Translations under genes and position numbers: made by a program
The notes under the pieces: generated by a model
What the model was told of the DNA's origin: nothing
What the model saw: the letters and a program-made list of their open reading frames with translations, nothing else
The model's database searches: none
Shown: positions 1-64,000 of the stretch, piece after piece
How the letters are laid out: the number at the start of each line of letters is the position of its first letter
How positions within the stretch are numbered: the first letter of the stretch is position 1
Source: an uncultured Gemmatimonadales bacterium
Lineage (GTDB): Bacteria; Gemmatimonadota; Gemmatimonadetes; Gemmatimonadales; GWC2-71-9
Assembly: GCA_963739455.1 (NCBI GenBank)
Contig: CAVUAK010000003.1
Location: 384,001-448,000 of the forward strand
Length of the DNA: 64,000 bases
Direction of reading: 5' to 3'

Positions 1-829
1 GCCCCAGAGGGTGTTGATCTCCCCGTTGTGCGCCAGGAGGCGGAACGGCTGCGCCAGGGGCCAGCTCGGGAGGGTGTTCGTGGAGTAGCGCTGGTGGAAA
101 ACGGCGACCGCGCTCTCGAACTCGGGGAAACGGAAGTCAGGATAGAACGCCGGCAGCTGGGTGCCCTGCAGCAGCGCCTTGTACACGATGGTTCGACAGG
201 AGAACGACGGCACGTAGAAGCCGGGCAGGCCCAGCGCTTCGGCCCGCTGCTCCATGGCGCGCCGGGCCAGGAAGAGCGCACGCTCCCACCCGTCATCGTC
301 GGCGACGCGCTCGGGACGCCCCACCAGCACCTGGCGGATTACCGGCTGGCTCTGGCGCGCGCCTCCACCGAGCGCAGCTGGGGTTGACCGGTACGTCGCG
401 CCAGCCGATCAGGGGCAGGCCGTCTTCCTCCAGCACCTTTTCCACTACCTGCACCGACTGGGCAAGCGCCTCGGGATCGACCGGAAGGAAGAACACGCCG
501 ACCGCGAAGGGACGCCCCGCCTCGAGACGCAGCCCGAGGCGGTAGGCATCGCGGTAGAAGAGTCGGTGCGGAACCTGGGTCAGCAGCCCGGCGCCATCTC
601 CCGAGTTGTCGGTGGAGGCGGCGCCGCGGTGGGCCACGCGGGCCACCGCTTCGAGCGCCATCTGCACCACTTCGTGTGAGCGGGCTCCCGATGACTGGGC
701 CACGAACCCGACGCCACAGGCGTCATGTTCGCGGAAGGCGTCGAGGCCGGCGGTGTCCGCGACGCGCGAGTGGGCCCCGCGATCGGGGTCGGGAGTGGCC
801 GAGCGGATCCGCTGCCCTGGTGCGGCCAT
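1..829 (-). CDS. gltB: Glutamate synthase large subunit, 5' part (runs off window; frameshift ~385)
   Basis: EHDACGVGFVA Ntn-amidotransferase motif, AHRGA and GDGAGLLTQVP; AGGAGG RBS just upstream of the ATG. Confidence 0.93.
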
Positions 830-876
830 GCTTCCTCCTGGTGGTGACGCCAGGCTGGCCGGAGAGGCCGGGCCTG

Positions 877-909
877 AAAACGAAAACCCCGCTCGCCTGG
901 GAGCGGGGT
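877..909 (-). terminator. Intrinsic terminator (attenuator) upstream of gltB
   Basis: Minus strand ACCCCGCTC-CCAGGC-GAGCGGGGT followed by TTTCGTTTT, about 50 nt before the gltB ATG. Confidence 0.8.
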
Positions 910-934
910 CGGGGGCGCGCTACTGCACGCTCAA

Positions 935-1009
935 CTACCCGGCCGCTCCCAACGAGCGCGGAGAATTGACGAGAATAGCCGTGGCGACCTGAAGTCGTGC
1001 ATTCAACAT
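935..1009 (-). CDS. Putative gltB leader peptide MLNARLQVATAILVNSPRSLGAAG (24 aa)
   Basis: Short ORF ending 25 nt before the terminator; its GGGAGCGG can pair with CCGCTCCC in the terminator 5' arm. Confidence 0.55.
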   Translation of the reverse strand: MLNARLQVATAILVNSPRSLGAAG

Positions 1010-1010
1010 G

Positions 1011-1045
1011 ACTGCATACTTATACTGTGGGATGCATGGGTCAAG
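1011..1045 (-). promoter_or_regulatory. Probable gltB promoter (TTGACC -35) overlapped by an ARG-box-like palindrome
   Basis: Minus strand TTGACC...TATAAGTAT just upstream of the leader ATG; TGCATACTTATACT at 1013-1026. Confidence 0.45.
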
Positions 1046-1104
1046 TGGCGCGCGCCCGCAGCACCACGTTGTGGGGGGCGGTTTCGCCGGGGCAAATGCC
1101 CCAC

Positions 1105-1134
1105 TTGACAGGCGCCCCGGCGCTTGGGTACCCT
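1105..1134 (+). promoter_or_regulatory. Sigma70-type promoter of the leu/ilv operon
   Basis: TTGACA-N18-TACCCT. Confidence 0.6.
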
Positions 1135-1222
1135 CCCAGTCCGGCGCAAGGGTATTTTTATGCAGCCGACGCCGCCCGGCACCCGCGGGTGGCCCAGAAC
1201 CCGATCGCAGTACACGGAAACA

Positions 1223-1330
1223 ATGAATCTGAACGGCTTGCTTCTGGTCCTCCTTGGTGTCCTTCCGGTCCTTCTTATTGGACGGGATGGATTCCGCGGC
1301 GTGCCGGTGGCGAGCAAGATGAGTCGATAG
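1223..1330 (+). CDS. Leu/Val/Ile-rich attenuator leader peptide MNLNGLLLVLLGVLPVLLIGRDGFRGVPVASKMSR
   Basis: 9 Leu (5 CTT, 1 TTG), 5 Val and 1 Ile in 35 codons, upstream of a terminator and leuA. Confidence 0.85.
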   Translation: MNLNGLLLVLLGVLPVLLIGRDGFRGVPVASKMSR

Positions 1331-1354
1331 CAGGACTCGCTTAGACCAGCAGGG

Positions 1355-1390
1355 GCGCCGCGGACCAACGGGTTCGCGGCGCTTTCGTTT
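1355..1390 (+). terminator. Attenuator terminator of the leu/ilv operon
   Basis: GCGCCGCGGACC-AACG-GGTTCGCGGCGC-TTTCGTTT; antiterminator partner TCCGCGGCGT at 1293-1302. Confidence 0.85.
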
Positions 1391-1411
1391 CCGGCCCCAG
1401 GGAGAATCGGC

Positions 1412-2966
1412 ATGACGCGCAGGATCATCGTTTTCGACACGACGCTCAGGGATGGCGAACAGGCGCCCGGCAACAGCCTCACCGTGGACGAGAAGGTGCG
1501 CCTCGCCCGGCAGCTCGAGGTGCTCGGGGTGGACGTGATCGAGGCCGGCTTCCCGGCGTCCTCCGAAACCGACTTCCGCAGCGTGCAGGAGATCGCGGCC
1601 CAGGTGCGGCGTCCCGTGATCGCCGCGCTGGCCCGGTGTACCGAACGGGACATCGACCTGGCCGGCGAGGCCATCCGCGGCGCCGAGCGGGGCCGGATTC
1701 ACGTGTTCCTCTCCACCTCCGACCTGCACCTCAAGGCCAAGCTGCGCATGACCCGCGAGGAGGCGGTGGAGAAGATCCGCGAAAGCGTGCGTCGCGCGAA
1801 GTCCTTCACCGACGATGTCGAGTGGAGTGCCGAGGATGCCAGTCGCACCGGGCTCGACTTCCTCTGCCAGTGTGTCGAGGTCGCCATCAGTGAGGGTGCC
1901 ACCACGGTCAACCTGCCGGACACGGTGGGCTATGCCACGCCCGAGGAATACGGCGCGATGTTCCGCGAGGTGCGTCGCCGCGTGCCGTCCAGCGCGGGCA
2001 TCGTCCTGAGCGCCCACTGCCACGATGACCTGGGCCTCGCCGTGGCCAACTCGCTCGCGGCCATCAGTGCGGGCGCGGGACAGGTCGAGTGCACCATCAA
2101 CGGCATCGGCGAGCGGGCAGGCAACGCCGCCCTGGAAGAGATCGTCATGGCGGGTCGGGTGCGCGCATCGCAGTACGCCTTCGAGACCGGCATCGAGTCG
2201 CGCGAACTCTATCGCACCAGCCAGATGCTCTCGCACCTCACCGGCAACTTTCCCCAGCCGAACAAGGCCATCGTCGGCCGGAATGCCTTCGCCCACGAGG
2301 CGGGCATCCACCAGCACGGCGTCCTGCAGAACGGGCGCACCTACGAGATCATCGAGCCCGACACCGTCGGCATCGCCCGCTCGTCCCTGGTGCTCGGCCG
2401 TCACTCCGGCCGCCACGCCCTGGCGCGGCGCTTCCAGGAGCTGGGTTACGAAATCGAGGACGAGCAGCTCGGCAACATCTACAAGGAGTTCCTCCAGCTC
2501 GCCGAGCGGAAGCGGCAGATCCTCGATGAAGACCTGCTGGCGCTCCTGCACGAGAGCTTCCACGATGCGCCGGAGGAGTTCCAGCTGAAGCGAGCTACGC
2601 GTCGTGTGCGGCAGCGGCACGGCCACCGCGGACGTGACGCTTGCCGGTCCGTACGTCGGGGCACGCAGCGCGACCGGTACCGGGGACGGTCCGATCGCCG
2701 CCGCCTTCGCCGCTGTCAGCGAGATCGTGGGAAAGACGGTCGAGGTGGAGAGCCTCAATCTCCGTTCGGTGACCCCCGGCCGGGACAGCGTGGGCCAGGT
2801 CTTCCTCCAGGTTCGCGTTGATGGTCGCACGTTCAGCGCCCACAGCGCGTCCACCGACATCGTCGAGGCCAGTGCCCGCGCCATGGTGAACGCACTCAAC
2901 AAGTCGCGCCACGCCGAGTCGCTCGAGGCGGCGGCGCTGGACAGCAACAGCTACTGGGGAGTCTGA
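1412..2966 (+). CDS. leuA: 2-isopropylmalate synthase (frameshift ~2590)
   Basis: [27 protein letters not shown]-terminal regulatory domain (GDGPI) in the next frame. Confidence 0.95.
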
Positions 2967-2971
2967 CCGCC

Positions 2972-4660
2972 TTGTCCGAGATGCTCACCGGCGCCCAGCT
3001 CATGTGCCGCATCCTCCTCGAGGAGGGTGTGGACGTGCTGTTCGGGTATCCCGGCGGCGCGATCATGCCGTTCTACCACGCGCTGCCCGAGTATCCCGGG
3101 CTGCGCCACATCCTCGTGCGGCATGAGCAGGCGGCGGCGCACGCCGCCGACGGCTATGCGCGCGCCTCGGGTCAGGCCGGCGTGTGCGTGGCTACCTCCG
3201 GACCGGGCGCCACCAACCTGGTCACCGGCCTGGCGACGGCGTACATGGACAACTCGCCGGTCGTGGCCATCACCGGGCAGGTCTCCCGCCCCATGATGGG
3301 TCGCGATGCCTTCCAGGAAACCGACATCATCGGCGTGACGCTTCCCATCACCAAGTGGAGCGTGCTGGTCGAGGACATCACCACGCTCGCCGATACCATG
3401 CGCCGCGCATTCGCCATCGCGCGCGGCGGGCGGCCCGGACCCGTGCTGGTGGACGTGCCCAAGGACGTGCAGAACCAGCGCATCGAGTACACCGCCTCGC
3501 GTCGTCGCTCCGGCGCAGCGTGCCGCCCCGGTGGTCGATGCCGGCGCGCTGGCCGATGCGGCGCGGCTCATCGGCGGCGCCGAGCGGCCGCTGATCCTTG
3601 CGGGACACGGCATCATCCTGGGCAACGCCAGCGAGGACCTGCGCATCTTCGCCGAGCACACCGGCATTCCCGTCATCACCACCCTGCTCGGCATCAGCGC
3701 CTTCCCCGAGGATCACCCGCTGCACCTCGGCATGCCGGGCATGCACGGTGAGGTGCACGTCAATCGCGCCATCCAGCATGCCGACCTGCTGATCGCGGTG
3801 GGTATGCGCTTCGACGATCGCGTGACCGGGAACACCGCGGGCTTCGCCCGTCACGCGAAGATTGTCCACATCGAGCTCGATCCCACCGAGATCGGCAAGA
3901 ACGTGCCTGTCGAGGTGCCGCTGGTGGGCGATGCCGGGCCCATCCTCTCCGCGCTGACGCGCGCGCTGGCGCCGCGCTCCTGCACCGCCTGGTGGGAGGA
4001 GATCGACAGTTCGCGCCGGCCGCCGCACGAGCAGTTCCGCGGCGACATCGCACCCGAGGCGATTCTCCGGGCGCATGCACGATGCGAGCGGCGGGAAGTG
4101 CAGCATCGTGGCCGACGTGGGCCAGCACCAGATGTGGGTGGCCAAGCTCTTTCCCGTACCGCCGCCTCAACACCCACTTCTCGTCCGGTGGCCTCGGCGC
4201 CATGGGCTTCGCCGTGCCGGCGGCCATCGGCGTGCACCTGGCGCGCCCCGACGAGCCGGTGTGGGCCATCTCGGGCGACGGTGGCTTCCAGATGAACATG
4301 CAGGAAATGGCGACGATGGTGCAGGAAGGCCTGCCCATCAAGCTCGCGATCTTCAACAACGGGTATCTCGGCATGGTGCGGCAGTGGCAGCAGTTCTTCC
4401 ACGGCCGCCGCTACTCGGCGACGCCGATCTGGAGTCCCGACTACGTGAAGCTGGCCGAGGCGTACGGCATCGCCGGCTACCGGGTCGAGCAGGGCTCACA
4501 GATCGCCGGTGCGGTCGCGGCGGCACTCCGCGATCCCGGCCCCGCGCTCATCGAGTTCGTGATCGAGCAGGAGGCGAACGTCTACCCGATGATCCCGCCC
4601 GGTGCCTCGCTCTCGGAGGTCATCGAGACGGCGCCCGCGCCGGAGCCGGCGTCGGCATGA
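2972..4660 (+). CDS. ilvB: Acetohydroxyacid synthase large subunit (frameshifts ~3510, ~4075, ~4155)
   Basis: [36 protein letters not shown]...[12 protein letters not shown]. Confidence 0.95.
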
Positions 4661-5185
4661 GCGAGCTCCATTGCATCACCGTCGTCATGGACGACAAGCT
4701 GGTGACATTGAACGCGGCCGTCGGGCTTCTCCGGCGCCGCAATCTTCCCGTACGGAGCGTGACCTTCGGACCCCATGTCACCGAGGGACGCTCGAGGCTC
4801 TTTGCGATGATCGAGGCAGATGAAGGTGCGGCACAGCGGGTGGCGCTGCTGTTCGAGAAGCTGATCGGCGTGGACGAGGCGCGCATCGGTGCCGGCGGAC
4901 AGACACCGTGGTGCGCGAGCTCGCCCTGATCCGGCGTCCGTCGCCCAGGCCGAGGCGTACGGCGAGCTGCTCGATGTGCTGGGTCTCTACCACGCGAACG
5001 TCATTGAGGAAGGTCCGGACGGGCTGGTGGTCGAGCTGACCGGTCCCGACACCTTCGTGCTGTCGTGCCTGCGTGCCGTCGAGCGGTTCGGCATTGTCGA
5101 TGTCGCCCGGAGCGGTGCGGTCGCCGTCGAGCGGCCGGCCGAGAATCCGCGCGCACCCACCTCCACTGAGGCTTCCGTATCATGA
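4657..5185 (+). CDS. ilvH: Acetohydroxyacid synthase regulatory subunit, divergent (frameshift ~4910)
   Basis: ACT-like N-terminus ([19 protein letters not shown]), C-terminal [14 protein letters not shown] overlaps between ilvB and ilvC. Confidence 0.8.
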
Positions 5186-6222
5186 GCTCGACGCTCCAGG
5201 TGTTCTACGACAGCGACGCGAACATCGATCGCCTCCTCGGTCGCACCATCGCGGTCATCGGCTTCGGCAGCCAGGGCCATGCGCACGCGCTCAACCTGAA
5301 GGAGTCGGGGCAGAAGGTCATCGTCGGGCTCCGGCCGGGCGGTGCCTCGTGGAAGAAGGCGGAGGCCGCCGGGCTCGACGTGCGCAGTGTCGCCGATGCG
5401 GCGCGTGCCGCCGACATCATCATGCTGCTCGTGCCCGACCAGGACATGCGCGACATCTACGACAAGGGCGTGGCGCAGGGGTTGTCGGCGGGGAAGACAC
5501 TTCTCTTCGCGCACGGCTTCAACATTCACTTCGGCGAGATCAAGCCGCCCGCCGACGTGGACGTCGCCATGATCGCGCCCAAGTCGCCCGGTCACCTGGT
5601 GCGGAGCGAGTACGAGGGCGGGCGCGGCGTGCCCGGCCTGGTCGCCATTCACCAGGACGCGAGCGGCAACGCGCTCGCAGACGCGCTCGCCTACGCCGCG
5701 GGTATCGGCTGTACCCGTGCCGGCGTGATCCAGACGTCGTTCCGCGAGGAGACGGAGACCGACCTGTTCGGCGAGCAGGCGGTGCTCTGCGGCGGGGCCA
5801 CGGCGCTGGTGAAGGCCGGCTTCGATACCCTGGTCAAGAACGGGTACTCGCCCGAAATGGCCTACTTCGAGTGCCTGCACGAGCTCAAGCTGATCGTGGA
5901 CCTCATGTATCGCGGCGGCATGGGCTTCATGCGGTACTCGATCAGCGACACCGCCGAATACGGTGACTACACCCGGGGCCCGCGGATCATCACCGAGGAA
6001 ACCCGCAAGGAGATGCAGCGGATCCTCGACGAGATCCGGAGCGGCGCGTTCGCGAGGGAGTGGCTCGCGGAGAATCGCGCGGGTGGCCCGAATTTCAAGC
6101 GCATGCGCACGGCAGACCACGACCACCTGCTGGAGAAGACCGGCCGGGCCCTCCGCGTCATGATGCCGTGGAGCGAGGAAGGGAAGGCGGCGGCGGCGAA
6201 GGCGGAGCCGGCCACCGTCTGA
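5182..6222 (+). CDS. ilvC: Ketol-acid reductoisomerase
   Basis: [39 protein letters not shown]. Confidence 0.97.
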
Positions 6223-7666
6223 TGAGCGAGCCGCGCACCCTCTTCCAGAAGATCTGGGATGCCCACGTCGTCCATGCGATGCCGGGGGGGCCAGCGCTGT
6301 TGTATATCGACCTGCACCTGGTGCATGAGGTCACGTCGCCGCAGGCATTCGAGGGCCTGAGGCTCGCGGGGCGCCAGGTGCGCCGGCCCGGCCGGACCCT
6401 GGCCACCGTGGATCACAATGTGCCCACCGGCGATCGGCACCTCCCCATCGCCGACCCGATCGCCGCACAGCAGGTGCGGACGCTCACGACCAATGCGCGA
6501 GCGTTCGGCCTGCCGCTCTTCGACCTCGACTCGCCCGACCAGGGCATCGTGCATGTCATCGGGCCCGAACTTGGTGCCACGCAGCCCGGCATGACGATCG
6601 TGTGCGGCGATTCACACACCTCGACGCACGGCGCGTTCGGCGCGCTCGCATTCGGGATCGGCACCAGCGAGGTGGAGCATGTGCTCGCCACGCAGTGCCT
6701 CATGCAGCAGCGCCCTCGCACCATGGAGGTCCGGTTCGAGGGCACGCTGGCCGATGGCGTAACGGCCAAGGACATGATCCTGGCACTCATCGGGCGCATC
6801 GGTACCGATGGCGCGTCCGGGCATGTGCTCGAGTACCGTGGCAGCGCCATCCGGCAGCTGTCCATGGAAGGGCGCATGACCATCTGCAACATGTCCATCG
6901 AGGCCGGCGCCCGTGCCGGGCTGATCGCGCCCGATGACACCACCTTCGCCTACCTGGCTGGACGGCCGCGTGCGCCCAGCGGCGCCGCGTGGACCGCCGC
7001 GGTTGCGCGCTGGCGCGACCTGGCCACCGACGCGGGCGCAGTCTTCGACCGTTCCATCACGATCGACGTCACGTACGCTGGCACCGCAGGTGACCTGGGG
7101 TACCAATCCCGGGATGGTCGGTGATATCACCGGCCGCGTGCCCGTGCCGAGCGATGATGACTCGGCGGATACCAGGGGTGCGCTGGCGCGCGCACTGGAG
7201 TACATGGGCCTGCGCCCGGGCGAGGCGCTCGAGGGACTCAAGGTCGATCGCGTCTTCCTCGGTTCGTGCACCAACGCGCGACTGGAAGACCTGCGCGAGG
7301 CCGCGTCGGTCGTGCGCGGGCCAGAAGGTGGCACAGGGCGTCCGCGCGATGGTGGTGCCTGGCTCGCAGCGGGTGAAGCGCGCCGCGGAGGCCGAAGGAC
7401 TCGACGATGTCTTCATCCAGGCCGGGTTCGAGTGGCGCAACAGCGGCTGCTCCATGTGCCTGGGCATGAACGACGACGTCCTCGGCAGCGGTGAGCGCTG
7501 TGCATCCACCTCGAACCGCAATTTCGAGGGACGCCAGGGCAAGGGTGGTCGTACCCATCTCATGAGCCCGGTGATGGCCGCTGCTGCCGCCGTGGCGGGC
7601 CGGCTCGTCGACGTGCGCGAGGTGGTTCGGAGGAGTGAACGGACAACGGTGGGCGCTGGGCGGTAG
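6222..7666 (+). CDS. leuC: 3-isopropylmalate dehydratase large subunit (frameshifts ~7075, ~7320)
   Basis: [45 protein letters not shown]. Confidence 0.96.
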
Positions 7667-7735
7667 TTCCGCACTGGCCACGTTCATCGTTCGCCGTTGC
7701 CGTTTACTCCCTTTCTGCTCGAGGAGCCAGGCCGC

Positions 7736-8342
7736 ATGCAGCCGTTCACCATCCACACCGGAGTCGCCGCGATCCTGCCACGGGTCAACGTCGACACCGA
7801 CCAGATCATCCCGAAGCAGTTCCTGAAGCGGATCGAGCGCACCGGGCTTCGGGAAGCACCTGTTTCATGACTGGCGCTACCTCGCGGATGGGTCGTCGAA
7901 CCCGGAGTTCGAGCTGAACGCGGCGGACGCGGAGGGAGCGAGCATCCTGGTGGCCGGCCCCAACTTCGGCTGCGGGTCGTCCCGGGAGCACGCACCCTGG
8001 GCCCTCGGCGACTATGGCTTCCGTGCCGTCATTGCGCCGTCGTTCGCCGATATTTTCTACAACAACTGCTGCCAGAACGGCCTGCTGCCGGTTCAGCTCG
8101 AGGACGCCGCGGTGCGCGAGCTGTTCGCGCGGGCGGAGCGCGGCGGGCCGTTCGAGCTGACCGTTGACCTGCGCAGTGCGCGTGTCACCGCGGCGGGCGG
8201 GTTTGCAGCTACCTTCGACATGGATCCATATCGCCGGCAGATGCTGCTCGAGGGTCTCGACGAGATTGGCCAGACCCTGCGTCAGGAAACGCGAATCACC
8301 GCCTATGAACGGCGCATGGAAGCACTGGGGAGGCTCGTATGA
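7736..8342 (+). CDS. leuD: 3-isopropylmalate dehydratase small subunit (frameshift ~7845)
   Basis: [38 protein letters not shown]. Confidence 0.95.
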
Positions 8343-9427
8343 CGCAGTATCGCATCGTCGTGCTCGCGGGTGACGGCATCGGCCCGGAGGTCACGGAACA
8401 GGCGACGCGCATCCTCAACGCCGTCGCCGACCGATTTGGGTGGCAGGTCGAGCTGGTTCCCCATCTCATTGGCGGGGTGGCTGCGCGCGCCACCGGGTCG
8501 CCCCTGCCGCCAGACGCGCTCGAGGCGGCCCTCGATTCGGACGCCGTCCTTCTCGGAGCAGTGGGCGATCCCTCGATGGACGCTGCGCCGCGCGAGACCC
8601 GGCCAGAGGCCGGGCTGCTGGCACTGCGGAAGCGCCTGGGCGTCTTTGCCAACCTCCGCCCGGTGCGCGTACGGCCGGCGCTGGCCACGGCCTCGCCGCT
8701 TCGGCCGGAAGTGCTGCACGGAGTGGATGTCCTGATCGTGCGCGAGCTCACTGGCGGGCTCTACTATGGTGAGCCGCGGGGACGCTACGGGAGCAGGGCC
8801 GTGAACACTCTCACCTACGACGCCAGTGAAATCGAGCGAGTCGCCCGGGTCGCATTCGAGGCGGCCAAGAGCCGTGGTGGCCTCGTCACGTCCGTGGACA
8901 AGGCCAACGTGCTCGAGGTATCCCAGCTCTGGCGCGAAACAGTGACCCGCGTCGGCAAGGAATTCCCCACTGTCCGGCTGGATCACCAGCTCGTCGACAC
9001 GATGGCCATGAAGCTCATCGCGTCGCCATCGGCGTTCGATGTCGTGCTCACCGAGAACATGTTTGGCGACATCCTGTCCGATGAGGCCGCGGTGCTGGCC
9101 GGATCCCTCGGACTCCTGCCGTCGGCCTCACTCGGCGATGGTCCGGGCCTCTTCGAACCAGTGCATGGCTCCGCACCCGATATTGCGGGGAAGGGCATCG
9201 CCAACCCGATCGGCGCCATCCTCTCGGTCGCCATGCTCATCCGGTTCGGACTCAAGCAGCCGCAGGCGGCAGAACTGATCGAGCGCGCCGTTGATGAGGT
9301 GGCCGAGCGGGGCTTCCGCACCGCCGATATCGCGAAGCCAGGGGAGCGGCCGCTTTCCACGATCGAAATGGCTAACAACATTCACGACTTGGTGTTGCGC
9401 GGTCAGGGAGCACTCGCGGGGCGCTGA
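8339..9427 (+). CDS. leuB: 3-isopropylmalate dehydrogenase
   Basis: GDGIGPEV, VRELTGGLY, NMFGDILSD, EPVHGSAPDIAG. Confidence 0.97.
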   Translation: MTQYRIVVLAGDGIGPEVTEQATRILNAVADRFGWQVELVPHLIGGVAARATGSPLPPDALEAALDSDAVLLGAVGDPSMDAAPRETRPEAGLLALRKRLGVFANLRPVRVRPALATASPLRPEVLHGVDVLIVRELTGGLYYGEPRGRYGSRAVNTLTYDASEIERVARVAFEAAKSRGGLVTSVDKANVLEVSQLWRETVTRVGKEFPTVRLDHQLVDTMAMKLIASPSAFDVVLTENMFGDILSDEAAVLAGSLGLLPSASLGDGPGLFEPVHGSAPDIAGKGIANPIGAILSVAMLIRFGLKQPQAAELIERAVDEVAERGFRTADIAKPGERPLSTIEMANNIHDLVLRGQGALAGR

Positions 9428-9469
9428 TCGACTGGTGGGGACCCCGGGCGGGGGGTACCTTGGAAGATC

Positions 9470-9880
9470 ATGAAAATCTCCTCGTTGGTCCTGGCCCTGG
9501 TGGCTTTGGTCCCTGCCACCGCAGCGGCGCAAGATTCTGCCAGTACTGCTGCGGCGGAGTGCGCCGCGCAGAAGGTCGGCCTGGTATTCAACCAGACCTT
9601 CTCGAGTCCAGCAGACTTTGGTCGGGTGCTGTTCTGCGCCGGAGCCACCTACAAGGGTGAGACGAATCGGGGCGGCGTCAGGCTCAGTGCGCGGTCGATC
9701 CTGCCCGGGGTCCAGTCGCCCCGCATTACGGAACTGCTGGGCGGAAGCGCATCGGCGGGTGTCGGGGGCGGGGGCGGGATGTACAAGTTCCAGGCTTTTG
9801 CCGATGGCGTCTATGAGATCGGCGTCAACGGCGTGCAGGCCGGAGCCTCGGTCACCCTGAAGATCACCCGCACGAAATAA
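9470..9880 (+). CDS. Secreted hypothetical protein (136 aa)
   Basis: Signal peptide (AAA-Q), two Cys, beta-rich C-terminus. Confidence 0.7.
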   Translation: MKISSLVLALVALVPATAAAQDSASTAAAECAAQKVGLVFNQTFSSPADFGRVLFCAGATYKGETNRGGVRLSARSILPGVQSPRITELLGGSASAGVGGGGGMYKFQAFADGVYEIGVNGVQAGASVTLKITRTK

Positions 9881-9881
9881 G

Positions 9882-11553
9882 TCAGTCGGTCACCGCTCCC
9901 CGGCTCGCGCTGGACACCTGCCTGGCATATTTCGCGAGCACGCCGCGCAGGTAGCGCGGGCGGGGTGCGGTCCACGAGGCGCGGCGCCGCGCCATTTCTG
10001 CCTCATCGATTTCCAGTTGAAGCAGTCGTTGCGGCGCGTCGATCGTAATCGTGTCACCCTCCCGTACCAGCCCGATCGGTCCACCCACCGCCGCCTCGGG
10101 CGACACGTGTCCCACGACCATGCCGTAGGTACCGCCTGAAAAGCGCCCATCGGTAATCAACCCGACGCTGTCACCCAGTCCCGCCCCAATGATCGCCGAG
10201 GTTGGCGCCAGCATTTCTCGCATGCCAGGCCCCCCGACAGGGCCCTCGCTCCGGATGACAAGGATATCGCCGGCGCGAACCTGGCCCGCGAGGATCGCGC
10301 CGAGGCACGCCTCTTCCGACTCGAACACCCGCGCCGGTCCCCGCATGCGTGGGTTCTTCACTCCACTGATCTTTGCCACCGCCCCATCGGGTGCCAGGTT
10401 GCCGCGCAGCACGGCGAGGTGCCCCTCGGCGTACAGCGGCCGGTCCCACGGGTGAATTACCTCCTGACCCGCGGGTGAGCTCGGCCGCCTCCGCGATGTT
10501 TTCCGCAAGCGTCTTCCCGGTGACGGTCAGGCAGTGGCCATGCAGCACGCCATGCTCCAGCAGCAGCTTCATCACTGCGGGGACCCCGCCGGCCTGGTGC
10601 AGGTCGGTGGCGACGAAGCGCCCCGAGGGCTTGAGGTCGCACAGCACCGGTACTCGAGCACGAATCCGCTCGAAGTCGTCGAGCTCGAGGGGAACCTCGG
10701 CCGCATGAGCGATGGCGAGCAGGTGCAGCACGGCGTTCGTCGAGCCGCCCAGGGCCATGCACACGGCGATCCCGTTCTCGAACGCCTCGCGTGTCAGGAT
10801 CTGGCGCGCGGTGATGCCACGGCGGATGCACTCGAGCAGGGCGTCGGCGGAGGCTGCGGCACTCTCCGCCTTCTCCGCGTCCTCGGCTGCCATGGTGGAC
10901 GAGCCCGGAAGGCTCATGCCCATGGCCTCGAACACTGACGACATCGTGTTTGCGGTGAACATCCCGCCACAACTTCCCGCCCCGGGGCACGCCTTCCGTT
11001 CCACCGCCTCGAACTCCGCGCGCGGCAGGTTCCCGGCAGCATGCTGCCCTACCGCCTCGAAGACGCTCACCACCGTGAGGTCCCGGCCAGCGTGATGCCC
11101 CGGCTTGATGGTGCCCCCGTAGACGAACACCGCTGGAATCTTCATTCGTGCCATGGCGATCATGGCACCAGGCATGTTCTTGTCGCAGCCGCCCACCGCC
11201 AGCACACCGTCCATGCTTTGCGCGCCACAGGCTGTCTCAATCGAATCGGCGATTACCTCGCGCGACACCAGTGAGTACTTCATCCCCTCGGTGCCCATCG
11301 AGATTCCGTCGCTCACCGTCACCGTGCCGAAGATCTGCGGCATGCCGCCGCCGGCACGGACGGCCGCTTCGGCCCGGTGCGCAAGGACGTCGAGTCCCGC
11401 ATTGCACGGGGTGATGGTGCTGTAGCCGTTCGCGATCCCCACGATGGGCTTGGTGAAATCGGCGTCGCCGAATCCAACCGCCCTGAGCATTGCGCGATTG
11501 GGGGCGCGCTGGTCGCCCTCGGTGATTGCCTTGCTGTGCTCGTTGAGTGCCAT
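9882..11553 (-). CDS. ilvD: Dihydroxy-acid dehydratase (frameshift ~10470)
   Basis: [41 protein letters not shown]. Confidence 0.96.
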
Positions 11554-11702
11554 GGCGCCGGGCTGGAGTAAGGAAGCGGTGGATTCTTACGGAAGATCCC
11601 GCCGGGGTATGGGGCGCGGCAAGCTCAACGGCCCGAGGGAGCTGCCTTGCCCGAAGGCCGCGCCGGGCAAGAATTGCAGAAGCCGCCGTTTTTCATGTGC
11701 AG

Positions 11703-11798
11703 AATGTATAATTTTGCATATGTTTGACCAAATGAAGTTCAAATGACAGCCAATTGTGCATTAAAGTATTGACAAAGCTGCATAGATATGCGAGCTTT
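11703..11798. promoter_or_regulatory. AT-rich regulatory region with ARG-box-like palindromes and sigma70 elements
   Basis: TGTATAATTTTGCA (11705-11718) and TGCATAGATATGCG (11779-11792); TATAAT at 11707, TTGACA at 11769. Confidence 0.55.
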
Positions 11799-12051
11799 CG
11801 GAAGCCATGAACATGCTTGATCGCCTCGCCGGTAACGCCGGCCCCAATCGAAACGCACAGCCGCGCCGAAATACCGGTGCGGCGATCGTTGTGTGCCCCG
11901 AGCGGAGCGGCTGAGGCAGCCCAGAACCAGCACGTGTCCTCACGCCCCCGCGCATACCCGTGCAGGGGCGTTTGCATATTTGCCCACCCGCTGAGCTCCC
12001 GCCGCTCGGCGGGCGGGATCACCCGAGGCGAGGAGTCAAGAAGACAACGCC

Positions 12052-13245
12052 ATGGCCCGACGCTTCCGACCAATGCTTCTCGCGCTGACGCTCGCAGGCT
12101 CGTTCACCGGCACCGCTGTGGCGCAGGAGGTCGCCAAGCCTGACAGCGCCAAGTCCGATTCCGTCATCGCCATACCGGGGGAAGCGACGGCTGGTCTCAA
12201 GCTTGGGTCGCTGCCGTTCTACCTCGGCGGCTTTGTCACGTCATCCTTCACCCAGTCGTTCGCCCCGACCGGCAACATCCTGGTGGGCCGGTTCTACAAC
12301 CGGTACCAGTCGCAGTTCATGCTGAATGCGGCGGAGCTGAGCGTCACCAAGCCGGTTGACACCAGCAAGCTCGACGCGGGCGCTCGAGTGGAGTTGCTGT
12401 TCGGCCAGGATGCGGCGGTGACCCAGTCGCAGGGACTGTCGATCGGACCGAACGGCGACCTTACCGAGGGTTACGTCACGCTGAACGTGCCCACCGGCGG
12501 CGCGGATCACTGGGTCCAGTTCAAGGTCGGCAAGATGTGGACGATCATGGGCTACGAGGTCATCGCCGATGTGCTCGATCCCAACGCCGACGTCGGCAAC
12601 CAGTTCGTGTACCTCGAGAACTTCACCAACACCGGCCTGGGTGTCGACTTCAAGTTCGGGCCGAAGGTGGATGCCCAGCTGCGGGTCATGAACGGCTGGG
12701 ACGTGGTGGTGGACAACAACAGCGCCCTCTCCTTCATGGGCCGGGTCGGCCTGACGCCGACGCCGGCAGTGACGATTGGCCTGCTCGGCTACGTGGGCCC
12801 GGAGCAGCCCGACAACAACGACAACCTGCGATATGGCTTCGAGGGGCTGGGCACGTTCAAGGTCGGCGCGAAGACCACGATCGTGGCGCAGTTCGACTAC
12901 GGCGAGGAGCAGGGGCTGCTGGCGAATCCCGACGAGAACGCCAAGTGGTGGGGCGGTGGTCTCTGGTTCGTCCAGGACATCTCGCCGGTCTTCAACCTGG
13001 GCCTGCGGGGCGACTACGTCGATGACAAGAACGGCGTTCGTACGTCCGGGGTGCTGGGCTATCAGGTGGCGGATGCCCGGAAGTTTGGCAGCGTCACCGC
13101 CACCCTCAACATTCACGCGTTCCCCAAGGCCGTCATCCGTCCGGAGTTCCGGCTCGACTTCTCCAGCCTCGATGACTATGGCGAGCTCGACGACCCGACG
13201 AGCACGCAGCCGTCGATCGGCGTCACGGTGACCTACCAGTTCTGA
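12052..13245 (+). CDS. Outer-membrane beta-barrel porin (BBP2/OmpL-like)
   Basis: Signal peptide, GKMWTIMGYE and NGWD motifs, alternating beta-strands, C-terminal YQF. Confidence 0.8.
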   Translation: MARRFRPMLLALTLAGSFTGTAVAQEVAKPDSAKSDSVIAIPGEATAGLKLGSLPFYLGGFVTSSFTQSFAPTGNILVGRFYNRYQSQFMLNAAELSVTKPVDTSKLDAGARVELLFGQDAAVTQSQGLSIGPNGDLTEGYVTLNVPTGGADHWVQFKVGKMWTIMGYEVIADVLDPNADVGNQFVYLENFTNTGLGVDFKFGPKVDAQLRVMNGWDVVVDNNSALSFMGRVGLTPTPAVTIGLLGYVGPEQPDNNDNLRYGFEGLGTFKVGAKTTIVAQFDYGEEQGLLANPDENAKWWGGGLWFVQDISPVFNLGLRGDYVDDKNGVRTSGVLGYQVADARKFGSVTATLNIHAFPKAVIRPEFRLDFSSLDDYGELDDPTSTQPSIGVTVTYQF

Positions 13246-13256
13246 CCTGGAGCCGA

Positions 13257-13284
13257 AGGTGAGCGCCGCGCGCGGCGCTCACCT
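13257..13284. terminator. 28-bp perfect palindrome between convergent genes
   Basis: AGGTGAGCGCCGCG|CGCGGCGCTCACCT. Confidence 0.65.
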
Positions 13285-13299
13285 CGTCGCGGTTCGGCG

Positions 13300-13791
13300 T
13301 CACGGCGTCCCGCCGAGGATCTCGGCGGCCTCCGCATCCATCTGCTTCCGGTGTTCGACGAGGCGCAGCGCGTAGCGCTCGAGCGCCTTCTCGCGTTCCG
13401 TTTCCGGCACCCACTGCGGTACCTGCATCGGCTTGCCATCCACCCCGAGGGCCACGAACACCGCCAGGCAGTATGCACAGCGGTGCGTGTCCCGTTCCCG
13501 TGGGTCACCCGCGAAGATGTCGATGAAGATGTGCATGCTCGAACGCCCGGTGTGAATCACCTGGCTGCGCATGTCCACCGCCGAGCCAACCATGATCGGC
13601 TTGAGGAAGTGCAGTGAGCCGACGTAGACCGTGACGCAGTAGGTGCCGCTCCACTGCGCGGCGCAGGTATAGCCCGCCTGGTCGATCCACTTCATGACCA
13701 TCCCGCCATGCACCTTGCCGCCGAAGTTCACGTGCGACGGTTCGGTGAGGAACCGGAGCAGGCTCTTGCCGGGGCCGCTGTGGTCCTCCAT
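13300..13791 (-). CDS. Acyl-CoA thioesterase (hotdog fold, YciA-like)
   Basis: NFGGKVHGGMVMKWID, TGRSSM. Confidence 0.9.
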   Translation of the reverse strand: MEDHSGPGKSLLRFLTEPSHVNFGGKVHGGMVMKWIDQAGYTCAAQWSGTYCVTVYVGSLHFLKPIMVGSAVDMRSQVIHTGRSSMHIFIDIFAGDPRERDTHRCAYCLAVFVALGVDGKPMQVPQWVPETEREKALERYALRLVEHRKQMDAEAAEILGGTP

Positions 13792-13985
13792 CGGGCGTCC
13801 TTTCGTTGTGGGCCGGGGTGGCACTCTTTGTGCACTTTTGCGACAGGTCGAGGCCCTGTCCGGGCGCTCGTTCAGTGCTCACAGTAGTAGTCCAACTTAG
13901 CGTGGAATCAGCGCTTGGATACCCTCAGCGGGGCGCGGAAACTGGCTGGCAACAGGGGCCCCTCAAGGGCGCTCCCAGTGCTGCC

Positions 13986-15893
13986 ATGCACGATGCAACG
14001 ATGACCGCCCCCTCCGAACTGGGCTCGGTGACCCACGTCACCTGTCCGCGCTGCAGTGGTGAGCGCGGTACGACGTGCGTCTGTACGCCGCATGATCCAC
14101 TGCCTGGTGACGCCGAACTCATTCATGCGCTGAGCGAAGCACTTGGCCCGCAGTATGTCGTGGTCCGTCGCCTGGCCCAGGGCGGCTTCTCCGATGTCTT
14201 CGAGATCTGCGACATCGAGCTGGATCGCCGTCTCGCCGTGAAGGTGTTGCGGCCCGACGTCGCCTGGACCCACGGCATGCGGGCCCGCTTCAAGCAGGAA
14301 GCACGCGCGATCGCCAAGCTCAATCACCAGCACACCGTCCCGATCCACTTCGTTGGCGACAGCGAAGGGCTCGTTTTCTACGTGATGTCCTTCGTCGAGG
14401 GTCCGACCCTCGCCGACCTGCTCCTGGCGCAGGGCCCACTCAATCCGCACACGCTGGTCCCGATGGTGCTGCCGGTCCTCGAGGCGCTCGAGCACGCGCA
14501 TGCCCATGGCATCATTCATCGCGACATCAAGCCCGACAATGTGCTTATCGAGGAAGCGACGGGTCGCCCGCTCCTCCTCGACTTCGGCATTGCCAAGTGC
14601 CTCGACGGCATCTCGACGCACACGCAGGTCGGCTTCGTGGTCGGGACGCCCCTCTACATGAGTCCGGAACAGGCGCTCGGCCGTGACACCGTCGATGCGC
14701 GCGCCGACTTGTACGCGTTCGGCGCGATGCTGTTCCAGTTGCTCACTGGCGCGCCGCCCTACGAGGGCAAGACCTCGCAGGAGATCGTCGGGCGCCACCT
14801 GTCGGAACCGGTTCCCGATGCCTCGGTACGCAACCCGCGCGTCCCGGCGTGGCTCACCCAGGTGATCCGCCGGTGCATGGCCAAGGATCCCGCCGACCGC
14901 TACGCGTCGGCGGGTCACGTCATGGAGGCCCTCCGGGCCGGCCTGGCAAGCATGCCTGCGGCGGCGAACGGCCAGACGCCGTCCAGGAAGCCTTCCAGTC
15001 CGATGGCGTCGTTGCCTGTCGAGCTGGTGAGCGTGAAGCGGCAGCCTCTCGGCCGCCTGGGCCTGCGCAGCCGCGGCAGTGCTGCTTGTCGTTGCTGCTG
15101 CCGCAGCCATGTCGCGCCCGGGCACGCCCGTTACCTATGTCGTTGCCAATCGCCTGCTGAGTCCTGTGTGGGTTACCCTGGCCGATGGTCGCCAGCAGCT
15201 CGTTGATCCGGGTGACAGCCTTCGCCTGCAGTGGCCCGCCGGAAGGGAACTGGTCGCCAACTGGTCGATCGTCCGGCCGGTCTCGGCGAACGGGAAGGCA
15301 CTTGGCGAGGAGCTCAAGGGCTCGTTCAAGGACAGCGATCCCAGCGGCGTGGTACGTCACGCCATCGACGTTTCGGCCGCGGGGAACGAAGTGTACTTCG
15401 CACCGCGCGTCACCAACGCGGCAGGCGTATCACTGCGTGTCGCCGTCGAGTCACGGCCGGGGCAGCAACTCTGCGACTGTGATGTTCCTTCCGACGCGTC
15501 ACCAACCTCGCTCGGCTACTACCGGCTCCTGCCGGGTACCACCGTGCGGGTGCGGGACGCCTCGGGACGCGAGGCGGTGTTCGACGGTCTCGATGCGCGC
15601 CTGCAGGCCGGGTCCGGCCTCGTCGCACTCCGCGTCGAGAAGCGTGACCTGCCGTCCCTTGCGCGCGCACCGGAGCGCAGCACGCCACGCACGCGTTCGA
15701 ACACCTATGCCTCACGCGTGTCGGTCGCGGCGCCGGAGCCGGTGATCGAGAGCCAGTGGCCACCGTCTTACCCGAGCCCGTGGTCGAGGCACCAGCACCC
15801 GAGCCGGTGGTCGAGGCACCGCCGCCTCCGCCGGAGAAGAAGCAGGTACAGCGCAGCACCAGCCCGGTCAGCGGCTTCCTCCCCGCGCGCTGA
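13986..15893 (+). CDS. Membrane Ser/Thr protein kinase 1 (frameshifts ~15060, ~15765)
   Basis: GGFSDVF, AVKVL, HRDIKPDN, DFG, GTPLYMSPEQ; N-terminal CPRC..CVC; TM, extracellular domain and EPVVEAP tail. Confidence 0.88.
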
Positions 15894-15941
15894 AGTCTTC
15901 CGGTCGCCACGCGACCGGAACCTCACTCCCGAGCACAAGCG

Positions 15942-17495
15942 ATGGCTGACGACCAGCCCACCGTGACCCAGACGGTCACCATACCGCAGGCCGGCCCGGT
16001 TACGGACCGGCTCGCGTCGGCGCTGGGTGCGCAGTACGAGTTGCGCGGTCGCGTCGGGTCGGGAGGCTTCGCCGAGGTCTACGAAGTGTTCGACCGGCAG
16101 CTGGAACGGAAGCTCGCCGTGAAGGTGCTGCGACCGGACCTGATCTGGGCCGAGGGCACCCTGGCGCGTTTCCGGGAGGAGGCGCGCGCGATCGCTGCAC
16201 TCGACCATCCCAACATCCTGCCCATTCATTTCGTCGGTGAAGGCCAGGGCCTCGTCTATTACGCGATGCCCTTCGTTGACGGTGAGCCGCTGACGGCAGC
16301 ACTCAAGCGCGAGGGGCCGATGCCGGTGGCTCGCGCGGTGCCGCTCGCCCTTGGGTTGCTGGGCGCGCTGGAACACGCACACGAGTCGGGGCTGGTTCAC
16401 CGCGACATCAAGCCCGACAACATCATGCTCGATACCCGAACGGGCCGGCCGCTGCTGGTGGATTTCGGCATCGCCAAGCGACTTGATGGGAGCGCAGGGA
16501 ACACGCAGGCCGGGTTCGTGGTGGGCACGCCCGCTTACATGAGTCCCGAGCAGGCGATGGGGCATGCTGACCTGGACCGGCGCGCCGATGTCTACTCCTT
16601 CGGGGCGGTCCTGTTCCAGATGCTCACGGGCACCCCGCCTTACGACGGCGAGGATAGCCAGGAAGTAGTCCGGCAGCACCTGTCCGCGCCCGTCCCGGCG
16701 CCGGAATCCCGGAAGGCAGGTATCCCGCACTGGCTTTCCGAGGTCGTAGTGCGGGCGCTGGCGAAGGATCGGGGCCAACGGTTCCAGAATGCCGGAGAGA
16801 TGGCGCAAGCACTGCGCACCGGGGGCGGTGGCACTGCGGCGCCCGGGGAACCGGGTGTGCTCCGTATTGCCCTCGGCGTGGTTGGCGCCGCGCTCCTGCT
16901 CGTCATGGCCCTTGGCTACCTGGCCAATCGCAACGTTCCGTTGCTCATGGTGAACCGGCTGTCCGTGCCGATCGGAGTGGTGGTTGGCAACGAGCCCGAG
17001 CGGCGGGTGCCACCAGGTGACTCGAGCATGATCACGGTGCCGCGCACGCCCTCACTTTCGGTGAGCTGGTATGCCATCGGCCCGCGCTCCGGACGGGGTC
17101 AGGCGGCTGGCAGTGACCTCCAGCGAACGCACACCCTCGATGCGCGCCAGCGCGCGCTCCGGATCGAGGCCCGAGCCGATAGCAGTGCGCCGGCGGTATT
17201 CCTGCCCTACATCACCAACGCGACGGGCCAGCCGCTGACGCTCCGGATCAACGTCGGCTCCGCAGCGGAGGAGTCGTGTCGCTGCAGCGTGCCGCCGGGT
17301 GCGGTTCGTGTGCCGCTCGGCTACTTCCCCCTGTACCGCAACAGCAGCGTTCGCGCGATCCTGCCCAACGGACGGATCGCCACCTTCGAGGGCCTGGGGT
17401 CGCAGGTCAACCGGGTGTCGGGAGTGGTGCGGCTGCGTTTTGACGAAGGGGACTTCAAGGATCCCAAGGCGCTGCAGGGAAGGCTGTCAAAGTAG
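15942..17495 (+). CDS. Membrane Ser/Thr protein kinase 2 (paralog of kinase 1)
   Basis: GSGGFAEV, HRDIKPDN, DFG, GTPAYMSPEQ; TM helix and extracellular domain. Confidence 0.92.
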   Translation: MADDQPTVTQTVTIPQAGPVTDRLASALGAQYELRGRVGSGGFAEVYEVFDRQLERKLAVKVLRPDLIWAEGTLARFREEARAIAALDHPNILPIHFVGEGQGLVYYAMPFVDGEPLTAALKREGPMPVARAVPLALGLLGALEHAHESGLVHRDIKPDNIMLDTRTGRPLLVDFGIAKRLDGSAGNTQAGFVVGTPAYMSPEQAMGHADLDRRADVYSFGAVLFQMLTGTPPYDGEDSQEVVRQHLSAPVPAPESRKAGIPHWLSEVVVRALAKDRGQRFQNAGEMAQALRTGGGGTAAPGEPGVLRIALGVVGAALLLVMALGYLANRNVPLLMVNRLSVPIGVVVGNEPERRVPPGDSSMITVPRTPSLSVSWYAIGPRSGRGQAAGSDLQRTHTLDARQRALRIEARADSSAPAVFLPYITNATGQPLTLRINVGSAAEESCRCSVPPGAVRVPLGYFPLYRNSSVRAILPNGRIATFEGLGSQVNRVSGVVRLRFDEGDFKDPKALQGRLSK

Positions 17496-17526
17496 GGCCC
17501 GCTCACCGCTCACCGCGCACCGCGGG

Positions 17527-18711
17527 TCAGCTCCGCTTCAACCCCAGAATCCCGGCCGGCCCCACCGCATTGTCACCGAATTTCTCTCGCACCTGATCGA
17601 CCGCTCGCGACAACTGCCGGAGCTTCTCTCGTTGCGGGGCCTCGAAGAGGTCTGGTGCCGACGCGCGCGTGAGGTTGGTGGCGCTCACGCCAATCAGCCG
17701 CACCGCACGGTTCCGCTGTCGTACTGCGCTGAATGCGGTCAGGAACAGCGGCCGGACCGCCTCGAAGAGCTCCCGGTCGAGGTCGGTGGCCTCGGGCAGG
17801 GTGGCGCTGCGCGTCACGGTGGTGAAGTCGTCGTGACGCAGCTTGAGCGTGACGGTGCGCGCCATGAGGTGCTCATCGCGCAGCTGTGCCGACACGCGGG
17901 TGACGAACAGCAGCAGCATCGTCTCGAGCTCGTCGGGGTCGCGCACGTCGATACTGAACGTCGTCTCTCGGCTCACCGAGCGCGGCAAGCGATCGCCCCG
18001 CAGCACCGTGCCGCCCCAGCCGTGGGCCCGCAGCTTGAGCGGCCGGGCCTCGTCGCCGATGAGCCGCGCGAGCTGTGCCTCGGGCATCTGCTGCACTTGC
18101 CAGACATCATCCAGCCCAAGCGTGGCAAGGCGCCGCGCCGTGGCTGGACCGATTCCGGGCATCGCGCGGAGTGGCAGGCCGGCGAGAAACCCCTCTTCCC
18201 ATCCGGTGCGTACCTCAGTGATCCCCCGCGGCTTGGCGGCATCGGACGCGAGCTTCGCCACCATCCGGTTGGGGCCGATGCCGATGCTCACGTCGAGCTC
18301 GGCCTCGCGGCGCACGGAATCGCGAATGGATTGAGCCACTGGAAGCAGGGAGACCGGATGCAGGCGCTCGGTGCCGGTGAAGTCGAGATAGCCCTCATCG
18401 AGCCCCGACATGACCACGGTAGGCGAGAATCGCTCGAGGATGGCGCGGACCTGGCGCGAGGCATCACGGTACCAGGCGAACTCGCCAGCGAAGAAGGTGG
18501 CCGCTGGGCAGAGCGCCACCGCGCGGGCAATTGGCATCCCGGCGCGAATGCCGAACTTCCGCGCACCATAGGATGCCGATTGTACGACGCTGCGTGATTC
18601 CCGCCGTCCGCCGACCACGAGCAGGTCGACGGCGCGCAACTCCGGGTTCCGCTGCCGGCACACCTCGACGAAGAACGCGTCGAGATCGACATGCATCAGG
18701 CGTGCGGGCAT
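17527..18711 (-). CDS. dinB: DNA polymerase IV (Y family)
   Basis: HVDLDAFF, SYGARKFGI, GLDEGYLD, KLASDAAKP. Confidence 0.93.
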   Translation of the reverse strand: MPARLMHVDLDAFFVEVCRQRNPELRAVDLLVVGGRRESRSVVQSASYGARKFGIRAGMPIARAVALCPAATFFAGEFAWYRDASRQVRAILERFSPTVVMSGLDEGYLDFTGTERLHPVSLLPVAQSIRDSVRREAELDVSIGIGPNRMVAKLASDAAKPRGITEVRTGWEEGFLAGLPLRAMPGIGPATARRLATLGLDDVWQVQQMPEAQLARLIGDEARPLKLRAHGWGGTVLRGDRLPRSVSRETTFSIDVRDPDELETMLLLFVTRVSAQLRDEHLMARTVTLKLRHDDFTTVTRSATLPEATDLDRELFEAVRPLFLTAFSAVRQRNRAVRLIGVSATNLTRASAPDLFEAPQREKLRQLSRAVDQVREKFGDNAVGPAGILGLKRS

Positions 18712-18717
18712 CGTGAC

Positions 18718-19773
18718 CTACTGCACGTCGATGGCCGCGATCTGCGCGCCCTTGTACTTCGTCGCGCTGTTGGCTCCCACCGGAAAGTTGAGGTTCGCGA
18801 TGTAGAACGTGTTGCCGATGCGCTTGAACTCGGCCGGGAAGTGGAGCACCGCGGCGGTCGGGTCGTGCGCGACGATGGTGACGACACCGTCCGGCGTGAT
18901 ACGTGCGAGCGCGTTGCGGAAGTTGGCGGTGACCCAGATGTCACCGTTCGGCATGACGTTGATGCCGTCCGCGCCGAGGAGCCGTTCGTCCTTGGCGACC
19001 GAGGTGATGGCTCCCAGCTCGTAGCCAGGCTTTACCTCGATGCGGGTGATCTCGCCGGTGCCGGTATTGCCCGTGTACACATTGCCGGCAGAGTCGATGC
19101 CGAGGCCGTTGGTCACGTAGGCGCGTACCGGCATCGTGGTGTCATTCGACACCATGGTGTACCCCTTGGCGAACACTTTTGCCTGCCCGCCATTTGGCCC
19201 AACGTGGTACACCGCATTGGCGTCTCCGCCCGAGATCCAGAGGTGGCCGTTGGCATCGAACGCGAGGCCATTGGCCCCTGCCGCGCCCGATGCGAATGCC
19301 TCCACGTCCTTGCGCGGCTTGAAGTCTGCCTTGCCCAGCTTCGCTGCGTCGATGCGGTAGATGATGCCTGTCTGGGGTGCGGCGACATAGACATTTCCGC
19401 CCGAATCAGTGGCCACCCCGAGAAGGCTCTCACCCGGCTTGGTTGGCAGCTGCCCCACCCGTTCGACCCGCCCGTCCGCCGCGTCCACGCTGTAGACGCC
19501 GCCGTCCTTCCAGTCCGCCACGTACAGCTTTCCGCCATGCGCCGCGACACCCTCGATCCGGGACGGGGCGTCGCCGATCGTGGCGAAGATGCGCGCCTGG
19601 CCCGCCACCGGGGCCGTGGCGCCGTTGCTGACCGCGGCGCTGTCCTGCGCGACTGGCGCAACGGCTGGGGGCGGAGCGGCCGGGCCGAATGCGCTGCGAA
19701 GGAAATAGATCGCGATCGCGGCGGTGGCGGCGCCCGCGACAAGGCCCAGGGTTCGTCGAGAGGATGATGGCAT
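18718..19773 (-). CDS. SMP-30/gluconolactonase-like beta-propeller, membrane anchored
   Basis: Repeats ANGLAFDANG, NGLGIDSAGN, ADGINV; N-terminal TM. Confidence 0.75.
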   Translation of the reverse strand: MPSSSRRTLGLVAGAATAAIAIYFLRSAFGPAAPPPAVAPVAQDSAAVSNGATAPVAGQARIFATIGDAPSRIEGVAAHGGKLYVADWKDGGVYSVDAADGRVERVGQLPTKPGESLLGVATDSGGNVYVAAPQTGIIYRIDAAKLGKADFKPRKDVEAFASGAAGANGLAFDANGHLWISGGDANAVYHVGPNGGQAKVFAKGYTMVSNDTTMPVRAYVTNGLGIDSAGNVYTGNTGTGEITRIEVKPGYELGAITSVAKDERLLGADGINVMPNGDIWVTANFRNALARITPDGVVTIVAHDPTAAVLHFPAEFKRIGNTFYIANLNFPVGANSATKYKGAQIAAIDVQ

Positions 19774-19786
19774 GTGAGGACTGCTC

Positions 19787-20848
19787 CTAGACCAGGTGGA
19801 CGGCGGTTGCCTTCAATCCTAACCACAAGCGGACACCCGCCCGAAGCCCCAGTTCGCTCGCGGTCGCCACCGTAACCGCCGCCACGAGGTCACGCCCCGC
19901 GGCAAGCTGGACCTGCACGACCGGCCCCAGGTGTTCCACCCGCTCGACCACAGCCTCGATTCGGTTGCGGATCGAGGCGGGCAGTGGCTCAGCGCTCAGG
20001 AGCAGGTCTTCTGGACGGATCACCGCATGGGCCGCACCCTCGCGTTCGGCGATGACGTGCAGCTCCAGTGCGCCGCTCGTGAAGCGCGCCGGGAACCGCC
20101 CATCTCCCTCCAGCGGGCCGGTGCGCTCCACCTGCCCGGCAATGACATTGCCGGTGCCGACGAACCGCGCGACAAAGGCAGAGTTGGGGAACCGGAACAC
20201 CTCCTCCGGTCGCCCCTGTTGGACGATGCGCCCGTCGGCCATCACGGCGACCATATCACCAAGGCGCAGTGCGTCATCGAAATCGTGGGTCACCTGCAGC
20301 GTCGTGATGCCCTCGGCTTCATGCAGGGCGCGAAGCTCCCTCCGCAGCAGGGTGCGGGTGGCTGGGTCCACGGCGGCGAACGGCTCGTCCAGCAGCAGCA
20401 CCGACGGTCTTGGCGCGAGCGCCCGCGCTATCGCCACCCGCTGCTGCTCCCCACCGCTCAGGCCATGCACGCTGCGCTCCAGCAGCGTATTGATGCCAAG
20501 CATTCCGGCGAGCGCCTGCACCCGTGACTCGGCGGCGTCACCGGCCGACTGGCCACGCAGGCCATAGGCGATGTTCTCCCGGACCGACAGGTGGGGGAAC
20601 AGGTGATAGTGCTGGTAGACGATGCCGAGCCGGCGCTTTTCCGGGGGCAGGTCGGTGACATCCTCACCATGCGCCCAGACTCGTCCGCCGAGCAACGGGG
20701 TATGGCCTGCGATGGCATCCAGCAGCGTCGTCTTGCCGCTCCCTGTGGGCCCGATGATCAGGGCATAACCACCGGTGGGCACCTCGAAGGTGATATCCGT
20801 CAGGTCGAAGCGTCCGACCCGCAGTCGCAGCCCGTCGAGGCGGATCAC
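19787..20848 (-). CDS. Molybdate/tungstate-type ABC ATPase (ModC/WtpC-like)
   Basis: GPTGSGKT, LSGGEQQ, LLLDEP, C-terminal TOBE-like domain. Confidence 0.85.
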   Translation of the reverse strand: MIRLDGLRLRVGRFDLTDITFEVPTGGYALIIGPTGSGKTTLLDAIAGHTPLLGGRVWAHGEDVTDLPPEKRRLGIVYQHYHLFPHLSVRENIAYGLRGQSAGDAAESRVQALAGMLGINTLLERSVHGLSGGEQQRVAIARALAPRPSVLLLDEPFAAVDPATRTLLRRELRALHEAEGITTLQVTHDFDDALRLGDMVAVMADGRIVQQGRPEEVFRFPNSAFVARFVGTGNVIAGQVERTGPLEGDGRFPARFTSGALELHVIAEREGAAHAVIRPEDLLLSAEPLPASIRNRIEAVVERVEHLGPVVQVQLAAGRDLVAAVTVATASELGLRAGVRLWLGLKATAVHLV

Positions 20849-21666
20849 TGGTGCTCCCTCGGCTCGACCAGGCGCACCAGGGCGAAGACGGCCAGGGCGA
20901 CGATGAGGAGAAGGACCGCCGCGGGGATGGCAGCCGGTAGCCCGTACGCGGTAAATCGGTCGAAGATCAGGATGCTGGCAACCTTCGGGTTGTACGTGAG
21001 GATCACGATCGAGCCGAACTCACTGACGCTCCGCGCCCAGGCGAGGATGCTGCCGGCCAGGATGCCGCGGCCGGCAAGTGGCAGCGTGACGCGTCGGAAA
21101 GACCCCCAGGCGGTATCTCCCAGCGAGCGTGCCACCCGCTCCAGCTTCGGGTCCACGGTCGCAAAGGCCTCGCGCGCGCCGCTCACCAGCAGCGGTGCGG
21201 AGACGAACAACATGCCCGCCACGATCCCGGGCACGTGGCTGACAAACTCGAGTCCTGCCGCCGCGAGCGTGCCGCCCACCAGGGAATGCCGTCCGAGAAA
21301 GAGCAGCAGCGCAATGCCGGCCACGGGGTGCGGCACGACCACCGGCAGGTCCACAATGCCCTGCAGCAGGCGGCGCCCGGGGAAGCGGGCGCGCGCCAGC
21401 AGGAAGCCGAGCGGCACCCCCAGCATGGCTGCGATCGCCGTCGCCGCGGTGGCGCAGAGTACGGTCAGCACGATCGACGCTTGCAGCTCGGGGTCGGCGA
21501 GCGCCCGACCGAGGCCCTCGGGCGACGCCATGAACAGGAGGCGCACCAGGGGGCCCACGATGAACAGGATCAGGATCGAGCCGAGCAGTGCGAGCACGAG
21601 TCGCGGCGCGGTGAGGCGGGTAGGGGTCAGGGGTGGCTCCGGCAATTCGGGTAGGTCCGTCGCCAA
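20845..21666 (-). CDS. Molybdate/tungstate ABC permease (ModB/WtpB-like); start uncertain
   Basis: VDLPVVVPHPVAGIALL, WARSVSEFG, YNPKVASILI. Confidence 0.85.
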   Translation of the reverse strand: MATDLPELPEPPLTPTRLTAPRLVLALLGSILILFIVGPLVRLLFMASPEGLGRALADPELQASIVLTVLCATAATAIAAMLGVPLGFLLARARFPGRRLLQGIVDLPVVVPHPVAGIALLLFLGRHSLVGGTLAAAGLEFVSHVPGIVAGMLFVSAPLLVSGAREAFATVDPKLERVARSLGDTAWGSFRRVTLPLAGRGILAGSILAWARSVSEFGSIVILTYNPKVASILIFDRFTAYGLPAAIPAAVLLLIVALAVFALVRLVEPREHQ

Positions 21667-21752
21667 CCGGCGGGCATGAGGGGAACCTATATTCGGTCAG
21701 GCCGGTGCGCCCGTTCCTGCCGGCACGGACCCTAGTCGAGGAGCATTGCCCG

Positions 21753-22289
21753 ATGATCAGTCCCAGGATGCAGGACGCGCTGAACGAACAGATCCGGAAC
21801 GAGTTCTTCTCGTCCGTCACCTACCTGTCGATGTCGGCCCACTTCGAGCACCAGAACCTCCCCGGATTCGCGGCCTGGATGCGCGCGCAGGCGGGCGAGG
21901 AGCATGTCCACGCCATGAAGATCTTCGACCATGTGCTCGATCGAGGCGGACAGGTGAAGATGCTGGCGATCGCGCAGCCGCCGGTCCAGTTCGATGCGGC
22001 GCTCTCCGTGTTCGAGGCTGCGCTGCAGCAGGAGCGCGCCGTCACCAAGAGCATCCACGACCTGTACGCCATGGCCATGGAGACAAAGGACTACCCGGCT
22101 CGTGTGTTCCTCGACTGGTTCGTGAATGAGCAGGTGGAGGAAGAGAAGACGGCGGAACTCATCGTGGAGCAGCTCAAGATGGTGGGCGAAGATCGCCCTG
22201 CGCTGCTGCTGCTCGATCGTGAGCTCGGCCAGCGGAAGGGTGACGGCGGCGATCACAAGAAGAAGAAGGACGACGGGCATCATGGCTGA
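21753..22289 (+). CDS. ftnA: Non-heme ferritin
   Basis: LNEQIRNEFFSS, EEHVHAMK, WFVNEQVEEE. Confidence 0.92.
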   Translation: MISPRMQDALNEQIRNEFFSSVTYLSMSAHFEHQNLPGFAAWMRAQAGEEHVHAMKIFDHVLDRGGQVKMLAIAQPPVQFDAALSVFEAALQQERAVTKSIHDLYAMAMETKDYPARVFLDWFVNEQVEEEKTAELIVEQLKMVGEDRPALLLLDRELGQRKGDGGDHKKKKDDGHHG

Positions 22290-22307
22290 TGCGCGCGAGG
22301 CATCGCG

Positions 22308-23198
22308 ATGACCACAGTCGCATTCCTCGGGCTCGGTGCGATCGGCCGTCCGATGGCCGTTCGGGTGGCGGCGCGCTTTCCCCTGACGGTGTGGAACCGC
22401 ACCGCGGCGCGCGCCACTGAACTCGCCGCCGAGGTGGGTGCCCGCGCGGCGGCTACGCCCCGCCAGGCCGTGGCGGGTGCCCCGATCGTGATCACCTGTC
22501 TCCCGACTTCTGCTGAGGTCGAGGCGCTGCTCGACGGGCCCGATGGACTTCTTGCCGGCTTCGAGCAGGGCGCACTGCTCGTCGATTGCACGTCGGGTGA
22601 TCCCGCCAGCAGCCGTCGCATCGCGGCGCGACTGGAGCCACTGGGCTTCGGCTTTGTCGACGCACCAGTGAGTGGCGGCACCAACGGCGCGGAGGGCGGC
22701 ACCCTCACGGTCATGGTCGGCGGCGATCCGCAGTTGTTCGACAAGGCTGCGCCGGTGCTCGCGGCGTTCGGCTCGCGGATCGTGCGGATGGGGCCGGTGG
22801 GGACGGGCCACGCCATGAAGGCGGTCAACAACGCGCTCCTGGCGGTCAACATCCTCGCCGTGGGCGAAGGACTCGCCGCACTCATCAAGGCGGGTGTGCC
22901 GGCACGCACGGCGGTCAACGTGCTCAACGCATCGAGTGGCCGGTCGTTCGTGAGCGAGATGCTGGTGCCTGAGCGCGTGCTGACCGGTGCGTTCCCGAAG
23001 ACCTTCAAGCTGACGCTGCTGCAGAAGGATGCCGGCATCGCCGCCGGCCTGCTCCGCGACACGGGTGTTCCCGGGCCCATCATCGATCTCGCGCACAAGC
23101 TCTATGGCGAGGCGCGTGCGAAACTCGGTGACGGAGCCGACTACCTCGAGGCAGTCAAGGTCATTGAGGCACAAGCTGGGATCGAGATTCGGGGATGA
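22308..23198 (+). CDS. Beta-hydroxyacid dehydrogenase (MmsB/GarR family)
   Basis: FLGLGAIG, DAPVSGG, K(AV)NN, KDA. Confidence 0.88.
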   Translation: MTTVAFLGLGAIGRPMAVRVAARFPLTVWNRTAARATELAAEVGARAAATPRQAVAGAPIVITCLPTSAEVEALLDGPDGLLAGFEQGALLVDCTSGDPASSRRIAARLEPLGFGFVDAPVSGGTNGAEGGTLTVMVGGDPQLFDKAAPVLAAFGSRIVRMGPVGTGHAMKAVNNALLAVNILAVGEGLAALIKAGVPARTAVNVLNASSGRSFVSEMLVPERVLTGAFPKTFKLTLLQKDAGIAAGLLRDTGVPGPIIDLAHKLYGEARAKLGDGADYLEAVKVIEAQAGIEIRG

Positions 23199-23238
23199 CC
23201 TTCCTGCCGCCCCGCCGCCCTGACTCCTTGCCGCTCCT

Positions 23239-24099
23239 GTGAGCCTTCCGGTCCCGGTCCACCTGGTCCTGATCGCACCACAGGACATCGTGAACGTGGC
23301 GAGTGCGGTGCGCATCTGCCGCAACTTCGGCATCACAAGCATGCGGGTCGTGGCGCCGGAGGTGGAGCTCGACGCGTATCGCATCGAGGGCGTTGCGCAC
23401 AACACTGCGGAGTTCATTTCCCGGATCGAGGTATACGACACGCTCGAGCCGGCACTCGCCGATTGTGTGCAGGCGATGGTGCTCACCGGCCGCGAGCGTG
23501 CTGCCAAGCGCCGCGTGATCCGGCCGCGCGAGGCCGCGTCGGAACTGCTCGACTGGGGCGTGAGCGGGCCGGTGGCCATCGTGGCGGGCCGTGAGGATCA
23601 TGGACTCACCAACGAGGAGCTCGACGCCTGCCACACCCTCGTCACGATATCGACCGACCCGACCTACACCTCGCTCAACCTGGCGCAAGCAATTGCCGTG
23701 ATGTGTTACGAGGTGTGGACGGCGGCGGGCGGTGACAAGGTGCCGTTCAAGAAGCCGCGCCGTGCAGCGAAGCCCGCGACGCTGGCAGAGCAGGAACTGA
23801 TGTTCAACGACTGGGTGCGGACGCTGTCCGCCATCGAGTTCTTCAAGACACGGCAGTACGACAACGTGGTGCGATCGCTGCGCGAGACGTTCTTCCGCGC
23901 GGGGCTCGACCAGCGCGAAGCAAAGCTCTTCCGCGCCATGAGCATCGAGGTGATCCATTTCCTCCGGCGCATGGGCGTCACCCTGCCAGACGTCGGGCGT
24001 CCCGGGTCGCTCCCCAGGCTGGTGGAATCGGACGCGCTGAACGAGCAGGTTGAGGCCTCGGCCGGGGCTCCGGGAACGACCAGAGACGCCGCCGGGTAG
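23239..24099 (+). CDS. SPOUT tRNA methyltransferase, TrmJ/LasT family
   Basis: GREDHGLTNEEL, SLNLAQAIAVMCYE. Confidence 0.85.
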   Translation: MSLPVPVHLVLIAPQDIVNVASAVRICRNFGITSMRVVAPEVELDAYRIEGVAHNTAEFISRIEVYDTLEPALADCVQAMVLTGRERAAKRRVIRPREAASELLDWGVSGPVAIVAGREDHGLTNEELDACHTLVTISTDPTYTSLNLAQAIAVMCYEVWTAAGGDKVPFKKPRRAAKPATLAEQELMFNDWVRTLSAIEFFKTRQYDNVVRSLRETFFRAGLDQREAKLFRAMSIEVIHFLRRMGVTLPDVGRPGSLPRLVESDALNEQVEASAGAPGTTRDAAG

Positions 24100-24213
24100 T
24101 CTTCCGGAGCCGGAACAGGTAGTGGTTCCTTCCGGATGGCCTGTCCGGGTTGTGTTATCACCATTGGTGACTGTACCTTAGCTGGCCTTCGAGGGTGCAT
24201 CTTGACGGCACCC

Positions 24214-24231
24214 TTGTGATTTTTTTCACAA
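24214..24231. promoter_or_regulatory. Rex/CRP-type palindromic operator upstream of actA
   Basis: TTGTGATTTTTTTCACAA; TATCTT -10-like element at 24238. Confidence 0.7.
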
Positions 24232-24309
24232 GATCGATATCTTACCTGTGCCGCGGCGTTCCGCTGCGGCATTCGCGCGGTCGGTTCTCCCCTGAGCGGT
24301 GAAGCGATA

Positions 24310-24888
24310 ATGCGGAAGTCGGCATGGATAATGGTGGGTGCAGGTGCGGCGGCGATCCTCGCGGTCGCGGCCATTGGACGGCCTTCCGGCGCGCAGCAGC
24401 CGGCGGCGCCGCCCAGTGTCGTGCTGGCGGCGTCCGATTCAGCGGCGTTCAAGGGTCCGCGCCAGCCGGTCTATTTCCGCCACGATATCCATGCCGGCCA
24501 GTACCAGATCACCTGCCAGTACTGCCACTACTCGGTGGCGGTGAGCAGCGAGCCGGGCATTCCATCCATGCAGACCTGCATGGGGTGTCACCTCATCGTG
24601 GGCGGCAGCGACAGCGCCAACCAGCTCCAGATCGCGAAGGTGCGGCAGGCGTGGAACGACAAGAAGCCCATCGAGTGGGTTCGCGTGCATTCCCTGGCCC
24701 GTCACGTTCACTTCCCGCATTCGCAGCACATCAAGGCAATGGGGCCGAATGCATGCGCCACCTGTCATGGCGACGTGACCCGCATGCCCCAGGTGTACAA
24801 GGTGAACAACATCAACAACATGGGATGGTGCATCAACTGCCATCTCGCGCGGGATGTGCAGCGCGACTGCACAGCGTGTCACTACTAG
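24310..24888 (+). CDS. actA: ACIII pentaheme cytochrome c subunit
   Basis: N-terminal TM and five CxxCH motifs. Confidence 0.9.
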   Translation: MRKSAWIMVGAGAAAILAVAAIGRPSGAQQPAAPPSVVLAASDSAAFKGPRQPVYFRHDIHAGQYQITCQYCHYSVAVSSEPGIPSMQTCMGCHLIVGGSDSANQLQIAKVRQAWNDKKPIEWVRVHSLARHVHFPHSQHIKAMGPNACATCHGDVTRMPQVYKVNNINNMGWCINCHLARDVQRDCTACHY

Positions 24889-24895
24889 GAACCAG

Positions 24896-24954
24896 GACGT
24901 GAGGACGTGAGGACGTGAAGTCATCGAGTCTTCAAGTCCTCACGCTTTCAAGCC
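24896..24954. repeat. GACGTGAR x3 followed by degenerate inverse copies
   Basis: GACGTGAG GACGTGAG GACGTGAA ... TTCAAGTC CTCACGCT TTCAAGCC. Confidence 0.75.
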
Positions 24955-24968
24955 CCATCGGAGCCTGA

Positions 24969-27983
<3,015 letters not shown>

Positions 27984-27984
<1 letters not shown>

Positions 27985-29335
27985 TGGCCGTGATCGCCCA
28001 GCCGCCCCCGACGCAGACCCACGGCGACGTCACCCGCGACGTCGTCGGCACGCTCTCGCCGGCCACGCGCGGATACAACCTGATGCTGGCGGGGGCCGTC
28101 GGCCTCTTCCTGGTGGGCGTCGTCACCTTCACGCTCATCCTGCGTGACGGACTCGGACTCGCCGGCTACCAGCCGCCGATCTTCTGGTCGGTGTTCATCA
28201 CCACGTTCGTGTTCTGGGTCGGCATCGGCCACGCCGGTACGCTCATCTCGGCGATCCTGTTCCTGTTCCGCTCGCCCTGGCGCACCGCGGTCTACCGCGC
28301 CACCGAGGCGATGACGGTGTTCGCCGTCATGACGGCCGGCCTGTTCCCGATCATCCACATCGGGCGCCAGTGGATCTTCTACTGGCTGCTGCCGTACCCG
28401 AACCAGCGGTACCTCTGGCCCAACTTCAAGTCACCGCTCGTGTGGGACGTCTTCGCGATCGGGACGTACCTCACGGTCTCCACCCTGTTCCTGTTCTTCG
28501 GCCTCATCCCCGATGTCGCCGCGGTGCGCGACAAGGCGACGGGCTGGCGGAAGCAGGTGTACGGCGCGCTCTCGCTCAACTGGCAGGGCACCGACAACCA
28601 GTGGCGGCACTACTCACGGGCCTACCTGTACCTCGCCGCCCTCGCGACGCCGCTGGTGCTCTCGGTGCACTCCGTCGTGTCCTGGGACTTCGCCAGTCGC
28701 TCATCCCCGGCTGGCACGCCACCATCTTCGCCCCGTACTTCGTGGCGGGCGCCATCTTCTCCGGCGTCGGCATGGTGTTCACGCTGCTGATCCCGCTTCG
28801 CAAGCACCTGAAGCTCGAGCACATGATCACCGACTACCACTTCGACAACATGTCGAAGCTGACGCTGTTCACCGGGACGATCCTCTTCTATGCCTACGGC
28901 ATGGAGTACTTCGTCGCCTGGTACAGCGGCGAACACCTTCGAGCAGACCACCTTCTGGCGCCGGGCCTTCGGGCCGATACTGGTGGGGCGGCTGGGCGAT
29001 GATCATCTGCAACGGGTTCGTGTCCGCAGCTGCTCTGGTTCAAGAAGGTCCGGGTCAACCTGACGGCGCTCTTCGTCATCTCGATCTTCATCAACATCGG
29101 CATGTGGTTCGAGCGCTACGTGATCATCAACTCGCTGTCGAACGACTATGTCCCGTATGCGTGGGACAGCATGGTGCCCACCTGGGCGGACTGGGGCATT
29201 CTCGCCGGGTCCTTCGGCTGGTTCGGCATGTGGTTCCTGCTCTTCGCCAAGAACTTCCCGATCGTGGCGATCCAGGAGATCAAGGAGTTCATCCCCATGC
29301 CGCGCAAGCACGCGGCCAGCGCGGGGCATCACTGA
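27984..29335 (+). CDS. actC: ACIII ActC, NrfD-type quinol-binding subunit (frameshifts ~28695, ~28930, ~29025)
   Basis: [45 protein letters not shown]. Confidence 0.92.
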
Positions 29336-29853
29336 TGGCCAGGAAGACGGCGGTCACTCCGGGAGTCCTCGCGTCGTTCGAGCACATCGACGTCGCCTGT
29401 GACACCATCAAGGCACTGCGGGCCAAGGGCCGGAAGGACATCACGGTCTACTACTCGCACCCCAGCCATGAACTCGAGGAGGCGTGCGGCCACAAGGTGA
29501 GCCCGGTGCGGCTGTTCACCCTCATCGGCGGCCTCACCGGCACCACCGCGGCCTTCTCCATGCAGATCTGGATGAACCGCAGCTGGCCGTTGCTCGTGGG
29601 CGGCAAGCCAATCGTGGCGATCCCCGCGTTCGTCGTGATCGGGTTCGAGCTCACGGTGCTCATCGGAGCGTTGTCCACCCTCTTCGGGGTGTTCTTCCTC
29701 TCGACCATCCTGCGGCACAAGGGCGTGACCTACGACGGGCGCTTCAGCGACGATCGCATCGGTGTATTCGTGCCGGCCGGCCCCGACCAGGCGGCGGGCC
29801 TCGAGAAGATGTTCAAGGATGCCGGGGCGGTGGAGGTGAAGCGTGCGGCTTAG
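29335..29853 (+). CDS. actD: ACIII ActD (DUF3341)
   Basis: VGGKP..IPAFVVIGFELTVL, two TMs. Confidence 0.88.
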   Translation: MARKTAVTPGVLASFEHIDVACDTIKALRAKGRKDITVYYSHPSHELEEACGHKVSPVRLFTLIGGLTGTTAAFSMQIWMNRSWPLLVGGKPIVAIPAFVVIGFELTVLIGALSTLFGVFFLSTILRHKGVTYDGRFSDDRIGVFVPAGPDQAAGLEKMFKDAGAVEVKRAA

Positions 29854-30505
29854 CTCCTGGTTGCGCACCGTGGCGCTGGCGGCGCTCACCCTGTCGACGG
29901 GTGCGTGTGACTACTGGTATAACACCGTGCCGTCGCCCGACCAGCTCTGGTACCACATTCCGTGGTTCGACCAGATGATCTACATGCGGTCGATCCGGCC
30001 GTATTCCAGCAACGATGTGCCGCGCTACACCGTGAAGGGGACGGTTCCCATCGGTGGCGGTGAGGCGGACTGGGACACCGGCGATGCGTCGGTCGGCGCC
30101 TATGCATTCGACGCGGCCGTCGCCGACAAGCTCGCCAACCCCACCACCACGGGTGGCGTGGCGGCGCAGCCCGGTCCCGACCTGCCGGTCATTCCCGGAG
30201 ATCTCGCGGCGAAGGGCGATACCCTCTTCAACACCTACTGCGCCACCTGCCACGGTCACACCGGGGCGGGGAATGGCCCGGTGTCGGCCCGCATGGTGGG
30301 CATTCCCTCGCTGCTGACGGCGCAGGCCCGCGGCTATACCGACGGCTACCTCTACAGCATGATCCGGTACGGGCGGGGGCTCATGCCCAAGTACGGCGAC
30401 AAGGTGCCGAACCCCACCAATCGCTGGGCCATCGTGAATCACCTGCGGACGCTGCAGGCTCAGTCACCACTGCCGGCAGCGGCCCCGACCGGAGGCAAGA
30501 ACTGA
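29843..30505 (+). CDS. actE: ACIII ActE monoheme cytochrome c lipoprotein
   Basis: Lipobox-like TGAC, CATCH, GLMPKY. Confidence 0.85.
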   Translation: MRLSSWLRTVALAALTLSTGACDYWYNTVPSPDQLWYHIPWFDQMIYMRSIRPYSSNDVPRYTVKGTVPIGGGEADWDTGDASVGAYAFDAAVADKLANPTTTGGVAAQPGPDLPVIPGDLAAKGDTLFNTYCATCHGHTGAGNGPVSARMVGIPSLLTAQARGYTDGYLYSMIRYGRGLMPKYGDKVPNPTNRWAIVNHLRTLQAQSPLPAAAPTGGKN

Positions 30506-31851
30506 TGGCGCCGCGCAAGCTCCGCCAGCGCCTGGTCGAGGCATCGCTCGCCGGTCGCTACGACATCCACCTCGGCGTGGGCCTTGGCCTGGCCCTGCTG
30601 GGCCTGGTGCTGTTCCCGCTCGCGCTGCGGGGCGGGAATGCCGATCGCGCCTGGCAGATGTTCCACGTCAACTGGATCTACTTCACCGGCATAACCGGTG
30701 GCAGCATCGCGCTGGCGGCAGTGCACAAGGTGGTGAACGCCCGCTGGTCCGGCATGGTGATCCGCTTCGCCGAGGCCGTGGTCGCCTTCACGCCGATATC
30801 GCTGCTCGGGTGCGTGCTGGTCTACACCGTGGGCTATCCCCACATCTACGGCCACATGCAGGAGCAGTTGCCGGCGATGTCGCACGCCAAGCAGGTGTGG
30901 CTCTCTCACGGTGCCATGTTTGCCCGGATCTTCATCGGCCTGTGCGTGCTGTACTGGGTGGGCTGGAAGCTGATTCGCACTGATCTCGTGCCCGATGTCT
31001 TCGCGGCGAAGGGGCTGGCCACCGGCGGTCGGCGCGCGATGTTCGAGCGCTGGACGAGGAACTTTGACGGGTCGGAAGGCGCCATTGAGCAGGTGGAGCG
31101 CCGGCTCAAGACCCTCGGGCCGATCTACGTCATCATCTACGCTCTTGTGTTCACCATGGTGGCGTTCGACGGCATCATGGCGCTTCAGCCGCACTGGTTC
31201 TCCAACCTGCTCGGCGGCTGGTACTTCATGGGCTCGTTCCTGGGCGCGCACATGTTGCTGGCGCTCAACATGATCTACGGCGGGAAGCACCTGGGCGTCG
31301 AGGACCTGATCTCGGGCAAGCAGCGCCACGACCTCGGCAAGCTCTGCTTCGGCTTCTCGGTGTTCTGGACCTACCTGATGTGGGCCCAGTTCCAGGTGAT
31401 CTGGTACGCCAACCTGCCGGAGGAAACCGGCTTCGTCTTCGCCCGGCTCTGGGGCCCCTGGGTCCCGGTGGCCAAGGCCGTGCTCTCGGGCATGTTCTTC
31501 ATCCCGTTTGCCGTACTGCTCGGCGTGGCGCCGAAGAAGAGCCGGCTCATTCTCGGCACCATTGCCTGCGTCAGCCTCACGGCGCTGTTCCTGGAGCGCT
31601 ACCTGATGGTCATGCCCTCGGTGAGCGAGGAGAACGGTCCCGTGTTCGGCATGCCGGAACTCGGGCCGACGGCGCTCTTCTTCGGCCTCTTCCTGGCAAC
31701 GTACGCGTTGTGGGCCCGCACCTATCCCATGATCTCGCCGCGCCTCGCCGAGATCACGCTCGACCGCGAAGTGCACCATCACGAGACGGAGACCTACGAT
31801 CACGAAGACACGGACAAGGACTTCGTGCACGAAGGGGATCTGGAGAAGTAG
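30505..31851 (+). CDS. actF: ACIII ActF membrane subunit
   Basis: About 10 TMs, HDLGKL, QFQVIWYANLPEE. Confidence 0.88.
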   Translation: MAPRKLRQRLVEASLAGRYDIHLGVGLGLALLGLVLFPLALRGGNADRAWQMFHVNWIYFTGITGGSIALAAVHKVVNARWSGMVIRFAEAVVAFTPISLLGCVLVYTVGYPHIYGHMQEQLPAMSHAKQVWLSHGAMFARIFIGLCVLYWVGWKLIRTDLVPDVFAAKGLATGGRRAMFERWTRNFDGSEGAIEQVERRLKTLGPIYVIIYALVFTMVAFDGIMALQPHWFSNLLGGWYFMGSFLGAHMLLALNMIYGGKHLGVEDLISGKQRHDLGKLCFGFSVFWTYLMWAQFQVIWYANLPEETGFVFARLWGPWVPVAKAVLSGMFFIPFAVLLGVAPKKSRLILGTIACVSLTALFLERYLMVMPSVSEENGPVFGMPELGPTALFFGLFLATYALWARTYPMISPRLAEITLDREVHHHETETYDHEDTDKDFVHEGDLEK

Positions 31852-31988
31852 ACGTGAGGACGTGAGGACGTGAGGACGTGAAGAAGGGGGCGGAATCGCG
31901 TGATTCCGCCCCCTTCTTCGCTTTCCCCCGACCTCACGTCTTCACGTCTTCACGTCTTCACGTCTTCACGTCTTCACGTCTTCACGTC
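31851..31988. repeat. Inverted octamer arrays around an 18-bp hairpin (bidirectional terminator region)
   Basis: (GACGTGAR)x4, GAAGAAGGGGGCGGAATC-GCGT-GATTCCGCCCCCTTCTTC, (YTCACGTC)x7. Confidence 0.9.
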
Positions 31989-32930
31989 CTATTTCACCCT
32001 CTGCGCCGCGTTCACCCGCCGGATCATCGCCCGGAGTGAATCGGGCGGAAGTTCGCCGGTGACCACCAGCATGCGATCACCCCGCTGCATTGCCTCGGCC
32101 GGCCTTCCGGCCGAGTCGAGGCCACCGTCGCCGCGCCGCGAGAGAAGCTGGGTCACGTCCGCCGCTGGACCCTCGATGGTCTGGATGACCTGGCCGGACG
32201 AGAGCCGCTGCGCCACCACCATCATTGGGGAACCACCCTCACGGCTCGGCTGGACCTGCACCTCTTCCACTGGTACCCCCTCGATACGCGCAGGCGACTT
32301 CCCCGCCACATCCTGTGCCTTGTCCCATGGCACCGTGCGCCAATAGCCCTGAAGACCCGGGTCGGCGTCGGTCGGCAGCGCGGAGGTGGAGGATTCAACG
32401 GAAGGAGGTGACGAACCATCGGGTGCCGGGGCGATTTCCTCGGGGGCCGGCGTGGCAATGGCCACAGGTCGAATCGCCGGACGGCGGCTGACACGCATCG
32501 AGGCCGGAACAACGGACTGCGTCGCAAGGGGAGACACGCTTTGTCCCCCGGTCGTCGCCGTCGTCACTGCCGCGACTGCTGCAGGCGTGCCCTCGGGAGT
32601 GCGGGACGCTGATCCCACCGACCGGATCCCGTATCCCAGCCCCAGCGCGCCGACCAGGCTGGCCGCCCAGAGCGCACGGCGGTTCCGCTGCCGGCGCGGG
32701 GCGCGCGCGAGCTGGCGGCGGTTCAGTTCCTCGAGCGACACGGGAATGCGACGGGCAGGGGCGAGGGTACCGAGCAGGAGCGTCGTCTGGTCGCGCAGCG
32801 CAGCGATCGCGTCGCGCTGGCTGCTGCAGAAGCCGCAGCTGGCCAGGTGGCTCTCGATTACCACGCATCGCGACCGGCTCAGCGCCTGGTCGAGATATGC
32901 GTGCAGCTCGTCCTCAAGAATGTGCGACAT
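31989..32930 (-). CDS. Zinc-binding anti-sigma factor (zf-HC2) with TM
   Basis: H..AYLD..HLASCGFC, TM helix, overlaps the sigma gene. Confidence 0.85.
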   Translation of the reverse strand: MSHILEDELHAYLDQALSRSRCVVIESHLASCGFCSSQRDAIAALRDQTTLLLGTLAPARRIPVSLEELNRRQLARAPRRQRNRRALWAASLVGALGLGYGIRSVGSASRTPEGTPAAVAAVTTATTGGQSVSPLATQSVVPASMRVSRRPAIRPVAIATPAPEEIAPAPDGSSPPSVESSTSALPTDADPGLQGYWRTVPWDKAQDVAGKSPARIEGVPVEEVQVQPSREGGSPMMVVAQRLSSGQVIQTIEGPAADVTQLLSRRGDGGLDSAGRPAEAMQRGDRMLVVTGELPPDSLRAMIRRVNAAQRVK

Positions 32931-33429
32931 CGGCCTCGTGGTAGTTCTGGCGTTCGTGCGCTTCGACCAGCCGGCGACGTGCCCTGGCCAGCGTGGTGCC
33001 GATGGCCCCCACGGCCAGCCCGGACTGCTCGGCGATCTCTGGATAGCTCATTCCTGCATCCCACAGCAACAGCACTTCCTGGTCCCGCGAGGAGAGCGTG
33101 CCCAGCGCCAGCTTGACCTGCTCGCTCTGTTCATCGTCCTCGACCTGTTCCTCGGCGTCGCGGGCCCTGGAGGGCATCACTCCCGGCTCCGACTGCATCA
33201 GCACCAGATGGCGCCGCCTCCGGATCGCCGCCCTGGCCTCGTCGCGCGCCAGGTTAGCCGCCACCGCAAAGATCCACGCCCGCGGCTTTTCCGGCCGGTG
33301 CGCCAGCAGACGCATGAAGACTTCCTGCGCCAGGTCCTCGGCGCGATCGGCATCCCAGACCTTGCGGTAGAGGTACCGAACGACCGCGGTATAGGTGCTC
33401 TGGTAGAGTTCTTCGAGTTCGTCTGCCAT
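32914..33429 (-). CDS. ECF RNA polymerase sigma factor
   Basis: AEDLAQEVF, WIFAVAANLARD, SYPEIA..RAR. Confidence 0.92.
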   Translation of the reverse strand: MADELEELYQSTYTAVVRYLYRKVWDADRAEDLAQEVFMRLLAHRPEKPRAWIFAVAANLARDEARAAIRRRRHLVLMQSEPGVMPSRARDAEEQVEDDEQSEQVKLALGTLSSRDQEVLLLWDAGMSYPEIAEQSGLAVGAIGTTLARARRRLVEAHERQNYHEADVAHS

Positions 33430-33552
33430 CAGGCCCTCCAACGGGACCCTGCGCCGACTAACGAGACTTGTGCCTAATCACAGCATAGACGTCAGAACGC
33501 ATTGAAGTTGCACACTTTCTGCCTACCCGGGAAGTGCCCACCCACTTCCAGC

Positions 33553-34335
33553 CTAGCCGCCCTTTTTCGCCCGTTTCCGGCCCTGAAACACGCATCCTGG
33601 GTGCAGTCCCTTGCCCTTTGGCGGCCACTCGAAGCACAGGTCCGGCTTGGCCGTCCGGCCGTCTGCCCGCTGACGCCCGTGGAGCGTGCAGGCCACCCCG
33701 CCATCCTCGATGAACCCGCAGGCAGAAATCATCTCGACGTCGATCGAGAAGTCGCCTTCCCGCCCCACCTTGCACAGGTAGGGTGACTTCCGGTGCCGCA
33801 CGAGCGCCTCCAGGAACTTCTGCTTCCGGGTGCACATGATCTCGACCTGCAGGTCCCGGCAGCAGGCGGCTCCCCGCTTGTGGTCCGATGTCTCGCAGGG
33901 CGCTCCCTCGCACGGGTTGCCGGAGTCGGTGCTGAGCACCGGCAGGGAGCGTGGCGGGGTTGGCGGCGGGAAGTGCCGGTTCACCACCTTCATCCGGTCC
34001 ACAACCCGGAACCGGTCCTTCCCCAGTTGCCTGGGCTGCTCCTGAACCCGGGGTGGCCGCGGGGTGCGCCCCTCGAAGCCGTGGGCGGCGCACCGCGACT
34101 GGCCGTCACCGAAGCTTTTCAGGTGCCGACAGGGTACATGCAGCACGGCGTCGACATACAGCTCGCCCTCCCCGGTCCACACCTCGCCGAACGAGATGCG
34201 CTGCGTATGGCCCAGGAGCCAGGTTGCCTCATGATCCAGGGAGGCAGCCCCCTCCTCCAGGGACCCGATGCGCAGCAACACGTCGAGCGCCTGGCACTGG
34301 CGGCCAAGAGATTCACAGCCTGGGGGAGCGCTCAT
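33553..34335 (-). CDS. Cys-rich protein, YkgJ/CxxCxxCC-like with two related halves
   Basis: AACCRDL, CGFI..CTLHG..PDLCFEWP, PCRHL..CAAHG. Confidence 0.65.
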   Translation of the reverse strand: MSAPPGCESLGRQCQALDVLLRIGSLEEGAASLDHEATWLLGHTQRISFGEVWTGEGELYVDAVLHVPCRHLKSFGDGQSRCAAHGFEGRTPRPPRVQEQPRQLGKDRFRVVDRMKVVNRHFPPPTPPRSLPVLSTDSGNPCEGAPCETSDHKRGAACCRDLQVEIMCTRKQKFLEALVRHRKSPYLCKVGREGDFSIDVEMISACGFIEDGGVACTLHGRQRADGRTAKPDLCFEWPPKGKGLHPGCVFQGRKRAKKGG

Positions 34336-34394
34336 GGCTTCCGATCGGGTGTTCGAGGGGGGAACTGCGCCAAGCTACCCGGTTTACCCCGGAC

Positions 34395-34412
34395 TTGTGA
34401 AGCGTTTCACGA
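34395..34412. promoter_or_regulatory. Rex/CRP-type operator upstream of the cupredoxin gene
   Basis: TTGTGAAGCGTTTCACGA. Confidence 0.65.
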
Positions 34413-34479
34413 ACCGTATTTTCCGCACCGGTATACCGGTATGCCCGAAGCTGTTCACCCCTGTGGAGGCTTGATCGCA

Positions 34480-34980
34480 ATGCGTGGAAATTTCCTGGTG
34501 GCGGGTGCGGTGCTGTTCCTGGCCGCGTGCGGTGGCGAGAAGAAGGCGGAGGCGCCAGCCGCTGCCGCCCCGGATGCGGCGGCCCCGGCTGCGGCGCCTG
34601 CGGCTGAAGCTCCGGCCATGTCGGCGGCCCCGGCCCCGACCGGCGCCACGATCGACGTGAACATGGAACTGGTCGGCAGCACCTACAAGTACGATCCAGC
34701 GACCATCAGCGCCAAGGCTGGCGACGTGATCCGGTTCCACAACAAGAGCGGTGGTCCGCACAACGTCGCGTTCGATGCCGCCGGCATTCCCTCCGGTTCC
34801 GCCGGTGCAATCGATGCCGCGCTCGGCGCCACCAAGATGGGTCCCCTCATGGGCGCCCTCCTGGTCGAGCCGGATGCCATCTTCACGTTCTCGACCGCGG
34901 GCCTCCCGGCCGGCACGTACAACTTCCACTGCACGCCGCACCAGGCGCTCGGCATGAAGGGTGTATTGACGATCAGCTGA
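34480..34980 (+). CDS. Lipoprotein blue-copper protein (plastocyanin/auracyanin-like)
   Basis: Lipobox LAAC, Ala/Pro linker, HNV..CTPH..M type-1 Cu ligands. Confidence 0.9.
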   Translation: MRGNFLVAGAVLFLAACGGEKKAEAPAAAAPDAAAPAAAPAAEAPAMSAAPAPTGATIDVNMELVGSTYKYDPATISAKAGDVIRFHNKSGGPHNVAFDAAGIPSGSAGAIDAALGATKMGPLMGALLVEPDAIFTFSTAGLPAGTYNFHCTPHQALGMKGVLTIS

Positions 34981-34999
34981 ACCGCGTGAGGAGTAACGG

Positions 35000-35045
35000 G
35001 TGAGGGGTGAGGGGGGTTCGTTCCTCCTCACCCCTCACGCTTTTT
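35000..35045 (+). terminator. Intrinsic terminator
   Basis: GTGAGGGGTGAGG / CCTCACCCCTCAC stem followed by TTTTT. Confidence 0.75.
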
Positions 35046-35055
35046 CAGTTCCTCC

Positions 35056-35928
35056 TCACGCACTTGGTTCCAGTCGAGCTGCCACCCACGGAACGACGAG
35101 CCCGACAAGGACGCCTGCGATCGCATCCCACGCGTAGTGCATCTGCGTATACACCGTTGCGATGGGCATCAGGACCACTGGCACGAGCAGGATCCAGCCC
35201 AGTGTGCGGTTTCCCTTGAACGTCGCCAGTCCGGCGGCGGTCGCGGCGGCCACGTGCGATGAAGGAAAGGCGGCCCCGAAGGAGCTGCCTGACGCCAGCA
35301 TGGCATACACCAGGTGGGCCGGCAGGTTGTCCACCATGAGCCCAGTCGGGCGCTCGAACACGTAGTACGGACCCGCGACCGGGTAGAGCACGAAGACAAG
35401 CGAGCAGACGCTGAACGTGCACACGACGTTGCGCGTGAATCGCCGGAAGGCAGGCCAGTTTCCGGTCAGCAGGAAGAAGAACGCCGGCACCGCGAGGATC
35501 AGGTAATAGCCGAAGTAGACACCATGCAGCAGCGTCGACCAGAAGGGGCTGGTGTGCCCACGCCACCAGTCGCGGGCTGGCTGCATCCCGAACGCCGCTT
35601 CCTCCCAGCGCCAGCAGCACGTCGTCATGTGCCCTCAGCTGTCCGCCACCGCTCAGCACATCCAGTGCGGCGTAGCTGACCAGCACGAGGATCAGGGGCA
35701 TGACCTCGCGCAGGAGCCGGCCGGCGGCGCCCAGGCCGGGGCGCGTCACCAGCCAGAGCCACACGACGATGAGCAGGTGCGCGAGCGCGACGAACCAGTT
35801 GCCGCGCGTCAGGTCGAGGCGGGTGAGGGCGGTGATGTCACGATCGCCGCATAGGTCGCGAGGAAGATTTCGGCGGCGCGCCACCGCGGGGCGCCACTTT
35901 CCGGCGGCGGGACTAGCGGGGAAGCCAA
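35056..35928 (-). CDS. PAP2_3 / Aur1-like phosphotransferase (frameshifts ~35620, ~35835)
   Basis: YPVAGPYY, FGAAFPSSH, TVYTQMHYAWD; multiple TMs. Confidence 0.8.
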
Positions 35929-36894
35929 CCTGAGTCCTGGTACCACGCCTTGGTGGCCGCGAGGCCACGGTCGAGGTCGTGCTCCGGCGTCCATCCCGTC
36001 TCGGACATCAGCTGCGTGGGATCTCCCGTCCAGCCGGGCGAGAAGAAATCGTGCGCCTTGTCGGCCCGGAGGATCGTCCGGTTGCCGAGGAGTCCGGCCA
36101 CCTGGCCCGCGGCGCCGAGCAGCACTTTCGCCGCGGGCTGGGGAATGGGAATGATGCGCACGTTCGCGGCCCATGAGCTTGCCGATGCGGCCGACGAGGT
36201 CCCTGGTGGTGACGATTTCGGGATGGTTCGTGAAGTAGGAGCGACCCTCGATGCCGGGCGTGCTGCCGATCAGTTCGAGCGACCGCGCCAGGTCGGGCGC
36301 GTACACCATCGACAGTTCCTGGGAACCGTCACCAAAGAGCGGTGCGAGGCCCGATCGCACCAGCTTGAACACCTGCAGGAAGTTGTCGCTGTCGCGCGGG
36401 CCATACACCGCCGGTGGCCGCGCGATGACCCATGGCAGGTGACTCTGGCGCACCACCTGTTCGGCCGCGTGCTTGCTCCGGCCATACATGGTGACCGGCG
36501 CCTCGGGCTGGTCGGCGGTGCGCGGTACGCCGAGCGCCGCCGGTCCCGCCGCGGCGAGCGAACTCACGTGCACGAGCCGGGCATAGGGCGCAAGCTGCTC
36601 CATGGCGCGCACGATGTTGGCCGTGCCGTCGCGGTTGGCCCGGAAGAATTCCGCCTCGTCCTTTGCCGCCACCAGCGCGGCCACGTGGTACACCACATTC
36701 TGCCCGCGGACCGCGTCGCGAATCGCCGCCTCGTCGTGAAGGTCGCCCTTCACCAGGCGGACACCGCGCGCCTCGAGTCCCGCGGCCTTCGCCGGCGAGC
36801 GCACCAGCGCGGTCACGTCATGTCCCGACGCGAGGAGCCGGTCGACGAGATGGCTCCCGACGAATCCGGTACCTCCGGTCACCATCGCCTTCAT
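35913..36894 (-). CDS. NAD-dependent epimerase/dehydratase SDR, CerR-like (frameshift ~36165)
   Basis: TGGTGFVG, VSSLAAAGP, YGRSK, RPPAVYGPRD. Confidence 0.82.
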
Positions 36895-38027
36895 GCGGGG
36901 CGGTCGTACAGGCGGTAGGTCTTGTAGACGCGGAAGTTCATCTTCTCGAGGCCTGCGTTCATCGCGGGGTTGTCCTCCAGGATCCAGCCTGCCTCGCCCC
37001 AGTAGATCTTCTGCTCGCCCGCCTTGGTCCAGATCCAGTGGTAGAGCATCGCGTCGACGCCGCGGCCCCTCCACTCCGGCAGGATGCCAAGCAGGATGAT
37101 GCGGCACCGACGCAGCCGGTGCGTCTTCAGCAGCCAGAACGTCTTCACCAGGAAGCGCACCAGCCCGCCGCTCTTGTTCCCCACCAGCGCGGAGTTGAGG
37201 TCGGGCAGCACGAGGCCGAAGGCGATGATCTTGCCGTCCTTCTCGGCGAACGGCACGAGCTCGGGAATGACGACCGGCTTGAACGCCTTGGCGAGGTGGT
37301 CGATCTCGTGGTCGGTCATGGGGATGAATCCCCAGTTCTTCTCCCACGCCGCGTTGTAGATCTCCTTGATCCGCTCCACCTCGGCGGGGAAGTCCTTCAT
37401 GTCCAGCGCGCGGAGGGTGATGCCCTGCCGCTTCTGGATGAGCTCCGTGCCGCGCGCCAGTCGCTCAGGGACCGGCACGTACTGCTCCATCGCGCCGCCC
37501 TGGTATACCAGCAGGTCCTTCGCCTTGACGAAGCCCGCCGCCTCGGTGAGCGCGCACGTAGTAGGGCGGGTTGTGCGGCATCAGCAGGGTGGGGGGCGTG
37601 TCGAAGCCATCGATCAGGAGGCCACACTGGTCGTTGGTGGAGAACGACGCCGGCCCGCGCATCACGTCGAGCTTTCGCGCGCGGAGCCACGCCGCGGCGG
37701 TGGCGAAGAGGGCATCGGCCACCGACTGGTCGTCGATGCAGTCGAACCAGCCGTAGAAGCCCACGCGGTCGCCGTGGGTCTCGTTGTGCAGCCGGTTCTC
37801 GATGGCGGCAATCCGGCCGACGACCGTGCCACTGCGCTCCGCGAGGAAGTACTCCGCCTCGGCGTGCTCGAAGAAGGGGTTCTTCTTGCCGGTCGAGCGT
37901 CATGTCGATGTCGAAGCCGGAGTGGCGGAACCCAGACGGGATCGCCGGCGAACAGCTGGTAGGGAAGGTCGATGAACCACTTCAGGTCCCGGCGCGAGCG
38001 CACCGGGCGGACGGTAACCTGCGTCAG
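36891..38027 (-). CDS. YghO-like GNAT acyltransferase, bacterial ceramide synthase-like (frameshifts ~37555 and ~37890-37915)
   Basis: [54 protein letters not shown]. Confidence 0.8.
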
Positions 38028-39236
38028 ATGACGCCCAGCTCGCGGCCGATGCGCCCGAACTGCTCCAGACAGAAGTCGATCTGGTCGAAGGTGTGGGTGG
38101 CCATGACGCTGGTGCGGAGGCGGCACTGCGACGGCGGCACCGCCGGCGGGGCCACCGGGTTGGTGAATACACCGGCGTCGAACAGCTGCCGCCACATGAT
38201 GAAGGTCTTCTCCAGCGGGCCGATCAGCACCGGCAGGATCGGCGTTTCCGACGGCCCGATGTCGAAGCCGAGCTGGCGGAAGCCGGCCTGGAGCCGGTTG
38301 GTGTTGGCCCAGAGGCTCTCGCGCCGCTCCGGCTCCGACTGCAGCACCTCGAGCGCCGCGAGCACGCCGGCGGTGTTGGCGGGCGGCAGCGACGCGGTGA
38401 AGATGAGCGGGCGGCTGTGGTGCCGCAGGTAGTGGATGACGCTCTCGGATGACGCCACGAAGCCGCCGATCGACGCCAGCGACTTGGAGAAGGTGCCGGC
38501 GATGATGTCGACTTCGTCGGTGAGCCCGAAGTGGGCCGCGGTGCCCTGGCCATTGGGCCCGAGCACGCCGATCGAGTGCGCGTCGTCCACGGCCAGCGCC
38601 GCGCCATGCTTGTGCGCGATGCGCACGAGGTTCGGGACGTCCGCGATGTCGCCTTCCATCGAGTAGACGCCGTCCACCACGATCATCGTGCCGCGACCTG
38701 CCTTGTCGCGCTCGCGCTCCAGCTTCCGCTCCAGCCCGGCCAGGTCGCCATGGTTGAAGCGCTCCGTCTCGCCGTAGCTCATCTTGGCGCCGTCGACGAC
38801 CGACGCATGATCGAGCTTGTCGAGCAGCACCACCTCGCCGCGACCGATCAGCCCGGAGATGAGGCCGAGGTTGGCCTGGTAGCCGGTGGAGAAGATGAGG
38901 CACGCTTCCTTGCCCAGGAACGTGGCAAGGTTGTGTTCCAGCTTTTCGTGGAGGTCCAGGGTGCCGTTCAGGAACCGGCTGCCGGTGCAGCCCGGAGCCG
39001 TACTGGTGCAGCGCCTTCTGGGCCGCTTCGAGGACCTTCGGATGGTGCGTGAGGCCGAGATAGTTGTTCGAGCCCAGCATGATGCGCCGCTTGCCCTCGA
39101 TGATGACGACAGTGTCCTCGGACTCTGAGATCGGCTTGAAGTACGGGTATAGACCCGCAGCCTGGATTTCGCGTGCCTTGGTGAACTGCCGGCACTTCTC
39201 GAAGAGGGACACCTGATGCACTATTTCTGCGTCCAC
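38024..39236 (-). CDS. spt: Serine palmitoyltransferase (alpha-oxoamine synthase; frameshift ~38995)
   Basis: [37 protein letters not shown]. Confidence 0.8.
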
Positions 39237-39324
39237 GGCGCCTCGCGACTGCGGATGAAACGCCCGGTTGCTCGATGGGCGGTATGGCCTTGCAAACTAA
39301 CGAGTTGTAGCGGAAGTTCAATCC

Positions 39325-39826
39325 ATGTCACACACGCCCAATGAGCCGCGCCGCGAATTCCTGAAGCAGGGTCTGGCCGTGGGCCTGACCGTCGCCGCGG
39401 GGCAGGCGTTTCGGCCAGGACGTCTCGTCGGGCAGGCCCTCGATCCCGACCCGGAAGTGCCCAACGAGCAGGTGGCGCAGATCCTCAAGGACCTCTTCGG
39501 CGACCGACCCATCCGTCGCGGCCAGGTGCTCCTCGACATGCCGGTCGTGGCAGAGGATGGTCGGGTGGTGCCGGTCATCATCGAGGCGCCCGACCTGCCG
39601 ATGACCGCGGACGAACTATGTGAAGGCGGTGCACCTCATCGTCGATCACAATCCTGATCCGCACCTGGCGGCGTTCGACGTCACCCCGGCCATGGGCAAG
39701 CTCTCGCTCCAGTTCCGCATCAAGATGAAGCGGACCACCTGGGTGCGTGCCATCGTCGAGACGAACACCGGCGACGTGTGGGCCGACTATGCCCGGGTCA
39801 ACGTGTCGCTGAACGGGTGCGGCTGA
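39325..39826 (+). CDS. soxY: SoxY-like carrier (frameshift ~39618)
   Basis: Tat motif RREFLK, AEDGRVVPV, VDHNPDP, RIKM, C-terminal NGCG. Confidence 0.8.
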
Positions 39827-40159
39827 TGACCATCGGCGAAGCGCGCATCCGCGTTCCCAGCGAAGATCCAGCAGGGCGACATCATTTCGGTGAGCGCCAT
39901 CGTGCAGCACCCGATGGACACCGGCTTCTTCCGCTCGGCCGATGGCCAGCCGATCCCGGCGTATTTCATCAAGGACGTGACGGTCGTGTATGCCGGGTCG
40001 CAGGTGGCGCACTTCATCTGGACCTCCGGCATCAGTCGCGATCCCGTGGTGACGTTCCCGCTCATCGCCGATCGTGAAGGACCGCTCACGATCCGCTGGG
40101 TCGACAACAAGGGTGCCGTGTTCGAGCAGACGGCGCAGATCGCGTTCAGCACCACCTGA
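39826..40159 (+). CDS. soxZ: SoxZ-like carrier (frameshift ~39860)
   Basis: HPMDTG, IPAYFI, ISRDP, WVDNKG. Confidence 0.82.
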
Positions 40160-41158
40160 CGCTCCGACTCACCTTCCTGCTCGCGGCGACGCTCGTCTCT
40201 GTGCCTGCCAGCGCCCAGGTCAAGCCGCGCTACAACGCCTTCACGCGAACCACGTCGACGACCGTCTATCCGCTGCGCGAGCTCGCACCCGGCGTTTTCG
40301 TGGTGTCCGGAGACTCCGGCAAGGGCGTCGAGGGTCGGCCCAATGCCGGGTTCGTCGTGTCGCCAGGAGGCGTCCTGGTGATCGGAGGCCTGGCCAGTCC
40401 GGTGCAGGGCGACGCCGTGCTGCGCACCATCCGCACCCGCACCCCCCTCCCCATCGGGTGGTTCGTCCTGTACGCGCATCACCCCGACATGCAGTTCGGC
40501 GCCATCGCGATGAAGCGAGCTGGCGCCATCATCATTGCCCATCCCGATGCCAACATCCTCGCCTCCGAGGGCGGGCCCGACCAGATGGTGGCAGACTGGG
40601 ACCAGGTGGTGGGGCTGCAGGAGATGCTCGGGTTCGAGTTCGCCAATGTTCCCGATCGCCCGGTTACCGCGGCCGACACGCTGCGGCTGGGCGCCCGGCG
40701 GGTGGTCGTCTGGCACCCCGGCGCCGCGCATTCGCCGGGAGACCTGATGCTCTGGCTGCCCGACGACGGGATTCTCTTCGCCGGCGACGTGCTGGTGGAG
40801 GATGGCGTGACGATGGTGATCGACGGAAGCTCCATTGCGCTGCTGCGCGTGCTCGATGCCATCGAGCAGCTCCAGCCGCGGGTCATCGTTCCGGGGCATG
40901 GTCGCATCGTCACCAATCCCCAGGCACTCATCGATTCGACCCGCAGCTACATCACGGCCCTGCGCGCGGAAATGCGCGCGGCGGTCGAGGGTGGGGTGCC
41001 GATGCGCCGCGCGATGGCGCTCACTGCCTCCCGCCGACGAGGATCGCCCGGTGTCGCTGAATAGCCGGCTGCGGCGCAATGCCAATCGTGTCTACGTTGA
41101 AATGGAGCGCGAGGTCATGGGACTCGGCACCGACCAGGCGCCGGAGGAAGGAAAGTGA
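40156..41158 (+). CDS. Secreted SoxH-like metallo-beta-lactamase-fold protein (frameshift ~41025; start uncertain)
   Basis: NAGFVV, HHPDM, AHSPGD, FAGDV, VPGHG; signal peptide read from CTG at 40156. Confidence 0.78.
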
Positions 41159-42303
41159 ACCGGCGACGCGCGCTCCTGGTCGCGACCGCCCTTGCCTGGC
41201 TTCCTGCCGGGGCCTCGGCACAGCAGGCTGCAACCGTGCCCCAGCTTCTTTCCACTGATTCACTGGCGGCATGGCAGGAGCGCGGCGTGCCGCTGCGGCT
41301 GCTCGACGTGCGCCTCGACGTGTGGACCTACCTGAAGGGTCACCTGCCCGGGGCGCAGTACCTCAACATCGAGACGCTGCGTGCCAGCAAGGGCGGTGTC
41401 CCGGTGCAGCTGCTCGATGCGCCGTGGTACCGCGAGCTGTTCAAGCGCCTGGGACTCGATCCCGCCGTGCCGGTCGTGGTGTACAGCACGGGCGAAACAC
41501 TGAACATCGACGCGACATTCGCCGTCTGGATACTCGCGTCCATGGGGCACCCCAGGGTGTATCTCCTCGATGGCGGCTCGTCCAAGTGGAGTCTCGAGGG
41601 AAGGGAGATCGCGCGACGGTATCCCGATGTCGAGCCGGCCGGGCGCTGGTGGAACTCGCGATCCTTCCGGCCGGCCGTGGCGACGATTGCCGATGTGCAG
41701 CACGGCTTCGAGACTGGCGTGCTGCTCGTCGACGCCCGTCCCCATGAACAGTACGTGGGGGACGCAGGCTCCCAGATGCGACAGGGACACCTTCCCGGTG
41801 CCGTCAACCACTACTGGCAGGATGACCTCGAGACCGTTGGGTTCGGCCGGGTCTTTCGTTCCGTGGACAGCCTGCGTGCCCGATACGTCGCCGAGGGGAT
41901 CGTGCCCGAACGGGACATCATCCTCTACTGCAACAGTGCGACCGAGGCGAGTCACGTGTATTTCGTGCTCACGTACCTCCTCGGCTTTCCGCGCGTGCGC
42001 ATCTACGCTGGATCCTGGACGGAGTGGGCCGAGCGTGAAGAGCTGCCGGTCGAACGCGGGATGGGGCCCGGGAGGAGCCAAATCCCTCCGCGCCCAATAG
42101 CTGACGGTTGCGCCCGCCCCGATAGTCCCGTAGCCTTGTTACATACCATTACTGTCACACCACGTGACGACTTTGCTGTCGTGCGGCGGTTCCCGAGCCC
42201 CCGGGCGGGACCGGGGAGCCCTGCACAAGGCATTCACGTCGGCCAGAGGCCTGCCGCGAGCAGGCCTCTGGCGCATTTGAGGTCTAACATATGGGTCGAT
42301 TGA
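41155..42303 (+). CDS. Tandem-domain rhodanese/sulfurtransferase with signal peptide (true end may be ~42100)
   Basis: GHLPGA twice, LDGG, YCNSA, YAGSWTEW. Confidence 0.85.
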   Translation: MNRRRALLVATALAWLPAGASAQQAATVPQLLSTDSLAAWQERGVPLRLLDVRLDVWTYLKGHLPGAQYLNIETLRASKGGVPVQLLDAPWYRELFKRLGLDPAVPVVVYSTGETLNIDATFAVWILASMGHPRVYLLDGGSSKWSLEGREIARRYPDVEPAGRWWNSRSFRPAVATIADVQHGFETGVLLVDARPHEQYVGDAGSQMRQGHLPGAVNHYWQDDLETVGFGRVFRSVDSLRARYVAEGIVPERDIILYCNSATEASHVYFVLTYLLGFPRVRIYAGSWTEWAEREELPVERGMGPGRSQIPPRPIADGCARPDSPVALLHTITVTPRDDFAVVRRFPSPRAGPGSPAQGIHVGQRPAASRPLAHLRSNIWVD

Positions 42304-42372
42304 CCCATGGTCGCCCCGGAGGTTCTGTGGCAGCTCATAGTGCGGAGCATGGTGCTGAGGGGGCCGGGGCGA

Positions 42373-42971
42373 TGAGCGGCGTCCGGCAGGCGCAGCTCGA
42401 CATCCTGGCGCAGGGGCTGGATGCCCTGGCGATGCCAATCGCCGTGGTGCACCTGAATCGGACCCTCCTGTCTGAGAACGCCGCGTTCCACGACGCCTTC
42501 CCGGCCACTGCCTCCGCCGACCTGATCACGGATGCCTGGGGGCGCCTGGGCGAGCTGGTCAAGAACGAACAGGGCGAGCTGGTGCGGGTGCCCCGGGCAG
42601 GCGAGAGCGCCGTTCGCGGCAGCAAGCGGGTCCGTCTCCAGCCGATCACCCTCGAAGGCATGACCGAGCCCGAGTGGTTCGTGCTGGTGGTCGAGCGGCG
42701 TGCGGCCCGTCGCCTCACGTCGGACAACGTCCAGCAGCGGTTTGGGCTGAGCCCGCGGCAGGCCGAGGTGGCACTGCTGCTGGCCCAGGGACACACCACC
42801 GCCGACATCGCGCGTATGTTGGAGCTGACGACGCATACGGTCCGTCACCATGCCGAGCAGGTGCTGCACCGCCTCAACGTGCGTACCCGCCAGCAGGCCA
42901 TGGTGCGGCTGCGGGACGGCACCGCCAAGGGGCCCAAGGCTCGCCCGAGCGGGGGGTTCTCCCGGCCCTAA
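42373..42971 (+). CDS. PAS-like plus LuxR-type HTH regulator
   Basis: FGLSPRQAEVA..GHTTADIA..TVRHH..RLNV. Confidence 0.82.
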
Positions 42972-42977
42972 AGCCGG

Positions 42978-43004
42978 TGCAACCCGGCGGGGGTCCGGTG
43001 CGTA
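42978..43004 (+). promoter_or_regulatory. Putative ECF-sigma promoter
   Basis: TGCAAC-N17-CGTA. Confidence 0.5.
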
Positions 43005-43044
43005 TGAGGTGGCAGGCTCCAACCCCCCTTTTCCGAGAGTGGAC

Positions 43045-45843
<2,799 letters not shown>

Positions 45844-45897
45844 GCAGGGCGCCTTCTCGCACGACTATCTTACCCGGCGACCCCTCCGGAGAAGCTG

Positions 45898-47419
45898 GTG
45901 ACACGAGACCGCCTGATCGCGCTGTGCATCCTGTTGGCTGTGGCCGGCTGCAGGCACCAGAAGCTGGAAATTCCTGAGGCGGAGGTGAGCGTTGACGACT
46001 TGCCGGCACCGGAGGAAACGCAGCCCAACTCGTACGTCAGCGCCCCGATCGTCTTCGACTATCGCTCGCTGATCGACCAGATCGAGCAGCGCATCCCGCG
46101 CGTCATCGGGAGCGTCGACAAGGACAAGCGCAAGCTGGTGGTGAAGAGCCCCAAGGTGTGGGTGGCCGCCGAACTGACGCGGTCACCCCTGGAGTTCAGC
46201 TTCAAGGACAACACCGTCACCGTATCGGCGGCGTTCCAGTACCGGGCCAACGCCTGGGCCAAGCCCTTCCTCGTGGTCATCCCGGTATCGTGCGGCATGG
46301 GCGAGGAGAAGCCGCGGCTGCGGCTCACGGTCAGCTCCACCTACGATATCTCGCCCAACTGGCATCTCCAGACAAAGAGTCACCTGGTGAAGTTCGAGCG
46401 CCCCACCACCACGGAGCGCGACCAGTGTGAGATCACCTTCCTCAAGATCGACGTCACCGAGAAGATCATCGACGGGGTGAAGGGTGCCCTGGAGGGTGAA
46501 CTCGCCAAGATGGACTCGAGCATCGCGAAGATCAGCATCCGGAAGCCGGTGGACGAGCTCTGGGGCAAGTTGCAGACGACCAATCTCGATCGCCAAGGGC
46601 CAGCTCTGGTTTCGCATCCGGCCGCAGGAAGTCGCACTCGGCCCGATCACCGCTACTGATTCGACGCTGACGGCGAGGCTCGACCTGCAGGCCAAGCCAC
46701 GCATTCGCGCCGGCGAGCGTCCTCCCGATGATACCGTCCCGCTCCCGCAGCTGGGCCGGACGGAGGCCGTCGTCGACACCGCCGACGTGTCTCATGGAGG
46801 GAACGCTCTACTACGCAGCGGCCAACAAGCTCCTGGAGAAGGCGGCCACTGGAAAGTCCGTCGGCAGCGGCTGGAAGCGAGTGAAGATCGAGCACATCGT
46901 CGCGCGGCCGGCTGGCATGGGGAAGATCTTGTTGGGCGTCACGATCTCCGGCGCTGCCAATGGCACGGTGTACGTGGTGGGCACGCCGAGTCTACGACTC
47001 GGTGACGAAGCTGATCACGGTGCCCGACCTCACCTTCGACGTGAGGTCACGCGGCTACCTGGAGAAGGCCGCCGGCTGGCTCGTCAACGGCCCCTTGCTG
47101 GACGAAGTGCGCCAGGAAGCCAAGCTTCCCGTCGAGGCCTTGCTGACGGAGGTGGTGCAGACTCGTGAACAAGGAGATCAACCGGCCCCTGGCCGAGGGG
47201 ATCTATTTGAGGGGTGCGGTGAGCGATGCCCAGGCGCTGAGTGTGCGGGCCGTGCAGCGTGGCGTACTCGTCGATGCGAAGGGGCTCGGCCGAATCTGGC
47301 TCGAGATCGAGAAGAAGGATCTTCTGCCGAAGAAGCCGCTGATCAAGAGGAAGGCGACCAAGCCACCGCCGCCGGCGGGCAAGGACAAGCCGGCGGAGAG
47401 CAAGGACGCGAAGAAGTAG
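45898..47419 (+). CDS. DUF4403-like lipoprotein (frameshifts ~46575, ~46790, ~46990, ~47160)
   Basis: Lipobox VAGC, CGMGEEKPR, GTVYVVGTP. Confidence 0.65.
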
Positions 47420-47422
47420 GGC

Positions 47423-47704
47423 CTAGCCTGGCAGGGCGGAGGGACACTCGATACGCAGGACGGTGCCCTTCCGCGTCCAGACCAGTTCCACGCAGGCCTG
47501 GCCATTCTGCTCGACAGGTCGCTCGATGACATCGGCGGTCTGGAAGAACTCGCCGATACTCGTGCGCCCGTCCCCGTTCCAGTCCATGTCACGCCACGTA
47601 TAGCGGGTCCGCAGCACGGCTGCGGCAAGCCAGCCATAGTAGACAACGGCCAGAATGGCCGGCATCCCGAAGATGAGGAACAGGGCCCGTCGGGCCTCGG
47701 TCAT
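47423..47704 (-). CDS. Small membrane protein with EF-hand-like loop
   Basis: TM followed by DWNGDGRTSIGE. Confidence 0.65.
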   Translation of the reverse strand: MTEARRALFLIFGMPAILAVVYYGWLAAAVLRTRYTWRDMDWNGDGRTSIGEFFQTADVIERPVEQNGQACVELVWTRKGTVLRIECPSALPG

Positions 47705-48273
47705 GCGCCGGCCCCGGCCGGCCGGAGCCGATGCGCGAACTTCTGCCGGAGCTTCGCCACTTTCGGGGCGATGACGACCTGGCAGTACCCGGCGTTCTGG
47801 TTCCGCTGGAAGTACTGCTGGTGATACAGCTCGGCGGGGTAGAACCGCGGCGCCGGTTCGATCTGGGTCACGATTGTGCTGCCCCAGATGCCCTCGCCGT
47901 TCAGTTCCTTGACGAGTGCCTCAGCGGTGTTCTTCTGGGCCTCGCTCTCGTAGTAGATGACCGACCGGTACTGGGTACCGACATCGGCGCCCTGCCGGTT
48001 GAGCGTGGTCGGGTCGTGCATCGCAAAGAAGACGATGAGCAGGTCACGGTAGGAAATGACCGCCGGGTCGAATTCCACCTGCACCACCTCGGCATGCCCC
48101 GTCGTTCCACTGCACACCTGTTCGTAGCTTGGGCTGGGCAGCTTTCCGCCGGCATATCCCGATACCACCTTCGACACCCCTTCCAGCCGCTCGAGCACTG
48201 CTTCAATGCACCAGAAACAGCCGCCGCCGAGGACCGCCGTTTCCGTGATGTGATCTGTCATGTCCATCTCCAT
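47701..48273 (-). CDS. msrA: Peptide-methionine (S)-S-oxide reductase
   Basis: GGCFWC, TTGHAE, HDPT, QGADVGTQYRS. Confidence 0.95.
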   Translation of the reverse strand: MEMDMTDHITETAVLGGGCFWCIEAVLERLEGVSKVVSGYAGGKLPSPSYEQVCSGTTGHAEVVQVEFDPAVISYRDLLIVFFAMHDPTTLNRQGADVGTQYRSVIYYESEAQKNTAEALVKELNGEGIWGSTIVTQIEPAPRFYPAELYHQQYFQRNQNAGYCQVVIAPKVAKLRQKFAHRLRPAGAGA

Positions 48274-48413
48274 TTCAATTCTGTTCAATCCTGCCCTGCT
48301 GCCTGGCTACTTGCCGACCCGCACGATCCGGAGCCGCTCGAGCATCCGGATCGTGAAAACGATCTCTGGGCCGTCGTGGATCCGTCCCCGTAGTTCCACC
48401 TGGGCTGAACGGG

Positions 48414-48953
48414 TCACGGATCGAGGCGGGTCTCGCCCAGTTCACGGATCTGGCAGGCATGCCGGGACTCGTGCAGGCCCACGAACACGAGCCACTGGTA
48501 CAAATCGAGTGTGCCGTACGCGGGGTGCGGGAAACTGAAGTTCCCCAATGCGAGACCGTCGGCTTCCCGCAGGGAGTTGCGGAGCGTGGCCCGCGAGGCC
48601 TCGAGGCCGGCCAGGGCATCGGCCAGGGAAAGGTCGGTTCGCGGCTGCACGATGGCCGGTGCCACGGCGCGGCGATCGCGGTTCGCCATTCTCGAATGGT
48701 CGAGGCGATGCAGCACCGAGTCGGTGTCGGTTTCCTTCACCCGGGCCTCGGCCGGCAGCCGGGACACCGTTACGTGCAGGAGCTTCGACACCGAGGTCTC
48801 GGTCAGGCGCAGGTGGTCCACGATCGATGCGACGGACCACGACCCCGGCGGGACGATGGCGTGCTCCGGTTCATCCAAGCTGGCGACGGCGTCAAGGACC
48901 TCGGCGCGGCGCTCAGCGAGGAAGCCATCGATTTCCTGCAGGCGTGGATGCAT
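48414..48953 (-). CDS. DinB/YfiT superfamily protein
   Basis: WSVASIVDHL, HPAYG, HESRH. Confidence 0.8.
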   Translation of the reverse strand: MHPRLQEIDGFLAERRAEVLDAVASLDEPEHAIVPPGSWSVASIVDHLRLTETSVSKLLHVTVSRLPAEARVKETDTDSVLHRLDHSRMANRDRRAVAPAIVQPRTDLSLADALAGLEASRATLRNSLREADGLALGNFSFPHPAYGTLDLYQWLVFVGLHESRHACQIRELGETRLDP

Positions 48954-48971
48954 GCGAGCTCCGGAGATACC

Positions 48972-49406
48972 CTAGGAGTCGTCCGGTGAGCCCTGGTTGA
49001 TGAGCCCCACCTCGCGCAACAGGCAGTACAGGGCGGCGCTCAGCATCACCATGGCCCCGATGAACAGGACCGCGACGAGGGGGTCGAGCGGCAGGTCAGT
49101 GAAATAATCCAGGAAGAGCGCCACCACGACGCCGCATACCATGTGGGCACAGAGGGTGAGCAGGCGCAGTCCCGTCACGATGAACTTGCCCCGCCGCTGC
49201 AGCACCAGGCGACTGGCCGCGTTCGACACGCCGTCATCACCGTGGGCACGCAGTCGATCCATCACCCGCGCGAGGCGTTGCGTGAGCACCAGGACAAACG
49301 CGCCGATGCCCGACAGCAGGAACACCGGCGCCACCGCCGCCCGGATGATGTCGGCCATCTCATCCTTGGGAGCCTCCTGCGCCGCCAGCATCCAGGCCAG
49401 GAGCAT
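48972..49406 (-). CDS. DUF2721-like membrane protein
   Basis: VAPVFLLSGIG, RLARVMDR, LLREV. Confidence 0.75.
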   Translation of the reverse strand: MLLAWMLAAQEAPKDEMADIIRAAVAPVFLLSGIGAFVLVLTQRLARVMDRLRAHGDDGVSNAASRLVLQRRGKFIVTGLRLLTLCAHMVCGVVVALFLDYFTDLPLDPLVAVLFIGAMVMLSAALYCLLREVGLINQGSPDDS

Positions 49407-49421
49407 TATCGGCGCGCCGTC

Positions 49422-50000
49422 TTACGCAAGCTCGGTCGCCTTGGCGATGATCTTCCCGACGATGCCGTAGCGCTGCGCCTCTTCCGCGGTGAGCCAGAAG
49501 TCGCGATGGGTGTCTTCCTCGATCCGCTCCAGCGGCTGTCCCGTCTGCCGCGCGAAGATCCGGTTGAGCCGGTCGCGCATGCGCAGGATCTCGCGCGCCT
49601 CGATCTGGATGTCGCTCGCCGTGCCGCCGGCGCCGCCGGCCGGCTGGTGCAGCAGGAAGCGGGTGTTCGGCAGGCAGAAGCGGTCTTCACGCGGCACCGA
49701 CACGAAGATCAGCGCGCCGGCACTCGCCACCCAGCCCGTGCCGACGATGCGCACGCGCGGGGCGAGGTAGCGGATCATGTCGTGGATCATGTCCCCAGAC
49801 TCGACGTGCCCGCCCTGCGAGTTGAGGTAGATCGTGATCGGCTCCGAGGAATCGGCGGCCAGCGCAAGCATCTGGGCGCTGACACTGGCCGCCAGGCGCT
49901 GGTTGATCTCGCCGCTCAAGATGACGGTGCGGGCGCGGTACAACCGCTCCGCGACCAGTTCGGTGACTGATGTTGTCCGCTCGGCGGTGGGTTCCGCCAT
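49422..50000 (-). CDS. clpP: ATP-dependent Clp protease proteolytic subunit
   Basis: YLNSQGG, VASAGA (Ser), LHQP (His), RDFWL (Asp). Confidence 0.9.
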   Translation of the reverse strand: MAEPTAERTTSVTELVAERLYRARTVILSGEINQRLAASVSAQMLALAADSSEPITIYLNSQGGHVESGDMIHDMIRYLAPRVRIVGTGWVASAGALIFVSVPREDRFCLPNTRFLLHQPAGGAGGTASDIQIEAREILRMRDRLNRIFARQTGQPLERIEEDTHRDFWLTAEEAQRYGIVGKIIAKATELA

Positions 50001-50045
50001 GGCATGCCTCCGTGAGGGTTTCAGGATCACCAATCTAGCCTCGCG

Positions 50046-50420
50046 CTAGGCGTTTTGCCGCCGCTGATCCCATGCGATTACCACAAGGCAAAGGATGAGC
50101 AGGACGCTGTATTCCGCGCCGTTCCTGCCCCCACCGACCACGAACCAGCCGTCCCGGGCATGGACCAGGGCGATGCCGAGCAGCAGCTGGAACACGAGGT
50201 AGCCGGCAATCGGGATGACGAATCGGCCGGAGGCCAGCAGCACGCTGGCGACGATCTCGATCGTGGTGACGGCGGCAGCCCATGCCACGCCGGCCGGAAA
50301 CCCGATGCTCGAGAGCCATTCACCGAAAAGCGGCACGCCCCCGGTGGCAGCGCGGAAGGAGCCGTGAATGAACATCAGGGTCGCAACACCAACGCGTAGC
50401 AGGACGACGGGCGAGCGCAT
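50046..50420 (-). CDS. DoxX family membrane protein
   Basis: LLRVGVATLMFIHG, GWFVVGGGRNGAEY. Confidence 0.85.
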   Translation of the reverse strand: MRSPVVLLRVGVATLMFIHGSFRAATGGVPLFGEWLSSIGFPAGVAWAAAVTTIEIVASVLLASGRFVIPIAGYLVFQLLLGIALVHARDGWFVVGGGRNGAEYSVLLILCLVVIAWDQRRQNA

Positions 50421-50524
50421 CGGGCCTCGGGTGTCTGGGGTGGGGCGGCTTGGGGTAGCGGGGGACGTCTTCCGGACCGGACGACCCGTTGCCGTCCTTG
50501 GTTTCGCCCGGTAGAGTCTGGTCC

Positions 50525-53132
50525 GTGAAACTGTCCGACGCGAATACCCTCCGCGAGCGCCTGAACATCTCCAGGCTCGCCCTCAGGCACCCGCGCGCCA
50601 CGGTGGTGGTGTGGGTGCTCGTTTCCCTCGCTGGCGCGTGGGCCTACAGCCATCTCCGCCTGGCGCTCTTTCCCGATGTCACCTTTCCCTTGGTGGTGGT
50701 TACCGCCAGTGCGCCGGGGCTCTCGCCGCAGGGAGCGGAGGCGGCCGTCACGCTGCCGATCGAGCGGCGCATGCATGGGCTGCGCGACCTCAAGAGCCTC
50801 GAGTCGACCACGTCGCCGGGCAAGGTGCTGGTCGCGGTCGAGTTCGAGGTGGGAGTCTCCCTGCGCGAGGCACGCCGCCGCGTCGACTCCGCGCTCGCCG
50901 GTCTCGATCTCCCGGGTGGCATCACGCCGAACACGCGACCCATCGACATCAACGAGTCGCCGGTGGTCACCTATGTGCTCGTGGGTGAGTATCGCACGCC
51001 GGCACAGCTGATGGGCACGGCGCTGGGCACCTTCCTGCCCGCCATCCAGGCGGTGCCGGGCGTGCTTCGCGTGGTGCCGCTCGGCGTCGATCCTGAGGCG
51101 GTAGCGGCGCTGGGTGGCACGGCGGTGGACACGGCGCTCCCGCACACCAAGGCGTGGCTGAATGGGCAGCAGGGCGTGGCGCTCGAGGTGGTGAAGGAGG
51201 CGGGCGCCAACACCATCGAGGTGGTGCGCCAGGTGGACTCGGTGGTGCGGCGGCTGCAGTGGGACAACCAGGATATTCACGCAGTCCCCGCCGTCACGCA
51301 GGCGGACTTCATCCGCGGCAGCACGCGCGCCACGATGGATGCGCTCTGGCTGGCGGTGGCGCTCTCGGTGCTCGTCATCTTCCCGTTTCTCCGGAGCTGG
51401 AAGGCCACCGCCATCTCGGCGCTGGCCATTCCGATTTCCCTGCTGGGTACGTTCGTGGTGATGAAGCTGGCCGGGTTCGGGCTGGAGACGCTGACATTGC
51501 TCGCGCTGGCGCTGGTCATCGGGATCATTGTCGACGACGCCATCGTGGACGTGGAGAATATCCAGCGGCACATCGACCGGGGTGATCCGCCCCATGTGGC
51601 GGCGATCGCCGCCACCGATGAAATCGGCCTCACGGTCACGGCGGCGACGCTCACGATCGTCGCAGTGTTCCTGCCGGTGGGACTGATGGGCGGTGTCACC
51701 GGGATCTTCTTCCGCCCCTTCGGCCTTACCATTTCTGCGGCCGTCGTGACGTCGCTCCTTGTCGCGCGCACGCTCTCCCCGCTGCTTTCCTCCTGGTGGC
51801 TCCGTCCCGCGGCCGGGGAAGCATGCAACGCCCGGCGAGGGACGGTGGACCCGATTCGCCGCGCGCTACCGCGACCTCCTGTCATGGTCACTCGCGCATC
51901 GCACCGTCGTGGTGCTGCTGGCCGTGCTGTCGCTCGTGGCCGGCGTGGCCATCATTCCCCTGATCCCGAAGGGGTTCATCCCGCGGTTCGACCGGAACGA
52001 GTTCCTCGTGGTGATCACTGCCCCGAGGGGAACCTCGCTCGACGCGACCAGCGACATCACGATGCGCGTCGCCGAATTCATCCGGGCCGATTCCGGTGTG
52101 GCCGACGTGTTCGCGGTGGCTGGTACCGCGGCGGGGGATCACGACCGGGCGATCCTCCACGTCCGCGTGCGCGACGAACCAGGCCTCTCCACTCGCCAGG
52201 TCCGGGAGCGGATCCGGCAACGACTTCCCTCTGAACGAGGGACGGACTTGAGCGTGCAGGATGTGCCCCTGCTTGCCATCATCGCGCAGAAGCCGCTGCA
52301 GCTGGCGCTGGTTGGCGAGGACCGGGCGGCCCTCGCCGCCGGGGCGAGCGAAGGCTGCGGATCACCTGCGGTACGCTGCCCGGTGTCGCCGATGTGCGGG
52401 TCACCGGTGTTCCCGACAGCGGCAGCCGCGAGACGCTGGAGCGCAAGGGTGGCCTGCCCGCGGCTCACGTCAATGCCAATCTCGTCGGCGGCTACGCGAT
52501 CGGGGCCGCCACCCGCGAGATCGAGCGCGTGGCGCCCTCGCTACTGCCGCCAGGCGTGTCGCTGGCGCTGGGCGGCGAATCGGCGCAGGCCGCCGATGTC
52601 TTCGGCCAGTTCGCCATCTCGCTCGGGCTCGCGACACTGTGCGTGGTGGCGGTGCTCTGGTTCCTGTTCCGCAGCTGGCAGGACCCGCTGGTCATCGCCC
52701 TCTCGCTGCCACTCTCCGGCGTGGGCGCCATGCTCGGGTTGTTCATTTCCCGCACCGATTTCGGCATGACGTCTCTGCTCGGCCTCATTTTCCTGTTCGG
52801 GCTCGTCAACAAGAACGCGATCCTGCTGGTGGACCACGCCAACCAGCTTGCGGGCGAGTGGCATGAGCCTGCGCGAGGCCATCCTCGCGGCGGGGCCTAT
52901 CCGCCTCCGGCCCATACTCATGACCACGTGCGCCACCATCCTCGGCATGCTGCCGATCGCGCTCGGATTTGGGGCCGGCGCGGAGCTGCGGGCCCCGATG
53001 GCGGTGGCGATCATCGGCGGGCTGGTTACCTCCACGGCGCTGAGCCTGGTGGTCGTCCCGGTGGTGTACGCCATCTTCGACCGGATCCACCCCCGCTTCC
53101 TCGAGGCGCGGCGCGGGGTTCCTCCAAGCTGA
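50525..53132 (+). CDS. RND permease, AcrB-like and short (~870 aa; frameshifts ~51820, ~52350, ~52855)
   Basis: [37 protein letters not shown]. Confidence 0.88.
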
Positions 53133-53218
53133 TGTCCATTATCTTGTTCCGGACCCGTTCCGGGGCCGCCGGAACCGACAAGTGCCACCTTCAACTCCAC
53201 CGAATCGAGTCCGCTACC

Positions 53219-53710
53219 ATGCGCTACCGTCCGTTGATGCTTGTTTGCCTTGGCCTCCTGGCTGCCGCCCCCGCGATGGCGCAGACGCCTGCGACCACCA
53301 CGCCGAGCATGGACAGTCTCCGTGCCGCGTTGCGCGCCGACAAGCGGCAGCTCGTCGCCGCCAACATGGTCCTGACCACCCAGGAGAACGCCACGTTCTG
53401 GCCGGTCTATGACGCGTACCAGGCGGACCTGGCGAAGCTGAATACCCGGATGGGTGTGGGGATCAAGGCATACGCGGACGCGTACAATGCGGGGAAGGGC
53501 ACGGTCTCCGATGCCGTCGCCACACAGCTGACCAACGAGTACATCTCGATCGAAAGCGACCGGGTCGCGTTGATGAAGTCGTACCTGCCGAAGTTCAATG
53601 CAGTGCTGCCGCCCACCAAGGTGGCCCGTTACTACCAGATCGAGAGCAAGCTGCGTGCGGCGGTCAACTACGAACTGGCAGATGCGATTCCGCTCATGGG
53701 GGGGCAGTAG
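53219..53710 (+). CDS. Secreted helical hypothetical protein
   Basis: Signal peptide AMA-Q, FWPVYDAYQ, KVARYYQIE. Confidence 0.75.
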   Translation: MRYRPLMLVCLGLLAAAPAMAQTPATTTPSMDSLRAALRADKRQLVAANMVLTTQENATFWPVYDAYQADLAKLNTRMGVGIKAYADAYNAGKGTVSDAVATQLTNEYISIESDRVALMKSYLPKFNAVLPPTKVARYYQIESKLRAAVNYELADAIPLMGGQ

Positions 53711-53725
53711 GCGCTCCAGGGCAAC

Positions 53726-56050
53726 GTGGATCGATTGATGTCGTGGATTGGATCGGGACTGCTTCGGCGCACCTGGCATGGAGCCGGGTGCGCCGTGGTG
53801 TTCCTGGTTGCGGCGACAACGGTTGCGCGAGCCCAGGCCACCGGCGCGGAGGTGGGCTGGCCGCGCGAGCTGGAGACCGACTCCGGCACGATGGTGGTAT
53901 TCCAGCCGCAGCCCGACCGTCTCGACGGCATCACCCTGACGGCGCGCGCGGCGGTGTCGGTGGTGCTGAAGGGCACCACCGCGCCGGTGTTCGGCGTGGT
54001 CTGGTTCACCGCGCGGACGCAGACCGACCGCGACAGCCGCACGGTGGACATCGACCAGTTCCACGTGACCAACATCCGCTTCCCCGGCCTGGAGGCCGAC
54101 CGGGAGAAGCGGTTTCGCGCGCTGGTCAATCCGGAGCTCGATCACTGGCAGTTCACGATGGAGCTGGACCGCTTCACTGCCAGCCTGGCACAGGTGGAGG
54201 CGGAGCAGCGCTCGATGGACCGCCTGAACACCGACCCACCGAAGGTCATTTTCTCCACCACGCCGGCCGCCCTGCTGATCTACGACGGTGAGCCGATCCT
54301 GCAGCCAATCCAGGGTACCTCGCTGCAGCGCGCGGTGAATACGCCATTGCTGGTCGTTTTCGATCACTCGGGCCGGACCTACTACCTCAACGGCGGCCCG
54401 CTCTGGTATTCGTCCCGCTCTCCAAGCGGTCCATGGTCGCGCATGCGTGGCCCGCCGCCGCCCAACGTGGCCAGGCTCGTGCCCGACTCGCTGCAGCGGG
54501 ACAGCGTGCCACCGAGCGGACCGCCGGCAATCGTGGTGGCCACGTCGCCAACGGAGCTCGTAGTGACGGACGGCGCGCCCAACTGGGCCCCGATCACCGG
54601 CACCGACCTGCTGTACGTCACCAATACGGAGCGCGACGTCTTCCGGACCATCGACGACCCGAAGATGTATGTCCTGCTGGCTGGTCGGTGGTTCCGCGCG
54701 AGCACGGAGGCAGGGCCATGGACGTACGTGGCACCCGACTCGCTGCCCAGGGTATTCGAGAAGATTTCGCCGGAGTCGCCCAAGGGCGACGTGCGCCCCT
54801 CGGTGGCGGGTACCGACGAGGCGATCGAGGCGGTGCTGGACACGTACGTCCCGCAGACGGCAGCCATCGAGCGCAGCACCACCAAGCTGACCGTGTCGTA
54901 CGCCGGAAAGCCGGAGTTCGAGCAGATACCGGGCACCTCCGTGCAGTACGCCCGGAATACCGACGCCAGCGTGCTCAAGATCGGGTCGCGCTACTACGCC
55001 TGTGACCAGGCGGTGTGGTTCGAGTCGCGCGCAGCCGAGGGTCCCTGGGCGGTGGCCGACTCGGTGCCCGCGGCAGTGGAAACGATTCCACCGACGTCAC
55101 CGGTATACAACGTCAGGTACGTGAAGGTGTACCAGGCCACGCCGCAGGTGGTGTTCGTCGGGTACACGCCGGGATACATGTGGTCGTTCCCGATGCGAGG
55201 CACCGTGGTGTTCGGGACTGGCTTTGTCTATCGCCCGTTCATTTCGCCGGTGGTCTTCATTCCACGCCCCGTCACCTTCGGGGTGGGCATGCGCTGGAAC
55301 CCGTGGACCGGCTGGACCATGGGCTTCGGGTTCGGCTCACCGTTCCTGCATGTGGGAGCCATGGTTGGACCGCCAATGTTCATCGGCGGATGGTGGGGGC
55401 CCTGGGGGCGCCCCATGTGGCCGCCACCGATGTTCCGCCCGCCCTTCGTGGGTTTTCCAGGCTGGAGGCCCATGCCCATGCCTCCCATGATGCGTCCGCC
55501 GATGGGTGGACGTCCGCCGATGGGCGTGCGCCCGATGCCCCTTCCGGGAAACAACATCTACAGCCGGCCGCAGAATCGCCCGCGGAACGTGCCGCCACAG
55601 GCCATCGCCCCGCCGCGCGGTCAGCCGGTGAACCGCGGGCCGAACAACATCTACGCCGGACGCGACGGCAACATTTATCGCAGGGATGGGCAGAACTGGC
55701 AGACGCGCGACAACAACCAGTGGCGGAGCACCCCGCCCGCCGTTCCGCCTGCCGCCGGACAGCGGCCCAACGCGCCGACCAATCCTGGTGGGGCGGTGAC
55801 CCGGCCCGCAAACCCCACTGCGCCTGTCGCGCGCCCGGCGCCTGCGCCCACGACGCGTCCGACCACGCCGGCCGCACGGCCGTCGCTGCCGCCCGACGTC
55901 AACCGCGACTTCCAGTCGCGCCAGCGCGGACAGCAGGCGACCCAGAACTGGAACAACACGGCGAGCCGCGCCCCACAGCAACGCCCGGCGGCGCCCCAAT
56001 CACGACCTGCACCGCAGTCGCGCCCGCCCGCGGGCGCGACGCGTCGCTAG
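53726..56050 (+). CDS. Large secreted protein with W-x7-GPW repeats and a Pro-rich tail
   Basis: 774-aa ORF, GWPR N-terminal motif, three internal repeats, low-complexity C-terminus. Confidence 0.75.
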   Translation: MDRLMSWIGSGLLRRTWHGAGCAVVFLVAATTVARAQATGAEVGWPRELETDSGTMVVFQPQPDRLDGITLTARAAVSVVLKGTTAPVFGVVWFTARTQTDRDSRTVDIDQFHVTNIRFPGLEADREKRFRALVNPELDHWQFTMELDRFTASLAQVEAEQRSMDRLNTDPPKVIFSTTPAALLIYDGEPILQPIQGTSLQRAVNTPLLVVFDHSGRTYYLNGGPLWYSSRSPSGPWSRMRGPPPPNVARLVPDSLQRDSVPPSGPPAIVVATSPTELVVTDGAPNWAPITGTDLLYVTNTERDVFRTIDDPKMYVLLAGRWFRASTEAGPWTYVAPDSLPRVFEKISPESPKGDVRPSVAGTDEAIEAVLDTYVPQTAAIERSTTKLTVSYAGKPEFEQIPGTSVQYARNTDASVLKIGSRYYACDQAVWFESRAAEGPWAVADSVPAAVETIPPTSPVYNVRYVKVYQATPQVVFVGYTPGYMWSFPMRGTVVFGTGFVYRPFISPVVFIPRPVTFGVGMRWNPWTGWTMGFGFGSPFLHVGAMVGPPMFIGGWWGPWGRPMWPPPMFRPPFVGFPGWRPMPMPPMMRPPMGGRPPMGVRPMPLPGNNIYSRPQNRPRNVPPQAIAPPRGQPVNRGPNNIYAGRDGNIYRRDGQNWQTRDNNQWRSTPPAVPPAAGQRPNAPTNPGGAVTRPANPTAPVARPAPAPTTRPTTPAARPSLPPDVNRDFQSRQRGQQATQNWNNTASRAPQQRPAAPQSRPAPQSRPPAGATRR

Positions 56051-57616
56051 TTGAGGGCTTCCCGCGACTTCCGCCACGCTGCCAGCCTCTCGCTGCTATG
56101 CCTGCTGCTTGCATGCCGCAGCGAGAAGGCGGGGACGTCGCCGGACTCCGCTTCCGCGCCAGATACGGCAGCCATGGCGGCGATGGACAGCGCTGCCGCC
56201 GACACCACCACGACGCCCAACGCCTCGCTCGAATCCGGCCCTTCGCTGCCCGGGGTTGGCTCAGCGCGGAAGTGGACCGGCGACCTCGACGAGATGCTCA
56301 CGCGCGGTCGTATCCGTGTGCTGGTGACGCTCAGTCGCACCAATTTCTTCATTGACCGCGGCAAGATTCGCGGCGTCACTCCTGATCGCTTTGAGGCGTT
56401 CGAGGCTGAGATCAACAAGAAGTTTGCCAAGCCGGGCCGGAAGGCCCTCCACATCGTGTTCGTTCCGGTGGTGCGCAACGAGCTGCTGCCCGCGCTCATC
56501 GCCGGGCGGGGCGACATTGCCGCGGCCAACCTCAGCGTCACCGAGAAGCGCCTGCGCGACGTCGATTTCAGTGCGCCGCTTCGCACCGGGGTCAACGAGG
56601 TCCTGGTCACCGGTCCGTCGAGCCCGCCGATCCAGTCACTGGGCGACCTGGCCGGCACGGAACTGTTCATCCGGCAGTCGAGCAGCTACTTCGAGTCGGT
56701 GCGCCGCGTCAACGACTCGCTCAAGCACGCGGGCCGGAAGCCCATCATTGTCCAGCCGGCCGATGAACGCCTCGAGGACGAGGACATTCTCGAGATGGTC
56801 AACGCCGGGCTGATACCCGCCACGGTGGTCGATGACCACGTCGCCAACCTCTGGAGTGAAGTGCTGGACAGCGTGACCGTGCATCCCGCTGTCACCTTTG
56901 CGACCGGCGGGCAGACGGCGTGGGCCATCCGGAAGCACAGCCCGGAGCTCAAGGCTGCCGTCGACGCCTTCGCGAAGACGCACGCCAAGGGCACGACGTT
57001 CGGGAACATCATCGACAAGCGGTACTGGCAGGATGCGGGGTACATCACGAACCCCGCCGGGGAGGAAAACCTGGCGCGCTTCCGCTCCATGGTCACCCTC
57101 TTCCAGAAGTATGGCGACCAGTACGGCTTCAACGACCTGCTCCTCGCGGCCCAGGGATACCAGGAATCAGGGCTCGACCAGTCGAGGCGCAGTCACGTCG
57201 GGGCCATCGGCGTCATGCAGGTCATGCCGAAGACGGCGGCGGACCCCAACGTGGGGATTACCGGCATCGAGAAGGTCGAACCCAACATCGAGGCCGGCAC
57301 CAAGTACATGCGCTTCATCCTGGATCGCTACTTCAAGGGTGAGCCGATGGACTCGCTCAACCGGGCGCTCTTTGCCTTCGCGTCCTACAATGCCGGGCCG
57401 GCACGGGTCGCCAAGCTCCGCGCGAAGGCGAAGGACATGGGACTCGATCCGAACGTCTGGTTCAACAACGTCGAAGTGGTGGCAGCAAGGGACATCGGGC
57501 GCGAGACGGTCACTTACGTGCGGAACATCTACAAGTACTATGTGGCGTATGCGCTTGTGGCCAGGCAGGAGGCGTCACGCCGGACCGCCGTGGAGGCGAA
57601 GCAGGCGCCGAGGTGA
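56051..57616 (+). CDS. MltF-like lytic transglycosylase (SBP_bac_3 plus SLT domain)
   Basis: Lipobox LLAC, GDIAAAN, YQES, AIGVMQV, SYNAG, ETVTYV. Confidence 0.88.
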   Translation: MRASRDFRHAASLSLLCLLLACRSEKAGTSPDSASAPDTAAMAAMDSAAADTTTTPNASLESGPSLPGVGSARKWTGDLDEMLTRGRIRVLVTLSRTNFFIDRGKIRGVTPDRFEAFEAEINKKFAKPGRKALHIVFVPVVRNELLPALIAGRGDIAAANLSVTEKRLRDVDFSAPLRTGVNEVLVTGPSSPPIQSLGDLAGTELFIRQSSSYFESVRRVNDSLKHAGRKPIIVQPADERLEDEDILEMVNAGLIPATVVDDHVANLWSEVLDSVTVHPAVTFATGGQTAWAIRKHSPELKAAVDAFAKTHAKGTTFGNIIDKRYWQDAGYITNPAGEENLARFRSMVTLFQKYGDQYGFNDLLLAAQGYQESGLDQSRRSHVGAIGVMQVMPKTAADPNVGITGIEKVEPNIEAGTKYMRFILDRYFKGEPMDSLNRALFAFASYNAGPARVAKLRAKAKDMGLDPNVWFNNVEVVAARDIGRETVTYVRNIYKYYVAYALVARQEASRRTAVEAKQAPR

Positions 57617-58743
57617 GCGAACGTCCCCTCCGCATCGCGATGGTGATCGATTCCTGGGATGATGCCGCCAACGGCGCCGTCATCTCGACGCGCCGATTCA
57701 CCGACCTGCTCCGCGCCCGGGGCCACACCGTCACCATCCTTGCGACTGGCGCACCTGCGACTGGCAAGGTGGTGCTCCGTCCGTTCTACATCCCGTTCGC
57801 CAACAACATCATGCGGAAGATGCGGCTGCCGTTTGCGTGGCCCACGCCTTCCATCCTCGAGGAGACCCTCGCGGCCCAGGATGTTGTCCACATCCAGTTC
57901 CCGTTCTACCTGGGTATCAAGGCCATCACCACGGCGCGACGGCTGGGGAAGCCGGTGGTGTCGACCTTTCACGTGCAGGCGGAGCACCTCCTGTACAACA
58001 TCGGGATCCGGAACCAGGGATTGGTCGAGCAGGTGTACCGGTACTTCCTGCACTCGATCTATGACCGCTCCAATCATGTCATCTGTCCCAGTGCCTTCGC
58101 CGAGCGTGAACTCCGCACGCGCGGGCTGAAGCCGCCGGCCACGGTCATCTCGAACGGGGTTCCACCCGAGTTCCGTCCAGTGCCGCCAGGGGGCGCCCCC
58201 GACTTCGGCGGGAAGTTCGTCCTCCTCTCGGTCGGACGCCTCGCCCGTGAGAAGCGCCACGAACTGGTCATCGACGCCGTGCGGCGCTCGCGCCATCGCG
58301 ACCGGATCCAGCTCGTCATCCTCGGTGACGGACCGCTGCGCGAAGAACTCGGGGAGAAGGGTCGCGACCTGCCCAATCCGCCGGTGTTCAACTTCCTCAA
58401 GAAGGAAGAACTCATCCACTGGTACGCTGCCGGCGATCTCTGCGTGCATGCTTCCGAGGTAGAGGTCGAGTGCATGTCGGTGCTCGAGGCGCAGGCCTGC
58501 GGGCTGCCGTGCCTCATTGCGGATTCCTCCCGGAGTGCCACGCCCCAGTTTGCGCTGTCCGCCGATTACCTGTTCAAATCGGGGGACGTGGCTGACCTGG
58601 TCCTGAAGCTGGACGCACTGGTGGATGATCCCGCGCGACTCAGTGCGGACCGTGCCGCGTCGCAACGCGCGGCGTCCGCCTACAGCATCGAGGCTTCGTT
58701 CGAGAAGCTCCTTCAGGTCTATCGACAGGTCACACGGAGCTGA
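57613..58743 (+). CDS. Glycosyltransferase family 4
   Basis: NGAVIST, ISNGV, VGRLAREK, EVECMSVLEA. Confidence 0.88.
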   Translation: MSERPLRIAMVIDSWDDAANGAVISTRRFTDLLRARGHTVTILATGAPATGKVVLRPFYIPFANNIMRKMRLPFAWPTPSILEETLAAQDVVHIQFPFYLGIKAITTARRLGKPVVSTFHVQAEHLLYNIGIRNQGLVEQVYRYFLHSIYDRSNHVICPSAFAERELRTRGLKPPATVISNGVPPEFRPVPPGGAPDFGGKFVLLSVGRLAREKRHELVIDAVRRSRHRDRIQLVILGDGPLREELGEKGRDLPNPPVFNFLKKEELIHWYAAGDLCVHASEVEVECMSVLEAQACGLPCLIADSSRSATPQFALSADYLFKSGDVADLVLKLDALVDDPARLSADRAASQRAASAYSIEASFEKLLQVYRQVTRS

Positions 58744-58754
58744 GCGTCTCGCCC

Positions 58755-58782
58755 TGCAACCTTTCCTGCCCGGTGCCCGTCA
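58755..58782 (+). promoter_or_regulatory. Putative ECF-sigma promoter
   Basis: TGCAAC-N17-CGTCA. Confidence 0.5.
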
Positions 58783-58825
58783 GACAGGCGTCGAATTCCA
58801 CCCGCTAACACTGAACTGGGACTTC

Positions 58826-60259
58826 ATGCGGCTTCTCCGATATGCCGGCGCCTCGGCGCTGCTGCTATTTCTTGTCACGTCAGCAGCCTGGTCCCAGGCG
58901 GCTCCTCCTGCCTCGAGGCCGGGAGCCACTGCCATTGCGGCGTCCGATACCACTGCGACGGCCCGCATCATCGCTGAGATCGGCGCGAACCAGCGCGCGA
59001 TGACCGACCTTGCCTGGCTCACCTACAACATCGGGCCCCGACTCACCGGCTCGGACCGGCTGGTGCGCGCTCACGCGTGGGCGGAGAGTACCCTGGTGGC
59101 CCGGGGGGCGTCGAACGTGCATCGCGAAGCATATGAGTTTGGCCGCTCATGGACCCGCGGACCGGCGACGGCGCGGTTCGTCACCCAGAACGGCGATGCC
59201 ATCACCCTCGCTGCGCTGGGCTGGTCCAAGCCGACGCCCGGGCCGTTGAAGGGTGACGTCCTCATGGTGACGGGGAAGTCGGCGACAGATCTCGAGAAGT
59301 ACTTTGGCCAGTTCAAGGGGCGCATTGTCATCTACGGTGACATGCCGCCATGGGATGCCGACAGCCTCAACCTGATCGCGGTCAGGGACCGGATCGCGAT
59401 CGCCATCCGGGACGAGGGCGCCACCGCCTTCCTGGCGTCAGCGGGAAAGCGCGAGGGACTGACCATGACCGGCGGCCCTGTGTGGCGGCTCGGTACCTGG
59501 TCGCCGCAGGTTCCGTTTGCATTCGTCAGCACCAGGGACTTCGCCGCCATTCGCCAGGCAGCGGCTACCGGGGAGCGCGTGACCCTGGAGATCAACCTTC
59601 CGAGCACCACTTCCGCAGCACCGGTTCAGGCCTTCAACACCATCGCCGAGATTCCCGGCTCCGACCTCGCCAACGAAGTCGTGATCATCGGTGCCCACAT
59701 CGATTCATGGGACCTCGGCACGGGAGCCACGGACAATGGCACCGGTGTCGTCGCCGTCATCGAGGCACTCCGTGCCATCCAGGCCACGGGCCTCAAGCCG
59801 CGTCGCACCATCCGGGTGGCGCTCTTCTCAGGTGAGGAGCAGGGACACTGGGGGTCGAAGGCCTACGTGAAGGCGCACGCATCGGAGATGGACAATGTGC
59901 AGGCGGTGCTGATCCTCGACCTCGGCACTGGCAAGGTGCGTGGCTGGGCACTGCAGGGCAGGGAAGACAGTCGAGGCCTCATGGCTGAGGCCGTGGCCCC
60001 CCTCAATGACCTCGGTGTGGTGGAGTTGCCACTCGAACGATCAGGCGACTCGGATCACGCCTCGTTCACCGATGTTGGTGTTCCGGGCTTCTTCGCGGTG
60101 CAGGATCAGCTCGACTACTTCACCATAACGCACCACAGCCAGTTCGACACCTTCGATCGGGTGGACCAGGCCCAGCTCATCCAGGCCATCACCGCCATCA
60201 CCGTCACTGCGTGGGACCTGGCGAACATGCCGGCGCGGCTTCCGCATGGGATGCGCTAG
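58826..60259 (+). CDS. M28 peptidase (carboxypeptidase Q-like), secreted
   Basis: GPRLTGS, GAHIDSWD, GATDNG, GEEQG, SDH, THHS. Confidence 0.9.
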   Translation: MRLLRYAGASALLLFLVTSAAWSQAAPPASRPGATAIAASDTTATARIIAEIGANQRAMTDLAWLTYNIGPRLTGSDRLVRAHAWAESTLVARGASNVHREAYEFGRSWTRGPATARFVTQNGDAITLAALGWSKPTPGPLKGDVLMVTGKSATDLEKYFGQFKGRIVIYGDMPPWDADSLNLIAVRDRIAIAIRDEGATAFLASAGKREGLTMTGGPVWRLGTWSPQVPFAFVSTRDFAAIRQAAATGERVTLEINLPSTTSAAPVQAFNTIAEIPGSDLANEVVIIGAHIDSWDLGTGATDNGTGVVAVIEALRAIQATGLKPRRTIRVALFSGEEQGHWGSKAYVKAHASEMDNVQAVLILDLGTGKVRGWALQGREDSRGLMAEAVAPLNDLGVVELPLERSGDSDHASFTDVGVPGFFAVQDQLDYFTITHHSQFDTFDRVDQAQLIQAITAITVTAWDLANMPARLPHGMR

Positions 60260-60300
60260 CAACAATTGCGCGATGGAGGCGTGGGAGTCACCTTCGTCCC

Positions 60301-61941
60301 ATGGAACGACGTGATTTCCTGCAGTGGACCGGTCTCGCGGGAGCCTCCCTTCTTCCGCGCCCGGCATTCTGGTCCGGCAGCCTCACTCCTGTCCCCACTG
60401 CTGACCGCAAGGCGCTGGCCAACGTCGCGCTCAACGCCGCCCGGAGCCAGGGGGCGAGTTACGCCGACGTGCGGATCGGGCGGTACCTGAACCAGTTCAT
60501 CAATGGCCGAGAAATCACGATCCAGGGGATCGTGAGTACCGAGTCCTACGGGGCGGGGGTTCGGGTCATCGCGCAGGGGACGTGGGGCTTCGCGGCGACC
60601 GGGGACGTGACGCCCGACGGCATCGCGGCAGCCGCAGTGCAGGCGGTCGCGATCGCCAAGGCCAATTCCCGCCTCCAGACGGAGCCGGTGACGCTCGCGC
60701 CGCAACGCGGGGTGGGCGAGGTCGCCTGGAAGACCCCGGTGGAGCAGAACGCGCTGGACGTCCCGCTGGGGGAAAAGTGCGAGCTGCTGGTCGCTGTTGG
60801 CGCGGCCGCGATGGCGGCCGGCGCGAATTACATCAACTCCGGACTCTTCCTCGTCAACGAGCAGAAGTACTTCGCCTCGACCGAGGGCAGCTACATCGAC
60901 CAGGACATCCAGCGCATCTGGCCGTCCTTCCAGGTCACCGTAGTCGACAAGTCCACCGGCCGTTTCGAGCAGCGGAGTTCGCTCGGGGCGCCGATGGGCA
61001 GCGGTTGGGAGTACCTGACGATGCGGCCCGGGGACCGGATCGCCTCGGCGGCTGGCATGCCCGTGTATGGCAGCCGGTATGACATGCTCGAGGATGCCCG
61101 ACTGGCCCCCGCACAGGCGAAGGAAAAGGCGGCGGCTGCCTCAGTGTCACCGGGCGACTGGGACCTGGTGCTCGACCCGTCAAATCTCTGGCTCACGATC
61201 CACGAGTCCGTTGGGCATCCGCTGGAGCTGGACCGGGTGTTGGGGTATGAGGCCAACTTCGCAGGCACCAGCTTCGCAACCCTCGACAAGTGGCGATCGG
61301 GCTCGTTCCAGTACGGCGACAAGATGGTGACATTCGTGGCCGACCGGACGCAGCCCGGGTCGCTGCAGGCGGCCGGCTACGATGACGAGGGCGTCCCGAC
61401 ACGGGAATGGGACCTGGTGCGCGATGGGACCCTCGTGAATTACCAGGCGATCCGCGACCAGGTTCACGTCCTGGGACAGGACACCTCGCAGGGCTGTTGC
61501 CACGCCGATAGCTGGAGCTCGATGCAGTTCCAGCGGATGCCCAACGTGTCGCTCCTCCCGGGCCCGGCACCACTGACGCCCGCCGAAATGGTGGCCGGCG
61601 TCGAGAAGGGGATCTATATCATCGGCGACGGCTCGTATTCGATCGACCAGCAGCGCTACAACTTTCAGTTCGGTGGCGTGCTGTTCTACGAAATCAGGGA
61701 GGGGAAGCTCGTCGGCATGCTGCGCGACGCGGCATATCAGGCGAACACCGTGGAGTTCTGGAACGCCGTGACCGGCATTTGTGACCGGCGGGATTACCGG
61801 TTGGGCGGGTCATTCTTCGACGGCAAGGGGCAGCCAATACAGATCAGCGCGGTATCGCATGGCTGCGCGACGACTCGTATCGATCGGGTCAACGTACTCA
61901 ACACCGCGCGCACCATTCCGGGCAGCCGTGCCGCGACTTGA
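60301..61941 (+). CDS. tldD: TldD metalloprotease with Tat-like signal
   Basis: RRDFL, YADVR, HESVGH, RMPNV, SHGC. Confidence 0.88.
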   Translation: MERRDFLQWTGLAGASLLPRPAFWSGSLTPVPTADRKALANVALNAARSQGASYADVRIGRYLNQFINGREITIQGIVSTESYGAGVRVIAQGTWGFAATGDVTPDGIAAAAVQAVAIAKANSRLQTEPVTLAPQRGVGEVAWKTPVEQNALDVPLGEKCELLVAVGAAAMAAGANYINSGLFLVNEQKYFASTEGSYIDQDIQRIWPSFQVTVVDKSTGRFEQRSSLGAPMGSGWEYLTMRPGDRIASAAGMPVYGSRYDMLEDARLAPAQAKEKAAAASVSPGDWDLVLDPSNLWLTIHESVGHPLELDRVLGYEANFAGTSFATLDKWRSGSFQYGDKMVTFVADRTQPGSLQAAGYDDEGVPTREWDLVRDGTLVNYQAIRDQVHVLGQDTSQGCCHADSWSSMQFQRMPNVSLLPGPAPLTPAEMVAGVEKGIYIIGDGSYSIDQQRYNFQFGGVLFYEIREGKLVGMLRDAAYQANTVEFWNAVTGICDRRDYRLGGSFFDGKGQPIQISAVSHGCATTRIDRVNVLNTARTIPGSRAAT

Positions 61942-63247
61942 CGAAGCCGGCGCCAGGCAGCTGCTGGAGAAAATCCTCAAGCTCTCGCGGGCATCGGCGT
62001 GTGAGGCAACGATTGGCGGCGGCCACGGCGGCAACCTGCGCTACGCCCGCAACACCGTCACTACCGGCGGCGCACGGCAGGACCTGAACCTGTCGGTCAC
62101 CTCGTACCAGGGCAGGCGCAGCGGGGTCGCCACGGCAAACCAGTTCGACGATGCCACCCTCGAGCGCACCGTGCGACGCTCCGAGCAACTCGCTCAGCTC
62201 GCGCCCGAGGATCCCGAGACAATGCCGCCCCTGGGACCGCAGCTCTACACGCCGATACCGCACGCGTATCGCGAGGCAACAGCGGCCATCTCCCCGGAGT
62301 ATCGCGCCGCCATAGCCGAGGGAAGCATCGTGTCGGCCCGGACAGCGGGCTGCGTGGCCGCGGGCTTCCTGCAGGACGGGGCCAGCTGGCGGGCCATGGC
62401 CAACAGCGCAGGACTGTTCGCCTGGCATCGGGAGACGTCTCTGGATTTCTCGGTGACGATGCGGACGGGCGACGGGCTCGGGTCTGGCTACGCTGCCCGG
62501 GACGAGAACGACGTCGATCGATTCGACGGTGTGGCGGCGTCCGGCATCGCGCTGGAAAAGGCACTCGCGTCGCGGCAGGCAACGGCGCTGGAGCCCGGCA
62601 AGTATACCGTCATCATGGAGCCGACCGCGGCGGTCGAACTGCTGCAACCGCTGGTGTTCGGCCTGGATGCGCGGTCAGCGGATGAAGGTCGCAGCCCGGT
62701 GTCGAAGCCTGGTGGTGGCACAATGGTGGGTGAGCGACTGGTCAACGAGTCAGTGAGCATCTGGTCGGATCCTGCGCATGCCGATGTTCCAAACTCGCCA
62801 TGGAGCAACGACGGTCGTCCGCAGGAACGGGTCGCCTGGATCGACAAGGGCGTGGTGCGGAATCTCCAGTATTCGCGGTACTGGGCGGAGAAACAGGGGA
62901 AACCGGCAACGCCCCCGCCAAACGGCTTCATCATGTCTGGCGGGAGCATGACACTGGACGAGCTCATCCGGGATACCACAAGGGGCATCCTGGTGACGCG
63001 CTTCTGGTATATCCGTAGTGTGGACCCACAGACGCTGCTGCAGACCGGCCTGACGCGTGACGGCACGTTCCTCATCGAGAACGGCCGGATCGTCCACGCC
63101 ATTAGCAACTTCCGGTTCAATGAATCGCCGATCATCATGCTGAACAACGTCGAGGCCCTGGGCCAGCCCGTTCGGGTCCAGGGTTGCATGGTGCCGCCAA
63201 TGCGGATCCGGGACTTCCCATTCACGAGTCTTTCCGACGCCATGTGA
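61928..63247 (+). CDS. tldE: TldE/PmbA partner subunit
   Basis: LEPGKYTVIMEP, TGLTRDGTFLIENG; no HExxxH. Confidence 0.82.
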   Translation: MPRLDEAGARQLLEKILKLSRASACEATIGGGHGGNLRYARNTVTTGGARQDLNLSVTSYQGRRSGVATANQFDDATLERTVRRSEQLAQLAPEDPETMPPLGPQLYTPIPHAYREATAAISPEYRAAIAEGSIVSARTAGCVAAGFLQDGASWRAMANSAGLFAWHRETSLDFSVTMRTGDGLGSGYAARDENDVDRFDGVAASGIALEKALASRQATALEPGKYTVIMEPTAAVELLQPLVFGLDARSADEGRSPVSKPGGGTMVGERLVNESVSIWSDPAHADVPNSPWSNDGRPQERVAWIDKGVVRNLQYSRYWAEKQGKPATPPPNGFIMSGGSMTLDELIRDTTRGILVTRFWYIRSVDPQTLLQTGLTRDGTFLIENGRIVHAISNFRFNESPIIMLNNVEALGQPVRVQGCMVPPMRIRDFPFTSLSDAM

Positions 63248-63256
63248 TGGCTTGGC

Positions 63257-63997
63257 TCAGTAGTAGTTCATTGGCTCCGGTATTCCGGCGGCCCTCAGCG
63301 CTGCCACGCGCTTCGGCAGGCGCGGGTGTGTAGAGGTGAGTTCGGCGTGACGCACCCAGAAGCCCGTTTCCGTTTCTGCCTGGGCGGCGAAGAGCCCGGC
63401 ATTCACGTCGCGGTACAACGACTTGCCGGCAGCAAGCACCAGCAGCCCACGTACCGCCCCTTCCGGTCCGCACTCCGCAGAGAAACGGTCACAGGTGTAT
63501 TCGCAGGCACGCGAGTAGGCCTTGCCGAGGTAGGGTACCAGATGGCCGGGGATCTTGAGCCACCGATGCCTGAGGTGTCCCCGCTTGATGTGCGCCAGTT
63601 CGTGAGCTACCACGAACCCCAGCGCGTCCTCACCCCGGTCCTGTGCCAGCGACACAATATCCGAGTAGAGCACCACGAAGGCCCGCGAGAAGAAGCGGGT
63701 GACGAAGGCGTTCAGCACTCCACCAGCTTGCACGATGTACACCGGGGGCACCGGCTCGAGACCGAGAGCCCTCGCATGACGGAGCACCAGCTGGTGAATG
63801 GTGGGGAACTGCTGCTCCGTCACGCGCACCCCGTTGCCGCGAAGGTGCCCCACGAAGTGGCCATGGATCACGATGTAGAATGCGATGATCGCGGGCACAT
63901 AGATAAGGAGGACGCCCGCTCCCTTGGCTGTCGTGGCAGCGGAGGCCGCCGATGCAGCGGGATTGGCGGGGTCGACCAGCAGTGAGGGCGCAGCCAT
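63257..63997 (-). CDS. M48 family metallopeptidase (may start beyond the window)
   Basis: NAF, HELAH, EYTCD, STHP. Confidence 0.85.
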   Translation of the reverse strand: MAAPSLLVDPANPAASAASAATTAKGAGVLLIYVPAIIAFYIVIHGHFVGHLRGNGVRVTEQQFPTIHQLVLRHARALGLEPVPPVYIVQAGGVLNAFVTRFFSRAFVVLYSDIVSLAQDRGEDALGFVVAHELAHIKRGHLRHRWLKIPGHLVPYLGKAYSRACEYTCDRFSAECGPEGAVRGLLVLAAGKSLYRDVNAGLFAAQAETETGFWVRHAELTSTHPRLPKRVAALRAAGIPEPMNYY

Positions 63998-64000
63998 GGC

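Follow-up and report, generated by a model that had tools for sequence, protein, structure and literature searches.

The window, a 64,000-nucleotide stretch of a contig from an uncultured Gemmatimonadales bacterium, carries on its minus strand (39236-35056) an operon of four overlapping genes. They are predicted to encode a serine palmitoyltransferase (Spt), a YghO/bCerS-type GNAT, a CerR-type SDR reductase and an eight-helix PF14378 membrane protein. The features are as follows.

38024..39236, minus strand: spt, predicted serine palmitoyltransferase of about 403 residues; GTG start; one +1 indel
39155-39138, 38980-38960 and 38497-38471, minus strand: Spt sequence motifs GLYPYF, SRFLNGT and GTFSKSLAS
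38024..38040, minus strand: junction of spt and the GNAT gene; G-rich stretch resembling a Shine-Dalgarno sequence, then CTGA (TGA stop, CTG start)
36891..38027, minus strand: predicted bCerS/YghO-type double-GNAT N-acyltransferase of about 377 residues; predicted CTG start over the spt TGA; three +1 indels
35913..36894, minus strand: predicted CerR-type extended SDR of about 326 residues with TGGTGFVG and YGRSK; ATGA overlap with the GNAT gene; one +1 indel
35056..35928, minus strand: Aur1-like PF14378 membrane protein of about 290 residues, eight helices, H-H-D triad; predicted TTG start; two indels
35385-35362, 35280-35254 and 35139-35125, minus strand: sequence motifs YPVAGPYY, FGAAFPSSH and HYAWD of the fourth protein
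About 38993 (spt), 37918, 37895 and 37552 (GNAT), 36164 (SDR), 35836 and 35608 (PAP2), minus strand: indels placed by frame breaks
35000..35038, plus strand: 17-pair hairpin and T run (on the plus strand), a terminator-like site by consensus match only

The overlaps measure, in gene order, 4 bases (CTGA), 4 bases (ATGA) and about 16 bases. The hairpin separates the operon from a convergent cupredoxin gene and, as a consensus match, is a putative mark of the operon end. We found no Rfam match within the window, nor was a sigma-70-like promoter found. The first-pass annotation had described four overlapping minus-strand genes with these motifs, all of which are present at the positions given, and had proposed examining synteny in relatives. 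The nearest relatives of the operon are Gemmatimonadales genomes, and among 80 loci fetched, all 61 with at least 3.6 kb of upstream DNA have spt, the GNAT and the SDR genes preceding the PAP2 gene. As all four genes are kept in 61/61 loci, the arrangement is not due to chance, with the proviso that the genomes and loci counted here and below are kin and hence not independent.

The reading frames are broken by seven single-base indels in 4.2 kb, a density that exceeds the lower bound of 0.4 per kb for other genes and that would fit an operon decaying in this strain through genuine mutations. That reading is highly improbable. All the indels are single-base, six of them are insertions, and the pieces are still 82-95% identical to intact orthologues. 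None of the seven occurs in the four same-genus loci that were aligned (4/4), and for every one of them there is a public contig from a close relative in which it is missing. Similar breaks affect the ino1 gene of the same genome, and 27 of 75 other genes in the assembly show frame changes relative to a same-genus genome. Indel density measured at the DNA level with blastn showed an equal gap rate in controls. The seven indels thus look like assembly errors.

The intact spt orthologue (locus L022, 3136-4347) has the profile NF047600 (SerpalmtaseCFB) as its top match, at 536 bits vs 389 for bioF and 386 for Kbl. It lies below the curated cut-offs of NF047600 (536/640 bits) and NF047599 (432/500 bits), and also under those of bioF and Kbl. 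The window's own Spt piece best matched the SPT structure 3a2b in the PDB (314 bits), ahead of Kbl (215) and cysteate acyltransferase (204). In a 15-row tree with few references, Spt and its E. coli counterpart formed a group that excluded BioF and Kbl, at a moderate support of 83/89; another alpha-oxoamine synthase encoded in the genome clustered with E. coli Kbl. The prediction that the first gene is an Spt rather than a BioF or Kbl holds, the protein also being nearer to Spt than to HemA or cysteate acyltransferase, and its closeness to the Bacteroidota type suggests that it may use acyl-CoA. The sub-cut-off score, together with the statement in PMC11334938 that Spt can use alanine, would also suit a pathway in which the first three genes use another amino acid, yielding a cysteate sulfonolipid or a deoxyceramide, while the acceptor of the fourth enzyme is a different one. 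Such a pathway is very unlikely, as SPT structures score well above cysteate acyltransferase and a backbone devoid of the 1-OH would presumably leave the co-conserved phosphotransferase no substrate.

The GNAT orthologue is 35% identical to E. coli BL21 YghO over its full length (383 columns, E 2e-78), and the operon GNAT is the sole YghO match in the genome; the PDB returned no sequence match for it. yghO is given as the orthologue of Caulobacter CC_1154 (PMC9386255). The SDR orthologue is 28% identical to ECD_02852 (E 8e-31), a search of the genome with ECD_02852 returned the operon SDR as the top match (86 vs 56 bits), and the two proteins clustered at 88/91 in a 17-row tree. The predicted YghO/bCerS and CerR types of the second and third genes thus hold. 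The SPT-type synthase, YghO-type GNAT next to spt and CerR-like SDR proposed initially are all borne out, and the two trees built gave neither a BioF/Kbl grouping of Spt nor a separation of the SDR from ECD_02852.

The putative CTG start of the GNAT gene, which overlaps the spt stop codon and is conserved, is an addition to the earlier description. An NTG codon is found in the GNAT frame at the junction in 67/68 loci, 63 of which have CTGA, and the Gly codon three positions before the spt stop is GGG or GGA in 50/61 loci, vs 27% inside spt. We rejected the idea that members of the genus generally start genes with CTG: within 400 kb of a genus member (G006), overlaps devoid of another canonical start comprised five GTGA, four ATGA and no CTGA, a small sample. 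A canonical start 33 codons upstream, inside spt, is present in 56/67 loci, with none in 8; we take it to be a side effect of Spt codon conservation.

The fourth protein matches PF14378 at 67.8 bits, a profile that is unspecific, being above cut-off in 9/14 control genomes. The model of the intact L022 orthologue (pLDDT 94.5) retrieved Aur1 first in Foldseek (E 1e-4, TM 0.65; LpxE, E 0.08, TM 0.41). In VIA, Aur1 reached Z 17.7 over 271 residues vs 15.8 over 162 for LpxE, and SMSr 11.3; the two Aur1 comparisons gave Z 17.7 with an rmsd of 5.6 over 271 aligned residues and Z 17.6 with 4.0 over 252. The Aur1 match includes the N-terminal helices. The family profile aligned to the Aur1 sequences FPAAPPWY, FGAFPSLH and HHYFVD, and H222, H261 and D265 are invariant in 31/31 members. 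The positive-inside charge pattern places both catalytic loops outside, from which we infer an external catalytic triad. A search of the ESM Atlas yielded nothing beyond PF14378 clusters.

This fold and triad are common to LpxE, PgpB and G6PC1, and the fourth protein might instead be a hydrolase, either a lipid phosphate phosphatase (of ceramide-1-phosphate, PIP, PGP or lipid A) or a phospholipase-C-like trimmer of sphingolipid head groups. At the sequence level the protein resembles Aur1 weakly (profile E 0.55), and LpxE and YodM give better E-values, over the C-terminal part only. In addition, no PgpA-type PIP phosphatase was found in the 84%-complete genome, and LpxC is present, so lipid A is made. 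The PAP2 lipid phosphatase consensus comprises K-x6-RP in motif C1 and an Arg in C3. The C3 Arg is visible in the aligned LpxE and YodM, but K-x6-RP occurs in 0/150 and [ST]R-x5-H-x3-D in 1/150 family representatives, and no Arg lies six residues before the catalytic His in any of the 31 members. The extra N-terminal helices are as in Aur1, and a BcrC-like PAP2 is encoded separately in the genome. Moreover, strong Aur1-like hits were found in only 3/28 family-f2 genomes vs 25/28 for MIPS, showing that the gene does not encode a general PIP phosphatase. A hydrolase is thus rather improbable. The Aur1-type assignment first proposed from the motifs, as opposed to that of a typical phosphatase, holds for the fold of the modeled orthologue; a head-group transferase is the best reading of the protein, and a likely one.

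Across 120 genomes of the phylum, all 63 with a strong Aur1-like hit also have the GNAT, with the Aur1-like gene directly downstream of it in 57; none of the 45 genomes devoid of the GNAT has such a hit. Three family-f3 genomes have spt-SDR-PAP2 and no GNAT, and Aur1-like paralogues occur away from spt. The subfamily forms 943 clusters at 50% identity (E up to 1e-30). PAP2 and SDR are fused in two representatives (P0036 and P0042); we dropped these fusions as a supporting argument because PAP2 and SDR are separate genes in all 45 metagenome loci with both parts, in a PAP2-PAP2-SDR-Rce1-like cassette devoid of spt.

Homology, fold, conservation and co-occurrence identify the genes, and the following pathway would fit them. 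Spt would condense serine with a fatty acyl-CoA into 3-ketosphinganine, the GNAT would N-acylate it, and the SDR would reduce the ketone to give dihydroceramide, the order proposed for Caulobacter. It is very likely that the three predicted enzymes make ceramide. At the inner membrane, the active site of the Aur1-fold enzyme would face the periplasm, take a phospho-head group from a glycerophospholipid via a phospho-histidine with release of diacylglycerol, and then move it to the ceramide 1-OH.

The genome encodes a PIP-synthase-like gene adjoining an inositol-phosphate synthase gene (the pips-ino1 pair, G000:C3:493.8-495.8 kb), at least 66 kb from the operon. This putative inositol link is also new relative to the earlier description, and it makes phosphatidylinositol (PI) the likeliest donor, which would yield inositol-phosphoceramide. 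We give even chances to PI as the main donor and inositol as the main head group. MIPS is found in 113/121 genomes of the phylum, and thus inositol synthesis is not tied to the operon. Genes for PssA and PgsA are also present, as is a cardiolipin-synthase-like gene, so that PE and PG are predicted to be available as other donors. Use of PE, PG or several lipids by the same operon and mechanism, giving ethanolamine- or glycerol-phosphoceramide, is unlikely; it would make the family a bacterial class of enzymes for head groups that lack an assigned synthase. The protein is far from the BT_1522 family, its gene is found with the ceramide core and not, unlike BT_1522, with inositol genes, and PMC8791184 reports no B. 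thetaiotaomicron match to a eukaryotic EPC synthase. On the other hand, the nearest fold is that of the PI-using Aur1, with SMSr lower, and a 99%-complete genome (G071) that kept spt-GNAT-SDR has lost the Aur1-like gene together with MIPS and any strong PIP-synthase hit. No genome searched clearly has the Aur1-like gene without inositol genes. G062 lacks MIPS, but its PIP synthase gene is interrupted by a contig end, and it was dropped as a counter-example; G011 is 83% complete, and in G015 the operon lies at a contig end of a 490-contig assembly.

Taken together, the locus is probably a translationally coupled phosphosphingolipid operon with inositol-phosphoceramide as its likeliest product. 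If so, Gemmatimonadota include a large uncultured branch of phosphosphingolipid producers, whose lipids probably belong to a class usually associated with fungi, plants, protozoa and some Bacteroidota, with a bearing on lipid biomarkers in environmental samples. The compact four-gene cassette, with its intact natural orthologues, also offers a route to testing a large bacterial Aur1-fold family. A bolder extension, which we consider doubtful, is that the 943 clusters form a widespread bacterial class, separate from BT_1522, of ceramide head-group transferases that use PE or PG as well as PI and include bacterial ethanolamine- and glycerol-phosphoceramide synthases, and that in Gemmatimonadales the conserved CUG start tunes flux by holding ceramide synthase below Spt.

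The first-pass annotation had stressed a eukaryote-like route in a lineage not regarded as sphingolipid-producing. This was overstated, since BT_1522 makes inositol-phosphoceramide and PMC11334938 reports Spt-like genes and a predicted core pathway in 40 phyla. In the literature covered here, we found no paper that names Gemmatimonadota as sphingolipid producers. As an annotation the operon is sound, but it varies chemistry for which Bacteroides provides the precedent, and that chemistry would be new only with a donor other than PI.

Among known systems, the pathways of Caulobacter crescentus and E. coli BL21 share three clustered homologues (42%, 35% and 28% identity to BL21 ECD_02854, yghO ECD_02850 and ECD_02852). 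For Caulobacter, CerR is described as reducing the ketone in the periplasm (10.1101/2023.11.08.566215). In contrast, tblastn showed no AcpR or LptF/LptG paralogue in the window genome, its Spt is nearer to the Bacteroidota type, and one coupled operon includes the head-group gene. LpxE and PgpB/YodM share the core fold and H-H-D triad, but their alignment is confined to some 160-170 residues, and they have the phosphate-binding Lys/Arg that are absent from the family of the fourth protein. Yeast Aur1 IPC synthase (PDB 9vj4, 9ivc) is the best whole-chain fold match, with an aligned triad (H255/H294/D298; PMC13133130) and flanking motifs and, similarly, no Arg before the C3 His. However, identity is 16-20%, and the operon has no Kei1-like partner. 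The H157/F158/GAP region of Aur1, tied to aureobasidin binding, is not conserved as such in the family, and therefore aureobasidin sensitivity cannot be assumed. A bacterial precedent for the proposed reaction is BT_1522, the B. thetaiotaomicron Aur1 homologue and PI-dihydroceramide synthase, whose knockout loses inositol-phosphoceramide (PMC9246714, PMC8791184). The window protein belongs to another subfamily (14.3 bits vs the 480 cut-off of NF052609, the BT_1522 family; best of 31 members, E 5e-5), and the genome search gave no NF052609 match. Finally, BT_1522 sits in an inositol cluster, whereas the window gene lies in a ceramide operon.

The first-pass annotation had described four overlapping minus-strand genes and a set of motifs, all of which are present in the following segment.

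39236..35056, minus strand: four-gene operon, spt-GNAT-SDR-PAP2 (genes 1 to 4), with overlaps of 4, 4 and approximately 16 bases

Seven single-base indels split these genes in the window. None is present in four same-genus loci, and each is missing from publicly available contigs of near relatives. Frame changes relative to a same-genus genome also affect 27 of 75 other genes in the assembly. We treated the indels as assembly errors and ran most tests on the intact orthologues of a locus from the same genus (L022 in genome G003; 82 to 94% identity).

Synteny, proposed as a check, was borne out in relatives. Apart from one Bacillota, the best 80 relatives of gene 4 in named genomes are labeled Gemmatimonadales, Gemmatimonadota or lower. 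All 61 loci with at least 3.6 kb of upstream DNA carry spt, GNAT and SDR beside gene 4, the remaining 19 being cut by contig ends. In a set of 120 genomes from the phylum, a strong gene-4 match (E below 1e-50; weaker or partial rows, e.g., G129, G080, G033 and G077, left out) was found in 63 and a GNAT (E 1e-20) in 75, including all of those 63, and gene 4 lies within 1.5 kb downstream of GNAT in 57 of the 63. Of the unpublished G082 and G120, the former counts toward both the 63 and the 57, the latter toward the GNAT total only; related genomes are not independent observations. In family f2, a group of phylum genomes, 5 of 28 have the GNAT, 3 of them with a strong gene-4 match. This is a real, strongly conserved ceramide operon.

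Three genomes that are 98 to 100% complete (G034, G032 and G030) harbor spt-SDR-PAP2 operons without GNAT (L044:4169-6368, L045:4138-6337 and L038), and their sole, distant YghO paralogue (29 to 32%) is elsewhere in the genome. These loci may rely on a different N-acyltransferase or lead to a lyso-type product. In L203 and L204 (G102 and G146), the 12 to 13 kb fetched contain a bCerS-type GNAT (45%) and neither spt nor SDR.

The identities proposed for the first three genes held up. Against the Bacteroidota-type SPT model (cut-off 640), intact Spt reached 536 bits, versus 389 for BioF and 386 for Kbl, and the top match of the window's own Spt piece was the solved SPT 3a2b (314 bits; Kbl 215, cysteate acyltransferase 204). 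In a 15-row tree, Spt clustered with Escherichia coli BL21 Spt at 83/89, and the genome's second alpha-oxoamine synthase with Kbl. The GNAT shares 35% identity with BL21 YghO across its full length, and YghO is described as the orthologue of Caulobacter CC_1154 (PMC9386255). The operon SDR is the best match in the genome of the CerR orthologue ECD_02852, with which it groups at 88/91. BL21 queries found neither AcpR nor LptF/G paralogues in the genome, and acyl-CoA may be the acyl donor of Spt.

At L168:6464-10489 and L171:2362-8899, a second YghO paralogue and two B12-binding radical SAM genes diverge from each other; in L171, a further Spt-like gene and a FemAB-like gene come next. This group is possibly a modified-lipid cluster.

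The first two operon genes meet at a putative noncanonical start codon.

38024-38040, minus strand: spt/GNAT junction, where the stop of spt overlaps a predicted CTG start of the bCerS-type GNAT (also in L063-L141)

An NTG overlapping the spt TGA is in the GNAT reading frame in 67 of 68 loci, as CTG (CTGA) in 63, and the next canonical GNAT start downstream mostly lies over 20 codons inside the conserved domain. Just before the overlap, a Gly residue is encoded by GGG or GGA in 50 of 61 loci, versus 27% within spt, as expected if a Shine-Dalgarno-like G-rich stretch is kept. Ile codon use (ATC 91%) predicts the C of CTG; CTGA occurred in none of nine comparable overlaps in 400 kb of genome G006. 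Reinitiation may occur at CUG and would lower the level of bCerS relative to Spt. The spt/GNAT overlap is lost in more distant orders.

Gene 4 matches PF14378, a match of little weight by itself because 9 of 14 control genomes pass the cut-off. Its confident model (pLDDT 94.5) has eight long helices. Foldseek placed yeast Aur1 first (E 1e-4, TM 0.65), and VIA gave Z 17.7 for Aur1 (rmsd 5.6, 271 residues), 15.8 for LpxE over 162 residues and 11.3 for SMSr. The gene-4 profile yielded better E-values for LpxE and YodM than for Aur1, limited to the C terminus; the weak Aur1 match (E 0.55) spans 210 positions, with the motifs lined up. The phosphatase consensus patterns, C1 K-x6-RP and the C3 Arg pattern, were found in 0 and 1 of 150 family representatives, respectively, and the C3 Arg in none of 31 members. 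C1 is reported to assist phosphate binding, and sphingomyelin synthases to lack it (PMC5798408). The triad H222/H261/D265, invariant in 31 of 31 members, is the counterpart of Aur1 H255/H294/D298, reported to act via a phospho-histidine (PMC13133130). From the Lys/Arg distribution, the catalytic loops are predicted to lie outside the cytoplasm, consistent with a periplasmic last step, as for Caulobacter CerR, reported as periplasmic (10.1101/2023.11.08.566215). Gene 4 is probably a head-group transferase of an uncharacterized Aur1-fold subfamily.

Related genes occur in other settings. A second cassette, lacking spt, combines a tandem pair of Aur1-like genes with a CerR-like SDR and, in most cases, an Rce1-like membrane protein (L214, L225, L234, L240, L241, L277, L285; L053); the family representatives P0036 and P0042 are its rare PAP2-SDR fusions. 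Stand-alone Aur1-like paralogues adjoin fatty acid hydroxylase or desaturase genes (L052:7556-8818, L055:4396-5622, L285:4849-5940).

The genome encodes a candidate inositol route.

G000:C3:493771-495820 (L148:7771-9820): PIP-synthase-like gene directly ahead of an inositol-phosphate synthase (MIPS) gene

The PIP-synthase-like gene scored 136 bits (cut-off 170), and PgpA, the candidate PIP phosphatase, was not found in this 84%-complete genome. Other head-group genes are PssA, PgsA and a cardiolipin-synthase-like gene. MIPS is almost ubiquitous in the phylum (113 of 121 genomes), which suggests that Gemmatimonadota make inositol lipids in general; this makes PI possible but is no proof of its link to the operon. 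G071 (99% complete, 30 contigs) is the informative genome, keeping spt-GNAT-SDR with no match for gene 4 or MIPS and no strong PIP-synthase match. G132 keeps the inositol genes and lacks gene 4; in G062, gene 4 is present and MIPS gave no match, but the PIP synthase is truncated by a contig end. The case for PI as head-group donor is evenly balanced, and it is likely that the operon carries out ceramide synthesis plus head-group transfer.

Two neighboring features were noted.

39325-42303, plus strand, divergent from spt: SoxY-like, SoxZ-like, SoxH-related metallohydrolase and rhodanese genes
33553-34335, minus strand: Cys-rich 260-aa protein, no Pfam or NCBIfam match

The former are kept beside spt across the genus, the SoxY-like gene falling short of a clear match at the cut-off for true SoxY. 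The latter is conserved with a cupredoxin on one side and an ECF sigma/anti-sigma pair on the other, and has three tandem copies in L031.

Spt-like genes have been extended to 40 phyla (PMC11334938); Gemmatimonadota are not named in the main text or preprint of that study. A literature search, thin in subscription journals, found no paper on gemmatimonad sphingolipids, related matches being eukaryotic or gut. In B. thetaiotaomicron, the Aur1 homologue BT_1522 has been shown to make inositol-phosphoceramide (PMC9246714, PMC8791184), so that there is a bacterial precedent for transphosphatidylation onto ceramide. The eukaryote-like route put forward in the first-pass annotation is therefore less surprising than it suggested. 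Gene 4 falls outside the BT_1522 family (14 bits; cut-off 480).
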